NCBI GenBank assembly: GCA_963664015.2
Contig: CAXXLF010000001.1
Location: forward strand, 1 to 64,000
Direction of reading: 5' to 3'
Length of the DNA: 64,000 nucleotides
Source of the DNA: Candidatus Binatia bacterium
GTDB lineage: Bacteria; Desulfobacterota; Binatia; UBA9968; CAXXLF01
Both the position numbers and the translations under genes were made by a program. The notes beneath the pieces are model-generated. The model searched no databases. It saw nothing but the letters and a program-made list of their open reading frames with translations, and was not told where the DNA came from. Positions within the stretch are counted from its first letter, which is position 1. Every line of letters begins with the position of its first letter. Below are positions 1 through 64,000 of this stretch, piece after piece.

Positions 1-2
1 TC

Positions 3-110
3 CACCGAAAATATCCTCTTGGTTATGTTCCCAAGCGCAAGTCTGTTGCCATGCCGGCCTTTCCGCACCTCAGAAAAGCGATTCCGGACATTGCAGTCTA
101 TCTTCGCTGA
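3..110 (+). CDS. 3' end of a gene entering the window, probably a small cytochrome c family protein
   Basis: Open frame HRKYPLGYVPKRKSVAMPAFPHLRKAIPDIAVYLR* ending TGA at 108-110. The YPxGYxPKR..MP tail resembles small class I cytochrome c C-termini; CxxCH would lie outside the window. Confidence 0.45.
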   Translation, partial: HRKYPLGYVPKRKSVAMPAFPHLRKAIPDIAVYLR

Positions 111-129
111 GCGCCCGCAGACTCCTCTA

Positions 130-825
130 TTATAAGAGGAACCTGAAGACCAGCCAGAGCATCAGAGTCAGCAGAAAACCTGACCAAATGGTACCCGAAA
201 CCGAATCCAAAGGCTTCTTGGCAGCGCCCTGGGTCCCCACTAGACAATTCAGTTCCACGACAGCAATAATCCCAAGAGCGACAACCCAAAATCCTGTTGC
301 CGATCCCATTGCCGCACCGATTGAAGGATAGTGACTGGCGGCGCCCATGAAGAAGAGCATGGGAATCGAAAACAGCGTATTGGTCCTTGATGCAAGCGAA
401 GCCCTCCGGGCACGGCGGGCGGCCTCGGGAATGGCTTGTCCACCCTCAGCAACCTGAACCGCCGAAGCGATCACGACCTTTTGCGCGGGCCAGATCACCA
501 GCCAAACATTCAGGAACATCAGTGTTCCCATCGTTCCGCCTATGGTTATTGCCAGCCCGTAAGGGGAAGCGAAATAGATGGAGCTTCCCACCTCTGCCAG
601 CTTGTGCATATACATCAGAATGCCTGACAAGAAGGTAAACATGGCGCCCCAGCGGAACCACCAGAGAGCGCGAGGGACCAATTTTTGAACGGCACCGCTT
701 CTAACCGGAGCCTCGGTCTCTGCAAAAAACGGTGTCTGTACGAAATTAAAATAATAGAGAATGCCAATCCACGTAATACCGGAAAGGAAATGAATCCAAC
801 GCAAAATAAAGAGATAAGCTTCCAT
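130..825 (-). CDS. Urate hydroxylase PuuD-like (Urate_ox_N) multi-pass membrane protein
   Basis: RWIHFLSGITWIGILYYFNF, LWWFRWGA, NVWLVIWP, SRTNTLFSIPMLFFM motifs; AAGGAGG RBS upstream. Confidence 0.75.
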   Translation of the reverse strand: MEAYLFILRWIHFLSGITWIGILYYFNFVQTPFFAETEAPVRSGAVQKLVPRALWWFRWGAMFTFLSGILMYMHKLAEVGSSIYFASPYGLAITIGGTMGTLMFLNVWLVIWPAQKVVIASAVQVAEGGQAIPEAARRARRASLASRTNTLFSIPMLFFMGAASHYPSIGAAMGSATGFWVVALGIIAVVELNCLVGTQGAAKKPLDSVSGTIWSGFLLTLMLWLVFRFLL

Positions 826-1247
826 GAACGGCCTCCTTCGTCCCCTGTTAATGTTGACTACGTTCCCTATATATTAAGCTTGGTGCAAAGTTGTCAAGGG
901 AAAATACGAGACTAGGCACCTTTAGAGATCCAAGTTGCCAGCAACTTCTGCAAACCGGATGAGGCGATGGGATTCTTCAGGATGAAGAACGAGCGCCAGC
1001 AACCCATCAACCTTTCATTCGATCTAACGCCCAGCCCTCGGGTGGGGGACAGGGGTAGGGCTTTTCGATTGCCACCGGTTTCGGCTCCGTCGCTAGAGGT
1101 TCAGCTTGACCTGGCTATGGATATATGCCACTTTTTGCCATTGTCACCGATACAGAGCGGGGAGCTCAACCGGCACCCACACCTAATATTAATCAGATGC
1201 AAAACACCGTCCCTTTAAGCAATGGGCAAAACTCGACCGACCTACCG

Positions 1248-2210
1248 ATGAAGTCGGAGGATCTATTCGATTGCCTTGCCACCGAGCTCGATCTGGTCGA
1301 AAAAAATCTGGCAAAATCTATTCGCTCAAGCGAACGGACATTGACGGAGATTTCTGCTCACCTGATCGATAGCGGGGGGAAAAGGGTCCGCCCGCTCGTG
1401 GCCTTGCTCGCTTTCAAGGCATGCGGCGGCACCCGAACGGAAGAGATGGTTGACATCGCTACCGCCCTGGAACTCCTTCATACAGCCACCCTGCTTCACG
1501 ATGACATTATCGACGGCGCCGATGTGCGACGAGGGAAAGAATCGGCCTATAAGAAATTTGGGCTCAAATCGACGCTGGTCACGGGTGATTTCCTGTTTAT
1601 TAAGGCCTTCGAATTTGCCGGAAAATTCGACGAGACGGTGGTTCAGTGGACTGCTGATGCGTGCACACGTTTGACTGAGGGGGAGATGCTTCAGAGTTCA
1701 TTTAACCGTAACAGGACGGTTACTTTCGAAGATTATCTACGGATTATCAAACGCAAAACCGCCTCATTGTTCCAGACTGGGGCCCAACTCGGGGCCTACA
1801 TGGCCGATGGAGGGGACGAGTCCATCCGACAGATGAAGGAATACGGTCTCAACCTGGGGATGGCCTTTCAGATGATTGACGACGTCCTGGATGTGATAGG
1901 CCACAAAGAGTTGCTGGGAAAGCCTATTGGCATGGATCTTCGAGACGGGAATCCGTCATTGCCGATCGTTTTATCGGTTAATGAAGGAGAGAAAACCGTT
2001 ATGGAGGCCTTTGAATCGCCGCATCCATCCGAGTTGTGTATCCAAGGTGCCATCGAGGCTATGAGGCAAGGTAAATCCATTCACCAGGCTAAAGTGATGT
2101 CCAAGGGATACGCCCTTGAGGCCACTAAACTTATTGAGAAGCTTGAACCATCCATCTATCGAAACGGGCTCGAGAGCCTGGCTCGTCTCATTGTCGAAAG
2201 GGATTTCTGA
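1248..2210 (+). CDS. Polyprenyl diphosphate synthase (IspB/HepT family)
   Basis: GGKRVRP, LLHDDIID..RRG and FQMIDDVLD motifs; start taken at ATG 1248 (ORF open from 1125). Confidence 0.93.
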   Translation: MKSEDLFDCLATELDLVEKNLAKSIRSSERTLTEISAHLIDSGGKRVRPLVALLAFKACGGTRTEEMVDIATALELLHTATLLHDDIIDGADVRRGKESAYKKFGLKSTLVTGDFLFIKAFEFAGKFDETVVQWTADACTRLTEGEMLQSSFNRNRTVTFEDYLRIIKRKTASLFQTGAQLGAYMADGGDESIRQMKEYGLNLGMAFQMIDDVLDVIGHKELLGKPIGMDLRDGNPSLPIVLSVNEGEKTVMEAFESPHPSELCIQGAIEAMRQGKSIHQAKVMSKGYALEATKLIEKLEPSIYRNGLESLARLIVERDF

Positions 2211-2248
2211 CCTTATCCCCGTCTGCCCTTGGTCTCCACAATCGGGCC

Positions 2249-2977
2249 ATGCCTTCACCTAGAAACCAGCATGAAAGATTTGTACAGCAGATCTTTGATA
2301 GAATCGCCGGCCGTTACGATCTTCTCAACCGGATAATCAGTTTTCATCTGGATACCATCTGGCGCAAGAAGGCCGTAAAAAGCCTTAACCTCGCGGAGAA
2401 AAAGGTAAACATTTTGGACCTAGGGAGCGGAACCGGAGACCTGGCCTTTACAGCAGCCAATGGACTCGCAGCCGAGGGCAGGGTGGTCGGATTGGACTTT
2501 GCACCGAAAATGCTCCAATTAGCCAATGCTAAAAAGAAAAATCATACGGGTGGCGATAAGACCCTGTTCGTCCTGGGTAGTGCCCTTGCAGCCCCCTTCA
2601 AGAACAATAGTTTCGAGGCTGTCATGACGGGCTTCGTTTTGCGAAATGTCTCTGACCTCAATCTTTTCTTTGTCGAGGCTTACCGTCTCTTGAAACCCGG
2701 AGGACGGTTAGCCACTCTGGACATGTTCCCCCCCCGCAAGGGTCTTTTCTATGTCTTCTATTCGCTCTATTTTTTTCGTCTGGTGCCATGGATCGGAGCC
2801 GGCCTGACCCGCCATGGAGGCGCCTATCGTTATCTCTCAGAATCGGTCAAGGGTTTCGCTGGCCCAGAGAGCATTGCTGAAGTGATCGCTAATGCGGGCT
2901 TTAAGGGAATTAGAATCGAGAGATTTCTTCGAGGAGCTGTTTGCCTTCACATTGCGCAAAAGCCACACAAACCATGA
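2249..2977 (+). CDS. ubiE: Demethylmenaquinone/ubiquinone C-methyltransferase (UbiE/MenG)
   Basis: FDRIAGRYDLLNRIISF, LDLGSGTGD SAM motif, LRNV, LKPGG, YRYLSES. Confidence 0.9.
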   Translation: MPSPRNQHERFVQQIFDRIAGRYDLLNRIISFHLDTIWRKKAVKSLNLAEKKVNILDLGSGTGDLAFTAANGLAAEGRVVGLDFAPKMLQLANAKKKNHTGGDKTLFVLGSALAAPFKNNSFEAVMTGFVLRNVSDLNLFFVEAYRLLKPGGRLATLDMFPPRKGLFYVFYSLYFFRLVPWIGAGLTRHGGAYRYLSESVKGFAGPESIAEVIANAGFKGIRIERFLRGAVCLHIAQKPHKP

Positions 2978-3804
2978 AAACCTACCCAGTTAGCTTTCTC
3001 TTTCTTTTACAGCAAGTCTCCTTGGGAGGGCTGTTTGCATTGGCCGTAACGCCATTCCAGGATTTGGAGCGAGGGTTTTATAAATCAACAACCGGGGTTC
3101 TCGTGGTCATGGCTCTCCTCGCCCTATGGGGCAAGGTGGACCTCTATCTGAAGTCCTACCTGCCGGGCGATGGCTTGATGGCCACGATCGATCTATCGAT
3201 TTTCATCCTGTTTGTCGTACTCATTCTGATATATTTCGTGTCCTTGTGGGGGGAGCGCGTGTGGATTCGGGCCAGGGCCTTTTCAACGGCGTTACTTCTT
3301 GGACTTGCGGGCCTGGTTCTCACGTCCTTCGGTTTTCATGATGCGCCCATTGGATCTATCGAGACTGTTCTATACCCCTTCAGTTTTCTGCTCTCATCGC
3401 TCCTCCTTGGGGCTGTCACGGTAGGTATGCTGATAGGTCATTGGTATCTGATCGATGCCGGCCAAAGCTTGGATCCCTTTCTCCGTGTATTCAGGTTTTT
3501 TGTGGTGGTGCTCATTATCCACACTTCATTCCTGGTCTTTGCACCAGCAGTACTCTATTTCTTGGGGGCGCCGCAGGCGGTCGAAGGAGTCGAAAAATTG
3601 TGGAACGACCACTTCTTCTTGCTTGCTGCGAGGCTGTGTGTCTCCCAGGTGGGGCCACTCATCCTATCCTATATGATTTGGCAGACGTTAAAGATACCCA
3701 ACACCATGGCGGCTACCGGTCTCTTTTATATTGCCTTGTTGGGAGTCGTAGTCGGCGAGATATTGGGGAGGCAGCTCTTATCCTTGACTACCTTGCCCCT
3801 CTAG
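2974..3804 (+). CDS. Conserved hypothetical multi-pass membrane protein
   Basis: About 8 hydrophobic segments; MLIGHWYL and AATGLFY motifs; ATGA overlap with the ubiE stop. Confidence 0.75.
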   Translation: MKTYPVSFLFLLQQVSLGGLFALAVTPFQDLERGFYKSTTGVLVVMALLALWGKVDLYLKSYLPGDGLMATIDLSIFILFVVLILIYFVSLWGERVWIRARAFSTALLLGLAGLVLTSFGFHDAPIGSIETVLYPFSFLLSSLLLGAVTVGMLIGHWYLIDAGQSLDPFLRVFRFFVVVLIIHTSFLVFAPAVLYFLGAPQAVEGVEKLWNDHFFLLAARLCVSQVGPLILSYMIWQTLKIPNTMAATGLFYIALLGVVVGEILGRQLLSLTTLPL

Positions 3805-4104
3805 ATTCGGTGGTTTCTCTTCAGCGCCGGGTTCCGGGTAGACCTTGATCTTTGTCACCCTGAGTCCGCTGGACGTCCAGCCCAGGTCGTACCCAACCTT
3901 TTGTCCTTGTTTCAGATCATTGGGATCCTGAGAATCACTCAGAACAATGACCAAATTGTACGCGAAGGCTATCTCACGACCGCTTGCGGTACGGACAATT
4001 CCCAGGTTGTTTCTAGGAAACAGCTTTACAATGACGCCGTGGTAGAACAGGTCCATATTACCCAGAATATCCTGGAGCGCTTCACCTTCATCGGAGCTTG
4101 CCAT
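3778..4104 (-). CDS. Small OB-fold / cold-shock-like hypothetical protein
   Basis: YHGVIVKLF..GIV..GREIAF..LKQGQKVGYD pattern; directly downstream of nuoB. Confidence 0.6.
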   Translation of the reverse strand: MASSDEGEALQDILGNMDLFYHGVIVKLFPRNNLGIVRTASGREIAFAYNLVIVLSDSQDPNDLKQGQKVGYDLGWTSSGLRVTKIKVYPEPGAEEKPPNLEGQGSQG

Positions 4105-4120
4105 TTACGGCTGGACTTTT

Positions 4121-4633
4121 CTATCTCAGTGGATGTTTCTGCCGGGCAATCCTGCCTTGAAGTTCCATGAGCCCATCGAGAACCGCTTCCGGGCGAGGGG
4201 GACAGCCGGGGACGTAAACATCCACGGGAATAATGCGGTCAATGCCCTGTACCGTGGCATAATTATCATAAAAACCACCACTTGCAGCACAAGCTCCGAA
4301 TGCCATGACCCACTTGGGGTCCCCCATCTGTTCATAGATTCGCTTGAGGACAGGTGACAGCTTATGGTTTACAGTTCCAATAACCATAAGAAGATCGGCC
4401 TGGCGTGGGCTGAAACGAGGGAGTAGGGCACCAAATCGATCGATATCATAAGGAGCCATGGTCAGAGACATGAATTCCATTGCGCAACAGGCCGTGGCAA
4501 AAGGATATGGGAATATGGAATACTTTCTCGCCCAGCCAACAGCCTTGTCCAAGCGGGTAAGCACCACCCCATCGGCGAGAAGTTTCTCTTCGCCATAATT
4601 AGATGCTAGTTTTTGTTGTGGGGATTCCATCAA
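4121..4633 (-). CDS. nuoB: NADH-quinone oxidoreductase subunit B (standalone)
   Basis: ATACCAME, RFSPRQAD, GACAASGG, VDVYVPGCPPRPE. Confidence 0.93.
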   Translation of the reverse strand: MMESPQQKLASNYGEEKLLADGVVLTRLDKAVGWARKYSIFPYPFATACCAMEFMSLTMAPYDIDRFGALLPRFSPRQADLLMVIGTVNHKLSPVLKRIYEQMGDPKWVMAFGACAASGGFYDNYATVQGIDRIIPVDVYVPGCPPRPEAVLDGLMELQGRIARQKHPLR

Positions 4634-4704
4634 AGTCTCTATAGAATAGATTGCTGGGGGGAAAAGTCAACCGATCAAAATACTCTTATTGATGAGGGGC
4701 TTCT

Positions 4705-5163
4705 ATGGCGCAAAAAAACAAGTTTCTTCAGATCTCTGTGGTAGGCGGAACCGATGCAGATAGGTCCACCCTTGCTCTTGCCGAATCCGTTGGTAAGGCC
4801 ATTGCCGAACAAGGGGCGGTATTGATCTGCGGCGGCTTTGGTGGTGTCATGGAAGCGGCAGCCCGTGGTGCAAAGGAAAGAGGGGGCCTTACCGTTGGTA
4901 TCCTATCAAACTATAAAAAGGAAAAAGCCAACCCGTTCATCGACATCACGATTCCTACTGGCCTCGGGCATGCGAGAAACTTTCTCGTGGCAGCCTCTGG
5001 TGATATCGTGGTAGCTCTCTCGGGCTCCCACGGGACCCGTTCGGAGGTTTCCGCAGCCCTCCTACTGGGCAAAAAAGTAGTGGGGCTCAAGGCCTGGCAA
5101 GAAATTGAAGGGGTACATCGGGTTGAAAGCGTAGCAGAACTCAAAAAATATTATTTTGCCTAA
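4705..5163 (+). CDS. TIGR00725/LOG-family protein
   Basis: CGGFGGVMEAAARGA, TGLGHARN, GT.SE motifs. Confidence 0.88.
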   Translation: MAQKNKFLQISVVGGTDADRSTLALAESVGKAIAEQGAVLICGGFGGVMEAAARGAKERGGLTVGILSNYKKEKANPFIDITIPTGLGHARNFLVAASGDIVVALSGSHGTRSEVSAALLLGKKVVGLKAWQEIEGVHRVESVAELKKYYFA

Positions 5164-5258
5164 AATCTAGGCAACCGGTCACTGATGGTAAACTCTGCGA
5201 TATCAAAGATTAATTCATGAAATTGGCATAAGGTCTCAAGATAGAAAGGAATTTTATA

Positions 5259-5309
5259 TTGACAAACCTTTCGGAATATATTAATTTTACAAAGGAATGA
5301 TTATCCACA
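5259..5309 (+). promoter_or_regulatory. Putative sigma70 promoter for thrB followed by a perfect DnaA box
   Basis: TTGACA 5259-5264, 17 bp spacer, TAATTT 5282-5287; TTATCCACA at 5301-5309. Confidence 0.5.
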
Positions 5310-5344
5310 ATAAAGGGCCGATGGTGCAACCATAGACCTCGGAA

Positions 5345-6367
5345 ATGGCAATTTATACCCGTCTGAGCAAGAAGGAATGCTCACTGATTGCTGATGAATT
5401 CGGACTTGGGGATATTGTTTCATATTCCGGTGTCCGGAACGGATCGGTTAACACCCATTACCTCCTAGAAACAAAGAAAGGCCGCTTTTTCCTCAAGGTT
5501 GACGAGGTAAAGAGCGAGCTTGAGGTCAAACAAGAAATCGATCTCGTGCTGTTTCTCAAACGGCATGGATTTCCTGTGCTACAACCGCTTCGAACAAAAA
5601 AAGGCAAGCACTACCACGACATTCAATCGAAGCAGATCTCCTTAACACGTTACTTGGATGCGAAGGAGTTATCGGCCGAGGAACTTACCTTTCCCCAATT
5701 GGAGTCCTTAGGACATACCCTGGCTAACCTGCACCTTATCGGACGAGCCTACAAAAAAGGCATTGATAATCGCTTCCCCTTTGCTAAAATTGCACATATA
5801 TATCAAGACTTTAGAAAGGATTTACCGACACATTTAAAGAACATTATCCGGGTATTGGATGACGAATTTACTTATTTGGAAAACTATTTGGACAATAACC
5901 TCCCGAAGGGTCTTATCCACGGGGATTTTTTTTCTGATAACGTAAAGTTCAAGGGATCCAGGTTGGTTGGCGTTCTGGACTTTGAGGCTGCATGCCGCGC
6001 GAAACTCATCAATGATCTTGCTACCGGCGTCAATGCGCTATGTTACGTGGACGGTCGCTACCGAATCGAACGTTTCGAGGCCTTGATCTCGGGCTATGAA
6101 AGCCTGCGCCCGCTGTCATTGCCCGAGTGGGACTCTTTCCCCAACGAACTTCGCTTTTCAGCGCTCAGATTTACCGTAACTCGAATCAAAGACTTCTTCC
6201 TACGAAAGACGGACGATACCCAACGAAACTACAAGGACTTCAAGGAGTTCTTCGATCGCCTGCTAATTCTTAGAAGAGAAAAAGACGGTGGCATGGAAGA
6301 GCTTCTACTTGCCATGGCCACGGGGTACGATTACCGTAAATATCAGAAATCCAAACCGGCAAAATGA
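5345..6367 (+). CDS. thrB: Homoserine kinase type II (APH-fold)
   Basis: MAIYT, G.VNTHY, LPKGLIHGDFFSDNV, LDFE, ALRF..R. Confidence 0.85.
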   Translation: MAIYTRLSKKECSLIADEFGLGDIVSYSGVRNGSVNTHYLLETKKGRFFLKVDEVKSELEVKQEIDLVLFLKRHGFPVLQPLRTKKGKHYHDIQSKQISLTRYLDAKELSAEELTFPQLESLGHTLANLHLIGRAYKKGIDNRFPFAKIAHIYQDFRKDLPTHLKNIIRVLDDEFTYLENYLDNNLPKGLIHGDFFSDNVKFKGSRLVGVLDFEAACRAKLINDLATGVNALCYVDGRYRIERFEALISGYESLRPLSLPEWDSFPNELRFSALRFTVTRIKDFFLRKTDDTQRNYKDFKEFFDRLLILRREKDGGMEELLLAMATGYDYRKYQKSKPAK

Positions 6368-6407
6368 CGAACGTCTCTTCCGATCCTAGCTTAAATCTTA
6401 TTACCTG

Positions 6408-6809
6408 TTAGTGATGATTCCTAAGCAGTTTAGAATTTAGTCTTCGGATTTTGCTGATACTATCCTGCCGGATGAGTCGGATTAGGGCCAGGAAGGTCAA
6501 GAAAAGGCCCAGAAAAAAGAGTAACCGCCCACCGGCCAGCACAACATAATAAAAATCCACCTTGACCCGGGCCGTATTGCTTCGCTCTGTGCCCTCATTG
6601 ATGCGGCTTAGGACCTCTTCGCTCTTACGTTGATCCAATTCCTGAAAATTCTGATAGCTGTTTTCCCGTCCACGTTCAGCCGTGCTTTGTAACATCCTTT
6701 GATACTTGGTGATTTGTATGGCCCCAAAGATCCAGTTACCGATGCCGAGGCTCAGCAGGATGAGTGCCGCCATGAGAAGATAACTTGAAAAGATATCTTT
6801 GAGTTTCAT
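6408..6809 (-). CDS. Hypothetical two-TM membrane protein
   Basis: 133-aa ORF with two hydrophobic helices flanking a polar loop. Confidence 0.6.
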   Translation of the reverse strand: MKLKDIFSSYLLMAALILLSLGIGNWIFGAIQITKYQRMLQSTAERGRENSYQNFQELDQRKSEEVLSRINEGTERSNTARVKVDFYYVVLAGGRLLFFLGLFLTFLALIRLIRQDSISKIRRLNSKLLRNHH

Positions 6810-6953
6810 TAGATTTGCAGATACCAGACTTACCCGTGAACGTCAATCAAGGCCTTGGATCATGGACAACCCCAACCCCCATTGTTGGCTAATAGTCACA
6901 GGAACTCACCTCATGTAGATTCCCGGCCTTTAAGAGAAAGTTTCATACGTACC

Positions 6954-6982
6954 TTGACACTCTACGTTAACGCGAATAGTAT
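6954..6982 (+). promoter_or_regulatory. Putative sigma70 promoter of the ABC transporter genes
   Basis: TTGACA 6954-6959, 17 bp spacer, TAGTAT 6977-6982; GGAGG RBS before ATG 7012. Confidence 0.5.
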
Positions 6983-7011
6983 AAGCCCCACTTTTGCAGA
7001 GGAGGTGGATC

Positions 7012-8175
7012 ATGGGTAATTTCACAAAAAGTTTCCTTTTGGCTGCTGTATTTATCCTGGGATCAGGCGTTGTCGGGACCTACTCGTGGGCAAGTCCCGA
7101 GGGGAAAAAGGCCCTGGCCGACCTGATTGGTCAGGCGAAGAAAGAAGGAGTCCTGGATTCGGCAATTACGTCGGGCATTGTGAAGGCCCAGGCCCGTTTG
7201 ACAAGCGCCTTTAAAAAGCGCTTCGGACTTGACAATTTGGAGATCAATCTTGCACGCGGAAGCATGTCTCCCAAGTTCGTCAAGCTTCACGCCACCCTCA
7301 AGAGCGGTGGCACACCCACCTTTGATGCCCTGACCGGCACAGGTCAGGAGCATATGAAGATGAAGGAAGCTGGTTTCTCGACCCCCATCGCCAACTGGAA
7401 GCTCCTATTGGCCGAAATCAACCCGCTAGTGGGTTCCGGACAAGTGAATCCGAAGGACGTGAGCCCCTCACCATTCAGCGGTTATAGCTTTCTGTGGAGC
7501 ACCCGAACCCGTTCGTTTATATACAACACCAAACTCATTACTCCCGATGAGCTCCCAAAAAGCGTCGCCGACCTGGCCAATCCCAAATTTAAAGGAATGT
7601 TTGCCGTGCCCCCTTGGACCTCCATGTGGGAAGTCGCGACGCTGGTTTACGACAAAGAAAAATGGCTTAAGATCACTGATCAAACGGGAAGAAACGCGGG
7701 CGCCGTGCTCCGTTACGGAGCTGGTATGGACCGCATGCTACTGGGCGAGTTCGCCTTCCAACCAACGAATTCTTATTATTACTGGCAACGCAAGGCTAAG
7801 GACCCCACGGTCCCCTTAGGTCAGAGGTGGTTTACGGATTTTACGCCACTGACCAAGGTACTCCATCTCGTTCCGAAGAACGTCCGGCATCCTGCCGCGG
7901 CTACGCTCTGGTCCCTATGGATGACAACCCCGGAGGCCCAGGCCATATGGCAGCCGACGAACTCCCAAGCCAATGCCATCTTTGGGCAGAGTGCCGTCGA
8001 CAAAGAAGCCAGGAAAAGCTTGAAAGCGAGTGGTAGCAAGATCATTACTTGGTATGACAGCCCCGCGACAATTCAAAGATTTAAATGGTTTGGCACCGAT
8101 GAAGGACGCGCCTACCGCGCCGAACTCAAAAAGGGATTGACGCAACGTAGGAAAAAGAAGAAGGGCAAGCGTTAG
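7012..8175 (+). CDS. ABC transporter substrate-binding protein (Fe3+/thiamine-type, SBP_bac_6-like)
   Basis: Signal peptide, AKKEG, YNTKL..PKS..DLANPKFKG, HPAAA.LW..W..TPEAQ. Confidence 0.85.
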   Translation: MGNFTKSFLLAAVFILGSGVVGTYSWASPEGKKALADLIGQAKKEGVLDSAITSGIVKAQARLTSAFKKRFGLDNLEINLARGSMSPKFVKLHATLKSGGTPTFDALTGTGQEHMKMKEAGFSTPIANWKLLLAEINPLVGSGQVNPKDVSPSPFSGYSFLWSTRTRSFIYNTKLITPDELPKSVADLANPKFKGMFAVPPWTSMWEVATLVYDKEKWLKITDQTGRNAGAVLRYGAGMDRMLLGEFAFQPTNSYYYWQRKAKDPTVPLGQRWFTDFTPLTKVLHLVPKNVRHPAAATLWSLWMTTPEAQAIWQPTNSQANAIFGQSAVDKEARKSLKASGSKIITWYDSPATIQRFKWFGTDEGRAYRAELKKGLTQRRKKKKGKR

Positions 8176-8263
8176 CGAAAACTCCCTTTCGAATGCGGGA
8201 ACGAATAAATCCACTTAGCTCGCCCAATGTAAGCAAGTGCCTCTTCACGGATAAGGGAAGACT

Positions 8264-10078
8264 GTGAACGAGGTCGTAGGGGTGTTCAATAAGCAGGATA
8301 GGTATAGAAGGGCCGGGGACCGGATAAAGCGGTTCCTCGGCCCACAAATCCTCCCTGTGAGTTTGTCTTGGATGGCGCTTGCCTCAGTGTTGGCGCTCAC
8401 CTTTTTCGTCCTCTACATGACTTTCGTCCCGGGGCTGCCAATAGAACCAGGGCTAACCCTGAGCCATTGGGCCCTGTTGAGTGATTCCTACCTGGCGCTC
8501 GAAGTCATTCCCAACACTCTCATTGTCGGTGTGGGTACCGTTCTGGTCACCATCTTCTTCGCTGGACCCCTGGCCTGGTTACTCAATCGAACAACCCTAC
8601 CGTTTCGTAACGTCTTCATGGCAATGATTGCCACCGTGGTCGTCATCCCTGGCTTTGTCAAAGCCATGGGATGGATTATCCTGGTCAATGAAAAGATTGG
8701 ATTGATTAACAAGGGACTGGCCGCCCTCCTGGGCCTGGAGAGTATCCCCATAAACTTGAATAATCCCTACGGCATGGCCTGGGTTATGGGCCTAGCTTTA
8801 ACCCCTTCCATGTTCTTTCTCATCTCGGGTCCCATGCGTGCACTGGATCCGACCTTAGAAGAAGCCGCCGGGGTTTCAGGTGTTAACCGGTGGTGGACCT
8901 TTGTGCGAGTGAGCCTGCCCCTGGTATGGCCCGCTATATTGGGGGGCGCCATATACAATTTCATGACGGCTATCTCGATCTTTGAAATTCCCGCCATGCT
9001 AGGAGGAGCTAGCGGGAGGGCGCCTGTGCTTGCCAGCGAACTCTTCTACACTGTCCATCCGACAACCCCTGACTCGGCGGCCTCCGAGATCCCCTACGGG
9101 GCTGCGGGAGTCTATGGAGTGCTGATCGCTGCTCCGAGTTTACTGGCGCTACACTTCTATCACCGGATCCTGGCCAAGACCCATCGCTACGGTGTCATCA
9201 CCGGGAAAGGATACCGGCCACGGAATGTGGAATTAGGGCGCTATAAATATTGGGGTGTCGCCTTCGTGCTGTTTTACCTGTTGCTCGCCGTTGTATTACC
9301 CATACTCGTGATCGTATGGACCTCGCTTTTGCCTTACGTTCAAATGCCTTCCATCGAGGCCCTTTCGAAACTCAACTTCGCAAATTATGACGATCTCTAT
9401 ACCATCATGGGCGGCCCCAAGGTGATTCGTAATACGATTCTCTTGATGGTTACCGTACCTGTTCTAGTCTTGTTCTTCAGCTTTATGACCTCTTGGGTCG
9501 TGGTGCGGACCCGGTTGCGTATGCGTCAGACGATGGACACCATAGCCATGCTTCCCCACGCGATTCCTGGCCTCGCCTTCGCTTTCGCATTATTCATCTT
9601 GGGGCTCGTTGCATCGAGATGGCTGCCCTGGCTTCCACTGCGGGGCACGGTGATGATTATCATTATCGCCAACTCCCTCAACCGATTGGCCTATGGCACC
9701 CGAATCACCAATGCGGCCCTGCTCCAGGTGACGCCCGAGTTGGAAGAGTGCGCCAGAGTGTGTGGCGCTTCGAATGTCTCGGTCATGTGGCGGATCATTG
9801 CGCCGCTCATCAAACCATCGTTGATATTCGCTGGACTGTGGACCGCCATGCTCACGTTCCGAGAGGTGAGCATGGCGTTATTCTTGACCGAGACCAAGAA
9901 CCTGGTGCTTGCGGCGTCAGTTTGGATGCTATGGCGCGATGGTGATTTAAGTGTCGCTTCAGCGGCAGCCACCGTCATGGTGCTTATTACGGGTGTCTTG
10001 ATGATCCTAACTTTGGTGTTCGCTGGTGGGAGGCTGGTAGAATCCAGAGATGGGGCACAGGAACGGCCCCCTGGATAA
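8264..10078 (+). CDS. ABC transporter permease, FbpB/ThiP-type with two permease domains
   Basis: Two EAA loops (LEEAAGVSG, LEECARVCGA); ITGKGYRP linker. Confidence 0.9.
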   Translation: MNEVVGVFNKQDRYRRAGDRIKRFLGPQILPVSLSWMALASVLALTFFVLYMTFVPGLPIEPGLTLSHWALLSDSYLALEVIPNTLIVGVGTVLVTIFFAGPLAWLLNRTTLPFRNVFMAMIATVVVIPGFVKAMGWIILVNEKIGLINKGLAALLGLESIPINLNNPYGMAWVMGLALTPSMFFLISGPMRALDPTLEEAAGVSGVNRWWTFVRVSLPLVWPAILGGAIYNFMTAISIFEIPAMLGGASGRAPVLASELFYTVHPTTPDSAASEIPYGAAGVYGVLIAAPSLLALHFYHRILAKTHRYGVITGKGYRPRNVELGRYKYWGVAFVLFYLLLAVVLPILVIVWTSLLPYVQMPSIEALSKLNFANYDDLYTIMGGPKVIRNTILLMVTVPVLVLFFSFMTSWVVVRTRLRMRQTMDTIAMLPHAIPGLAFAFALFILGLVASRWLPWLPLRGTVMIIIIANSLNRLAYGTRITNAALLQVTPELEECARVCGASNVSVMWRIIAPLIKPSLIFAGLWTAMLTFREVSMALFLTETKNLVLAASVWMLWRDGDLSVASAAATVMVLITGVLMILTLVFAGGRLVESRDGAQERPPG

Positions 10079-10114
10079 ACGGATAAACTGGATGAGCGAT
10101 GTAAAGTGTATTCC

Positions 10115-10982
10115 TCAGGATCGAAGCTGATCGATCAGGCTATCGATGAAGCCTTCATCGTCGAGTTTCTTCACCCAATGGAGGTCCCAGAAGGTCAAGG
10201 GATTTACCTCCTTGGACCCATACTCGGTGGCTGCAATCTCGTCCGAATTGAAAAGCGCCGGCGGGGTAGGGTAAGGCTTGGCTTGGAGCCCCTTTGTCAC
10301 AGAGTCGAACTGCCGCTCCAATTCACCGGGATCTTCAACCTTCATTCGCCTCATGGGTTCTCCCGAGACAATCTTCAATGCTTCGTCCCTTTGAAACTTC
10401 ATCATGCAGATGGCGTGAATGACCGATCTCAGATAAACCAGGAACAGATCCGGGTTACTGTTGGGCAACCTGGAGAGACAGGCCTGGGCAAAATGCCCGA
10501 CTACTTCGATATCCTGCACGTCGCGCACCTTTAGCCCCGCTCACGACCTTTTTCCACTGTCCCCATCGCCCCACTTCGCTATCCTTGACGATGACGGTTC
10601 GCACGGTGGATTCAAGGCCCATCTTTTTGATCCATAAGGTAACCGCATGGGGCCCCCCGGAGGACCGAACGGCCATGGTTTTCCCATTCCATTCTTCCAA
10701 ATGGCGGACTCGAGGGTCCACGACCAATTCCAGGCCGCGGCTGATACTGGGGGCGCAGAACAGAGTCACCGGCAGTCTATCGTTGGCGCCGGCAAACAGA
10801 TACTCCAAATGTTCGATGATGACGTCGCAGGAACCGTCGAAGAGCGCCGCCTCATACGCCTTGGTCCCCTGAATCTGCACGACCTCAACGTCAAGATCAT
10901 AGAATCTTTTTACCATTTCATGAATACAGAAGATGACCGGAGTTCGATTGTTGTCTCTGTAGGCTAGTTTTAAATGTCTCAT
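10115..10982 (-). pseudogene. NMT1/SsuA-like substrate-binding protein split by a frameshift
   Basis: The N-terminal part MRHLKLAY...WKKVVSG changes frame near 10535 to GLKVRDVQDIEVVGH...NPLTFWDLHWVKKLDDEGFID. Confidence 0.65.
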
Positions 10983-11147
10983 GGAAAACTCTAACGAGGT
11001 GCCGATTACCACGTAGCCTGATGGGGTGTCAAGATAACCGGCTGTGTCCATGGCTTGACAGAGGGGGTGGTGCCAGTGCAAAAGAAAAGGACCCCCAAGA
11101 CTCATCATCACCTTAGATTCACAAACCGACAGGAGCATGTGAACTTT

Positions 11148-11567
11148 ATGATACAAATTACTGAAGAAATGAAGGAGCGGTTGGGCATGTCCTTTGAGGA
11201 GAACAAGGAGTGCCTGTTGGCAACGGCTTCAAAAGAAGGAGTATCCAGTATTGGTTATCGCGGTAGCATGTTTGTCTGGAACGGTGATCACCTTGCCTTT
11301 TGGGAACGTTCACACCAGTTCGGATTGCGTCACATGCAGGAAAACCCTAACGTGTGTGTTCTTTATGTCGACCGAGGGCGCCGGGTGGGATGGCGTTTTT
11401 ATGGTCAAGCGACGCTATACAAGCAAGGAGAGATTCGCCAGAAGATTATGGATGGTACGATCCAGGACGAACTGGACAAGGATCCTGAGCGAACAGGATT
11501 TGGAGTACTGATCCGCATTGACCTGATCAAACGCTTCAGTGGAGAAGACATCGTTCAAAAACGCTAG
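11148..11567 (+). CDS. Pyridoxamine 5'-phosphate oxidase-like FMN-binding protein
   Basis: CLLATASKEG, RGSM, AFWER, ENPNVCVLY, WRFYGQA; AGGAG RBS. Confidence 0.8.
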   Translation: MIQITEEMKERLGMSFEENKECLLATASKEGVSSIGYRGSMFVWNGDHLAFWERSHQFGLRHMQENPNVCVLYVDRGRRVGWRFYGQATLYKQGEIRQKIMDGTIQDELDKDPERTGFGVLIRIDLIKRFSGEDIVQKR

Positions 11568-11880
11568 ATTCGAGTTGTTTCAGGTCGAGAGTGAGACCAA
11601 TCAAATTGAGCAACTTCGGACTTTAAGGAATGATGGGTAAAACCCTGCCAATCAACCGGCAAAGCGTCCAAATATCGCCCCTAAGAATTACTCCTCACAC
11701 TAGCCACCTGGAAGGGCTCATTCCCAACACCACCCGGGGTACCAATTATAGGTATAGGTCTCTTCTGGGTCCAGGGTTACACCTTTTACCGACCGTCTAG
11801 ACTAGACTGCGATGCCAGTTGGCGCCACCCCCCCCTCCGGTCCTGCATCTGGTATCATCCGTTAGCCTGTGTTAGCTAGG

Positions 11881-12735
11881 ATGACGATGAAGATCCTGGC
11901 ACCGGCAAAGGTCAACCTGTATCTCAGGATAGTGGGTAAACGGGCCGACGGTTACCACCTCCTCGATAGCCTCATGGCACCCGTCAGCCTGTATGACGAA
12001 CTCCGGATCACCCGATCCCCCAAGGGTAGCGACCCAATTGAGGTTACATGCGATGATGCAAGTGTCCCCACGGGGAGGAAGAATCTGGTTTACCGAGCGG
12101 CGGAAATTCTTCTCCAACGGGCAAACCTCTTCACGCCAATCCATATCCACATCAAGAAGAAGATCCCGCTGGGATCCGGACTCGGTAGCGGAAGCACTGA
12201 CGCCGCGGCCACGTTGGTAGGCCTGAATCGCCTCCTACGGTTGGAATGGTCCATACCAGTCATGGCAAAGTTGGGGGCCTCCATCGGAGCCGATATCCCA
12301 TTCTTCATTCACGGGGGCCCTGCCATTGTTCGCGGGGTAGGGGATAGAATCCGTTCGGTTTCGAATCTGCCACGGCTATGGTTGGTCATCGTGTATCCTG
12401 GGTTCCCAGTCTCGACCCAATGGGTCTACAACCACCTCAACTTTGAGTTGACAAAACCCATTAAGAATACTAAGTTAATCCTTCCATTGAGCCACTCCGA
12501 CCAGCTGGTGCGCTTACTAGTAAATGACCTGGAAGGCGTCACGATTGCCCGCCACCCCCGGATCGCTTCACTCAAGCAGACGTTGATCCAGGAAGGCGCA
12601 ATAGGAGCTCTCATGTCGGGCAGCGGTTCATCGATTTTTGGGATTTTTGCAGCGGAAGAAGGGGCGAGAATGGCCCTCCGTCGATTACGGACGAAAGATC
12701 CCATCCAGTCTTACTTGGTGCGCTTATTGACTTGA
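11881..12735 (+). CDS. ispE: 4-diphosphocytidyl-2C-methyl-D-erythritol kinase
   Basis: APAKVNLYL, KKIPLGSGLGSGSTDAA, GADIPFF, MSGSGS. Confidence 0.96.
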   Translation: MTMKILAPAKVNLYLRIVGKRADGYHLLDSLMAPVSLYDELRITRSPKGSDPIEVTCDDASVPTGRKNLVYRAAEILLQRANLFTPIHIHIKKKIPLGSGLGSGSTDAAATLVGLNRLLRLEWSIPVMAKLGASIGADIPFFIHGGPAIVRGVGDRIRSVSNLPRLWLVIVYPGFPVSTQWVYNHLNFELTKPIKNTKLILPLSHSDQLVRLLVNDLEGVTIARHPRIASLKQTLIQEGAIGALMSGSGSSIFGIFAAEEGARMALRRLRTKDPIQSYLVRLLT

Positions 12736-12775
12736 GGCCACTTTTCAAGTCGACCTCAATCGGAAGGAGGTCGCC

Positions 12776-13064
12776 GTGGAGCGCACTGAGATTAGGGTCT
12801 TTCCCGTGGATAAAGACAAACTGCGGGCCTATGTGACGATTACTCTCGATCACTGTCTTGTTGTTTGCGATCTCAAAATCATTCGGGGTATAAGAGGACT
12901 CTTTGTCTCCATGCCCAGCAAGCGAAGGAAGGACGGAACCTATAAAGATATTGCCCACCCCCCTGAATAACGAGACGCGACGCATGATGGAGGAGAAGAT
13001 CATTGCGGAATACGAAAAGCTACTTATGGATGCAGGGAGGGAAACGAGCGAAGGAGAAAACTAA
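12776..13064 (+). CDS. spoVG: SpoVG family protein with an apparent +1 frameshift in a C6 run (possibly a sequence error)
   Basis: LRAYVTITLD, GLFVSMPSKR, DIAHP. Removing one C at 12958-12963 restores HPLNNETRRMMEEKIIAEYEK...GEN*. Confidence 0.85.
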
Positions 13065-13095
13065 TCTCAGGAAAGCCAAGTGGAAGGTTCGGGGA

Positions 13096-13169
13096 TGGGC
13101 GGTCGCCAAGTGGTAAGGCCCCGGACTTTGGATCCGGTATCGAAGGTTCGAATCCTTCCCGCCCAGCCA
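13096..13169 (+). tRNA. tRNA-Gln(TTG)
   Basis: TGGGCGG/CCGCCCA acceptor stem, CCGGA-CT-TTG-GA-TCCGG anticodon arm, GGTTCGAATCC T-loop, encoded CCA. Confidence 0.97.
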
Positions 13170-13241
13170 AATCTCATTTCATGGTAGACCAGACCCCTCA
13201 TTGATGAGGAAATCATTGACTAGAATTAAGGGTGTCAAACG

Positions 13242-14195
13242 ATGCGTCAGACACGTGATGCACTGAAGATCTTTGCTGGGAACTCCAATCCATCGCTGGC
13301 AGCGGAAATTTGCCGCCGTCTAGACGTACCGCTGGGGCAGGCGATGGTTTCAACCTTCAGTGACGGCGAGATTAGAGTCGAGGTTAACGAAAACGTTCGC
13401 GGTTTCGATGTATTTGTAATTCAATCGACCAGTGCACCGGGGAACAACAACCTACTGGAATTGTTGCTCATGCTCGATGCCTTTAAGCGCGCATCGGCCA
13501 AACGAATCACTGCGGTGATTCCCTATTATGGTTATGCTCGCCAGGATCGAAAGGTCAGCCCCAGGGTCCCCATCAGTGCCAAGTTGATCGCCGACCTTAT
13601 CACGACAGCGGGTGCTTCACGCATGTTGACGCTGGACTTACACTCGGGGCAGATTCAGGGTTTTTTCAACATCCCTGTAGACAATCTCTATGCGGCTCCC
13701 GTGTTACTAGGCTATCTGCGTCGTCGGCTCAATCGCCACAAGGTGACGATTGTATCCCCCGATGCGGGAGGAGTTCAGAGGGCCCGCGCCTTTGCAACCA
13801 GATTGAATGCTGCTTTGGCCATCATTGATAAGCGAAGACAGGAAGCCAATGTGGTGGCTGAGATGAACATCATTGGAGATGTCAAAGGTACGGTAGCCGT
13901 ATTGTTAGACGATATGGTCGATACGGCAGGGACTTTGGCTACGGCCTCGGCGGCCCTTGCCTCAGCCGGAGCCAAATCGATCCTGGCCTGTTGTACACAC
14001 CCGGTCCTATCTGGCTCGGCCATTCAAAAGATCAATGACTCTCCAATGGAGGAATTGATCGTGACCAATTCAATTCCGCTGGGACCGGAGTCTGAGAAAT
14101 GCAAAAAGATCAAGGTGCTCTCGGTCGCTAAGCTGATTGGGGAAGGCATTAGCCGAACCCACGAAGAGAAATCGGTGAGTTCTCTGTTTGTATAA
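13242..14195 (+). CDS. prs: Ribose-phosphate pyrophosphokinase
   Basis: FSDGE, YYGYARQDRK, DLHSGQIQGFF, VSPDAGG, DDMVDTAGT. Confidence 0.97.
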   Translation: MRQTRDALKIFAGNSNPSLAAEICRRLDVPLGQAMVSTFSDGEIRVEVNENVRGFDVFVIQSTSAPGNNNLLELLLMLDAFKRASAKRITAVIPYYGYARQDRKVSPRVPISAKLIADLITTAGASRMLTLDLHSGQIQGFFNIPVDNLYAAPVLLGYLRRRLNRHKVTIVSPDAGGVQRARAFATRLNAALAIIDKRRQEANVVAEMNIIGDVKGTVAVLLDDMVDTAGTLATASAALASAGAKSILACCTHPVLSGSAIQKINDSPMEELIVTNSIPLGPESEKCKKIKVLSVAKLIGEGISRTHEEKSVSSLFV

Positions 14196-14216
14196 ACCTG
14201 CAGGAGGTGCCTTCCA

Positions 14217-14885
14217 TTGGAAACTATAGACGTTAACATAGAGCTGCGAAACGGCACGGGTAAAGGCATCGCTAGGCGCCTTCGACGAAATGGGACCCTG
14301 CCAGGGGTGTTCTACGGACCCAAGGCGGAATCGGTGCCCTTGCAGGTCAACAGAAAAGAACTCAGGACACTAATCTCGGATCTAGGTGGATCCCATTTGA
14401 TTCGGATGAAATGTGGCGCGTCGGTTCTGGACAATAAGGTTGCCTTGATCAAGCAGATTCAGACACACCCCATTACCGGTGAAGTCATTCACATGGATCT
14501 TTATGAAGTCGATCTCACCGTGAAGCTCACTGCCAAAGTCCCTCTCCACTTTGAAGGGAAGCCTCAAGGGGTAGTCCGGGGAGGCATCCTGCAGCCCATT
14601 GTGCGTGAAATTGAAGTGGAGTGTTTACCTCAAAACATTCCCACCCACTTCAACGTGGACGTGACCTCGATGGATATCGGTGATACTTTTCACGTGAGCT
14701 CGTTGTCCATGCCCGACGGTGTATCGGCTTTATTCGATTCGGATTTCACTCTCGTCACTGTAGTCGCCCCAACCGTCGAAGAGGCACCCAAGGCTGTGGC
14801 GGCCGCCGCCGAGGGAGAGGCGGGAGCCACACCCGTGGCCGCCGCCGAGGGAGAGGCGAAACCGGAAGGGGGATCAGGTTCTTAG
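14217..14885 (+). CDS. rplY: 50S ribosomal protein L25/Ctc
   Basis: GKGIARRLRRNG.LPGVFYG, QTHP..HMD, long Ctc form. Confidence 0.95.
   Translation: METIDVNIELRNGTGKGIARRLRRNGTLPGVFYGPKAESVPLQVNRKELRTLISDLGGSHLIRMKCGASVLDNKVALIKQIQTHPITGEVIHMDLYEVDLTVKLTAKVPLHFEGKPQGVVRGGILQPIVREIEVECLPQNIPTHFNVDVTSMDIGDTFHVSSLSMPDGVSALFDSDFTLVTVVAPTVEEAPKAVAAAAEGEAGATPVAAAEGEAKPEGGSGS
14801..14858 (+). repeat. 22-bp direct repeat in the rplY tail
   Basis: GGCCGCCGCCGAGGGAGAGGCG at 14801-14822 and 14837-14858 (encodes AAAEGEA twice). Confidence 0.85.
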
Positions 14886-14920
14886 CACCTTGTTGCTGTG
14901 GTGCCATCCTGGAAATTCCC

Positions 14921-15487
14921 GTGAAGATTGTCATGGGCCTAGGGAATCCTGGAAGGCGTTACGCATGGAGACGGCACAACCTGGGTTCCATGGTCCTTGA
15001 CCACTTTGCGCAGGAAAGAAACGTTAAAATCAAAGATAAGAAGTACCATGCCCTTATTGGTGAGTGGCACACCAACGGCGAGGACGTTTTGTTAGTAAAG
15101 CCCCAGTCCTATATGAATCTAAGCGGCGATTCCCTCCGGGATATACTGCGTGCTAGGTTTGTGGCGGCGAAGGACCTCATAGTCATTCACGATGACCTCG
15201 ACTTACCATTGGGCCGTATCCGAATTCGGATACGTGGGAGTGCCGCCGGCCATCGCGGCGTGCTTTCAATTATGGAAGTCTTGGGGAAACCGGACTTTAA
15301 TCGAATTCGGGTCGGAATTGGACGTCCTCCCTCAGGCATTGACCCAACGGACTATGTCTTAGGTCCATTTTTAGCAGAAGAGCTACCGGTGGTGAAAGAG
15401 GTTCTCTCTCGAACTGCAAACGCGGTACAAATGCTGCTGGAAGCGGGTCCTCGGAAAACAATGGAAGAATTCAATCAAAACAACTAG
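14921..15487 (+). CDS. pth: Peptidyl-tRNA hydrolase
   Basis: [34 protein letters not shown]. Confidence 0.95.
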
Positions 15488-15497
15488 CGAGGTACTT

Positions 15498-17546
15498 ATG
15501 AATTGGTTGGTCTCTTGGTCTCCTCTCTTTGGCGTTGCCGGTCTTGTCATAGCATTTTTGATCTACCGGAGTCTTCTTCGTGTTCCGGTCAAGGATCCAA
15601 AGATGCAGGCTGTTGCCGATTCGATTTACGAAGGGGCAATGGCTTTTCTCACACGAGAGTATCGCATACTTTTCATATTTGTCATCGTGGTCGCCGCTCT
15701 ATCGGCATGGCAACTGGGCGTGGCAACGGCCATAGCCTTTCTCGCCGGCTCTTTCTGCTCCATTACGGCTGGTTTTCTTGGTATGAAATCGGCCACTCGG
15801 GCTAATGTCCGGACAACACAGGCAGCCAAGGACCACGGGCAGGGAGCAGCTCTGCTCACCGCATTTAACGGCGGCTCCGTCATGGGGCTTTCCGTTGCAA
15901 GCCTTGGGCTGATTGGGGTAGGTGTCTTCTTTATCCTTTACGGTGATCCTCAGTCAGCAAAAATCATAAACGGATTTGCCATGGGCGCCAGTTCCGTCGC
16001 ACTGTTTGCCCGTGTAGGCGGTGGTATCTATACCAAGGCGGCGGATGTGGGCTCTGATCTGGTTGGCAAGGTTGAAGCGGGCATTCCGGAAGACGATCCA
16101 CGCAACCCAGGAGTCATTGCCGACAACGTGGGCGACAACGTGGGCGATGTTGGTGGCATGGGCGCAGATCTCTTCGAGTCTTATGTGGGTTCGATCATTG
16201 CATCCGTTGCCATTGCTGCGACGCTGGTTCAAGGCAATCTCCAATCCCTCTTTGACTCGACCCCGGCAACGCCACGAGCCACTTTGATGTCCTTCCCGAT
16301 CATGCTTGCCGTTATCGGCCTCATCGCCTCGGTGGTCGGTATCTTTTCTATGAAGGTCTTGAAAAAGATCAATCCTCAGTCGGCTTTGCGTAGCGCTACC
16401 TTTACCACATCACTTCTTTTTTTAATTGGCGCCCTATTCCTCGTTCGCCAGACAGGCATCTCTTTGGGTGTCTTTTGGGCAGTCCTTTCCGGCTCCCTTG
16501 GTGGAATCGCTATTGGATTGATCACTGAATACTATACCTCTTCGACACCGGTACGTCGTATTGCGGAAGCCAGTAAAACGGGAGCCGCGACTAACTTGAT
16601 TCACGGGCTTGCCGTGGGACTGGAAAGCTGCGCCCTTCCGGTGATGGTGATCTGTCTGGCCATATTCACGTCCAATTACACCGCTGGCCTTTACGGGATA
16701 GGGATTGCCGCAGTTGCCATGTTAGCAACGGTCGGAATCACCATGAGCGTGGATGCCTACGGTCCGATCGCTGATAATGCCGGAGGTATCTCGGAAATGT
16801 GTGGTCTTGGACCCGAGGTCCGCAAAATCACCGATGGTCTGGACTCCCTCGGCAATACGACGGCGGCTATCGGGAAGGGGTTTGCCATAGGATCGGCGGC
16901 TTTGACTGCCTTGGCTCTTTTTTCCGCTTATACGGCGACGGTGGACGCCGAACTCTTACGAAAAGGGCAGAAGGGGCTCCAGATCATCATTACCGAGCCC
17001 GAAGTCATCATTGGACTTTTCATCGGTGGAGTTATTCCATTCTTGATCGGCGCCATGACCATGACCGCGGTGGGCCGCGCCGCCGAGCAGATGATCACTG
17101 AGATTCGCAGGCAGTTCCGTGAGATCCCTGGTCTCCTGGAGGGTCGTGAGGGTGTCAAGCCCGATTCAGCCAGATGTGTCGACATCTCGACTCGAGCTGC
17201 GCTAAAGGAAATGATCCTACCGGGACTGGTCGCGGTAACTGCGCCGGTGGTGGTAGGATTTATCATCGGCCCAGCTGCACTAGGCGGTATGTTGGCCGGT
17301 GCTTTGGTTTCCGGAGTACTCCTCGCCCTGACCATGGCCAATGCCGGTGGGGCTTGGGACAACGCCAAAAAAGCTATTGAAAAAGGTGAGATAGAAGGAG
17401 AGCAAAAGGGATCTGACGCTCACAAGGCGGCCGTTGTTGGAGACACCGTCGGGGATCCATTCAAAGATACCTCGGGCCCCTCGATGAACATTCTAATAAA
17501 GCTCATGTCCATCGTTTCTCTGGTTATCGCGCCTCTTTTGGTATAG
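15498..17546 (+). CDS. hppA: Membrane-bound ion-translocating pyrophosphatase, K+-dependent type
   Basis: [34 protein letters not shown] (Ala marks the K+-dependent type), [10 protein letters not shown]. Confidence 0.96.
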
Positions 17547-17619
17547 GGAACCCTGATTCTGAGCTGGTGCTACGAATTGCATAGGGCACCAACCTATGCT
17601 AGTAAACTGTGGGGATATT

Positions 17620-18066
17620 ATGGCAAATGAAACTGAAATGACCCTTTACGAGACCTTGTTCATCCTTCGGACAGAGCAAGCACCGAAGGTAAAAGAGTTC
17701 CTTGAACGATACAAGAAAATTATCGAGGACAGGCAGGGGGCCGTAACTCATATAGAAGAGTGGGGAAACAGGGAACTGGCCTATCCGATCAACAAGCAGT
17801 CGCGTGGCAATTATAGTCTTATACGTTATCGTGCCCCCGCGGGGACCGTAGAAGAACTAGAAAGAACCATGAAGTTGAGCGAGGAGGTCATCCGATTCAT
17901 GACCGTGTGTGTCGATGAGGATGCCGATGTCCCGTCCCCGCATGCACCCAAGCAAATTCTTCAGGCCCCGACCCCAAGCCTGAAGCCCGAACCGAGTGCT
18001 GCCCAGAGAACTGAATCCAGTGCGGGAAAAACGCCCGAATCGAGTAAGGGCGAAGCTGGGACTTAA
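17620..18066 (+). CDS. rpsF: 30S ribosomal protein S6 with a Pro/Ser-rich C-terminal extension
   Basis: YETLFIL, EEWGNRELAYPINK, VIRFMTV. Confidence 0.93.
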   Translation: MANETEMTLYETLFILRTEQAPKVKEFLERYKKIIEDRQGAVTHIEEWGNRELAYPINKQSRGNYSLIRYRAPAGTVEELERTMKLSEEVIRFMTVCVDEDADVPSPHAPKQILQAPTPSLKPEPSAAQRTESSAGKTPESSKGEAGT

Positions 18067-18100
18067 AGTTCCCTGTTAAACTGCCGAACCGAGGCATCCA

Positions 18101-18453
18101 ATGGCGGAGTTCAACAAAGTGGTTCTCCTGGGACGATTAACCCGAGATCCAGACCTTCGTTATACCGGTGCCAAACTGGCAGTATGTGAGTTTTCCCTAG
18201 CAACGCACCATCACTACCGGGCCCACGAGGAAGTCAAAGATGAGGTTTCCTTTGTCGATATTGTTGTTTTCGGTAAACCAGGTGAATCGAGCAAGGAGTA
18301 TCTTAAAAAAAGATCTCGGGTATGGGTTGATGGCCGACTCGTGCAGCGTCGATGGGAAACTGCCAAGGGAAAGAACGAAGCAAACTCGAGGTTGTCGCAA
18401 ATATGGAGCTTGACAAGGGGGCTCACGAGACCCCTTCCCAAACTAAGGAATAA
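18101..18453 (+). CDS. ssb: Single-stranded DNA-binding protein, short form, with an apparent -1 frameshift near 18367
   Basis: NKVVLLGRLTRDPDLRYT, GRL..RRWET. Adding one G to the GGG run restores GKERSKLEVVANMELDKG...KE*. Confidence 0.8.
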
Positions 18454-18510
18454 TTTTGCTCTTTTACCGTTAATGAACACTTGAACCGCAGAGGGAGATT
18501 GGAAAAATCT

Positions 18511-18795
18511 ATGGCAGCTGAATCGGGATCATATCGCGAAAGAAGTGATGAAGGATACAACCGGCCACGGCGTATGATGGGTCGCGGCAGGAAGGTATGC
18601 CGTTTCTGTTCCCATAAAGAGATCAAGATCGACTACAAGGACGGCCGGCTTCTCAGCCAGTTCGTCACCGACCGGGGCAAGATCATTCCAAGTCGGATCT
18701 CGGGTAACTGCAACGGTCACCAGCGCCATCTAGCCATGGCGATCAAACGAGCCCGAATCGTCGCCCTACTACCATTTACTACGGCCAAGACTTGA
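18511..18795 (+). CDS. rpsR: 30S ribosomal protein S18 (Zn-binding Cys form)
   Basis: [38 protein letters not shown]. Confidence 0.96.
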
Positions 18796-19784
18796 TCGGA
18801 ATCCGTAATCGAATGATTCGTCAGATTGAAAATCCATTATCCCTCGGGCTTGCAGTATTAGCGAGCTGTTTCCTCTTTCTGTCCGGATTAGCGATCCCTC
18901 TAGCCGGTGTGCTCTTGTTTCCCCTCGTCCCACAACCGGCCCTTGCCTATGGCTTGCGCCACGGCCGAGGGCCTGCGATGCTCTTGCTTCTTACGACCAC
19001 CGCCCTCCTATACCTCATTGGCGGGATAGAGACCGCACTGGGATTCGCCTTGATGGCCCTTTTGGTCATCATGCTCTCCTCCTCCTTTGGTCGGAACTGG
19101 TCTATTGAGAAGGTCGTAATGGGCACCGCTGCCGGGATGCTGGCGGCGATTTTCACTGTACTCTTGTTAATTTTTGGATCCCTCAGCCAGATTCGAGAGG
19201 CCACTAGCAATTCCTTGTACCAAAGCCTTGAACTGTCCTTGATGATTTACGAGAAGGCGGGGCTGTCCGCTGAAACCATCCAGTTGGCTCGCGAACGCTC
19301 TCCCGAAGTCATCGAGATAATCCTTCGAATCCTTCCGGCGGTTGTCTTCATTGGGTTTGTAGCGATCATTCTAATCAATCTCGTGCTCTTGTCATATCGC
19401 TTTCCCGAGTCGCGAACTGCTTTCTATTCCATTGTTGATCCCAAGGAGTGGAAAACTCCGGAAGTGGTCATCTGGTGTTTTATCCCAGCAAGTTTCGCAC
19501 TGTTCATTCCCGATAGCTTCGTCTCTATGGCTTGGGAACTTAGGACCCTTGCCTTGAACACACTGCTCATCGTTGCCCTGCTCTATTTTATCCAAGGCCT
19601 AGCCGTTGTGGCCTATTTTTTCCATCACAAGAAGGTACCTCTATTTCTACGGGGTCTCGGCTATGGTGTCATCGCCCTAGAACAACTCGCCACGCTGGGT
19701 GTCGTGGGTCTTGGCCTTTTCGACCTTTGGGGAGATTTTCGCCGATTAAAGAATCGAGATTTGAACGAGACAGAAGCCCTCTAG
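18792..19784 (+). CDS. YybS/DUF2232 family membrane protein
   Basis: Multi-TM protein, [20 protein letters not shown]; typical position between rpsR and rplI. Confidence 0.85.
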
Positions 19785-19793
19785 GAGTTAATC

Positions 19794-20237
19794 ATGCAAG
19801 TGGTTCTAAAAGAAGATATACCCAAGCTCGGCAAAATGGGAGAAGTGGTGCGGGTCAGGGATGGCTATGCCCGGAACTATCTCCTCCCTCGTGGCCTCGT
19901 TCTTCTCGCCAACAACAAGAACGTGAAATCCCTCGAGCACGAAAAGCGAATCATCACGGGGCGCAGGGATCGGGTGGTCCGTGACGCGCAAAGTTTATGT
20001 GACAAGATTGCCGCCGTTTCCCTCACCATCGGTGCGAAGTCCGGAGAAGAGGGCCGGCTCTTCGGCTCGGTAACGAACATTCACATTGAAAAGGCCCTGA
20101 GCCAACAGGGATTTCAGGTTGAGCGACGGAAGATTGATTTGCCCCAACCCATTAAGACCCTTGGAGACTTTGAGGTCCCGATACGTCTTGCCAGCGATGT
20201 AGTGGCCAATATCAAGGTTTCTGTCGTTTCTGAATAG
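19794..20237 (+). CDS. rplI: 50S ribosomal protein L9
   Basis: LGKMGEVVRVRDGYARNYLLP, GRLFGSVT, PIKTLG. Confidence 0.97.
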   Translation: MQVVLKEDIPKLGKMGEVVRVRDGYARNYLLPRGLVLLANNKNVKSLEHEKRIITGRRDRVVRDAQSLCDKIAAVSLTIGAKSGEEGRLFGSVTNIHIEKALSQQGFQVERRKIDLPQPIKTLGDFEVPIRLASDVVANIKVSVVSE

Positions 20238-20269
20238 GGCGCGGGGGGGGCTCACGAAACAGGGCCACC

Positions 20270-20980
20270 TCAAGCATTTCTTACCAAACGAAACCCATAA
20301 TCTGAATAACGAAAAGACGGATCAAGAGAACTGCGTGCGGCGCACCGACTGAATTTCACCCCATGACGCCATGAGCCGCCCCGCGATGACCGTCTCTGGC
20401 CCGCCGACGCCCCCAGGGGATTGTATTCAGGCGCAATTCGATAATAGTCGGCACTGTAAAAGTCACTGCACCACTCGTGGATGCCGCCGGCCATGTCGTA
20501 GAGTCCAAACCCGTTGGGTTCGCAGCGACCTACCGGTTCCGGACCACCCGCTTGGGTATCATAGCCAGCATAGGGTCTCTCGGTGGGATGTTCATTGCCC
20601 CAGGGGTAAAGTTTTCCATCGAGGCCGCCTCGTGCAGCCCGTTCCCATTCAGCCTCCGTCGGTAGGCGAAAAAGACATCCTTTCCGCTTGCTTAACCAGT
20701 TGCAGAAGGCAGCCGCTTCATACCAGGTAACACCAACCACAGGCTTGTCCGGATGGGAGAAGCTGGCTTCCTGATAGAAGGAGGGAAAGGAGACCAGTCC
20801 TTGCTCGGCGCAAGCCATGTACTCTCGGTTGGTCACTGGAAACCTTCCCATGCGGAACGCGTCCAGGCGAACCGGATGCAACGGTTTCTCATTGTCCAAA
20901 CGGTCTCCCTGTCCCATTAAATAGGCTCCCGCAGGGATCTGAACCATATCGGGCACCCATGCCTTTGATCCTGTATTCAT
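20270..20980 (-). CDS. SUMF1/FGE-sulfatase domain protein
   Basis: RLPTEAEWERAARGG, YPWG, NGFGLYDMAG, RGGSW, GFR. Confidence 0.9.
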   Translation of the reverse strand: MNTGSKAWVPDMVQIPAGAYLMGQGDRLDNEKPLHPVRLDAFRMGRFPVTNREYMACAEQGLVSFPSFYQEASFSHPDKPVVGVTWYEAAAFCNWLSKRKGCLFRLPTEAEWERAARGGLDGKLYPWGNEHPTERPYAGYDTQAGGPEPVGRCEPNGFGLYDMAGGIHEWCSDFYSADYYRIAPEYNPLGASAGQRRSSRGGSWRHGVKFSRCAARSSLDPSFRYSDYGFRLVRNA

Positions 20981-21010
20981 GCTAAAAAAGATATCTTTGG
21001 CGATTGAAAG

Positions 21011-21868
21011 ATGTCAAGTTTTATACGTCAGGGCGGCTTCGAATATTTTCATGGGCAGGGTCGTGTTCATATGGTTATTGCCGCATGCTTGTGGAGTCTT
21101 GCGGGAGTGTTTATCAAATCACTGGAACTCCCCGCAACCGTCATAATTTTCTACCGCAGTTTCTTCGCCTGTCTCTTCTTTCTTATCTTTGTCAATGGGC
21201 TCACCTGGAAACCCAAGGGGGCTCTGTTCGTGTCTGTTTTGAGCTACACGGCGGCCATCAGCACCTTCGTTTTGGCCAACAAATTGACCACTGCGGCTAA
21301 TGCCATCGTGTTGCAGTATACCGCTCCAATTTTTGTCTTCCTGTTTATCCGATTTGGGGAGAGGAAACCCATCGCAAGGAAAAACCTGGGGACCCTGCTG
21401 TTTGGTATGTTGGGCATCATGGTCATCTTCTGGGGGAGCACGGAGGCAAAGGATCTGAAAGGAGTCTTCATTGCCATTGGGAGCGGAGTTCTCTTTTCGG
21501 TCTATATGATCAATCTGCGATACCTAAAAGGAGTCAATCCGCTAAACTTGAACTTCTACAATAATTTTGTCTGCGCCTTAACACTACTCCCCATTGTGGG
21601 GTCCCAGCTCAACATTGAATGGGATCAATACCTGGCCCTTGGTATCATGGGGGTGGTTCAGCTAGGAATTCCCTATTTCCTTTTCTCCAAAGGGCTCGAG
21701 ACCCTGTCCCTCGAGGAGGCCGCTCTCATTGTCCTCATCGAGCCCGTTTTGAATCCAATCTGGGTTGCAACCATCGTTGGCGAGATCCCGGCCATCGGCA
21801 CATTACTCGGCGGCAGCCTCATCCTGGGGAGCCTCGGGTTCCGCTATATTTTTCTACGGTCTTCGTAA
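21011..21868 (+). CDS. DMT/EamA family transporter
   Basis: About 10 TM segments; TTAANAIVLQYTAPIFV, IEPVLNPIWV. Confidence 0.9.
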   Translation: MSSFIRQGGFEYFHGQGRVHMVIAACLWSLAGVFIKSLELPATVIIFYRSFFACLFFLIFVNGLTWKPKGALFVSVLSYTAAISTFVLANKLTTAANAIVLQYTAPIFVFLFIRFGERKPIARKNLGTLLFGMLGIMVIFWGSTEAKDLKGVFIAIGSGVLFSVYMINLRYLKGVNPLNLNFYNNFVCALTLLPIVGSQLNIEWDQYLALGIMGVVQLGIPYFLFSKGLETLSLEEAALIVLIEPVLNPIWVATIVGEIPAIGTLLGGSLILGSLGFRYIFLRSS

Positions 21869-21900
21869 CGAGTACGGTACCTATCTATGAGCCATGACCG

Positions 21901-23235
21901 TTAGAACAGACGCAAGAGATGGATAAAGATGATACCAACGGCAATTGGGCTTACGTAGCGGATCAGAAAGGACCATACTAAAAACGGAGCCTTACAAATT
22001 TCCCCTTGCTTAAACTCCTCCTGCTTTTCCTTGCGGTTCAAAACCCAGCCGACAAAACACGCGATGAGAAAAGCACCGAAGGGCAGGAGGAAGTTCGTTG
22101 CAAGCTGGTCCATGAAGTCAAAAACCGGCGACCACAAGGCGGATGGCACACCACAGAGAAAGATAATGCCCCCCATAATCCACGTGGTGGGCCGTCTGCG
22201 CCATCCCTGCTCGTCGATGAAATAGGCCACGACCACTTCCAGCAGGGAAATGGCCGACGTTAAGGCTGCAAACGTTAAAAGAATAAAAAAAGAGCTTCCA
22301 ATAACTACCCCCGCTGGCAACTGGGAAAAGGCAATGGGGAGGGTCTGGAAAATCAACCCCGGACCACTTGCAGGCTCCAGACCGAAACTAAACACGAGAG
22401 GAAAGATCACGAAACCGGCCAAGATAGCCACTAAGGTATCCCCCAGGGCGATATAAAAGGCCGATCGGACCAGATTGCTCTCTTTTTGAAGATAACTCCC
22501 GTAGGTGATCATGGCGCCCATACCCAGACTAAGAGAAAAGAAGGCCTGGCCCAAGGCCTCCAGGATACCTACGGGACTCATCTCTTCCCAACGTGGATTC
22601 AGAAGAAAGTCAACCCCGGCGCCGGCCCCCTTGGTGCCAAGGGAATAAATCATCAGGCCGCATAGAAGCAAGAAGAGCATGGGCATCATAATTTTGTTAC
22701 CCCGCTCAATCCCTCTGTGAATCCCGCCTCCGACAATACCGATGGTAAGCAGCATAAACAGCGTCTGCCATGCGATTTGCTGGGTCGGACTACCGGCTAG
22801 GGTGGTGAACATGGTCGACACTTCAGCCGTAGATCGACCGACAAAACCGTTGCTAAGGGAGAGAAAGGTATAATGGAGCACCCAGCCACCCACGACACCA
22901 TAGTAGGAGAGGATAACGAATCCACTGACGACGCCGAGCCATCCGGTGATAGCCCATGGACTGGAAGGTCTCAAGGTCCTGAAGGCTCCCACACAGTCGC
23001 GCTGTGTCTTACGACCCAGGAGAAGTTCGGCAAGCAGGATGGGGATGCCAACCGCTAACACACAGCCCATATAGACAAGGACAAAGGCTCCTCCGCCATG
23101 CTGTCCCGTGATGTATGGGAAACGCCATATGTTTCCCAACCCGATAGCGGAACCAATGGCCGCCAGTAGAAAACCGATATTGCTGGACCAGATTCCGCGG
23201 TGCAGCATGCGAGCAAGGGACTTATCTTCGCTCAT
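21901..23235 (-). CDS. Sodium-dependent transporter, NSS/SNF family
   Basis: GSAIGLGNIWRFPY, GQAFFSLSLG, FAALTSAISLLE. Confidence 0.95.
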   Translation of the reverse strand: MSEDKSLARMLHRGIWSSNIGFLLAAIGSAIGLGNIWRFPYITGQHGGGAFVLVYMGCVLAVGIPILLAELLLGRKTQRDCVGAFRTLRPSSPWAITGWLGVVSGFVILSYYGVVGGWVLHYTFLSLSNGFVGRSTAEVSTMFTTLAGSPTQQIAWQTLFMLLTIGIVGGGIHRGIERGNKIMMPMLFLLLCGLMIYSLGTKGAGAGVDFLLNPRWEEMSPVGILEALGQAFFSLSLGMGAMITYGSYLQKESNLVRSAFYIALGDTLVAILAGFVIFPLVFSFGLEPASGPGLIFQTLPIAFSQLPAGVVIGSSFFILLTFAALTSAISLLEVVVAYFIDEQGWRRRPTTWIMGGIIFLCGVPSALWSPVFDFMDQLATNFLLPFGAFLIACFVGWVLNRKEKQEEFKQGEICKAPFLVWSFLIRYVSPIAVGIIFIHLLRLF

Positions 23236-23257
23236 AGGCCTCGATCTTGGGTTTGGT

Positions 23258-23692
23258 TTAGGAGTCTTGATAGGTACGATTGTTCCGGTTGCTTACCTTG
23301 CTGGCCAAGGTCATGCGGACAGCTATCGAAAACCCTTGTCCCAAAGAACCGGTCGAGGCTTCCAGAATAGGGAACCGATGGTGCTCCCGATGGACCTGAA
23401 GCCGGCTGTTGAGTTTTCGCATGGTCAAGAGATCTTCACGGGGAAAATAACCGGCTTTGGCCAAAACCGCGGATGGGGTAGGAACACAGTGCCCTTTGGA
23501 CAGGACCATGCGGTCCCACTCGGCCCGCTGAGGGGGGTTAGGCCTACGCCGAAGCTCGTTGAAGAAGAGGATGGTGAGCAGGTCAATGCACGAAAATGAA
23601 CCACCGGGGTGTCCGGAACCGGCTTCAACCGGCATGCGAATAACCTCGACCCTGAGCTCCCTGGCAATGGCCTTGAGTTCTGCCGGGTTCAT
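23258..23692 (-). pseudogene. Truncated transketolase N-terminal subunit
   Basis: GSGHPGGS, DRMVLSKGH, STGSLGQG; ends before the GDG ThDP-binding motif; LQGH eroded to LQVH. Confidence 0.8.
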
Positions 23693-24093
23693 TATCCTTC
23701 ACCATAATCCCGTACTGCACCAGGTACCAATTGGATAGATGAACATCCCATGGGATCGATTGGGCTCACTCGGAACTCCCATGAGACGGTAGTGGGTCGT
23801 TGGAAGTGGAACACTGTTACAAGATGCTCGAATCTAGAGTTAATGGATTGACGGGTAACTGTTTTCAGGCAAAAAGGCAAGGTTTAAAATCTCAGGTGTG
23901 TCAATTTTTGGCAATTCCACCCCAGGCTCGTAATGCACCCCGGGTCTTTAGCCCATATCTGGACGCTTTACACGTGTGAAATAGAATAGTTGGACGCTCG
24001 GCGGAAAGTGATGCCTTGGCATTCTATTGGCATCTCAGCAAAGAGGGGCATTGGGATCTTTTCCTTTATTTTCCAGGAATCTACGGAGGAGTA

Positions 24094-24495
24094 ATCGACG
24101 TTTATCAGCTATTGGCCTTCGGCGTCAAACAGGGGGCATCGGACTGGCATCTGAGTGCCGGTGAACCCCCGCTCTTTCGTATCCACGGGGACTTGAAGAG
24201 GCTTGATCACCCAGTTATCAATCGGGAACAGGTCCACTTGATGCTTTACGACATTATGAACGATGCCCAACGTCGGGGCTTTGAAGAAACACTGGAAGTC
24301 GACTTCTCTTTCGAGATGGGTGACATCCCCCGCTTTCGTGTGAACGTTTTTATGCAACGCAACGGTGAGGCTGCTGTCTTCCGGACCATTCCTGCCAGCG
24401 TTTTCACCATGGATGAGCTGGCGATACCCAAGATTGCCAAGGATCTATGTCAGAAATAAAAGAGTCTGATCCTGGTGACCGGACCCACGGGTGTG
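24094..24495 (+). pseudogene. pilT: PilT (type IV pilus retraction ATPase) remnant
   Basis: GASDWHLSAGEPP, RFRVNVF, AAVFRTIP; in-frame TAA at 24457-24459, then KSLILVTGPTG; similarity ends inside Walker A; no ATG after the GGAGGA RBS. Confidence 0.85.
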
Positions 24496-25056
24496 GAGGT
24501 CCACGGCGCTAATGCACTAAAAATTCCTACCCTCCTATCACCTTGTGACTCCAGCTTCAATGACGGTAGCAGCATTACGGGAGGGCATTACAGCTCGGCA
24601 ACCGAAGAATGGAAGTCTGTTGGGAGCAATCCCGTCAAAACATCCGAAGGCATCTATTGCCTTAAAAGCATCGATTTAAGTGAAGGAGCCCTCTCACGAT
24701 CACAGGGCCCGTTACGATCTATCTCTGGGAGAAAGGCAATCTCATGGGCGGAGGTATCCATAACCTAACGCTTGTGGCTGCGAACTTAAAGTTCATCTCT
24801 GCCTATTGATCGAGCGATTCCGGCATAATCCTCTCCGGCGGCAACAGGGCTTAAATGGTCCTCTACGCTCCCCACACGGGAGTTCGGTTCCTCGGGGAAA
24901 AAGATTTATTCGGCGCCGTAATCGCATCAAGGATCGAGAACAAGCGAGGGACGAGGATTCATTTCGACCGGGCCCTTGAAAAGGACCAGGCTGTGCTGGC
25001 AAGGAGAATTGGCTGGAGAGAACTCTTCTAGAAGCTCTTCTCAACGGCAAAAGACG

Positions 25057-26175
25057 CTACCCCGTGGCCAAAAGCTGCTCGTGCCCCTTCTTGGAAATGG
25101 GAGCCATCCCGCTATAAATCAGCGACCAGTGATCACCGCCATTGTCGCTGCAGTAAACCTCCCCGGACGTCGTTGCGGCAAAGACCGAGAAGGATTGGCC
25201 CCAATCCTCCAGACAAAGGGCTCCGACTTCGTGCCGCATCCGGTCCGGTAAACCATGGCCCAATGTTTCCCAGGTTCGCGCCCCGTCAGTAGAACGAAAT
25301 ATCCTAGAACCCGAATAGCCTGGCGTTTCCGAATCACGCCACCGGGCCGGGTTATGTTCCGCTGCCGAGACAAACATGGTATCCGGTCGCCCGGGGTGGA
25401 GAACAAATCCATCGGGGTAGACATCGGGAGACCAATCGGGGCTGTTCCACCGTTCCCAGTGCCCGCCACCGTCAGAGGTTACATAGAGTCCGGCACCACC
25501 ACTAACGTAGATCCGTTTCGGATCACGGGGGTCGATGATGGCCTTGTGAATATCGTAAAAGTGCTCTACTGGACGATTTTGGTCCGCTAAGAGTCCTACC
25601 GTGTTCAGCTCCGCCCAGCTCTCTCCCGAATCCCGGCTAATTAATAATGCTCCTTGTTCAATGCATGCGTAAAGAGTCGATGGTTCGTCAGGGGCAAAGG
25701 TAATAAATTTTGTATGGGCGATATGGGGTGGGGCAGGGAAACTCCACTTGGGGGCACTGGGCACCGAGCGGAGGGCAGGCAACTCTCTCCAATGAAAGCC
25801 AAGGTCGTCGCTGGTGAAGAGGTGTGCCGGTTCCGTTCCCGCGTAGAGCCGCACCTTACCTTTATCATTCACTGAAGCAAGGCTATAGACATCCTCTACC
25901 GTCAATCCGTTGCTGCGCCGATCCCAGGTCTCACCACCATCACGGCTAGCGAATACAGGACCAAAAAAGGCACCGGCAAATATCGTTTCGCTCTCCGGTT
26001 CAATTATGAGGGAACTGATGAACCAGTCGGTCAGGGAGGTGTGGACACGCCGCCATTGGGAATCACCTAGGTGTTCGAGGACAACCACCCCTTGTTTGGT
26101 CCCCACCAATATTTGCTTAGAACGAGACGAAGAAGAGTAAATGTTGGAGCCGCCGTGAGATAGTGCAATAGGCAT
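25057..26175 (-). CDS. BNR/Asp-box beta-propeller protein (glycosyl hydrolase-like)
   Basis: Repeated SxDGGxTW boxes; GTEPAHLF; WSFPAPPHIAH. Confidence 0.85.
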   Translation of the reverse strand: MPIALSHGGSNIYSSSSRSKQILVGTKQGVVVLEHLGDSQWRRVHTSLTDWFISSLIIEPESETIFAGAFFGPVFASRDGGETWDRRSNGLTVEDVYSLASVNDKGKVRLYAGTEPAHLFTSDDLGFHWRELPALRSVPSAPKWSFPAPPHIAHTKFITFAPDEPSTLYACIEQGALLISRDSGESWAELNTVGLLADQNRPVEHFYDIHKAIIDPRDPKRIYVSGGAGLYVTSDGGGHWERWNSPDWSPDVYPDGFVLHPGRPDTMFVSAAEHNPARWRDSETPGYSGSRIFRSTDGARTWETLGHGLPDRMRHEVGALCLEDWGQSFSVFAATTSGEVYCSDNGGDHWSLIYSGMAPISKKGHEQLLATG

Positions 26176-26525
26176 GGTTGTAGCCTCCTTTTTTTGCGCT
26201 ACGGTCCCTCAAAAGCATTCGAATGTAGTGAGTAGCTACCTCAGATTAGGTCGAGATGGAAGGATTATCATAGGCTTTTATTAACAACGAGCGAGGAACA
26301 TTTTAGGAAACCAACCATGGGGTACGTCAAGCAACGTATTGACTTATGGCGCATCCCATTGAATAATTCTCGGCTCGTCAACAAGGGAGGGGAGAAGGAT
26401 ACGGCCAATGGGAAGTTCTCAGTCTGCCATTGGTCATATTTCAAGAACCCCTACTTTTTCCCTTTTCATTCATGAAGCAAAAAGGCAAAGCCGGAGAAAG
26501 ATCAAATATAATAAGGAGGTAGATC

Positions 26526-27185
26526 ATGGCACTTCATGTTGGAGAAGAGGCTCCCAATTTTACCGCGGAAACGACGAAAGGAACCGTCAACTTCCACGAA
26601 TGGATTGGAAACGGATGGGCCGTTCTGTTTTTCAATCCGAAGGATTTCACCCCGGTTTGTACGACCAAACTCGGGAGCGTGGCTGGTCTCAAATCAGAAT
26701 TTACCAAGCAAAACTGTAAGATCATGGGTCTCAGTATCGATCCGGTCTCCGATCACAAAAAATGGTCCAAAGATATCGAGGAAGCCACGGGCCACCCGGT
26801 GAACTATCCGCTGATCGGGGACTTTGATTTCAAGGTTGCCAAACTGTACGATATGATTCCCCCGGATACTAGCGGGACTGCGGAGGGACGAACCGCCGCA
26901 GACAATTCGATGGCGCGCACCGTGTTTGTCATTGGACCGGACAAGAAAATCAAGCTGATGCTCACCTACCCGATGACCACGGGTCGCAATTTCAATGAGG
27001 TGTTACGAGTGGTTGACTCCATGCAGTTAATCGCGAAGCATCAGGTCGCCACGCCGGCGAACCGAAACCAAGGTGACGATGTCATCATTGTCCCCTCGGT
27101 TTCCAATGAAGATGCGCAAAAGAAGTATCCAGGGGGTTTTAAGACCGTAAACCCGTATCTTCGACTCGTGTCGCAGCCCAAGTAG
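26526..27185 (+). CDS. 1-Cys peroxiredoxin (Prx6 family)
   Basis: PKDFTPVCTT, YPMTTGRNFNEVLRVVDS.QL, VATPAN; AAGGAGG RBS. Confidence 0.9.
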   Translation: MALHVGEEAPNFTAETTKGTVNFHEWIGNGWAVLFFNPKDFTPVCTTKLGSVAGLKSEFTKQNCKIMGLSIDPVSDHKKWSKDIEEATGHPVNYPLIGDFDFKVAKLYDMIPPDTSGTAEGRTAADNSMARTVFVIGPDKKIKLMLTYPMTTGRNFNEVLRVVDSMQLIAKHQVATPANRNQGDDVIIVPSVSNEDAQKKYPGGFKTVNPYLRLVSQPK

Positions 27186-27206
27186 AACAGCTTTTTGAGT
27201 AAGTTC

Positions 27207-27235
27207 AAAGAGGCGCCGCTTGGCGCCTCTTTTTT
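27207..27235 (+). terminator. Intrinsic terminator between convergent genes, possibly bidirectional
   Basis: AAAGAGGCGCC-GCTT-GGCGCCTCTTTTTT. Confidence 0.85.
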
Positions 27236-27283
27236 GGGTCAACCATGATGGATCAGTCCCACCCGGTCTGGAACCGTTAGAAA

Positions 27284-28291
27284 TCAAACTTCAAGGGGAA
27301 TTCCCGCTGCATTCATTTTTTTGAACTGTTCCCAGGTCGAGCGTATCCATTGGGCACAGGCCACATTGTGCTCAAAGAGGGAATATTTGGCGTTTTGCCC
27401 GTAGTCCAAGGTATCAATCATCTCCGTATTGATATACTGGAGCGGGCTTTTGGGATGGGTAAGATGATAGCGAAGTACCCGGCGTAAGGCTTCCTTGGGC
27501 ACTTCGAGCCTCCAGGCCTCCCATGGGGAGTGCCATTGCCCGGGCTCGGGCCTTAAAAAGGGATACTGGATACCCCGCCCCGGGTTGCCCTTGTAATCCT
27601 TGGCCCAAAGGTTTTTGGGATTATTGGGGACCGCAGGCCGGAACTGGGCGTAGACCACCATTCCCATATCGAGCCACTGCTGGCATAGACTACCGTTGTC
27701 GAACGGGTCCAGAATTACCCGTCCAGCGGCCACCTCTTCACGGATACCCGAACGATCCTGTTCCTCAGGGTTGTCGATCTTGAAGGCGCAATGGCTATAA
27801 TCCATGGTGAAGTTAAATGGGATACCCCGCGCTCGGACTTTCTCTGCAACCGGTACGACCCGGCGGAAATCCTCGGACCACATATTGATGTGGAGCTCGA
27901 AGGTCGGCTTGATACCAAGCTGTTCGCCCAATTCCCAGGTCCGAGAGTAGCAGTCGACCACCTCATCATCGGTTACCACATGACCATCCGCATGATGGGT
28001 AAAGATCATGATGTTGTGCATCTTCAAGCCGGCTCGGGCGCCGTTCATGAGGTACTGTTCCAGCAGAGCCTCGTCCTTACCCAAGCGGTAGTACCAAGTA
28101 CCCGTGTGCACAGGGACCCCGTATTTCTCGGAACAACGAATATATTCGTCGACCAGATCAGTCGGCGGAAGCCGATCCAGATAGTCAAATACACCCGAGT
28201 CCCGGATCATCTGAAACTGGGTATCCACAGACACATCCTGCGTATGTCTAATGCCTCGCCACTGGCAGCCGAGCAGAAATTCCTTGGCCAT
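27284..28291 (-). CDS. Xylose isomerase-like TIM-barrel protein
   Basis: FELHINMWSEDF, FTMDYSH, INTEMI metal-site pattern of the AP-endonuclease-2 / xylose-isomerase-like fold. Confidence 0.7.
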   Translation of the reverse strand: MAKEFLLGCQWRGIRHTQDVSVDTQFQMIRDSGVFDYLDRLPPTDLVDEYIRCSEKYGVPVHTGTWYYRLGKDEALLEQYLMNGARAGLKMHNIMIFTHHADGHVVTDDEVVDCYSRTWELGEQLGIKPTFELHINMWSEDFRRVVPVAEKVRARGIPFNFTMDYSHCAFKIDNPEEQDRSGIREEVAAGRVILDPFDNGSLCQQWLDMGMVVYAQFRPAVPNNPKNLWAKDYKGNPGRGIQYPFLRPEPGQWHSPWEAWRLEVPKEALRRVLRYHLTHPKSPLQYINTEMIDTLDYGQNAKYSLFEHNVACAQWIRSTWEQFKKMNAAGIPLEV

Positions 28292-28446
28292 TTTATTTCC
28301 CCCACTGGTTATCGCTGAGTCCAACGATATCGATAGCCGTGTTTCCTAACCATCCAATCGCTATGGGTCCTGATCCGAGGTCGAGATTAACTGGTTTGAC
28401 TCTCGGGGAAAACTATCGTATCTTACTCGGCTGGGAGGTTCAACTT

Positions 28447-29556
28447 ATGAGATTATTTACATTATTGATAATTGGATTTTTAGCATTTGTAGGGCCAGCA
28501 CAGGTAAATGCTGGATGGCAGGACGAATGGGAAAAAACCGTGGCTGCGGCCAAAAAAGAAGGTCAGGTTTCGGTTATGGGCCCGTTGGGATCAAACACCC
28601 GGGACGCCCTGACTGGGCCTTTCATGAAAAAATATGGGATTACGGTCGAGTATTTCGGCGGCCGGGGTGGCCGTCTATCCACCCGGGCCGGGTTGGAACG
28701 CCGAGCGGGCCGATATTTATGGGATGTGTTTGTCGGCGGCACCACGACCGGTTTGACCACCATGATCCCCCTAAAGGCTTTCGACCCCTTAGAACCATCC
28801 CTGATTTTACCTGATGTCAAGAACCCTAAGAATTGGCGCGGGGGTGAGATCGAATTTGTCGATCCCGGCCGTCAGATGGTCGTTATGACTCCTACCCACC
28901 GGGTACTCTTGGCGGTGAATTCTAATATAGTTAAGCCGGGAACGTTTAAATCCCTCAAGGATTTGCTCAAGCCCGAGTGGAGGGGAAAGTTCGTGATGGC
29001 CGATCCAAGGCGACCAGGCTCGGCACAGGCGACTTTTCTATTTTTCCTGCTACACCCAGATTTAGGGCTCGATTTCATCAATGCGTTGGCAGCCAACGAC
29101 CCGGTCATGATCGGTGACCCAGGTGTCGCCATGGATGGGGTTGCCAGGGGAAAATACCCGGTCATTCTGGCTCCCCGGTCGAGTATTCTTTCCGACTATC
29201 TGAGGCGAGGACTTCCCCTTGCCATAGTGGATCCGACCACCGTTAAGGAGGGTTCGGACATCAGCCCCGGAGCCGGTGCCCTCGCCGTTTTCAATCGCCC
29301 CCCTCACCCCAATGCAGCCAAGGTTTATACCAACTGGCTACTCACCAAAGAAGGGCAGTACGAGCTCGGAAAAGCATTATTCTATGTCAGCGCCCGCCTG
29401 GATGTCCCTAATGACTACTATGCGAACGAGCTCTGGCGCGTACCGCGTCCAGGGGCCATCAAGACCTATGATGTAGCCGCAATGAAAAATAAGGATAGAC
29501 TTCGGTCAATTCTCAACAAAGCTTTTGGTAGTAGAACTAAAAAACGGAGCAAATAG
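28447..29556 (+). CDS. ABC transporter substrate-binding protein (Fe3+/thiamine-type)
   Basis: Signal peptide, WEKTVAAAKKEG, DLLKPEWRGK, PHPNAAKVYTNWLLTKEGQ. Confidence 0.88.
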   Translation: MRLFTLLIIGFLAFVGPAQVNAGWQDEWEKTVAAAKKEGQVSVMGPLGSNTRDALTGPFMKKYGITVEYFGGRGGRLSTRAGLERRAGRYLWDVFVGGTTTGLTTMIPLKAFDPLEPSLILPDVKNPKNWRGGEIEFVDPGRQMVVMTPTHRVLLAVNSNIVKPGTFKSLKDLLKPEWRGKFVMADPRRPGSAQATFLFFLLHPDLGLDFINALAANDPVMIGDPGVAMDGVARGKYPVILAPRSSILSDYLRRGLPLAIVDPTTVKEGSDISPGAGALAVFNRPPHPNAAKVYTNWLLTKEGQYELGKALFYVSARLDVPNDYYANELWRVPRPGAIKTYDVAAMKNKDRLRSILNKAFGSRTKKRSK

Positions 29557-29648
29557 CATCGTGTACTTTATCCCGGTGAAATTGGGGCCCCTCCCTAATT
29601 TTCACTAAAACATTCCATCTCAGTGAATTTGGAATCATCCAATAGACT

Positions 29649-29681
29649 AACCGGCGGTCCAAACTGGATCGCCGGTTTTTT
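29649..29681 (+). terminator. Intrinsic terminator
   Basis: AACCGGCGGTCC-AAACT-GGATCGCCGGTTTTTT. Confidence 0.8.
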
Positions 29682-29938
29682 ATACTCAGGTTAGGTTCTC
29701 ACTGAATCTATGCCTAATGATATCTCGCAACTGGAACCAAGTTGACGTTTGGTAAACATGCACTGCCTGTTATCGGTTATTGCTCACCAAACACAAAAGG
29801 TAGTGATCACGAGACCGACACAATGATCAACTTCAACCCCGATATCATAATCTTTTTGCAATATATTTCACTTAGCTATATAAGTTAGTATAGTTTCTTT
29901 CAAAATTCACCAAATCCTAATTAGGAGATAAATAAACC

Positions 29939-30433
29939 ATGGCAAATCCAAAAGTATTTTTTGATATGGAGGTAGGCGGGAAAGAGACTGGACGAATTGT
30001 GTTCGAATTAAATGCAGATGTGGTTCCAAAGACTGCTGAGAATTTTAGAGCATTATGCACAGGAGAAAAGGGTTTCGGATACAAAGGCAGTATTTTTCAT
30101 CGAGTCATCCCAGATTTCATGTGTCAAGGGGGAGATTTCACCAACCATAATGGAACAGGTGGAAAATCAATCTATGGTGAAAAATTTGCAGATGAAAATT
30201 TTCAATTAAAGCATACCGGTCCTGGAATGCTATCCATGGCCAATGCCGGTCCAAACACAAATGGTTCACAGTTCTTCATTTGCACAGTCAAAACATCTTT
30301 TCTTGACGGCAAACATTGTGTATTTGGCCAAGTGGTTGAAGGAATGGACGTCGTTAAGAATGTTGAAAAGGTGGGGTCTGCTTCAGGAAACACCAGCGAG
30401 AAAGTTGTAATAAAAGACTCTGGTCAACTATAA
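29939..30433 (+). CDS. Cyclophilin-type peptidyl-prolyl isomerase, CypA-like
   Basis: [56 protein letters not shown]; AGGAG RBS. Confidence 0.97.
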
Positions 30434-30678
30434 GGGTGGGGGGCCAGGCTTTTGACGTTTTGATCTGGGGTAAACACTCACTGAGCCGGATGACAGCCTA
30501 TCGAAGATGATTGACTTCGTTTGATCGATCCTGGAGGTGCCGACTCCCATTGCTTATACTGATAATCTCCTCCTAAAGTATCGTGCCGCCGTTGTCTCAT
30601 CTCAAAAAAGAGGGACAAACACATTTATCTGGCCTTTTGCCTCGCACGCCATAAAGTGACAGTCCATGATACAAATGG

Positions 30679-32115
30679 TTATGTTGTACCCGAAGAGGGA
30701 CGTTTGCCATCTCCTCTCAGGATGGATGTTATTAGACCAACCGTACACACAGCAGCCGTAATCCAAAAAGTAAAATTCAGGGCCGAAACGAAGGCCCCGG
30801 CCATCGCCGGTGTCGGTTCCGCATAGGGCATTCCAGAGGAGGCTCGAAAGCCCATCGTCATCAGAAAGCTTGCCAGTGAGACCCCGAACACGCCCCCCAA
30901 GCCGAACATCAGACTGATTGTTCCTGAAGCAAACCCCATGTAGTGCCTAGGAATGTAATTCATAATTCCCACGCTGTTAGCCGGATTGAAAAATGCGTTG
31001 GCCAGCCCTCCCAGGCCGAGGATCAGGGTCGGCAGTATCCAGTGGGAGTCTACTCTCAACACGCCTCCCAAAAGAACGGATATCAGAAGAGCTAGCACGC
31101 CGAAAGTCGCCGGAGGGCGTGGGCCAAAACGGTCGGCCAGGGACCCGCTGAGGGGCGCAAGTGTCACTGTGAAGATCGGGGCAATTACGAACAGAAAACC
31201 AATTACAGTGGGAGAAAGCTTCAAAACGTCCTGGAGATAGAAGGGCAAAATAACGCTGCTAGCCACATAGATTGTGGCCATGATTAGAAGGCTCAAGGAG
31301 CTGAATGTAAACATCCGGTCACGGAAGAGCGCAAAGTTGACCATCGGACTCGGGAAACGACGCTCCCAATAAACAAACCCAAGGGAGCATGCGACCAAAA
31401 CTGTTGCCACTAGCGCCTGCAAACCCGTTCCCATGATGCCTGCCAAGCGCCGGTCCAGCATGAGAACCAGTGATATGATGCTGACAAAGAACAGGGTCGC
31501 GCCCAGGTAATCAACAACAGGCCGCGGTCTACCGGTTGGTCGGGGAGGGATGCGCTTGAGGTGTATGAAAATCAGCAGAGCCCCAATCCCCGCCAGCGGA
31601 ACGAATCCGAAGAAGGTCCAACGCCAACCCACATAATCAATGGTCAGCCCACCCAGGCTCGGACCTAGCAAAAAGCCCATGTGAAACGCCGTCGTCATGT
31701 ACCCCTGTGCCCGACCTCCGCGCCCTGGGGCTGCAGCTTCAAATGCCAAAGCTCGGCCCACTGCCTGATTCATCGCGACCCCCAACCCCTGCAGTACACG
31801 AAAAGCAACGAGTTGGGTGATACTCTGCGCTAGGCCGCAAAAAAGGGAACCCAGCAGAAACACCCCATAGCCGACGCCATACATCTTGTGATGGCCGTAG
31901 AGATCTCCGATTCTCCCGAATACAAGGGAGAGCCCGCCGGATGCGAGTGAAAATCCCAAGACGGCCCACAGCACACCAACCACGTCCGTATTCAGGTCCG
32001 CCGCCACAGTGGGCATGGCCACGTCGAAGATCCTGATGGAGGCCCCGGAAACAAACGCACCTAACAATGCATTGGATAGGAGAAGGGGATCGCCGCGTGG
32101 ATTCAATGGTTGCAA
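30679..32115 (-). CDS. MFS transporter, DHA2-like 14-TM
   Basis: FGRIGDLYG motif A, FRVLQGLG, GPSLGG, WRWTF. Confidence 0.9.
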   Translation of the reverse strand: MQPLNPRGDPLLLSNALLGAFVSGASIRIFDVAMPTVAADLNTDVVGVLWAVLGFSLASGGLSLVFGRIGDLYGHHKMYGVGYGVFLLGSLFCGLAQSITQLVAFRVLQGLGVAMNQAVGRALAFEAAAPGRGGRAQGYMTTAFHMGFLLGPSLGGLTIDYVGWRWTFFGFVPLAGIGALLIFIHLKRIPPRPTGRPRPVVDYLGATLFFVSIISLVLMLDRRLAGIMGTGLQALVATVLVACSLGFVYWERRFPSPMVNFALFRDRMFTFSSLSLLIMATIYVASSVILPFYLQDVLKLSPTVIGFLFVIAPIFTVTLAPLSGSLADRFGPRPPATFGVLALLISVLLGGVLRVDSHWILPTLILGLGGLANAFFNPANSVGIMNYIPRHYMGFASGTISLMFGLGGVFGVSLASFLMTMGFRASSGMPYAEPTPAMAGAFVSALNFTFWITAAVCTVGLITSILRGDGKRPSSGTT

Positions 32116-32268
32116 GATGGCCTCCCGGCATTAACGTGTCCAGGACACCGAATAGTGCCTAGCACCGCCCATAATCTGGATGGTTGTTGGAAAGTAAAAT
32201 GGAAAAAATCGACCGTGACGTCGATCGACCACGTACGAGGCAACAAGGAAAGCTGCTATTTTTCTCAA

Positions 32269-33345
32269 TTAAGCCCGGCTGTTGAGTGGGTGGCTCATCC
32301 GGACCGGTGTACCATGGCGAGCGCATTCCCTCTCAAAGAGCGAGTGGATTTTTTCGGCAACGTCTGGATCGAGATCCTCGAATTCGAACTGATTACCGCC
32401 TTCTTTGACGCTGGTCACCGTCCCGTCATGCATGTGGGTAACCGGGCGATGGAGGCTGTTCAGCTTAAGGGCCAGGTGTTTGCCCGGTTCTTTCGAAGTA
32501 ACGCAGTGCATGTGCCACCACCAGGTAGGCGGCACGAGCATGGTTCCTTCCTTCCAGTCCACCTTTTTCATTTCCCCGCCATCGGGCCAGGTTAGGGAGT
32601 ACCCTTCCCCGGCAAGCCAGATCACGTGGGCCCCGGGACCGTGACGGTGCAGCTTGCTGTAAACTCCGGGGGCTATTTCCAGGATATGCGCACCCATAAC
32701 CCCATTGGCCATCTCGATAAGGTAGTTCTTTGTCCCTTTACCACGGCTCACCTTTGCCCCTTCCTCAGCGGGCATCTTGAGCGTGTTCACATTGGCCACA
32801 AGGTTGGACTCAAGGACTTGATTCACCGAGTCATCGGACCGGGAGAAGTAATCGCTCTTACCGTCATAACGATCCGGGAAAACGCATGGGTTTTCGAAGA
32901 TAAAATCCGGTTGGCGATAGAGGCTGAGCACGATGGGAGCGGTCGTGACGGAGAGAAAGCGCACTGGTGAATGGCCCTCCACGTTAAAGTGCTGATGCCA
33001 GGCATTCAAAGGGACCGCGAAGAGGCTGCCGGCTTCCCATTCAAAGGTTTGCTTGGGCCATCCCTCGTACCACACAGAAGTCGCCCCCCGGCCGGAAAGG
33101 ACATAGATCAATTCTTCATAAATATGCCGCTGGGGCTTGAACTCTTTGCCCCCCTCGATTTCAGCGACATAGGCTCCGAGCAGGTCGCCCGTACCTTCAA
33201 GATCGACATGAGCCGCCGCCCCCCCGATTCTCTCCCACCACCGAAGGGCAAGCTTGGTCATATCGTCGATGTGAAAGCCACGAATGATCTCCAATCCCTC
33301 TTCCTCAACCCACTCTTCGTAATACGTTTTCCGACCTTGAAACAT
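32269..33345 (-). CDS. Bicupin protein (gentisate dioxygenase-like fold)
   Basis: QRHIYEE..VLSGRG..PLNAWHQHFN and KLHRHGPG..PTWWWHMH cupin motifs. Confidence 0.8.
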   Translation of the reverse strand: MFQGRKTYYEEWVEEEGLEIIRGFHIDDMTKLALRWWERIGGAAAHVDLEGTGDLLGAYVAEIEGGKEFKPQRHIYEELIYVLSGRGATSVWYEGWPKQTFEWEAGSLFAVPLNAWHQHFNVEGHSPVRFLSVTTAPIVLSLYRQPDFIFENPCVFPDRYDGKSDYFSRSDDSVNQVLESNLVANVNTLKMPAEEGAKVSRGKGTKNYLIEMANGVMGAHILEIAPGVYSKLHRHGPGAHVIWLAGEGYSLTWPDGGEMKKVDWKEGTMLVPPTWWWHMHCVTSKEPGKHLALKLNSLHRPVTHMHDGTVTSVKEGGNQFEFEDLDPDVAEKIHSLFERECARHGTPVRMSHPLNSRA

Positions 33346-33644
33346 AGTCAATTCCCCCACCAAGGTGACTCTCTGTGACCCTGTAGCACTTTTAAAATAT
33401 ATAATTAGATACTTAAACTATTCTATGCAAACTAACTGTATCCAGGCGTGTTGCTAGCAATATATTATGAGCTGATCCAGTCTGGATTTACAAAATCAAA
33501 CTCTTCCTAACCGGACCCTATGAGCATTTCATCTCCTAAATACGGGATATGAATTAACCCGAGCATAGCAAGTGCTCCCTAAATAGGTCAATTTAAAACG
33601 AGCAAATTCTATTTGTTTGGGCAATAGATTCCAAGGGTCCTGAA

Positions 33645-34016
33645 ATGGCAAAGGTCTTTTATCGTACGTTCCAGTTTGACCTGACAGACGCAGATCCATT
33701 TTTTATGGACGTCAAAGACGTGGTGATCAGAGTGGAAGACGGTGATTCAGGGCTTGATTAACAATACGGGGATTGGGACCGCGCAACGTGCATTCATACC
33801 TCACAAAGGTTTCTCTTTGAGGCTATTTCCGGTCGACGCATCATAAGTGAGGGTTTCTTTGATCAAGAAATGGGATTGACTCCACGCCGGGCAGCGGATC
33901 TCGATAAAAGCGCTGCTGCTATTATCGCCTGGTTTTATAATCTCATTCGTCTGTCTCACGAGCAAATAGCAAGGAAAGCCAATCAAAACGATAGGTCCAA
34001 TCTTGCCAACCAATAA
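33645..34016 (+). pseudogene. Unannotated 123-codon reading frame with one internal TAA
   Basis: MAKVFYRTFQFDL...GLD*QYGDWDRA...NLANQ*; TAA at 33759-33761; ends 17 bp before the Rieske gene. Confidence 0.45.
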
Positions 34017-34033
34017 CCGTCCGCAGTGAACTC

Positions 34034-35178
34034 ATGGCTACCAGAAAGAAAAGAACCACACCTAAAAGCAATAAATCAAGATACCAGGACTTCAGTCATA
34101 CTGGGGCTGATACACTTGCCGACCAATATCTACGAACATTCTGGTGGCCCTTGTACCGCTCTGATGACCTGAAGTCCCGAACGGCCCGACCGGTTCGCAT
34201 CTTGCACGAGAATTTCACCCTTTATCGGGGAAAGAGCGGAAAGCCCAGCGTTCTGGCCCCCCGCTGCGCCCATCGAGGGGAACAGTTGTCAATAGGTTGG
34301 GTCGAGGGAAATTCCCTTCGTTGCTTCTATCATGGTTGGAAATACGATGCAGCGGGTCAGTGTGTGGAGCAACCAGCGGAGGATCCGGCCTTTAAAAAAA
34401 GGTCAAGATTCGAGCGTATCCAGCCCAAGACTACCTGGGTTTAGTTTTCGCCTATCTGGGAGGAGGGAAGCCATCGGCGTTACCGCGCTATCCCTTCATG
34501 GAAACAGTCGACGAACCTGGTTGCATCCTGGCGGTGGGAACGAATACAAGACCATACAATTACAGAAATCGGATCGAGAACAGCTTCGATCCCGTCCAGA
34601 TCGTATTGGTACACCGAAACTCGGAGTATCAGGGCTTAACGGGTTACCCGGAAGTGCCGGCCGAAGAAACTGACTATGGATTGTTCCTGAACTCGAAACC
34701 ACCGGGAGGAGCCGTTCGGATTATCCAATTCCAGATACCGACCATTCTATACATCAAGCAAGGTCCCCGGCTGCCATTTGAAACCGCGTGGAGGGTGCCC
34801 ACCGACGACCACAGCAAAACACTTTTTTCTGTCACGCTGATCCGCGTTAAGGATGAGAAGGCGAAGCGCCAGTTCTCAGAAATCGACGATAAGATTATTG
34901 CCAATAACCCCGCCCCTCAACTGGGCGACGCCGTACTGGTAGGGGAAATGCACATTGACGAAATCAACGACCCCAAAGTACGGGTTAACGTTCAGGACTA
35001 CGTAGCCCAAATGGGACAGGGGACCATAGCAGACCCGGAACACGAGAGACTGGGCCGATCGGATACCAAGATCATCCTGTTACGAAAAATTTACGCGCGC
35101 GAGATTCAGGCCCTGGCACAGAAAAAACCCCTTAAAAAATGGTTCCCGCTCACCCCGTCAGCAACCATCGGGCTATAA
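34034..35178 (+). pseudogene. Rieske oxygenase (phthalate 4,5-dioxygenase-like), frameshifted
   Basis: RCAHRG..CFYHGWKY; -1 shift in the A7 run at 34394-34400 (restores KVKIRAYPAQDYLGLVFAYLG); iron motif ENSFDPVQ has lost its His. Confidence 0.8.
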
Positions 35179-35233
35179 GGTTCTAAATCCGGATGTGCCT
35201 TCCAGATCGTTTGCGGGAACGACCCGCTAAAAT

Positions 35234-35515
35234 CTAATTTTTAACTTCAATTTCCTTATCAAACACAATGTAATCTTTAATATCTCCTGCTTTTCCTTTA
35301 GGGTCCGGGTAGTGCCAGGCGGTGTCCTTTATATACTGATCATTCACCTTCACGTGGTAATAACTGGCCACTCCCTTCCAGATGCAGGAGGAGTGCTTCT
35401 CACTCTTTTTCAGAAACTCCCTCCGGACGGAGTTTGGAGGAAAATAATGGTTTCCTTCGACTACGATTTTCTTGGCCGAGTCTGCAATGGTCACGTTTTT
35501 CCAAACCACATTCAT
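35234..35515 (-). CDS. DUF427 domain protein
   Basis: VEGNHYFP, C.WKGVASYY, AWHYPDP. Confidence 0.9.
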   Translation of the reverse strand: MNVVWKNVTIADSAKKIVVEGNHYFPPNSVRREFLKKSEKHSSCIWKGVASYYHVKVNDQYIKDTAWHYPDPKGKAGDIKDYIVFDKEIEVKN

Positions 35516-35597
35516 AATTGCCTCCGGTGAATTCAACTCAAATTAGCGCATAATTTGGCATGAGGAAAAGGGGGGTTCAAACCTCAAAGGTTCTTGG

Positions 35598-36978
35598 CTA
35601 ACCGAAATAACCCAGATAGCGCCACCACAAAAACTGCAGTGGTAAGATAACCAGCCAGGCCAGGGCAGTCATAGCCAGCAGGAGACGCATGAGTTGGCCG
35701 GCACTCAAACCGCCTAGCTGGCATACAACGACCAGAGGCGGTAGCTGATAGGGGAATAGGGTCGTCGTCCAGATCGGCACTTGCGCCATCAGAACCGTGA
35801 TCAATGGCCAACCCGTGGCTACAGAGATCTTCAACGCTAGGCTGGTCATGATGGCCGGCTGGCCTGGAATGGTGACCAGGGCTGCAATGACCATTCCAAT
35901 GACACTGAGGGCGGCAAAGTTACCCGCGTCGTTTCCTGGGGTGAGCGGTACAATGGAAAAGAGCAATCGACCTACCAGCTCTCCAAAACCACTTTTCGCC
36001 GCCACGGCACCGAGCCCAATCACACCAACGATTGAGAACCATGGACCCAGATTAATCTTACTGAGTAATGAGCCTACGGGGACCATGCCCGTACGGGGGA
36101 GAAGGCAGGTTATCGCTGCGCCCATGGCGATCCATGCGGGGGATATACCATGGGCAAAATCGGCCATCCACAACGCCAAGCAACAGAACAGGATAACCGT
36201 CAGCCTTCTCTCCTCAGGGCTAGAGGGTTCCTGCACCTGGGGAGGGGGGGGGCGCTACGGAGCTCATCTGGATAGAGCACTCTGATTATGGCCGGGAGAA
36301 AAAGGATGCTCGTCGTAGCGATAACCGGGAACTGCATCAGGAAATACTGGCCGTACGTCACTCGAATGCCGTGAACGCTTTCGGCGGCACCGAGAAGGGC
36401 CAGGTTCGGGACTGCGGCCGTAAGGATACCGAAGCTCGGGTAAAGGGTTCCCGCACTGACAGCGAGGGTAATGGCGACCCGCCCGTTACTGCCCTGAGTC
36501 CATCCAAGCCGGTTGGCCAGGCCAAGAAATATGGGTAGCAGGATCATAATCCGCCCCATATTGGACGGCAGGACAAATGCCATCAATGCAGCAACGATGA
36601 CCGACCTTGCAAGAATACTGAAGTAAGAACCTCCGAAATAGCCAATTAGAGTGCCTGCGATTCGCGAGCCGAGGCCGGTCGTTTGCACCGCATGACCAAT
36701 TACCAGGCCGCCAAACACCATCCATGACGCAGTTGAATGAAATCCTGAAAAACCACCTGGGGCGGGACGTCGGTCAGGGTGACGGCAAGAAAGAAGAAAA
36801 TGATCGAGGTGAAGTATTCGGGTATGACCGCCGTCGCCCATAATCCGATTACCGCAACGATTACACCCGCGGTTCGCATCACACCCGGGGGCAAACCATC
36901 CGGCGCCGGGACAAAGTACAGCAACGCGCCCACCAAGCACACGAATGCTGCAATAGTGTGCGCTAAACTCCGAGTCAA
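35598..36978 (-). pseudogene. SLC13/DASS family anion transporter in three frames (frameshifts may be sequence errors)
   Basis: GLWAT.VIPE, WMVFGG, PSNMGR, AVPNL, FPYQLPP; frameshifts at A5 (36748-36752) and G9 (36244-36252). Confidence 0.75.
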
Positions 36979-37011
36979 AACCGTAACCTCGATCTGATTT
37001 GGCTGAGACCC

Positions 37012-37617
37012 TCAGCGAATCTCAAAGGGGATTTGTATGGGACCGTTTCCATGGGAGCAGGTTCTCTTTTCAGGGTCATAGCGCAGAAAATTCCCCCTCT
37101 GGGTTACGGGTACGGAACGAATGATGACCGCAACGGATCGGTTCGCCCCACCTTTCTCAGCATGAATAGCAAAGGGTGGCACCAGGTCCACCTTGCCTTG
37201 GCTTCCGTCGTCGACGTATTGCAACTCCAACTCCGCGTACCCTTCCTTCTTTCCGTCATCGAGGCGGCGATAGTGCTCCAGCTTCTCCTGACCAACGAGA
37301 AGCCCGTATGCGGTCCAGCACTCACCATGATCATGGACGCTACCCACTCGGCCGGGGGTGCGCACCACCCCATTGATGCAGAATCCGTAATCCGGGTCTT
37401 CAAAAAAAAGAAGGTTCTTGGCGGGGCGACCTTCGGTGGAAGGCCAACTATTCGAGTGTTCCTGCAGCGCCGGATGACTCACGACTCCTTCGAGCAACTG
37501 GGTGGCACGTTTCATTCGGGATTCCGTGTCAGGAAGCTCGCTCCATGCCGCACGCAAATCCTGAATGAATTGATTAAAAACCGGAGCTCCTTGCGAAATA
37601 GTCGCTGTAGCTTTCAT
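37012..37617 (-). CDS. Cysteine-dioxygenase-like cupin metalloprotein
   Basis: LLFFEDPDYGF, VHDHG.CW..YG, AIHAE (three-His site); AGGAGG RBS. Confidence 0.7.
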   Translation of the reverse strand: MKATATISQGAPVFNQFIQDLRAAWSELPDTESRMKRATQLLEGVVSHPALQEHSNSWPSTEGRPAKNLLFFEDPDYGFCINGVVRTPGRVGSVHDHGECWTAYGLLVGQEKLEHYRRLDDGKKEGYAELELQYVDDGSQGKVDLVPPFAIHAEKGGANRSVAVIIRSVPVTQRGNFLRYDPEKRTCSHGNGPIQIPFEIR

Positions 37618-37638
37618 TAAGTTACCTCCTGCTGGCAC

Positions 37639-38766
37639 TTAGTCCAACGCATAAAAACCAGCGCAATTGTTCCAAAGGATGTTTCGCCTGTCCTCGTCGC
37701 TCAAAGGCATTTTCAAGAAGGTTTGCAGAGCCTCAGGAAATCTGGAATCGCCATGGGGATAGTCGGTAGAGAAAATAATATGTTCGCTGCCCATATGCTC
37801 AATGACTTGAAGGGCGGGCTCTTCCTCAGGCTCGATGGAAACAAAACACTGCTTCTTGAAGTATTCGCTCGGTCGCATGGCCAGATCTATGGTCCAAATG
37901 TCTCCTTCGAGTTCGCAGGCCTCGTCCAGCCTCCAGAGGATCCATGGTAGCCAGCTGCAGTTACCCTCCAGAAAGGCCACTCGCAGTTTGGGGTGCCGCG
38001 CCAGAACTCCACCAGCGCACATGCTCCCCAGAGCAAGCATCTGCTCCATGGGTTGAGCGTAGACCCTTCGCAGCATAAAATTTGGTTCGAACCGTTGTCC
38101 CGGATTATTCACACCACTGCGGGTCGCTTCATGAAAACCCAATGGAATATCCACTTCTTCCAGGGTCGCCCAGAGAGGATCGTAGTATTCGTCGTACCAG
38201 TTGTGCCCATTGAAGAGGTTGGCCCGAATGAAGATAGCCCGGAATCCCAGCTCCTTGGCACAACGCCGCGTCTCCTTAACCGCCTCGTCTATGTCAAAAG
38301 GAGAGATCATCGCAGCGCCGAGAAGTCGATGGGGATCCGCACTGCAAAAATCAAAAAGCCAGTTGTTGTAAGCGCGTGCTATGGCTGCTGCAAAGCGGGG
38401 TTCCATATTGGGTTCCGCGAGCGCGGTCAGTCCCCTGGTAGGGTAGAGCACGGCAACATCGATCCCCTCGATATCCATGGCTTCGAGCTGAACCTTGGCC
38501 GACCAGCCCTGATCCGAATAATACTGATAGATGCCTTGCGTCCGATTAAAGTTCTGGCCCCGGCTCTGCCGGGTCTTTGCCCTGTCCGGGTTGTAGCCCC
38601 ATTGGCGACCGTCAGGGTGAGCCATGCGAAGATCCCTTACATCCTCGCTCGTCAGCCCGATGGGTGCCTCACCCTTGAACTCGGAATCGATATAGCGCTG
38701 CCAAAGATCAGGCGGTTCCATGATATGCATGTCGCTATCAAAGATCTTGAAACCATTTTTTGCCAT
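37639..38766 (-). CDS. Amidohydrolase_2 family protein
   Basis: DSDMHIMEP, AYNNWL, GFHE, FLEGNCSW, FSTDYPH. Confidence 0.9.
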   Translation of the reverse strand: MAKNGFKIFDSDMHIMEPPDLWQRYIDSEFKGEAPIGLTSEDVRDLRMAHPDGRQWGYNPDRAKTRQSRGQNFNRTQGIYQYYSDQGWSAKVQLEAMDIEGIDVAVLYPTRGLTALAEPNMEPRFAAAIARAYNNWLFDFCSADPHRLLGAAMISPFDIDEAVKETRRCAKELGFRAIFIRANLFNGHNWYDEYYDPLWATLEEVDIPLGFHEATRSGVNNPGQRFEPNFMLRRVYAQPMEQMLALGSMCAGGVLARHPKLRVAFLEGNCSWLPWILWRLDEACELEGDIWTIDLAMRPSEYFKKQCFVSIEPEEEPALQVIEHMGSEHIIFSTDYPHGDSRFPEALQTFLKMPLSDEDRRNILWNNCAGFYALD

Positions 38767-39023
38767 AGGGGACTCCCTTCCTGATGGATTTCTAATCTGA
38801 ATTACCTCAGTCGGGGCAAAATGTCCATATTTATGCAGGTAACAGTAATGTTCTTACCTTAAACAAATGCTGGAGATCACCTGGGTGCAAGAGGGTTGCA
38901 ATCGACCCTTAGTAGCTTTAGTTTCTTCTTGTTAAGCTACTGGATTGGCTCTACAATCACAATTGCAGAGAGTCGCCAGCCTTGGTCAAATGGTAACTAC
39001 GAATCATCATCGGACTGCAACAC

Positions 39024-39638
39024 ATGAAAGAGCCATCAGATACTTCCGAGAAGCTACAATGGCCAAAGGTGTTGGTTTTCTGCCTGCTCGCTCTTCTCGG
39101 CTTAACCGTTTTGGGGCTCTTCCACGGATATGTGATCCGTAGTCACACGATCCGAGCCTTCAAGATTGGATCCGCGTCCATTGCCCCAACCCTCTTGCCA
39201 GGCGACCAAATCCTCGTTGACAAGACCCTCTCGCCTCGAAACGTGCAAAGAAGGGACATTATCGTATTCATCTTCCCTGAAAACCCGCAGAAACGATTTA
39301 TGCATAGGGTTGTGGGTCTTCCCGGTGAGCAGATCGAATTAAGAGGGGAACACCTACTGATCGACGGTAAGCAGACAAGGGAAGACTACGTCCTTCACAC
39401 AAGCAATGATTTCGTGCCGAAACGGGATAATTTTGCACCGGTGGTCGTGCCTCCCGAATCGCTTTTTGTCATGGGTGACAACCGCGATCGAAGTTACGAC
39501 AGTCGATTCTGGGGCCCCGTCCACTTTGAAAAGGTCTTGGGAAGAGCTGAGATGATCTATTGGTCATGGGACAAAGAGAACTTAACCGTACGTTGGGGCC
39601 GGATCGGGAAGCGAATCGAGCAGGGGAGTTCAGGCTAG
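39024..39638 (+). CDS. lepB: Signal peptidase I (LepB-type) with an atypical catalytic residue
   Basis: SAS.APTLLPGDQILVDK, HRVVGLPGE, GDNRDRSYDSRFWG, WGRIG. Confidence 0.85.
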   Translation: MKEPSDTSEKLQWPKVLVFCLLALLGLTVLGLFHGYVIRSHTIRAFKIGSASIAPTLLPGDQILVDKTLSPRNVQRRDIIVFIFPENPQKRFMHRVVGLPGEQIELRGEHLLIDGKQTREDYVLHTSNDFVPKRDNFAPVVVPPESLFVMGDNRDRSYDSRFWGPVHFEKVLGRAEMIYWSWDKENLTVRWGRIGKRIEQGSSG

Positions 39639-39698
39639 CGATATGCTTCGGATCTTATCCGCAATAGTAAATTCTATTTGACACGTAAGGAGGAACCG

Positions 39699-39848
39699 GT
39701 GAGCTTCAGTCTGGCCAATCCTGTTATCTTAACCATAGTCATTATCGGTTTTGCCCTGCTCTGTCTGGCTACCGTGTGGGTTTACTGGCAGGGATGGAAG
39801 ATCCTTGACGGGTTGAGTTCAGCGATTTGGACAAGGAACAAATCCTAA
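39699..39848 (+). CDS. Small single-TM protein (49 aa)
   Basis: AAGGAGG RBS, GTG start, MSFSLANPVILTIVIIGFALLCLATVWVYWQGWKILDGLSSAIWTRNKS*. Confidence 0.5.
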   Translation: MSFSLANPVILTIVIIGFALLCLATVWVYWQGWKILDGLSSAIWTRNKS

Positions 39849-39888
39849 TTGAGAAACTCAGGGGTGATCCGATGATACCCCTCCCGCC

Positions 39889-40098
39889 ATGCGGCAGATT
39901 GAGGTTCGTGTCCTTACCCTTTGCGTTGTCCTTGCCGCCTGGCCCTTTCTCTCAATAGGCTACGTATTTCTCGGCGGATTGGCTTTTACCCTGATTGGGT
40001 TAATGTTTGGCCTGATCTGGTGGTATTTCTGGGAACGTACCATTGGTTTTTGTAACCGGGTAGCGGCGGCCAGGCACTGGCTAAAGACGAGAACTTGA
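39889..40098 (+). CDS. Small two-TM hypothetical protein
   Basis: 69-aa strongly hydrophobic ORF. Confidence 0.45.
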   Translation: MRQIEVRVLTLCVVLAAWPFLSIGYVFLGGLAFTLIGLMFGLIWWYFWERTIGFCNRVAAARHWLKTRT

Positions 40099-40154
40099 CG
40101 TTAAGGAGGTGGGAAGGAGAGATGCAATCAGGGAAAAGGTTCTTTGGAGAACCG

Positions 40155-40442
40155 TCACAGCCCCATTTTATTGAGAACGTCTTTGCTGCTGCGACCCGCT
40201 GGTCCCTCGCCCGATAGATAAAGCATCACCCCACCTCGGGAAGGTCTCGTTTCAATCACGACATCAGTAGCCAGCTGGGTCGTCCACTTAATGGGATCCT
40301 CGCTGAAGTAGTCACGAAAGGCCTGGTTGAACCCCGAGTAGACTGAGTGGATCCCCTTGTCGGGATCTTTCCTCAGGGTCACTATGGCCCGTTTAACAAA
40401 CTCGGCTTGAGTAAGCTGTTCCTCCTGAGGTTTTTCCGCCAT
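40155..40442 (-). CDS. Conserved hypothetical protein downstream of frdD
   Basis: AAGGAGG RBS; EFVKRAIVTLR, GIHSVYSGFNQAFRDYF, RP.RGGVMLY. Confidence 0.7.
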   Translation of the reverse strand: MAEKPQEEQLTQAEFVKRAIVTLRKDPDKGIHSVYSGFNQAFRDYFSEDPIKWTTQLATDVVIETRPSRGGVMLYLSGEGPAGRSSKDVLNKMGL

Positions 40443-40464
40443 TGGAATCCTCCTTGTTGCAGGA

Positions 40465-40800
40465 TCACAGTCCCAATAGAATCCACGCGGTGACGAAGGT
40501 GCCCAGCACTGCGCTCCCATAACACAAGAATGCAAGGGGTTTCTCAACAACCTTCAGCCCCATGTCCTTGAGAGTGAAGTAAAAACGGTGCGCCCAATGA
40601 TAAAGGGGAAGGGTGATTAGCACGAAGAGGTAGCACTTAACCCACCAAAGGTCATACAGCCGACTGGAATCTGTAAGCCAACCCATCGGAACCGCAAGAC
40701 CGGTGATTATGATATGGATGGGAATCAAAAAAGACGCCACGACGCCCCCCGCGGAAAAAAGACCCCACCAAAAAGGTTCGTTCGTAGTACGCTCACTCAT
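40465..40800 (-). CDS. frdD: Fumarate reductase subunit D
   Basis: EPFWWGLFSAGG, LPLYHWAHR, CYG.A. Confidence 0.9.
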   Translation of the reverse strand: MSERTTNEPFWWGLFSAGGVVASFLIPIHIIITGLAVPMGWLTDSSRLYDLWWVKCYLFVLITLPLYHWAHRFYFTLKDMGLKVVEKPLAFLCYGSAVLGTFVTAWILLGL

Positions 40801-40827
40801 TGTTCCGTCCCAATTTGCCCAATTTGC

Positions 40828-41235
40828 TCAATTTACGATAAAAAACCATAGGATAATTATCGATGCTACAATCCATGCCCCCAGATGCACCGCCATCACC
40901 AGGCTGCGCGGCACTATCATTTTGCCCACTTTAAGCTCCAAGACCACAGCGCTCGATTGGAACCAGGTTATGGTATGGAGCAGGGCGAAGAGTAAAGCCA
41001 CGAGATGAAAGATCACCCAGCCTGGAGAGCTAAACCTCTCCATGAAGGCGGCGTAGGATTCCTGCCCGCTACCCGATTGATAAATCTGGACGAGAAATAT
41101 AACCAGGAACGAAGCGATAAAAACGCTGGATAGCTCGCGCATCATAAAAAGAAAATAATGGCGCTGCCTTAACCACCACGTGGCAGGCATCTTTGGATAG
41201 TAGAGCTTAGAGGCGTCAGGTCTAATATTGGTCAT
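40828..41235 (-). CDS. frdC: Fumarate reductase subunit C
   Basis: YYPKMPATWW, FMMRELSS, LLHTITWF. Confidence 0.9.
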   Translation of the reverse strand: MTNIRPDASKLYYPKMPATWWLRQRHYFLFMMRELSSVFIASFLVIFLVQIYQSGSGQESYAAFMERFSSPGWVIFHLVALLFALLHTITWFQSSAVVLELKVGKMIVPRSLVMAVHLGAWIVASIIILWFFIVN

Positions 41236-41304
41236 TCTTTGATCCTCTCCCCTCGATCTTCCCCCGGCGAGAGCCTCTGGGTCGAACGATCGAGGTCGAA
41301 TGGG

Positions 41305-42054
41305 TCATTTCTGTCCCCACGGGAGAAGCACTGATTTGAACCAGTTCGTTGCGCTATTAACCTTAGACCGCTGGATAGCAGCCGCTGGATCCACATGTTT
41401 GGGACAAACCTCACTGCATTCGCCGACGAAGGTGCAGTGCCATACTCCGTCCTCACCACCTATGACCGATTCCCGCTCCTTGTTACCCTCATCCCTTGAA
41501 TCCATATTGTAGCGGTACCCAAGCGCAATGGCTGCAGGTCCTACAAACGTGGGTTCCAAACCGTAGACGGGGCAGGCCGCATAACACAGCATACAGTTGA
41601 TGCATTGGGTGAATTGCTTATAGGCGCCGAGCTGTTCCGGGGTCTGCAGATATTCCCCCTCGGATACGGGCTTTTCCGAATCACGAATAATCCAGGGCTT
41701 TACGCTCTGCAATTTGTCCATGAAATCGCTCATATCGATCACGAGATCGCGGATAACCGGGAAGTGGGCCAGGGGTTCCACCTGGATCTCTCCTGGATAA
41801 TAATCGCGCAAGAACGCCGCGCAGGTCAGCTTTGGCTCATTGTTGACCATCATCCCGCAGCTGCCGCACACGCCCATCCGGCAGGACCAGCGGTAGCTAA
41901 GGGTACCGTCCATTTGGTCCTTGATGTAATTCAGCGCGTCCAGCACTACCCAATCACTGCGATAGGGGATGGTATAGCTCTGCAAGGTCGGGGCCGGATC
42001 CTTTCCGGGCCGGAAGCGCGTGACTTTTAGCGTTAGGGTCTGCTCGCTCATCAA
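41305..42054 (-). CDS. frdB: Fumarate reductase iron-sulfur subunit
   Basis: [36 protein letters not shown]. Confidence 0.95.
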
Positions 42055-42074
42055 AACTCCTTTTCGACTATGGA

Positions 42075-43820
42075 CTAGTACTTACGTTCCTCCGGCTTCC
42101 ACCGAGTGATGGTTACCGGCAAATAATCGATCCTCGGTGCCTCATCCGTCCGATAGGCCATCGAGTGTTTGAGATATTCCTCATCCATCCGATTGGGATA
42201 ATCTGATCTCGTGTGCGAGCCTCGGGACTCCTTGCGGTTGAGGGCGCTATGGGCCACGGCATGGGCGATATCCAGCATGAAGTCGAGTTCCAGGGCGCTC
42301 ATCAGTTCCGTATTGAACACCCCCTTGGAGTCCTCAACCTTGATATTGGCAAAACGCCCCCGCAACTCGTTGAGCTTGTTACAGGTCTTCTGCATCGACA
42401 CATCTTCGCGATAGATCCCAATCCCTTCCTCCATGGACATCTGCATCTCCCCCCGGATATCCGCAATGCGCTCCTTACCGTTCTTCTTGTTGAAGAACTG
42501 TTCGTCGATACGCTTCGCCTCATCTTTGGTAAGAGCTTCAAGGGGACTCGCCGAGGGAGCGGGCTGGTTCGTGATATATTCAACGGCCGCCCGCCCAGAC
42601 CGCGCCCCGAAGACGAGGCATTCGGTCAACGAATTGGAGCCCAATCGGTTGGCGCCATTTATGGAAACGCAGGCTGTTTCTCCCGCAGCGTATAGACCTT
42701 CGACGGGAGTCTTGCCCGTGACATCGGTGTGAATTCCGCCCATCATGTAGTGGATCACCGGACGAACCGGTATGGGCTCGTAGACCGGATCGATACCCAC
42801 ATACTTGCTGGCCAACTCTCGGACAAAGGGAATTTTCTCATTGATCTTTTTTTCACCCAGGTGCCGCAGGTCCAAGTGTACATAGTGGCCGTTGGGGCCC
42901 TCGAAGGTCCGTCCCTTTTGAAGCTCCTGCATGTGGCAGCGGGAGAGAATGTCCCGCGGTCCCAGCTCCATTTTTTTGTGCGTTGGTTCATCTGTGGGAG
43001 GGCCCAACCCATAATCCTGGAGATAGCGGTAACCGTCTTTGTTTTTGAGCCAGCCTCCCTCACCCCGTGACGCCTCGGTTATCAGGATACCGGTCCCGGG
43101 AAGTCCTGTGGGATGATATTGCACAAACTCCATATCTTTCAGGGGAACCCCAGCCCGGTAGGCCAACGCCATACCATCGCCGGTTTTGATGGCCGCATTG
43201 GTCGTGAAGGGAAAAACTCGTCCCGCACCACCCGTGCATAAAATAACTGCCTTCGCCGATATCCCCTCGAGCTCACCCGAGTAAAGGTTCAGTGCGGTTA
43301 CGCCACGAACCTTGCCATCGTCTGTTAACAGAGAGGTTAAGAAGAACTCGTCGTAACGCACGATATTGTCGTACTTAAGCGAGGTCTGAAACAGGGCGTG
43401 GAGCATGTGGAACCCGGTTTTGTCGGCCGCATACACGGTTCGATCGACACTCATACCGCCAAAGGACCGCACACTGACATGCCCATCAGGGTCACGGCTC
43501 CAGGGACATCCCCAGTGTTCTAACTGTATCAGTTCGCCGGGCGCTTCATTGACAAAGGTTTCAACAACGTCCTGATCGGCCAAAAAGTCGGCCCCGAAGA
43601 TGGTGTCTTTGCAATGGAGATCGTGGCTGTCGTTTGGACGCAATACCCCGGCGGATCCACCTTCAGCCGAAACCGTGTGGCTGCGCATGGGATAGACCTT
43701 GGAGACAACAGCAATGGACAGTTGCTTGGACTGCTCTGCGGCAGCAATGGCAGCTCTCAACCCGGCTGCACCGCCCCCAACAACGATAATGTCATGGTTA
43801 AACATAGATGATAATTCCAA
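42075..43820 (-). CDS. frdA: Fumarate reductase flavoprotein subunit
   Basis: [16 protein letters not shown] (covalent FAD His), [22 protein letters not shown]; alternative start at 43805. Confidence 0.95.
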
Positions 43821-44068
43821 AAACTATAGTCTGACCGAAAGCTTTAGAGGACGAGCTATTTTGCTACCGGAGGCTGGAAAATGTCTGCCGGCTTTAGAGA
43901 TGCCTTCTCCCCTTAGGAATTTATTCCGTAAAATTTAGCAGAAATCATTAGGTAATGCACGCGCTTTTTAGTTCCCATCGCTATCCCCGGTGTCCGTCCG
44001 ATTAGCATTTCGTAAGGAGCCTTTCAGGGGCCGACTGGCAAGTCGGAGTCTTCTGTGTTAGCAGAAAC

Positions 44069-44764
44069 TTGGAACTACTGGCAATGGCCTCATTGGCAAA
44101 TCTCAAACAAACCGTCATCTTCTGCGAACGATGTCCCAGGTTGGTTCGCTGGCGACAAGAGGCAGCTCAAAACCCGCCGCACCGCTACCGCGGAATAAGC
44201 TACTGGGCAAAGCCTTTGTCCGGATTTGGCGACCCCAAAGCCCGTGTATTGATCGTGGGACTGGCTCCTGCAGCCCATGGCGGGAACCGGACAGGGCGAA
44301 TGTTCACCGGGGACAGGAGTGGGGACTGGCTATTTGGAGCGCTGCACACCGCCGGCTTTGCCAATCAACCTACCTCGCTCCACAGCCGTGATGGCCTTAA
44401 GCTCGACGACTGTTACATTACTGCAGCCGTTCGCTGCGCCCCCCCCTTGAACAAACCGAGCAGGGATGAATTCGAAAACTGCAGGCCCTATCTAGAACAA
44501 GAGCTGCACTTGCTGAAACGGGTTCGCGTGGTGATTGCACTTGGAGGCATCGCCTTCGATTCCTTTCTGAAGGCATACCTTAACACCGGTGGACAGGTTC
44601 CGCGGCCGCGGCCCCGCTTCCGTCATGGGGCCTCGGTCTCATTGGAGGCGCACTTGAACCTTATAGCCTCGTACCACCCAAGCCAACAGAACACCTTCAC
44701 CGGAAAACTCACCCACGAGATGTTTAACGGAATCTTTAAGCGTACAAGAGCCCTTCTTGTCTAA
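44069..44764 (+). CDS. Uracil-DNA glycosylase family 5 (UdgB-like)
   Basis: CERCPRL, GLAPAAHGGNRTGRMFTGD, RCAPP.NKP, YHPSQQNT. Confidence 0.92.
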   Translation: MELLAMASLANLKQTVIFCERCPRLVRWRQEAAQNPPHRYRGISYWAKPLSGFGDPKARVLIVGLAPAAHGGNRTGRMFTGDRSGDWLFGALHTAGFANQPTSLHSRDGLKLDDCYITAAVRCAPPLNKPSRDEFENCRPYLEQELHLLKRVRVVIALGGIAFDSFLKAYLNTGGQVPRPRPRFRHGASVSLEAHLNLIASYHPSQQNTFTGKLTHEMFNGIFKRTRALLV

Positions 44765-44829
44765 AAAACCGGCTAGCCTAAAACCAGCTATTCATAGACA
44801 AGCCGGTACGACACGACCATCCATATGGA

Positions 44830-46007
44830 TTACTTTGCAATCGGACTCGGACGTAACTGGAATTGAACAACCAGGGGCTTGTTTCCTTTACCCCCCTCCG
44901 TATGCCATGGTGCTCGATCGCCGCTGGTCGTCCAAAGACCGCGCCCCTTCCAACCGGCGTTAGGATCGTCAATGCGCCCATCGAAGCCTTTGGCAAAAAA
45001 GCCCATCGGGTAAGGTACACGTAGCACGATCATCTTGCTGTCCTTGAGGGCGATTAGGCCATCGTTGAGGTTGCCCGTCGCCATTGGCACGTCCTTGCCT
45101 AAACCAAAGGTGTTGTGCTGATCCACCCATGCGTAATAGCTCGATTCGGCACTGTTTTCGCCTAACCCTTTAAACCTCGGACCTGGAAACTGATGAAAGG
45201 ACCAGCCTTCGGTGCAGTGATTCCCCGTGGCCTTGGGACCGTTGAGCGGGCCCTTGCATTTTCGCCGGTCGAAGCTACAGAGATGACCGCTGGCAAGTGA
45301 CACCCATATAACTCCCTCCGAGTCGATGTCCGCACCCCGCACCCCGAAACCGGGCATGGGTCTGACCATATTATTACCGGCCTGGCCGGACTGCACCCTT
45401 CTTATCCCGGCGTGTTCTGAGGATTTGAATTCTCCGAGGGATTTGGGAATCGTCCGCGTGGCCAGATTGCCCATTTGATGGCACCCAACGCAGCCATTGC
45501 TTTTCATCGTATTGAGCCATTCCTCTTGAGTCACTTTAGCGGGGATTTCACTCTTGCCACCGAACTGGTCCTTCCCGGGGATCTTGAGCATCGAATACCA
45601 GTAGATAGCGGGATAGTCCTGGGCGGCCGCTCCCCCATTGGGTGCGGGGACTCCCTTGAGATTGACCACGCCACCAGGTTCAGCCTTCACCTTCACTGAG
45701 TCGATGAGCCCATAGCCCCGCACCCAGAGCCGATAGGTTGCTTTCGGCAGGTCGGGAGCACGTCGCGGCCCAGTTCATCGGTAACAACGATCTTGGCATA
45801 ACGTGTTTAGAAACTGTCGGTTTCGGCAATGACCCAGACGCCGGCCTCGGGTCCATTGGGTCCGGCAACGATTCCACCAATGTCATCACCGTCAATTTCA
45901 ATAGATTGAGCTACAGGCTGCGCCTTCCACAACGCTACCAGGCCGGTTATTAATGCCGCTATCAAAGCCATTCTCAATAAATGGGAGTGATCGCCTGTTC
46001 GATGTAT
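44830..46007 (-). pseudogene. Secreted carboxypeptidase-regulatory-like / heme-c / beta-propeller protein, decayed
   Basis: GPEAGVWVIAET..*TRYAKIVVTD (TAA at 45807-45809), frameshift near 45755, WVRGYGL, CVGCH, abrupt junction NNMVR|PMPGFG; ATA in place of ATG after AGGAG. Confidence 0.7.
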
Positions 46008-46291
46008 TAACTTCTCCTATGGATTGGGTTGCCAATCCCCCCCCCCCATTCCGCGGGAGATGATCGGTGGTTCAAAAAAGATTCCTTTCATAAGGCACCC
46101 CAAAATTGGTTGGGACAAACTGCTTAGGTCCAAGTTAATCCACGCCACTGATTAGACGGAATGCAGTTCCTTTCGAGTTCCGCTACAAGCGCTTCTCTGA
46201 GGGTTAAGCAGTATTGCCGAAACCCGGGCGATTGTGGCATTATATAGAGTTCCTTGTCGATCTAGCTACATTAGAGGATAAGCCAGTGCCG

Positions 46292-47368
46292 ATGGTTAAT
46301 TTTTACGATCTAACCCTTGAACAACTAAGGGAAAACCTGACAGGGTTTGGCAAAGAGGGGTTCCGTGCCAAGCAACTCTACCAATGGGTCTACAAAAAAG
46401 ATGTGACCGAGTTCGACCAGATGTCGAACCTGTCCAAGTCCTTTCGACTGGAGCTTCCAAAACTCTTTTACTTCGCCCTCCCGAAAGTCGTAGATAAGCG
46501 TGAAAGCAACGATGGCACCATCAAGTTTCTACTGAATGTGGACGATGGGAAATCCATCGAGTCGGTGCTGATCCCAGCCGATGACCGCCTGACACTTTGC
46601 GTATCGTCAGAGGTAGGCTGCAACCTGGGCTGCAAGTTTTGTTTTACCGGCAAGAGAAATCTTGAAAAACGTTTGTCAGCAGGTCATATCGTCGGTCAGT
46701 TCCTCCAGGCAAGACGCATCTTGCCGACCGACAAACGCATCACCAACGTTGTGTTTATGGGAATGGGCGAGCCGCTGGATAGTCCAGAAGCCGTGTTTTC
46801 ATCGATCAAAATACTCTCTGAAGGCATCGGTATCAATTTTTCCAGAAAGAGAATCACCGTTTCAACATCAGGCCTTGTGCCCCTGATACCCTTGGTAACC
46901 GAATCCGGGGTACGGCTCGCCGTGAGCTTGAACGGTTCCAATGACCAAGTGCGTTCCAGCATCATGCCGATCAACAAGAAGTATCCGTTACAAGACCTGC
47001 TCGATGCCTGCCGGCGGCACGTCCGGGACTCGCGAGACCGGGTCACCTTCGAGTACGTTCTCCTCAAAGGGGTGACCGACTCATTGGAACAGGCACGGGA
47101 GCTCTTTCGGCTGACTCGTTCGGTATCGAACAACATAAACTTAATACCATTCAACGAACATCCCGATGCCGATTACACTCGTCCGAGTCAACAGGCCGTG
47201 CTTCGTTTCCAAAACGAGCTTATTCGCCTGGGAGCCCATGCGATGATCAGGAAAACTATGGGACGGGAGATCTACGCCGCCTGCGGTCAGCTAACTTCCA
47301 AATTCGATGAGCACCCTGGCCAGATGAATCGCGAACAGTTCGAAAAATTCCGGTACAGCATCGCTTAG
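46292..47368 (+). CDS. rlmN: 23S rRNA m2A2503 methyltransferase RlmN
   Basis: CVSSEVGCNLGCKFC, MGMGEP, TFEYVL, AACGQL. Confidence 0.93.
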   Translation: MVNFYDLTLEQLRENLTGFGKEGFRAKQLYQWVYKKDVTEFDQMSNLSKSFRLELPKLFYFALPKVVDKRESNDGTIKFLLNVDDGKSIESVLIPADDRLTLCVSSEVGCNLGCKFCFTGKRNLEKRLSAGHIVGQFLQARRILPTDKRITNVVFMGMGEPLDSPEAVFSSIKILSEGIGINFSRKRITVSTSGLVPLIPLVTESGVRLAVSLNGSNDQVRSSIMPINKKYPLQDLLDACRRHVRDSRDRVTFEYVLLKGVTDSLEQARELFRLTRSVSNNINLIPFNEHPDADYTRPSQQAVLRFQNELIRLGAHAMIRKTMGREIYAACGQLTSKFDEHPGQMNREQFEKFRYSIA

Positions 47369-47487
47369 AAATCCAGGACACGGTGGAGTGAGCAAAAGGA
47401 AGGAAAGGTAGAGGGAGAGACCCCAATCTCAGGGCTGTCCATTGTTCCGATGTCCAATGCTCGATTGCTCCAGGCCGCGAGGCGCCC

Positions 47488-48273
47488 TTAGGGTAGCCTG
47501 CTCAACCAGGAAGCATCTTTGAACCAACGGTTTTTAAGCGCCTCGATCCCTCCGCCTCTTTCGAAGGTACGCAGGAAGTTCTCGAGCCAGTTGACCATAA
47601 GAGGGTCGCCGGCGAGAATAGTAATCACCAAGGGTTAGTAGGTCACAGGAGTTACCAGCGAGACCAAACCACGGTTTGGATAACGGAATACGGATACGAT
47701 AGTGATAGGATAGTCGGCAATCAGCGCTTCGACCTTGTCGTCCAGAACCATTTTTACCCCATCGTCGTAACTCTTGACGGTAAACAGGTTGGCCCTGGGG
47801 AGAAAGTCCTTCACGAAGCGTTCACTGGTAGAATTTTCCAGACCTGCCAACGAAGTGTCCGAGCGGTTCAGTTTGTTAGCATCCGTGGCCAACTTGATGG
47901 TGGCCTTTTTGCTCAGGACCGATTTTCCGGAAATAAAGTAAGGGCCGACAAACGCAAACTTCAAATTCCACTCCGGAGTGATCGTCATACCCGAGATCAC
48001 CATGTCCACCGTTCCATCCTCCAGTGCCGGCAAGAGTTCACTGAAGGGCATGGGCGCGAGCTTGAGCGATACTCCCAGAGCCCCAGCAATGAGCCGGGCC
48101 AGATCGATCTCGTAGCCGATAATCTTGCCATCCTTGGTCGTCATGTTAAGAGGCGGCATGTTCGCTGCGGCACCGACAATCAAGTCCCCTTTCTCGGCGA
48201 CGCGCTGGATGGTAGTGGTCACGCAGGCGGACAGGCCCGCCGCAAACACAACCATCAGAACGAAAACTTTCAC
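47488..48273 (-). pseudogene. Amino-acid ABC substrate-binding lipoprotein (SBP_bac_3) with a premature stop
   Basis: LSAC lipobox, GYEIDLA, ISGMTIT; TAA at 47635-47637, then in-frame PLVITILAGDPLMVNWLENFL...RWFKDASWL. Confidence 0.8.
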
Positions 48274-48435
48274 CTTGTTCCTTGTATCCCTTTCGTAAAG
48301 TATCCCACCTTTATTTTAATCCAGGTCGTCGCCCGGTGGGCGAATGCGCAACTTTCTACCAAGAGGCGCAAAAGATCAAGTCTGATGCAAGTCGTTTAAG
48401 TTTTTACCCTCGAGCGTGCTATCAGAAAAACCACC

Positions 48436-50672
48436 ATGGCCATGGGAGAATCCCAACCCTTTGAGGATGTTGTTTGCGAGCTCGAGAAACGAGTGGAAGG
48501 GGAGGTTCGCTTCGACCGTTACTCGCGCCTTCTCTACGCCGCCGACGCCTCCAGATATGAGATTGAACCCATTGGAGTCGTGGTGCCGCGCCATAGAGAG
48601 GACGTTCAAGCCGTCATCGAGGTATCCAATCGGTTCGGTCTCCCTGTTTTACCTCGAGGCGGTGGAACGTTTCTCGCCGGGCAGACCGTTGGCCGGGCCA
48701 TCGTCCTGGATTTTTCCAAACATATGAACCGGGTCCTTAAGATCGACGGGGACGGCATGTGGTGCCGAGTTCAGCCCGGGCTGGTTCAGGACGATCTCAA
48801 CGCCCAGATTAAATCATTGGGAGTCCTCTTTGGACCGGACACTTCTACCTCCAACCGTGCCACCATCGGCGGCATGATCGGCAACAATTCAGCGGGTATC
48901 CATTCCATCGCTTACGGTAAGACCGTGGACCACGTCCTGTAACTCACCATATTGCTGGCCGACGGCACAGAACTGGTTTTGAAGGACCTGTCACCGGAAG
49001 AACTGTCCCGCGAGTGCCAGAGCCATGGCGCCGAAGGTAATATATACAAGGAGTTGACCGCCATCGTGAGACAATCCTTGCACGCTATCCCAAGATCCTG
49101 CGTCGTGTTTCCGGCTACAACCTGGACGAGTTGGTCAAGCTGCAGCCTTTCAATCTATCGCGGTTGTTGGTCGGCTCCGAGGGGACCCTGGCATGCGTTG
49201 TGGAAGCGAAGCTGAAGCTCGTGCACGCGCCCCCCGGGGCGTCGAGACCATGGCCGCAATCGCCAACGAGATCTCCGACCTGGTCCTCAAGTGTGAGGGG
49301 TCCCTATCAGGCGAGCATGGGGATGGCCTGGCACGCAGCCATTTCAATGAAAAGTTCTTTGGAACTGAACTCTATCAGTGTTTCCGCAGTGTCAAATCAG
49401 TCTTTGATCCCAAGGGTCTGATGAATCCGGGAAAAATTGTAGAAGCCCCCCCCCCATGACCGAGTCGTTCCGAATGGGACCGTCCTACAAAGCCTGGGAA
49501 CCGGAAACCGTCTTGGACTTCAGCGCCCAAGGAGGATTTGCCGTAGCTGTCGAAATGTGCAACGGAACCGGGGCGTGCCGCAAAAAACTTTCAGGGAGCA
49601 TGTGCCCCTCCTACATGGCGACCCTGGACGAGGAACACTCGACCCGGGGCCGAGCCCATGCCCTTCGCGCAGTCCTCTCGGGGAAAGTCCCCAATGAGGA
49701 TTATACAGGCAAGGGGCTCTACCGAATCCTCGACCTCTGCCTGGAGTGCAAGGCGTGCAAAGTCGAATGTCCGTCCAACGTGGACATGGCCAAACTCAAA
49801 TACGAGTTCCTGTCGTCTTATCACAAGGTCCATAGCATGCCCTTGGGCCATCGGCTCTTCGCCAGAATCGACCGGCTCCGTCCCTTGCCGATGTTTGCCA
49901 CAAAGTCTTTCGAGAACTGGTTCCATGGGCGTTCGGCTACCGGGAGCGGATCCAGAGGAGAGGTCATCCTCTTCCACGACACATTCAACACCTACAATAC
50001 GCCTGCGATAGCCATGGACGCTACGCGCCTTCTCGAAAGTGCCGGGTATCGAGTGATCCTTGCCCAGCGACAGTGCTGTGGGCGGCCATTGATCTCCAAA
50101 GGGTTGCTGGTCGAGGCACGTTCGGCGGCCGCTCAGAATGTAGAGTGGCTTTCGGCCCATGCGAAAAAGGTAACCCCCATCTTGGGATTGGAGCCTTCCT
50201 GCCTGTTCACCCTACGGGATGAATATCCCGATCTCCGGCGCAGCGAAGAAGCTCGCCTGATGGCAGGGGATTGCTTCCTGGTGAAAGACTTTCTCTTGCA
50301 GGAACGGGAAAGGGGCCGATTGGAGCTGGAGTTTACCCCTATTCACGGTCCCGTGCTGCTCCATGGCCACTGTCACCAGAAGGCCTTAACCGGGACCGAC
50401 TCCACCGTTGCTTCACTGCGCTGGGCTGGTTATGCTGTGCGGACTTGGACGCTGGTTGCTGCGGCATGGCCGGGGCTTTTGGATTTGAGAGGGAACACTT
50501 CGACCTGTCCCTGGCCATCGGTAACCAACGGTTGGCACCGGCTATCCGGGATGCCGGGCCCGCAGTGGAGGTCGTGGCCAACGATATTTCGTGCCGGCAA
50601 CAGATTCAACACCGCACGGGCCGGCAGGCGAGTCATCCGGTGGAGCTTCTATGGAGGAGTCTTTCCCCATGA
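48436..50672 (+). pseudogene. FAD-linked oxidase / Fe-S fusion (GlcD-GlcF / YdiJ-like), multiply disrupted
   Basis: PRGGGT, ATIGGMIGNN, GSEGTL, SGEHGDG, CNGTGAC, CLECKAC, CCG; TAA at 48940-48942; several frameshifts and missing segments. Confidence 0.88.
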
Positions 50673-50707
50673 ATCGATTAGAACACGTTAGATAGAGTTG
50701 AGGAGCT

Positions 50708-51946
50708 ATGGCTATCGTCAAGGCATTACGCTGTCCTAAATGTGGGGATGAATCCGAATCGAAGACCGCCTTCCAGTGTCTCGATTGCGGTGTCGTCCGG
50801 GAAGCTATCATCAACACGGCACACCTGACACGATCCCGTCTGCATGAGATCCGCAAGAGCACGGACCTGACCATCTGGCGCTGGCATGACTTTCTCCCGA
50901 TTCACGACCGTTCCAATATCGTATCTTTAGGCGAGGGCTATACGCCTCTGATCAGATCCAAACGCCTGTGCCAGGAGTTGGGGTTGAACCGCCTTTACCT
51001 CAAGAATGACACCATGCTTCCCACGGGCTCCCTCAAGGACCGCAGCAATTCGGTCGGTCTTTCCAAGGCCAAAGAGCTGGGCTTCGAAACCGCCGTTGCC
51101 CTATCAACGGGCAACGCGGCAGCCTCGGTCGCCGCATACGCAGCCGTCGCCGGTCTCCGGTGCGTGGTGATGGTTCCAACCGGAACCTCATTCGCAAAGA
51201 TCGTTCAAGCTCGCGCCTATGGTGCAAGGGTTGTCTGCATCGACGGCGATCTCGATAACGAGGGCGCTAAGCTCTACAATTCGGCCATCGAACAGTTCGG
51301 TTGGTACGACACCCTTTCCTCCAATCCCTACCGAAACGAAGGAAAAAAGTCTTATGCCTACGAGATGTTCGACCAGCTCGATGAGCATGTCCCCGACTGG
51401 GTGATCCACCCGACCGCAGGAGGAGCCGGTATTTCTGCCATGTGGAAAGGCTTCAATGAGCTTACCGAGCTCGGCTGGGCCCACCGTAAGCCCAGGCTGG
51501 TCGCCGCCCAGAGCCAGGCCGCAGCACCGATCGTGGCGGCCTTTGAACGCGGTAATGATAATATCGATCCGGTTTCCGTCAGTCAGACCGTCGCGGAAAG
51601 CATCAAAGTCGGCAATCCGTCATCCTTGGGTTGGCGGGCACTGAGCGCGCTGCGGGATTCGAAAGGAACCGCTCTGGCCCTGACCGACGAGGTGATCATC
51701 GAAGCCCAAATGCTTCTGGGGCATCTTGCCGGCGTCTTTGCCGAGCCTGCCGGGGCCATTTCACTGGCCGCTGCCCAACGATTACAACAGCAGGGGATCC
51801 TCAGTCGGGACGATACCGTAGTGTGCAACATAACCGGCCACGGTCTAAAGCAGCCTGACAGCATACCCTTCTCGGAAGACGAGCTAAAACCCATAGCACC
51901 GACCCTACCGGCACTGCGTCAGCACCTGGAAAAGTACAAAGAGTAG
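50708..51946 (+). CDS. thrC: Threonine synthase (PLP fold II)
   Basis: SLGEG.TPL, PTGSLKDR, STGNAAAS, EPAGA, TGHGLK; N-terminal CxxC pairs. Confidence 0.82.
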   Translation: MAIVKALRCPKCGDESESKTAFQCLDCGVVREAIINTAHLTRSRLHEIRKSTDLTIWRWHDFLPIHDRSNIVSLGEGYTPLIRSKRLCQELGLNRLYLKNDTMLPTGSLKDRSNSVGLSKAKELGFETAVALSTGNAAASVAAYAAVAGLRCVVMVPTGTSFAKIVQARAYGARVVCIDGDLDNEGAKLYNSAIEQFGWYDTLSSNPYRNEGKKSYAYEMFDQLDEHVPDWVIHPTAGGAGISAMWKGFNELTELGWAHRKPRLVAAQSQAAAPIVAAFERGNDNIDPVSVSQTVAESIKVGNPSSLGWRALSALRDSKGTALALTDEVIIEAQMLLGHLAGVFAEPAGAISLAAAQRLQQQGILSRDDTVVCNITGHGLKQPDSIPFSEDELKPIAPTLPALRQHLEKYKE

Positions 51947-51980
51947 CCAAGGGAAGAGCTACTCTGCTAGATTCACCACA

Positions 51981-53599
<1,619 letters not shown>

Positions 53600-53614
53600 T
53601 CAACTGGCACTGTG

Positions 53615-53751
53615 TTAAGTCCCTCTTAAGTCCCTCCTCGTTGGGTTCTCTGAACTCCAACACGTCGGAAAGCTGTGTTCTGTTCCGGTACCAGTGGTCT
53701 GTCCGAGGAGCCCTCGATTCGCTCAAAAGTCCTCTAGGACAGGGACTTTAA
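53615..53751. repeat. 11-bp tandem repeat plus an inverted copy
   Basis: TTAAGTCCCTC twice at 53615-53636; AGGGACTTTAA at 53741-53751; CTCCTCG 53634-53640 is complementary to CGAGGAG 53704-53710. Confidence 0.6.
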
Positions 53752-53865
53752 GGGCACAACTTGAACCTGTAATCCAGAGCCAAAGACACCCTGCCCATAT
53801 CGACTATTCAAAGACTACGGTTTGAACAGGCCTTGATTCAGGAATTCTTGATGCCCCATCGGGTG

Positions 53866-54010
53866 TTGACAACACTGGAATGAATCCAATAACGTGAATC
53901 CGGCTGGTCTGGAGAGGGACTCGTCGGCGGCCTCTGGAACTGCCAAGGCAGAAAGGTTCTGACCTTGCAGGAGCGGAGGAGACCCCGGCCGCAAGTCTTG
54001 CTCTTTTTAT
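53866..54010 (+). promoter_or_regulatory. Putative promoter and structured 5' leader of the RRM gene
   Basis: TTGACA 53866-53871, TAACGT 53890-53895; hairpins at 53944-53967 and 53967-54001, then a T tract. Confidence 0.45.
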
Positions 54011-54043
54011 GGTCCTGACAGTCAAGAAATCAGGGAGGGTGAC

Positions 54044-54340
54044 ATGGCAAGCAAGTTGTATATAGGCGGAATTCGCTATTCGGTGACCGAGGCCCAGTTA
54101 GGAGATATCTCTGCCCAGCATGAAGAGGTCCGGTCTTCCAAGGTGATCACCGACAAATTTACCGGGCGCTCCAAAGGTTTCGGCTTTATCGAAATGGGAA
54201 CCGATGATGAGGGCCAGAAGGCAATGGAAGCGCTCAATGGGTCACAGCTCGAGGGAAGGACCCTGACCGTAAACGAGGCCAGGGAACAAGGGGACCGAAA
54301 AAGACCCGCGGGGGGCCCCGGAGACCGTGACCGTTACTAA
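54044..54340 (+). CDS. RRM RNA-binding protein
   Basis: KLYIGG (RNP2), KGFGFIEM (RNP1), LTVNEAR. Confidence 0.93.
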   Translation: MASKLYIGGIRYSVTEAQLGDISAQHEEVRSSKVITDKFTGRSKGFGFIEMGTDDEGQKAMEALNGSQLEGRTLTVNEAREQGDRKRPAGGPGDRDRY

Positions 54341-54382
54341 GAGATTAGGCCCCCTAAAGCTGAAAGAATCCACCCTGAAACG

Positions 54383-54408
54383 GCTACCCGGCGTCTGTAC
54401 CGGGTAGC
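54383..54408 (+). terminator. Stem-loop after the RRM gene (no clear U tract)
   Basis: GCTACCCGG-N8-CCGGGTAGC. Confidence 0.4.
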
Positions 54409-54619
54409 GTCACCGAGCGGGCCGAAAACTCTTAACACTCATGCTCCTTGAAGATTCTCAAAATAGTAAACGTTGGCATTGATTTATTCTTCTCACACAT
54501 CAATCCCACTGGCCCACTGGCGCCAAAGCCCCCAATTACGATCCTAATACAATTTGCTATTTCGCATTTTAGTCGGGATGGTCTATCGTTGTGTTCTGTA
54601 TCTAGAAAGGAGAATTAAG

Positions 54620-56860
54620 GTGCCCCGTCTTTGGAATCCCAGAACCTGGGCCGGGATCACGCCCGGTGGCATCGGGCATATCAAGCCCAATCCATACGCC
54701 GAGATTGCTAAAACTATCTGGCACAACCGTAATCAGCTCCCATTTGCCTGGCGGATCCTCAGTAAAGGTGTTTGCGATGGCTGTGCCCTGGGCACCCGGG
54801 GCCTTCGCGATTTCACGATTGAAGGGATCCACCTGTGCATGATCAGGCTCAACCTCTTACGCCTGAACACCATGCCTGCACTGGATACGAAAATCCTGGC
54901 AAACGCAAAAGAGCTGCAGGGCAAAAATGGCCGCGAGCTGCGAGACCTGGGGAGACTGTCTTACCCAATGGTTCGGTGCCGCGGAGAAGCCGGTTTTCGG
55001 CGCGTCTCTTGGGATGAGGCCTTGGAACGCATTGCCTCAAGGATCCGTAAGACGGTTCCCGAGCGGCTCGCTTTTTACCTCACGTCACGGGGTATCACCA
55101 ATGAGGTCTATTACGTGGCCCAGAAGGTAGCCCGTTTTCTGGGCACCAACAACGTGGACAATTCGGCGCGCATCTGCCACGCCCCCAGCACCGTCGCACT
55201 GAAGCAGACACTGGGAGTGGCCGCCTCGACCTGCTCCTACAAGGACTGGATCGGCAGCGACCTGATCGTCTTCATCGGTAGTGACACTCCTAACAACCAA
55301 CCGGTTACGACTAAATACCTCTACTACGCTAAAAAGAAGGGCACAAAAGTCGCCGTTATTAATCCGCTGCGGGAGCCGGGGCTGGAGCGTTACTGGGTAC
55401 CATCGGTGCTTGAGAGCGCCCTGTTCGGGACCAAGCTGGCCGATGAGTTCTTTACCGTCCACACTGGCGGGGATATCGCATTTATTAACGGAGTGATCAA
55501 ATTGCTCCTCGAAAACAAGACGGTTGACGAAGCGTTCATCCGAAAACATACGGTGGGATTTGATCAGCTTAAAGCAAAGCTGGAGGGCCAAACGTGGGAG
55601 ATTTTAGAAAAATACTCGGGAGCATCCCGGGATGCGATGAACCGTTTCGCCCAAATGTATGCCAAGGCCAAATCGGCAATCTTCGTTTGGAGCATGGGGA
55701 TCACCCAGCACAGTTACGGTGTCGAGAACGTCAAGGCGATCGTCAATCTGGCGTTGGCCCGAGGAATGGTTGGAAGGGAAATGTGCGGTCTCATGCCGAT
55801 TCGGGGACACAGCGGGGTACAGGGCGGTTCCGAGGTCGGGTGCAGCCCGACCAGTTACCCTGGTGGAGATCCCATAGGTCCGGAGACAGTAGAAAAATTC
55901 ACGTCCCTATGGGGATTCCCGGTCCCGAAGACGAAGGGGCTATCCGCCGTGGATATGATCGTCAACGCCCACCAGGGACGGATCGATTTACTTTATTCGG
56001 CTGGTGGAAATTTCCTCGAAACCTTGCCGGAGCCGTGTTACGTCGAAGAGGCCCTGGCAAATGTTCCTCTTCGAGTCCACCAGGACATCGTGCTCTCCAG
56101 TCAGATGTTTGTGGAACCGGCGGATGAGGTTGTCCTCCTTCCGGCCCAAACCCGCTACGAGCAACGGGGCGGCGGGACGGAAACTAGTACCGAGCGATAT
56201 ATTATTTACAGCCCTGAAATTACGGGAAGACGCATCGGTGAAAGCAAGCCCGAGTGGGAGATACTCATGCAGCTCGCCGAACGAACCTATCCAGAGCGGC
56301 TGAAGCAGATTCACTTCGACGATGCTCATGCAATTCGAAAGGAAATTGCCGATTCGGTTCCTGCCTACCGGGGCATTGAGAAATTCCAGCATCAAGGTGA
56401 TGCCGTGCAGTGGGGTGGCAGGATTCTATGCCGCGATGGCCTATTTTCGACTGCCGACGGAAAGGCGCGATTTTCGCCGTTGACACCCCCCCAAATTGAA
56501 CTGCCCGAGGGGTGGTTTTTCATGAGTACCCGACGGGGTAAACAGTTCAACAGCATGGTGCAGTCTGCTTACGATCCACTCACAGGCGCCACCCGCGATC
56601 AGGTATTTCTCAATCCGGACGATGCCGGTCGCCTGGGGATTGCAGATGGCCAGGGGATTCTGCTGCGCTCCAGTACGGGTGAGTTTCGCGGCCGGGCCAA
56701 ATTGATGTCGATTCAACCCCGTAACGTTCAAACCTTCTGGCCCGAGGGCAATGTCCTCTTGAAACGCGGCAAAACGGATCCCCTCTGCGGGATCCCCGAC
56801 TACAACAGCCTGGTACAGGTCATACCGTTAGGGTTCGGGGAACGGGAAGGGGGCGTGTAG
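54620..56860 (+). CDS. FdhF/YdeP family molybdopterin oxidoreductase (putative formate dehydrogenase)
   Basis: [47 protein letters not shown]; AGGAG RBS before GTG 54620. Confidence 0.9.
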
Positions 56861-56863
56861 TCC

Positions 56864-57742
56864 ATGTCTTTCAAACAGTCCCTCCTGACGGGAGGCAAGC
56901 GATTTTCAATTCATCAGGTTCGCGGCCTTGACACAATGATTAACGACGATGTTCTCGCCGTGGAAGAGCCCTTGGAGTTGAGGCTGGAATCAGGGACGGA
57001 AAAGGAAAGGACCGAAAAGAGTATCTCGATCACGATGCGCACTCCTGGCCATGACGTCGAACTGGCAGCGGGCTTTTTTTATACGGAAGGAATCATCCAT
57101 GGTCGCAGCGATATTGAGGATCTTGCCCAGGTGCCAGGTCCAGGACAGCGGCTGGAGCTATGCAATGTGGTACGCCTTCGACTTCAGCCTGATGTAACGT
57201 TCGATCCCAAGCTCATCGAACGACATTTCTATACCACTTCCAGCTGCGGAGTCTGCGGCAAGGCGAGCCTTGAAGCCCTGAGAATCAACAGGTCAACGGC
57301 TATTGGCTTCACTACCGTTTCCCTCGCCGCCAAGACCCTGGAAAATATCGCAAGTGAACTCATAACGTCCCAGAAGCTCTTTCAATTGACTGGCGGTCTG
57401 CACGCCGCAGGTCTTTTCAACCCCTCCGGCCAACTACTCTGTCTGCACGAAGACGTGGGTCGACACAACGCCGTGGACAAGGTTATCGGCGACAGATTGA
57501 TAAAAGGCCACCTGCCGCTGAAAGACTCGGTCCTGATGGTCAGCGGCAGGGCAAGCTTCGAAATCATGCAAAAGGCGCTAATGGCCCGCATTCCCATCGT
57601 TGCCGCCGTAAGCGCCCCATCTAGTTTGGCCGTGGAGTTGGCCAAAACATTTAATATGACGCTGCTTGGCTTTGTGCGCGGAAACAAGTTCAACATCTAC
57701 AGCGGGGCCTCGCGGATTAAATCTGGCGTCACGCCCTCATAA
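56864..57742 (+). CDS. fdhD: Formate dehydrogenase accessory sulfurtransferase
   Basis: VEEPLE, TMRTPG, SSCGVCGK, TGGLHAA, EDVGRHNAVDK. Confidence 0.95.
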   Translation: MSFKQSLLTGGKRFSIHQVRGLDTMINDDVLAVEEPLELRLESGTEKERTEKSISITMRTPGHDVELAAGFFYTEGIIHGRSDIEDLAQVPGPGQRLELCNVVRLRLQPDVTFDPKLIERHFYTTSSCGVCGKASLEALRINRSTAIGFTTVSLAAKTLENIASELITSQKLFQLTGGLHAAGLFNPSGQLLCLHEDVGRHNAVDKVIGDRLIKGHLPLKDSVLMVSGRASFEIMQKALMARIPIVAAVSAPSSLAVELAKTFNMTLLGFVRGNKFNIYSGASRIKSGVTPS

Positions 57743-57838
57743 CCCCTGTACAAGCGCTCAAGTTGAAATAAACCCAGGGAATTTGTAAGGTAGCGAGGCG
57801 ATTCCACAACAGGTCCGACTTAGGGAAGGAACATAGCC

Positions 57839-58258
57839 ATGGCCGCAATGAGTTTGGAACTTGCGCAAGATTGCATCGAGCGAATCAGGCGCAAGGCCGC
57901 CGAAAAGGGCGTTGACGTGTCCATCGCGGTTGTCGACGATGCCGGCAGCCTCGTCGCTTACGCCCGTATGGGAATAAGGCGCGTTGGATTCGGCGAAAAG
58001 GTTGCCATGGCCAAAGCCAAAACCGCCGTGGCATTCAAGAAGGATACCGAAACAGTGAGAAAAGGTTTCGTGGACAAACCCGGCAACTATAACATCATTG
58101 GGTTGTCTGCCATGTATCCGGGCGAGTTCTGGGTAGGGGCCGGGGGCGTCCCCGTGGTCATCGAAGGCCAGATGATTGGCGGAGTAGGTGTGGCGGGTCC
58201 ATCCCCCGAGGAACTGCAGGCTTGGGTGAAGGAGGCCATTGGCGAACTAGTGGGGTAA
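57839..58258 (+). CDS. GlcG/HbpS heme-binding family protein
   Basis: VSIAVVDDAG, AMAKAKTA, GGVPV..IGGVGVAG. Confidence 0.85.
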   Translation: MAAMSLELAQDCIERIRRKAAEKGVDVSIAVVDDAGSLVAYARMGIRRVGFGEKVAMAKAKTAVAFKKDTETVRKGFVDKPGNYNIIGLSAMYPGEFWVGAGGVPVVIEGQMIGGVGVAGPSPEELQAWVKEAIGELVG

Positions 58259-58376
58259 TCTCTTTGGAATATAAGAAATAGTAACAAACTTTCCACAATC
58301 CAGGGAGCCTGATTTACCGAAATCTACAAATTTCCTGAGACGCGAAAAACAATCTTAACGGGAAGGAATATCAACA

Positions 58377-59540
58377 ATGCATGAAATCAAACAGACCTGG
58401 GACGATCAGCGACTGAAACGGGACCGCATCGCAAGGGCCCGCGAGCAAATGAAGAAGTGGGGCATCGGGGCCATGTATCTATGCGACAACGCGGTCGCCG
58501 GCCGATACCTGCTGGCACAGAAGGTGCCCGGCGGTGAACTCTTCGTTCCACCGGAAGGGGAAGTCCTTGCCTTTATACGGGGTCGGGACCAGGGCTACGT
58601 CAAAATGCACCACTCCAATGTACAGGAGCCCCTCTATCGCCGTGATGCGGCACGAGACGGCACTAGCGCTGATGAGGTTAAACGCTTTGGGACGGTGATT
58701 GCAGATCTGATGGCCAAGTACGGGTTGGCCGGGGAGGTCCTCGGCGTGGACCGTCTGTCCAGTTCCCTTATCCTTTCTCTCAATGACGCTGGGATCCGGC
58801 TCGCCGATGCCGCCCCGGTTATCGAGCATGCGGGTGCGGTCAAGACACAGGACGAATTGGAAATCTTTCGCATTATCGGAGACCAATATTTCCATACGGT
58901 CAGCGCCTTCCGTGACGCCATCCGGCCGGGGATCAGTGAAAACGAACTGGCTTCTATCGTGGTTTCTGCCTGGTATGAGGCCGGAGGCGAAGATATTGCC
59001 CAGCTCAATGTCTGCTCAGGAGAGAACATGAATCCATGGCGCCGTTGGCCAACCCAGCGCAAGATAAAAGAAGGGGAGTTCGTAGGCCTCGACCTCCACG
59101 GTCGCGGAATCCATGGCCTCAGAGGTGACGGTTCGCGCACCTTCTTCGTAGGCGATAAGCCAAGCGTCGAACAGCGGGATCTCTACAAACGGGCGTACAA
59201 TTATTTGATGAACACCATCGACATATTCCATTCGGGCCGGTCCTTTGCCGAAGTACTCGAGCGCCAACCGGATGTCCCCGACAAGTATGCCGTTCAACTT
59301 GACAACTACAACATCGGCCACGGCATGGGCCTCGGTTCGTCCGGTTACCCGCACATCACCAAGAAAAAGGCCCAAGCAGATGCGTATCTGGAACCCAATC
59401 AGGTCATCGCCGTCGAATGTTACATGGGCGAGGTCGGAAGCACCCAGGCGGTAAAACTCGAGGAGATCATCGTGGTACGCGAAGGAAAGGCCGAGATTTT
59501 GAGGCCTGGAATCCCTTATGACGAACGGCTACTAGACTAA
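58377..59540 (+). CDS. M24 family metalloenzyme (Xaa-Pro peptidase fold, DddP-like subgroup)
   Basis: VKTQDE, SGENMNPW, D..D.SRTF, GHGMG, AVECY, VKLEE. Confidence 0.85.
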   Translation: MHEIKQTWDDQRLKRDRIARAREQMKKWGIGAMYLCDNAVAGRYLLAQKVPGGELFVPPEGEVLAFIRGRDQGYVKMHHSNVQEPLYRRDAARDGTSADEVKRFGTVIADLMAKYGLAGEVLGVDRLSSSLILSLNDAGIRLADAAPVIEHAGAVKTQDELEIFRIIGDQYFHTVSAFRDAIRPGISENELASIVVSAWYEAGGEDIAQLNVCSGENMNPWRRWPTQRKIKEGEFVGLDLHGRGIHGLRGDGSRTFFVGDKPSVEQRDLYKRAYNYLMNTIDIFHSGRSFAEVLERQPDVPDKYAVQLDNYNIGHGMGLGSSGYPHITKKKAQADAYLEPNQVIAVECYMGEVGSTQAVKLEEIIVVREGKAEILRPGIPYDERLLD

Positions 59541-59571
59541 CGTCGGCGGAGTTTCGCTGGACGGTGGAGGT

Positions 59572-61543
59572 CGAACCATGGGAGCGATCCTAAGGCGATA
59601 CGAAAATAGAATCGAAAGGGAGCTGAGGGACGGGAAGTCCAGGGGGATCCGAGTAGCACCAACCACCGGTTCATCCAACGGCAACGGTTCTCATTCAGGT
59701 CCCTCTCTGGAAGATTCCCGCGCCAGCATTCCCCCACTGGGACTTCGGGAGTACTGGTATCCTGCCCTGGCGGCAAAAAAAGTACGCCGCAAGCCTCTCT
59801 ACTGGAATATGCTCGGCGACGATCTGACCTTTTTCCGGGACAAGCAGGGAGAGGTCGTTGCCATTTCCGACATCTGCCCCCACCGCGGCGCCAGCTTGAG
59901 CGAGGGAGACTGCTTCTACAAGGGTTTTCTTTCATGCCCATACCACGGCGCCACCTTCGACGGGAACGGCGAGTGCGTCGCCTTCATCCCCGAGGGACCC
60001 GATTCCAAGATGGTCGGTAACTTGAGGATACGATCCTACCCGACAAAGACGCTACGAGAGTGGGTCTTTGTCTGGATGGGCGAGGGAGAGCCCGCTCCTA
60101 TCGAAGAAGACGTCCCACCGGAATTCTTTGAAGAAGGCAACGTGGTCATTAGCTCCTATACCTACTGGCCCATCAACTGGCTCATTGCTATTGAGAACCA
60201 TAGCGATTCTCATAACGCCCTCTACCTACACCGAAACTCTATCAAGCAGTTTCTGGGATTGTCCGCCGGGCGGACGCGTACTCCCCTCGGGGCACAGGGG
60301 AAAATCGTCAATGGACGGGGCCTGATCACCACCCACGCAAATGCCAAGTATTACGCCAAAAACGGTAAAGTTCCCTACCAGATGTACTATCCCGGAGTAG
60401 ACGGAGTTTGGCCGCAAAACCGTTGGCGTCTGCTCTGGCAATGGTTTTTCAAGCTCCTTTCGGGACCAAAAAAAGAAGGGAAGTACTTTGACGGGTACGA
60501 AGAATGGGGCCAGGGTCACCATCTCCCTGGGGTGGTCCGGACCGGCGGTGGCAGCACGAGGTATTCTATCGCTGCTGGGCCGAATTTATCACGCATCCTT
60601 TATTTCTATTTTCCACGAGCCGGCAACGAGGTAACTCGCACCCTACAGAGAATGTTCTACTACTTCATCTACGATCCATTGGAGTACAACTTTAGCAGTC
60701 AAGACGGTTGGGGGACCTCCTCGTGCCGCTACTGGACACCGGAACATCTCTCTTCGACGGACTCGCAGATCCTTGTTTTGCGCAAACTAATTTCAGAAGT
60801 CTCCAGGGACGCGCAACTGAGAAAGGCCGGGCCGGCCCACAGGGACCGGCGGTTGGAAAAACACAAGGAGGTCCAAGGTTAAGCGGACGCCGAACCATGG
60901 GAGCGATCCTAAGGCGATACGAAAATAGAATCGAAAGGGAGCTGAGGGACGGGAAGTCCAGGGGGATCCGAGTAGCACCAACCACCGGTTCATCCAACGG
61001 CAACGGTTCTCATTCAGGTCCCTCTCTGGAAGATTCCCGCGCCAGCATTCCCCCACTGGGACTTCGGGAGTACTGGTATCCTGCCCTGGCGGCAAAAAAA
61101 GTACGCCGCAAGCCTCTCTACTGGAATATGCTCGGCGACGATCTGACCTTTTTCCGGGACAAGCAGGGAGAGGTCGTTGCCATTTCCGACATCTGCCCCC
61201 ACCGCGGCGCCAGCTTGAGCGAGGGAGACTGCTTCTACAAGGGTTTTCTTTCATGCCCATACCACGGCGCCACCTTCGACGGGAACGGCGAGTGCGTCGC
61301 CTTCATCCCCGAGGGACCCGATTCCAAGATGGTCGGTAACTTGAGGATACGATCCTACCCGACAAAGACGCTACGAGAGTGGGTCTTTGTCTGGATGGGC
61401 GAGGGAGAGCCCGCTCCTATCGAAGAAGACGTCCCACCGGAATTCTTTGAAGAAGGCAACGTGGTCATTAGCTCCTATACCTACTGGCCCATCAACTGGC
61501 TCATTGCTATTGAGAACCATAGCGATTCTCATAACGCCCTCTA
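59572..61543 (+). repeat. 653-bp perfect direct repeat (59572-60224 and 60891-61543)
   Basis: Line-by-line comparison found no mismatch at offset 1319; sequences diverge immediately after ...CATAACGCCCTCTA. Confidence 0.93.
59578..60882 (+). CDS. Rieske non-heme iron oxygenase, copy 1 (CarAa/OxoO-like)
   Basis: GLREYWYP, CPHRG..CPYHG Rieske motif, ENHSDSH..H, NFSSQD; GGAGG RBS at 59566-59570. Confidence 0.9.
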   Translation: MGAILRRYENRIERELRDGKSRGIRVAPTTGSSNGNGSHSGPSLEDSRASIPPLGLREYWYPALAAKKVRRKPLYWNMLGDDLTFFRDKQGEVVAISDICPHRGASLSEGDCFYKGFLSCPYHGATFDGNGECVAFIPEGPDSKMVGNLRIRSYPTKTLREWVFVWMGEGEPAPIEEDVPPEFFEEGNVVISSYTYWPINWLIAIENHSDSHNALYLHRNSIKQFLGLSAGRTRTPLGAQGKIVNGRGLITTHANAKYYAKNGKVPYQMYYPGVDGVWPQNRWRLLWQWFFKLLSGPKKEGKYFDGYEEWGQGHHLPGVVRTGGGSTRYSIAAGPNLSRILYFYFPRAGNEVTRTLQRMFYYFIYDPLEYNFSSQDGWGTSSCRYWTPEHLSSTDSQILVLRKLISEVSRDAQLRKAGPAHRDRRLEKHKEVQG

Positions 61544-62210
61544 TCTGCATCGAAATTCTATCAATCAGCTGATCGGCTTGTATCCAGGAAGGACACGTAC
61601 GCCCTTGAGCTCCCATGGAAAGATCGTCAACGGGCGAGGACTGGTGACGACCCACGGAGGTTTCAACTATTACGCCAGGGACGGGAAGGTCCCGTTTCAA
61701 ATGGTTTACCCGGCAGTGAATGGAAAATGGCCCCTCAACCGGGGGCGCTTGCTTTTGCTGCGCATTTGTAAACTCTTCATGAAGAAACAGCCCAGGCCGT
61801 TCGCAAAATACGAGGAATGGGGTCAGGGCCATCACCTGCCGTCGGTGGTCCGCACAGGAGGCGGAAGCACTCGATATGCGGTCCCAGTAGATGCAAACAC
61901 TTCGCGCATCGTCTATTTTTATTTCCCACGCCCCCAAACCCGAGTGACCCGGGCCTGGAAAAGGGTTTCCTTCACACTGATCCGCAACTCATTGGAGTAC
62001 AATTTTAGCGGCCAGGACAGGACCGCGGCAGCCTCGTGCCGTTTTTGGACAACCGAGCACCTTGCTCCAACAGACTCGCAGATCACTATATTTCGCAAGA
62101 TGATTACCGAACTCTCCAGGGACGCGCAGAGGGAAAGGACCCAAATCGGCCAAGGGGAAGAGATTCAAAGGAACCGGAGTCAGGAGCCGCCCATCGCACC
62201 GAAAAGTTAA
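60897..62210 (+). CDS. Rieske non-heme iron oxygenase, copy 2
   Basis: Same N-terminal half as copy 1 with a divergent catalytic half (NFSGQD); start assigned by homology to copy 1. Confidence 0.88.
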   Translation: MGAILRRYENRIERELRDGKSRGIRVAPTTGSSNGNGSHSGPSLEDSRASIPPLGLREYWYPALAAKKVRRKPLYWNMLGDDLTFFRDKQGEVVAISDICPHRGASLSEGDCFYKGFLSCPYHGATFDGNGECVAFIPEGPDSKMVGNLRIRSYPTKTLREWVFVWMGEGEPAPIEEDVPPEFFEEGNVVISSYTYWPINWLIAIENHSDSHNALYLHRNSINQLIGLYPGRTRTPLSSHGKIVNGRGLVTTHGGFNYYARDGKVPFQMVYPAVNGKWPLNRGRLLLLRICKLFMKKQPRPFAKYEEWGQGHHLPSVVRTGGGSTRYAVPVDANTSRIVYFYFPRPQTRVTRAWKRVSFTLIRNSLEYNFSGQDRTAAASCRFWTTEHLAPTDSQITIFRKMITELSRDAQRERTQIGQGEEIQRNRSQEPPIAPKS

Positions 62211-62416
62211 TCCCACAGTTCATCCTGTGCCCACAGCTGGCGGAATCATGTCTTGAATTGGGAATCTCTTTCTGGCACCTACCCAATCCTAGAATTCCTT
62301 GCTCCACTCTCGGTTGTAATCATCCCAGGGACCCTGATTGTGCCAAAGGGCAGCAACGGGAGGCCTTCCCCTGATCGGATATAATAACCGGACTTCGAAG
62401 GATTAGTTGATTAATT

Positions 62417-63814
62417 ATGGTTGAAAAGATCACCAAAGAGGAACTCACCACCCTGATCGCCGTCTGTGGGGTAGCTTTCCTTTTTTCCTCCAGCTTTTTC
62501 GGTATCAATATCGCTCTACCCGCCATCCAGAAAGATTTTGGAAGCAGCCTGGGAGCCATTCAGTGGATATCCATCATGGGCAACGTCATGGTGTCCAGTC
62601 TCTCCCTCTGCTTCGGACGGCTGGGGGATCTGAGAGCGAAAAAAACGATTTATAAAATAGGGGTAGCCCTCTATACAATCGGTTCCGGGCTCTGCGCCAT
62701 GGCCACATCCTTTCCCCAGTTGGTCGTCTTTAGGATCTTTATGGCGATCGGCCTGGCCATGGCCTTTCCATTGACAGGCGCTATTCTCGTATCCAAGTTT
62801 TCACCCCTGAGGAGGGGACGGGGACTGGGGTTGCTCGCCTCGGCCATGGCCCTCGGAAGGATATCGGGACCCTCACTCGGTGGACTCGTTGTCGATTTAT
62901 GGAACTGGAGAGGAATTTTTTTGACAACCTGTTTGATAGGATTACCCATTACCCTAGCGGCGGTTCTTTTGCTTAAAGGGGAGGACCAACGGCGGGACGA
63001 GCCCTTCGACTTATGGGGTAGCTTATCCCTATTGATCGGCTATCCAGCACTGCTTATAGCCTTGAGTCTCGGCTCGAGGTCGGGTTGGCACTCCTTCCCT
63101 GTGTACCTTTGGTTGGGTCTCTCTCTAGTTGGATGGTTCAGTTTCGCTGTCATCGAATCTCGCACCGAAAAACCGCTGATTCGCCTTTCCTTTTTTCGGA
63201 TCCCAACACTTTCCGTCGCCATGTTATGCGAGGTTTTCACTTGGTCTGCTTTCTCCCCGATTTACCTCTTTGCCCCACTGTATATGCAGAACGTGTTGAA
63301 TTTGTCTCCATTAACGTCGGGGCTCATATTGACCACGCCTCCTTTATTCATTGCTGCCCTATCTCCCGTCAGTGGTTGGCTTGCCGATCGGAGAGACAGT
63401 CAACTCCTTATAACCGGTGGGTTATGCTTCATCATATTGGGCATATTGTTTTATTCCCGATCGGGGCCCATGACGAGTCCTCTCTGGGTGGGATTTGCTC
63501 TGTCTCTGATCGGTCTCGGCAACGGATTGTTTATCCCGGCCAACCAGAGGGCTGCCTTCTCCAGCGTGAGTGAAGCGGATTACGGAGTGGTATCCGCCAT
63601 GCTTTTATCTTTTGGCCTAGCATCGGGCACCCTGGGTACCACCATGGCCGTAGCACTCCTGGAATGGAAGACGGGAGGAAAAGGGATCTTGGCAGATCCG
63701 ACAAGCTTCGCCGAGGCGCAACAGTTTGTCTTCTCCCTATTGCTTCCCCTTGCCGTGGCAGCCGCCCTTATTTCCTTCGGAACCAAATCAAGAAAGTCGG
63801 TTAAATCACTATAG
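62417..63814 (+). CDS. MFS transporter, DHA2-like
   Basis: FGRLGDL, FRIFMAIG, GPSLGG, WRGIF, SGWLADR. Confidence 0.9.
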   Translation: MVEKITKEELTTLIAVCGVAFLFSSSFFGINIALPAIQKDFGSSLGAIQWISIMGNVMVSSLSLCFGRLGDLRAKKTIYKIGVALYTIGSGLCAMATSFPQLVVFRIFMAIGLAMAFPLTGAILVSKFSPLRRGRGLGLLASAMALGRISGPSLGGLVVDLWNWRGIFLTTCLIGLPITLAAVLLLKGEDQRRDEPFDLWGSLSLLIGYPALLIALSLGSRSGWHSFPVYLWLGLSLVGWFSFAVIESRTEKPLIRLSFFRIPTLSVAMLCEVFTWSAFSPIYLFAPLYMQNVLNLSPLTSGLILTTPPLFIAALSPVSGWLADRRDSQLLITGGLCFIILGILFYSRSGPMTSPLWVGFALSLIGLGNGLFIPANQRAAFSSVSEADYGVVSAMLLSFGLASGTLGTTMAVALLEWKTGGKGILADPTSFAEAQQFVFSLLLPLAVAAALISFGTKSRKSVKSL

Positions 63815-64000
63815 CTAGCGCTTACCTCGACGGGCTGAGATAAGGGTCGAGGAGTGCCATAGTCAATGATCCAAATTCCACTTCACCGTCATAAACAGAT
63901 CATCCTTTGGCCGGCCGGTAACATTGCTAACGGTTTCGGCGCAGGCCATGATGCAGACCGTCAAGGAAGGACCACTCCGCATTGTCCCAATCCCCTCAGG

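Follow-up and report, generated by a model that had tools for sequence, protein, structure and literature searches.

Two tandem Rieske oxygenase genes of a Candidatus Binatia bacterium share an identical 5′ half and carry divergent 3′ halves, an arrangement best explained by a recent gene conversion between old tandem paralogs that was limited to the 5′ part of the genes, a reading to which we give a probability of roughly 0.7 from sequence comparison. The pair lies in the window, by which we mean the whole 64,000-nt stretch analysed (positions 1 to 64,000 of contig CAXXLF010000001.1, assembly GCA_963664015.2). The 5′ tract is homogenised, the 3′ halves are old and the pattern recurs in marine relatives from SAR202, observations that uphold the sequence-only reading in so far as it proposed a recent conversion between old paralogs, and that point to a recurring evolutionary habit, not a genetic switch. 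The coordinates of the features are collected in Table 1.

Table 1. Features of the Rieske pair and its immediate surroundings, in positions of the window
Feature	Positions	Strand	Basis
M24-family peptidase-like gene, upstream neighbour, syntenic in L001 and L002	58377..59540	+	
Shine-Dalgarno (SD) sequence of copy 1, GGAGGT, outside the identical tract	59566-59571	+	6 nt 5′ of ATG
Identical tract, first copy	59572..60224	+	Sequence comparison; domain limits from fold match and invariant columns
Rieske oxygenase alpha subunit, copy 1, 434 aa	59578..60882	+	ORF; PF00355, PF11723
Divergent 3′ half, copy 1 (His218, substrate-binding fold, Asp376)	60225..60882	+	Sequence comparison
14-nt gap between copies, with a weak SD for copy 2	60883..60896	+	
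Identical tract, second copy	60891..61543	+	Sequence comparison
Rieske oxygenase alpha subunit, copy 2, 437 aa	60897..62210	+	ORF; PF00355, PF11723; AlphaFold
Divergent 3′ half, copy 2; 11/103 conserved columns altered, against 4/103 in copy 1	61544..62210	+	
MFS transporter, downstream neighbour, syntenic in L001	62417..63814	+	

The two oxygenase genes and their neighbours

Judged by domain content and predicted fold, both genes are intact and encode carbazole-dioxygenase-like Rieske oxygenases. PF00355 scores above cut-off in both copies, as does PF11723, albeit over only 56 of its 241 positions. In an alignment of 150 sequences, the Rieske ligands C100, H102, C120 and H123 are invariant and form the CxH...CxxH pattern. 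H212 and H218 are likewise invariant and D210 and D374 (copy 2 numbering) nearly so, which gives the putative two-His, one-Asp and bridging-Asp ligand set of the catalytic domain, with a spacing unlike that of carbazole dioxygenase; all of the putative metal ligands are retained in both ORFs. The AlphaFold model of copy 2, built from 150 sequences, reached a pLDDT of 92, and the copy 1 model, from 30 sequences and with a pLDDT of 51, was left out of the analysis. Among 48,161 chains, the best fold for the copy 2 model is carbazole dioxygenase (3gkq, Z 32.3, rmsd 2.7 over 337 residues), followed by 2-oxoquinoline monooxygenase (Z 28.1) and the phthalate and isophthalate dioxygenases (Z 26.2 and 25.3), and these top structural matches are all of the alpha3 type. 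Copy 2 is 24% identical to carbazole dioxygenase, and the pair is flanked by an M24-family gene and an MFS transporter.

The solved homotrimeric enzymes (carbazole 1,9a-dioxygenase, 2-oxoquinoline 8-monooxygenase and the phthalate and isophthalate dioxygenases) share with the pair the fold, the Rieske ligands and the two His and one Asp, and they too come without a beta subunit gene alongside, none adjoining either copy here. The pair differs from them in its low identity (22-24%) and in having an N-terminal extension and one more helix at that end. A search of the window for a partner gene, be it a ferredoxin or a reductase, identified none. Tandem duplication of carAa in carbazole degraders belongs to the background and is not evidence here, a literature search having found no paper on it. 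The motifs that align with those we take to form the pocket floor of carbazole dioxygenase are, on a weak alignment, nearly the same in both copies, so the specificity gap between them may be small. The substrates of copy 1 and copy 2 are presumably related, not identical; most likely they are aromatic or heteroaromatic compounds that the two enzymes hydroxylate.

A genome scan, of which the best 80 of 149 confirmed stretches were carried forward, gave 75 loci, none identical to the window. The top matches, L001 and L002, are also from Candidatus Binatia; they are syntenic, about 70% identical and hold one copy each at the site. No unconverted ancestral tandem of both catalytic lineages was found. 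Several further genes of the window have broken or unusual reading frames. In a distant third Rieske oxygenase gene (34035-35178, +), a frameshift close to a run of A at about 34395 breaks the reading frame in two, which could be a sequencing error or mark a pseudogene. An FAD-linked oxidase with Fe-S domains (48436-50666, +) lacks about 178 codons and carries frameshifts relative to its intact ortholog in L002, and is likely a pseudogene, and a sodium:sulfate symporter-like gene (35601-36940, -) extends across two overlapping frames. Among the scanned loci, a 3-kb contig titled Klebsiella pneumoniae (L017) holds a family member with a length like that of the members in the Betaproteobacteria loci and is possibly mis-binned.

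The identical tract and the divergent 3′ halves

The sequence-only reading had described a 653-bp identity between the two 5′ halves, and the assembled sequence reproduces it, at 59572-60224 and 60891-61543 with a spacing of 1319. The match is exact and comprises a 6-nt leader and 647 nt of coding sequence, taking in the N-terminal extension, the Rieske domain and the first part of the catalytic domain, where Asp210 and His212 lie. Its 3′ edge is as abrupt as had been described and lies within the mononuclear-iron motif, the first mismatch being the third base of the Tyr216 codon in ENHSDSHNALYLH; the proteins are identical through residue 222. Silent positions follow the same course, with 76/76 four-fold sites identical over aa 51-215 and, among the codons of the tract that encode the same residue, 205/205 identical, a run reached in 0/5000 permutations. 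This is the contiguous silent-site identity, exceeding that of the rest of the gene, by which gene conversion is recognised. The tract of the Rieske pair is also the sole long near-exact repeat reported in the window.

Two details of the first description need amending. The structural match of the copy 2 model places the Rieske fold at about residues 57-170 and the catalytic fold at about 186-381, so that the breakpoint is off any domain boundary: some 30 residues of the catalytic domain belong to the tract, which stops in the motif that is best conserved in that domain. The leader, which had been counted with the Rieske domain and the catalytic start, may instead be ancestral and not copied, because the single-copy relative L002 has the same 6 nt.

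Beyond the tract, the copies share 121/196 residues (62%) and 382/588 nt (65%) over aa 217-415, within the 55-65% amino-acid identity first estimated by eye. At silent sites they are near saturation, with 37/57 four-fold sites different over the same interval and 18/54 identical over aa 223-412. A conserved 3′ block at aa 231-250 retains 16/20 residues, and the differences are concentrated in loops and helices. In copy 2, conserved aromatics have been lost from an amphipathic helix (61740-61772, +; W283G, W287L, W289R, F291C); the loss may change how the helix meets a membrane or the substrate. The N half is better conserved than the C half across all family pairs. In the family alignment of 150 sequences, the 627 pairs with 55-60% C-half identity have a mean N-half identity of 70% (sd 4.5), and the maximum besides the Rieske pair is 82%; this distribution, together with the silent-site identity, rules out conservation of the N half as the sole cause.

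Trees of the tract and of the rest of the gene disagree, a further mark of gene conversion, and they place the two C halves in separate clades: that of copy 1 clusters with P0003/P0007 (bootstrap 99) and that of copy 2 with P0005/P0025 (bootstrap 98). The shared half, taken over aa 78-215, clusters with P0005/P0025 (bootstrap 88), and the diagnostic residues of this region favour the relatives of copy 2 by 8 to 3. The copy 2 lineage was therefore probably the donor of the shared half and copy 1 the chimeric recipient. This is a lean only, because the donor alternative is not rejected by the AU test (p=0.199) and the diagnostic residues of aa 1-77, a region covered by one copy 2 relative, split 7 to 6 the opposite way; the tree of aa 1-215 does not separate the two possible donor lineages.

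Recurrence in SAR202 relatives

Pairs were drawn from 92 genes (score ≥200, length ≥330 aa) plus the two window genes, and the permutation test on same-residue codons was applied to 85 same-genome pairs and to 400 sampled from the 466 cross-genome pairs that have ≥70% N-half identity. Silent-identity 5′ tracts (0/5000 permutations) were found in 3/85 same-genome pairs, namely in the window and in the SAR202 loci L059 and L069, while 0/400 cross-genome pairs reached ≤1/1000. The paralogs of L059, which lie 9 kb from each other, match over 635 bp at 96.7%, and the tandem paralogs of L069 match over 595 bp at 90.8%. Both tracts open on the start codon or immediately 5′ of it, and both copies of each pair have strong SDs. 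A look for the same breakpoint in related genomes had been proposed as a check; the 3′ ends differ, lying at about nt 647 (window), 600 (L059) and 480 (L069) of the genes. Two further features of these loci were recorded. In L059 (894-2231 and 9935-11215), a quick tree nests the N half within a clade of L042, L025, L028 and L045 and leaves the C halves outside it, which suggests an older half-gene exchange as well. L069 holds a large serine recombinase ORF (990-2477), with the converted pair following about 7.5 kb downstream.

A tandem pair present in five SAR202 genomes gives an older signal. The catalytic-half tree holds paralog A as a clade (100/100), whereas the Rieske-domain tree puts the A and B copies of a genome lineage together (97/97, 96/95), and a paralog A clade is rejected for the Rieske domain (AU p=0.008). 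Site patterns, summed over 10 non-independent quartets, number 168 genome-wise, 122 paralog-wise and 30 crossed in the Rieske domain, against 111, 1272 and 83 in the C half. GC3 is not the cause of the signal, which persists in the amino-acid sequences and when codon positions one and two are considered. The contrast of genome-wise with crossed patterns is not significant in one quartet alone (p=0.07); what carries the SAR202 claim is the trees, together with the contrast of genome-wise with paralog-wise patterns. No conversion signal came from three SAR202 pairs with spaced copies or from one additional pair. In total, the tracts and trees amount to at least five conversion events across two phyla.

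Conversion is not special to the Rieske family, because a tract was also found in 1/42 non-Rieske paralog pairs, the control set having been reduced from 47 pairs by dropping 5 antisense shadows of Rieske genes. The pair concerned encodes cupins and has a 64-codon identical tract. It belongs to the SAR202 cupin arrays, which consist of two or three tandem genes with 84-89% nt identity (L047 2866-5247, L048 2-3836, L049 1523-5242); next to one of them, L048 3836-6628 carries solute-binding protein genes in tandem with 84% nt identity.

Alternatives, mechanism and significance

The most serious alternative, which we nonetheless consider improbable, is a recent tandem duplication after which one 3′ half was replaced by a fragment of either a distant paralog or a gene gained by horizontal transfer. 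The single-copy state of the syntenic loci L001 and L002 fits such a duplication, as does an identical block that opens at the gene start, where a duplication junction might lie. It would, however, require a second junction at a non-homologous tail and intergenic gap, and the GC3 of both 3′ halves (0.63 and 0.64) is typical of the window (0.57-0.67), which gives no signal of a foreign source for either half. The 9-kb separation in L059, the graded tract of L069 and the SAR202 tandem moreover need repeated exchange between long-resident paralogs.

A different outcome of the same conversion, with still less in its favour, is decay, copy 2 being a duplicate that is poorly translated and in the course of being lost. 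Copy 2 does lack the SD of copy 1, as had been noticed from the letters: the anti-SD duplex energy is -3.2 kcal/mol, compared with -10.5 for copy 1, and the nearest AAGGAGGT lies 24 nt upstream of a gene that begins 14 nt past the copy 1 stop. The altered conserved columns of its C half (Table 1), among them the four aromatic losses, and the broken genes elsewhere in the window would also suit a declining copy. A weak SD does not prove silence, because 2/12 other window genes, taken at their ORF-finder starts, have one equally weak or weaker, and the 14-nt gap would permit translational coupling. Neither an internal promoter nor a terminator is predicted in the gap, and the counts are near shuffle level (promoter-like 5 versus 2.4 in shuffles, terminator-like 5 versus 5.3), so these were discarded as signals between the copies. 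Against decay stand the intact ORF with its full set of putative metal ligands, the hydrophobic moment of the altered helix (0.45 versus 0.47, retained) and the relative P0005, which itself departs at 9/108 columns of a background set biased to one clade.

An assembly or polishing artefact, in which differing 5′ halves were overwritten by one consensus used twice, is very unlikely. The identity is exactly 100%, each protein forms a one-member cluster with no independent assembly behind it, and the frameshift at the A run elsewhere in the window is a possible sequencing error. The contig, however, measures 3,357,617 bp, which implies long reads spanning the 2.6 kb concerned; unconverted 5′ halves would be expected to be about 70-84% identical in protein, too distant to collapse; and the same pattern occurs at 97% and 91% in other genomes, intermediates that a collapse would hardly give. 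Polishing might have lifted 97-99% to 100%, which would leave the reading unchanged.

Least likely of all is a programmed constant-plus-variable cassette, also proposed from the sequence, in which excision across the repeat sets the second module behind the strong RBS and switches specificity. The geometry works, since loss of 1319 bp would indeed place the copy 2 ORF behind the SD of copy 1; the same is true of any direct repeat. The weak SD of copy 2 and the serine recombinase ORF of L069, to which no link is shown, might be cited in its support. Excision would nevertheless be one-way, with copy 1 permanently lost, and L059 and L069 have strong SDs on both copies. No recombinase, integrase or transposase Pfam family occurs among the scanned ORFs of the window, which ends 1.8 kb downstream, and no recombinase family among those of L059. 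Further copies of the 5′ module had been proposed as a check; a third near-identical one is missing among 815 near-length and 49 short matches, the best of which reach 74% and 79%, respectively. In cassette systems such as pilE/pilS, vlsE and the hsdS shufflons, a constant part lies next to variable parts, whereas both Rieske copies are full-length ORFs, and neither a silent array nor a recombinase nor a fixed crossover site turned up here. Lacking a recombinase in the scanned ORFs, a common end point, extra modules and reversibility, the site-specific switch was rejected.

Under recent gene conversion, the starting state would have been two old, intact, homotrimer-type Rieske oxygenase paralogs in tandem. 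A very recent homologous recombination would then have overwritten the first 215 codons of one gene with those of its neighbour, through one gene conversion or through two unequal crossovers giving the same product. Two conserved blocks would have anchored the exchange, one in the start region and one at the iron-binding motif. We infer that ordinary homologous recombination was the route. Electrons would be supplied to both enzymes by a shared ferredoxin or reductase encoded elsewhere.

Why the exchanges favour the 5′ side is a separate question. On balance, exchanges of the Rieske half may have been tolerated, as it does the same job in both enzymes, and those of the 3′ half purged, as they would erase distinct substrate preferences. 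Higher starting similarity alone could produce a 5′ bias and indeed predicts one, because the N half is the more conserved in all pairs. Selection is slightly favoured over similarity alone, because the tracts run through an N-terminal extension that is poorly conserved (homologs are 27-56% identical there) and yet stop before well-conserved 3′ blocks such as aa 231-250. In solved trimers, the Rieske cluster is described as serving the neighbouring subunit and redox partners as docking at the interfaces (PMC12445004, PMC9939785), which supplies a reason for a shared half and is not evidence here. The same sources place specificity determinants in the active site, loops and tunnel (PMC9939785, PMC12445004), loops and tunnels being said to tune selectivity (PMC9939785). 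A stronger proposal, which we regard as doubtful, is that in the Rieske oxygenases of Binatia and SAR202 selection maintains recurrent conversion of the Rieske half, matching paralogs to one redox partner, perhaps in mixed trimers, while the catalytic halves diversify. Mixed trimers of copy 1 and copy 2 are possible by analogy: NdmA and NdmB, described as paralogous alpha subunits of different selectivity served by one reductase, offer a precedent for co-assembly in their alpha3-alpha'3 complex, although as stacked homotrimers and not as mixed trimers (PMC9939785).

Domain-limited gene conversion is a known process; gene conversion is a subject of PMC9205934. The pattern in the Rieske oxygenase family is modest. 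The nearest parallel lies in polyketide synthase modules and GRINS, where, according to PMC8256042, near-identical stretches of >500 bp are likewise confined to certain domains of otherwise divergent paralogs in a cluster; the Rieske pair consists of stand-alone oxygenases, and its tract falls on the electron-transfer half. GRINS are defined there as duplicated regions of >500 bp and >80% identity with mean absolute GC and TA skews both >0.15 (PMC8256042). The pair matches the duplication (653 bp at 100%) and falls below the skew cut-off (0.08 and 0.08 in the window; 0.20 and 0.11 in L059; 0.21 and 0.07 in L069), so it was not classed as GRINS. Expansions of paralogous ring-hydroxylating oxygenases have been described in SAR202, with the same broad family, many shared hosts, and many alpha and few beta subunits (PMC6946804); the main text of that paper does not contain the words tandem or recombination, and its relevant passages do not mention half-gene homogenisation. 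In the open-access literature, outside which most subscription journals lie, no paper on gene conversion or mosaicism in Rieske oxygenases was found.

The Rieske pair is a natural domain swap, one Rieske half joined to two catalytic halves that differ by 40%, with its crossover in the iron motif, and as such is useful to enzyme engineering. The pair is also a warning that, in SAR202 and Binatia, paralogs are grouped wrongly when trees are computed from the Rieske domain, and that such pairs may interrupt short-read assemblies or go unseen in them. If selection for a common redox partner or for mixed trimers proved true, it would bear on the way these bacteria put large oxygenase expansions to work on refractory organic matter; concerted evolution would then yield a natural constant-plus-variable enzyme family and help to explain how genomes run dozens of alpha subunits.
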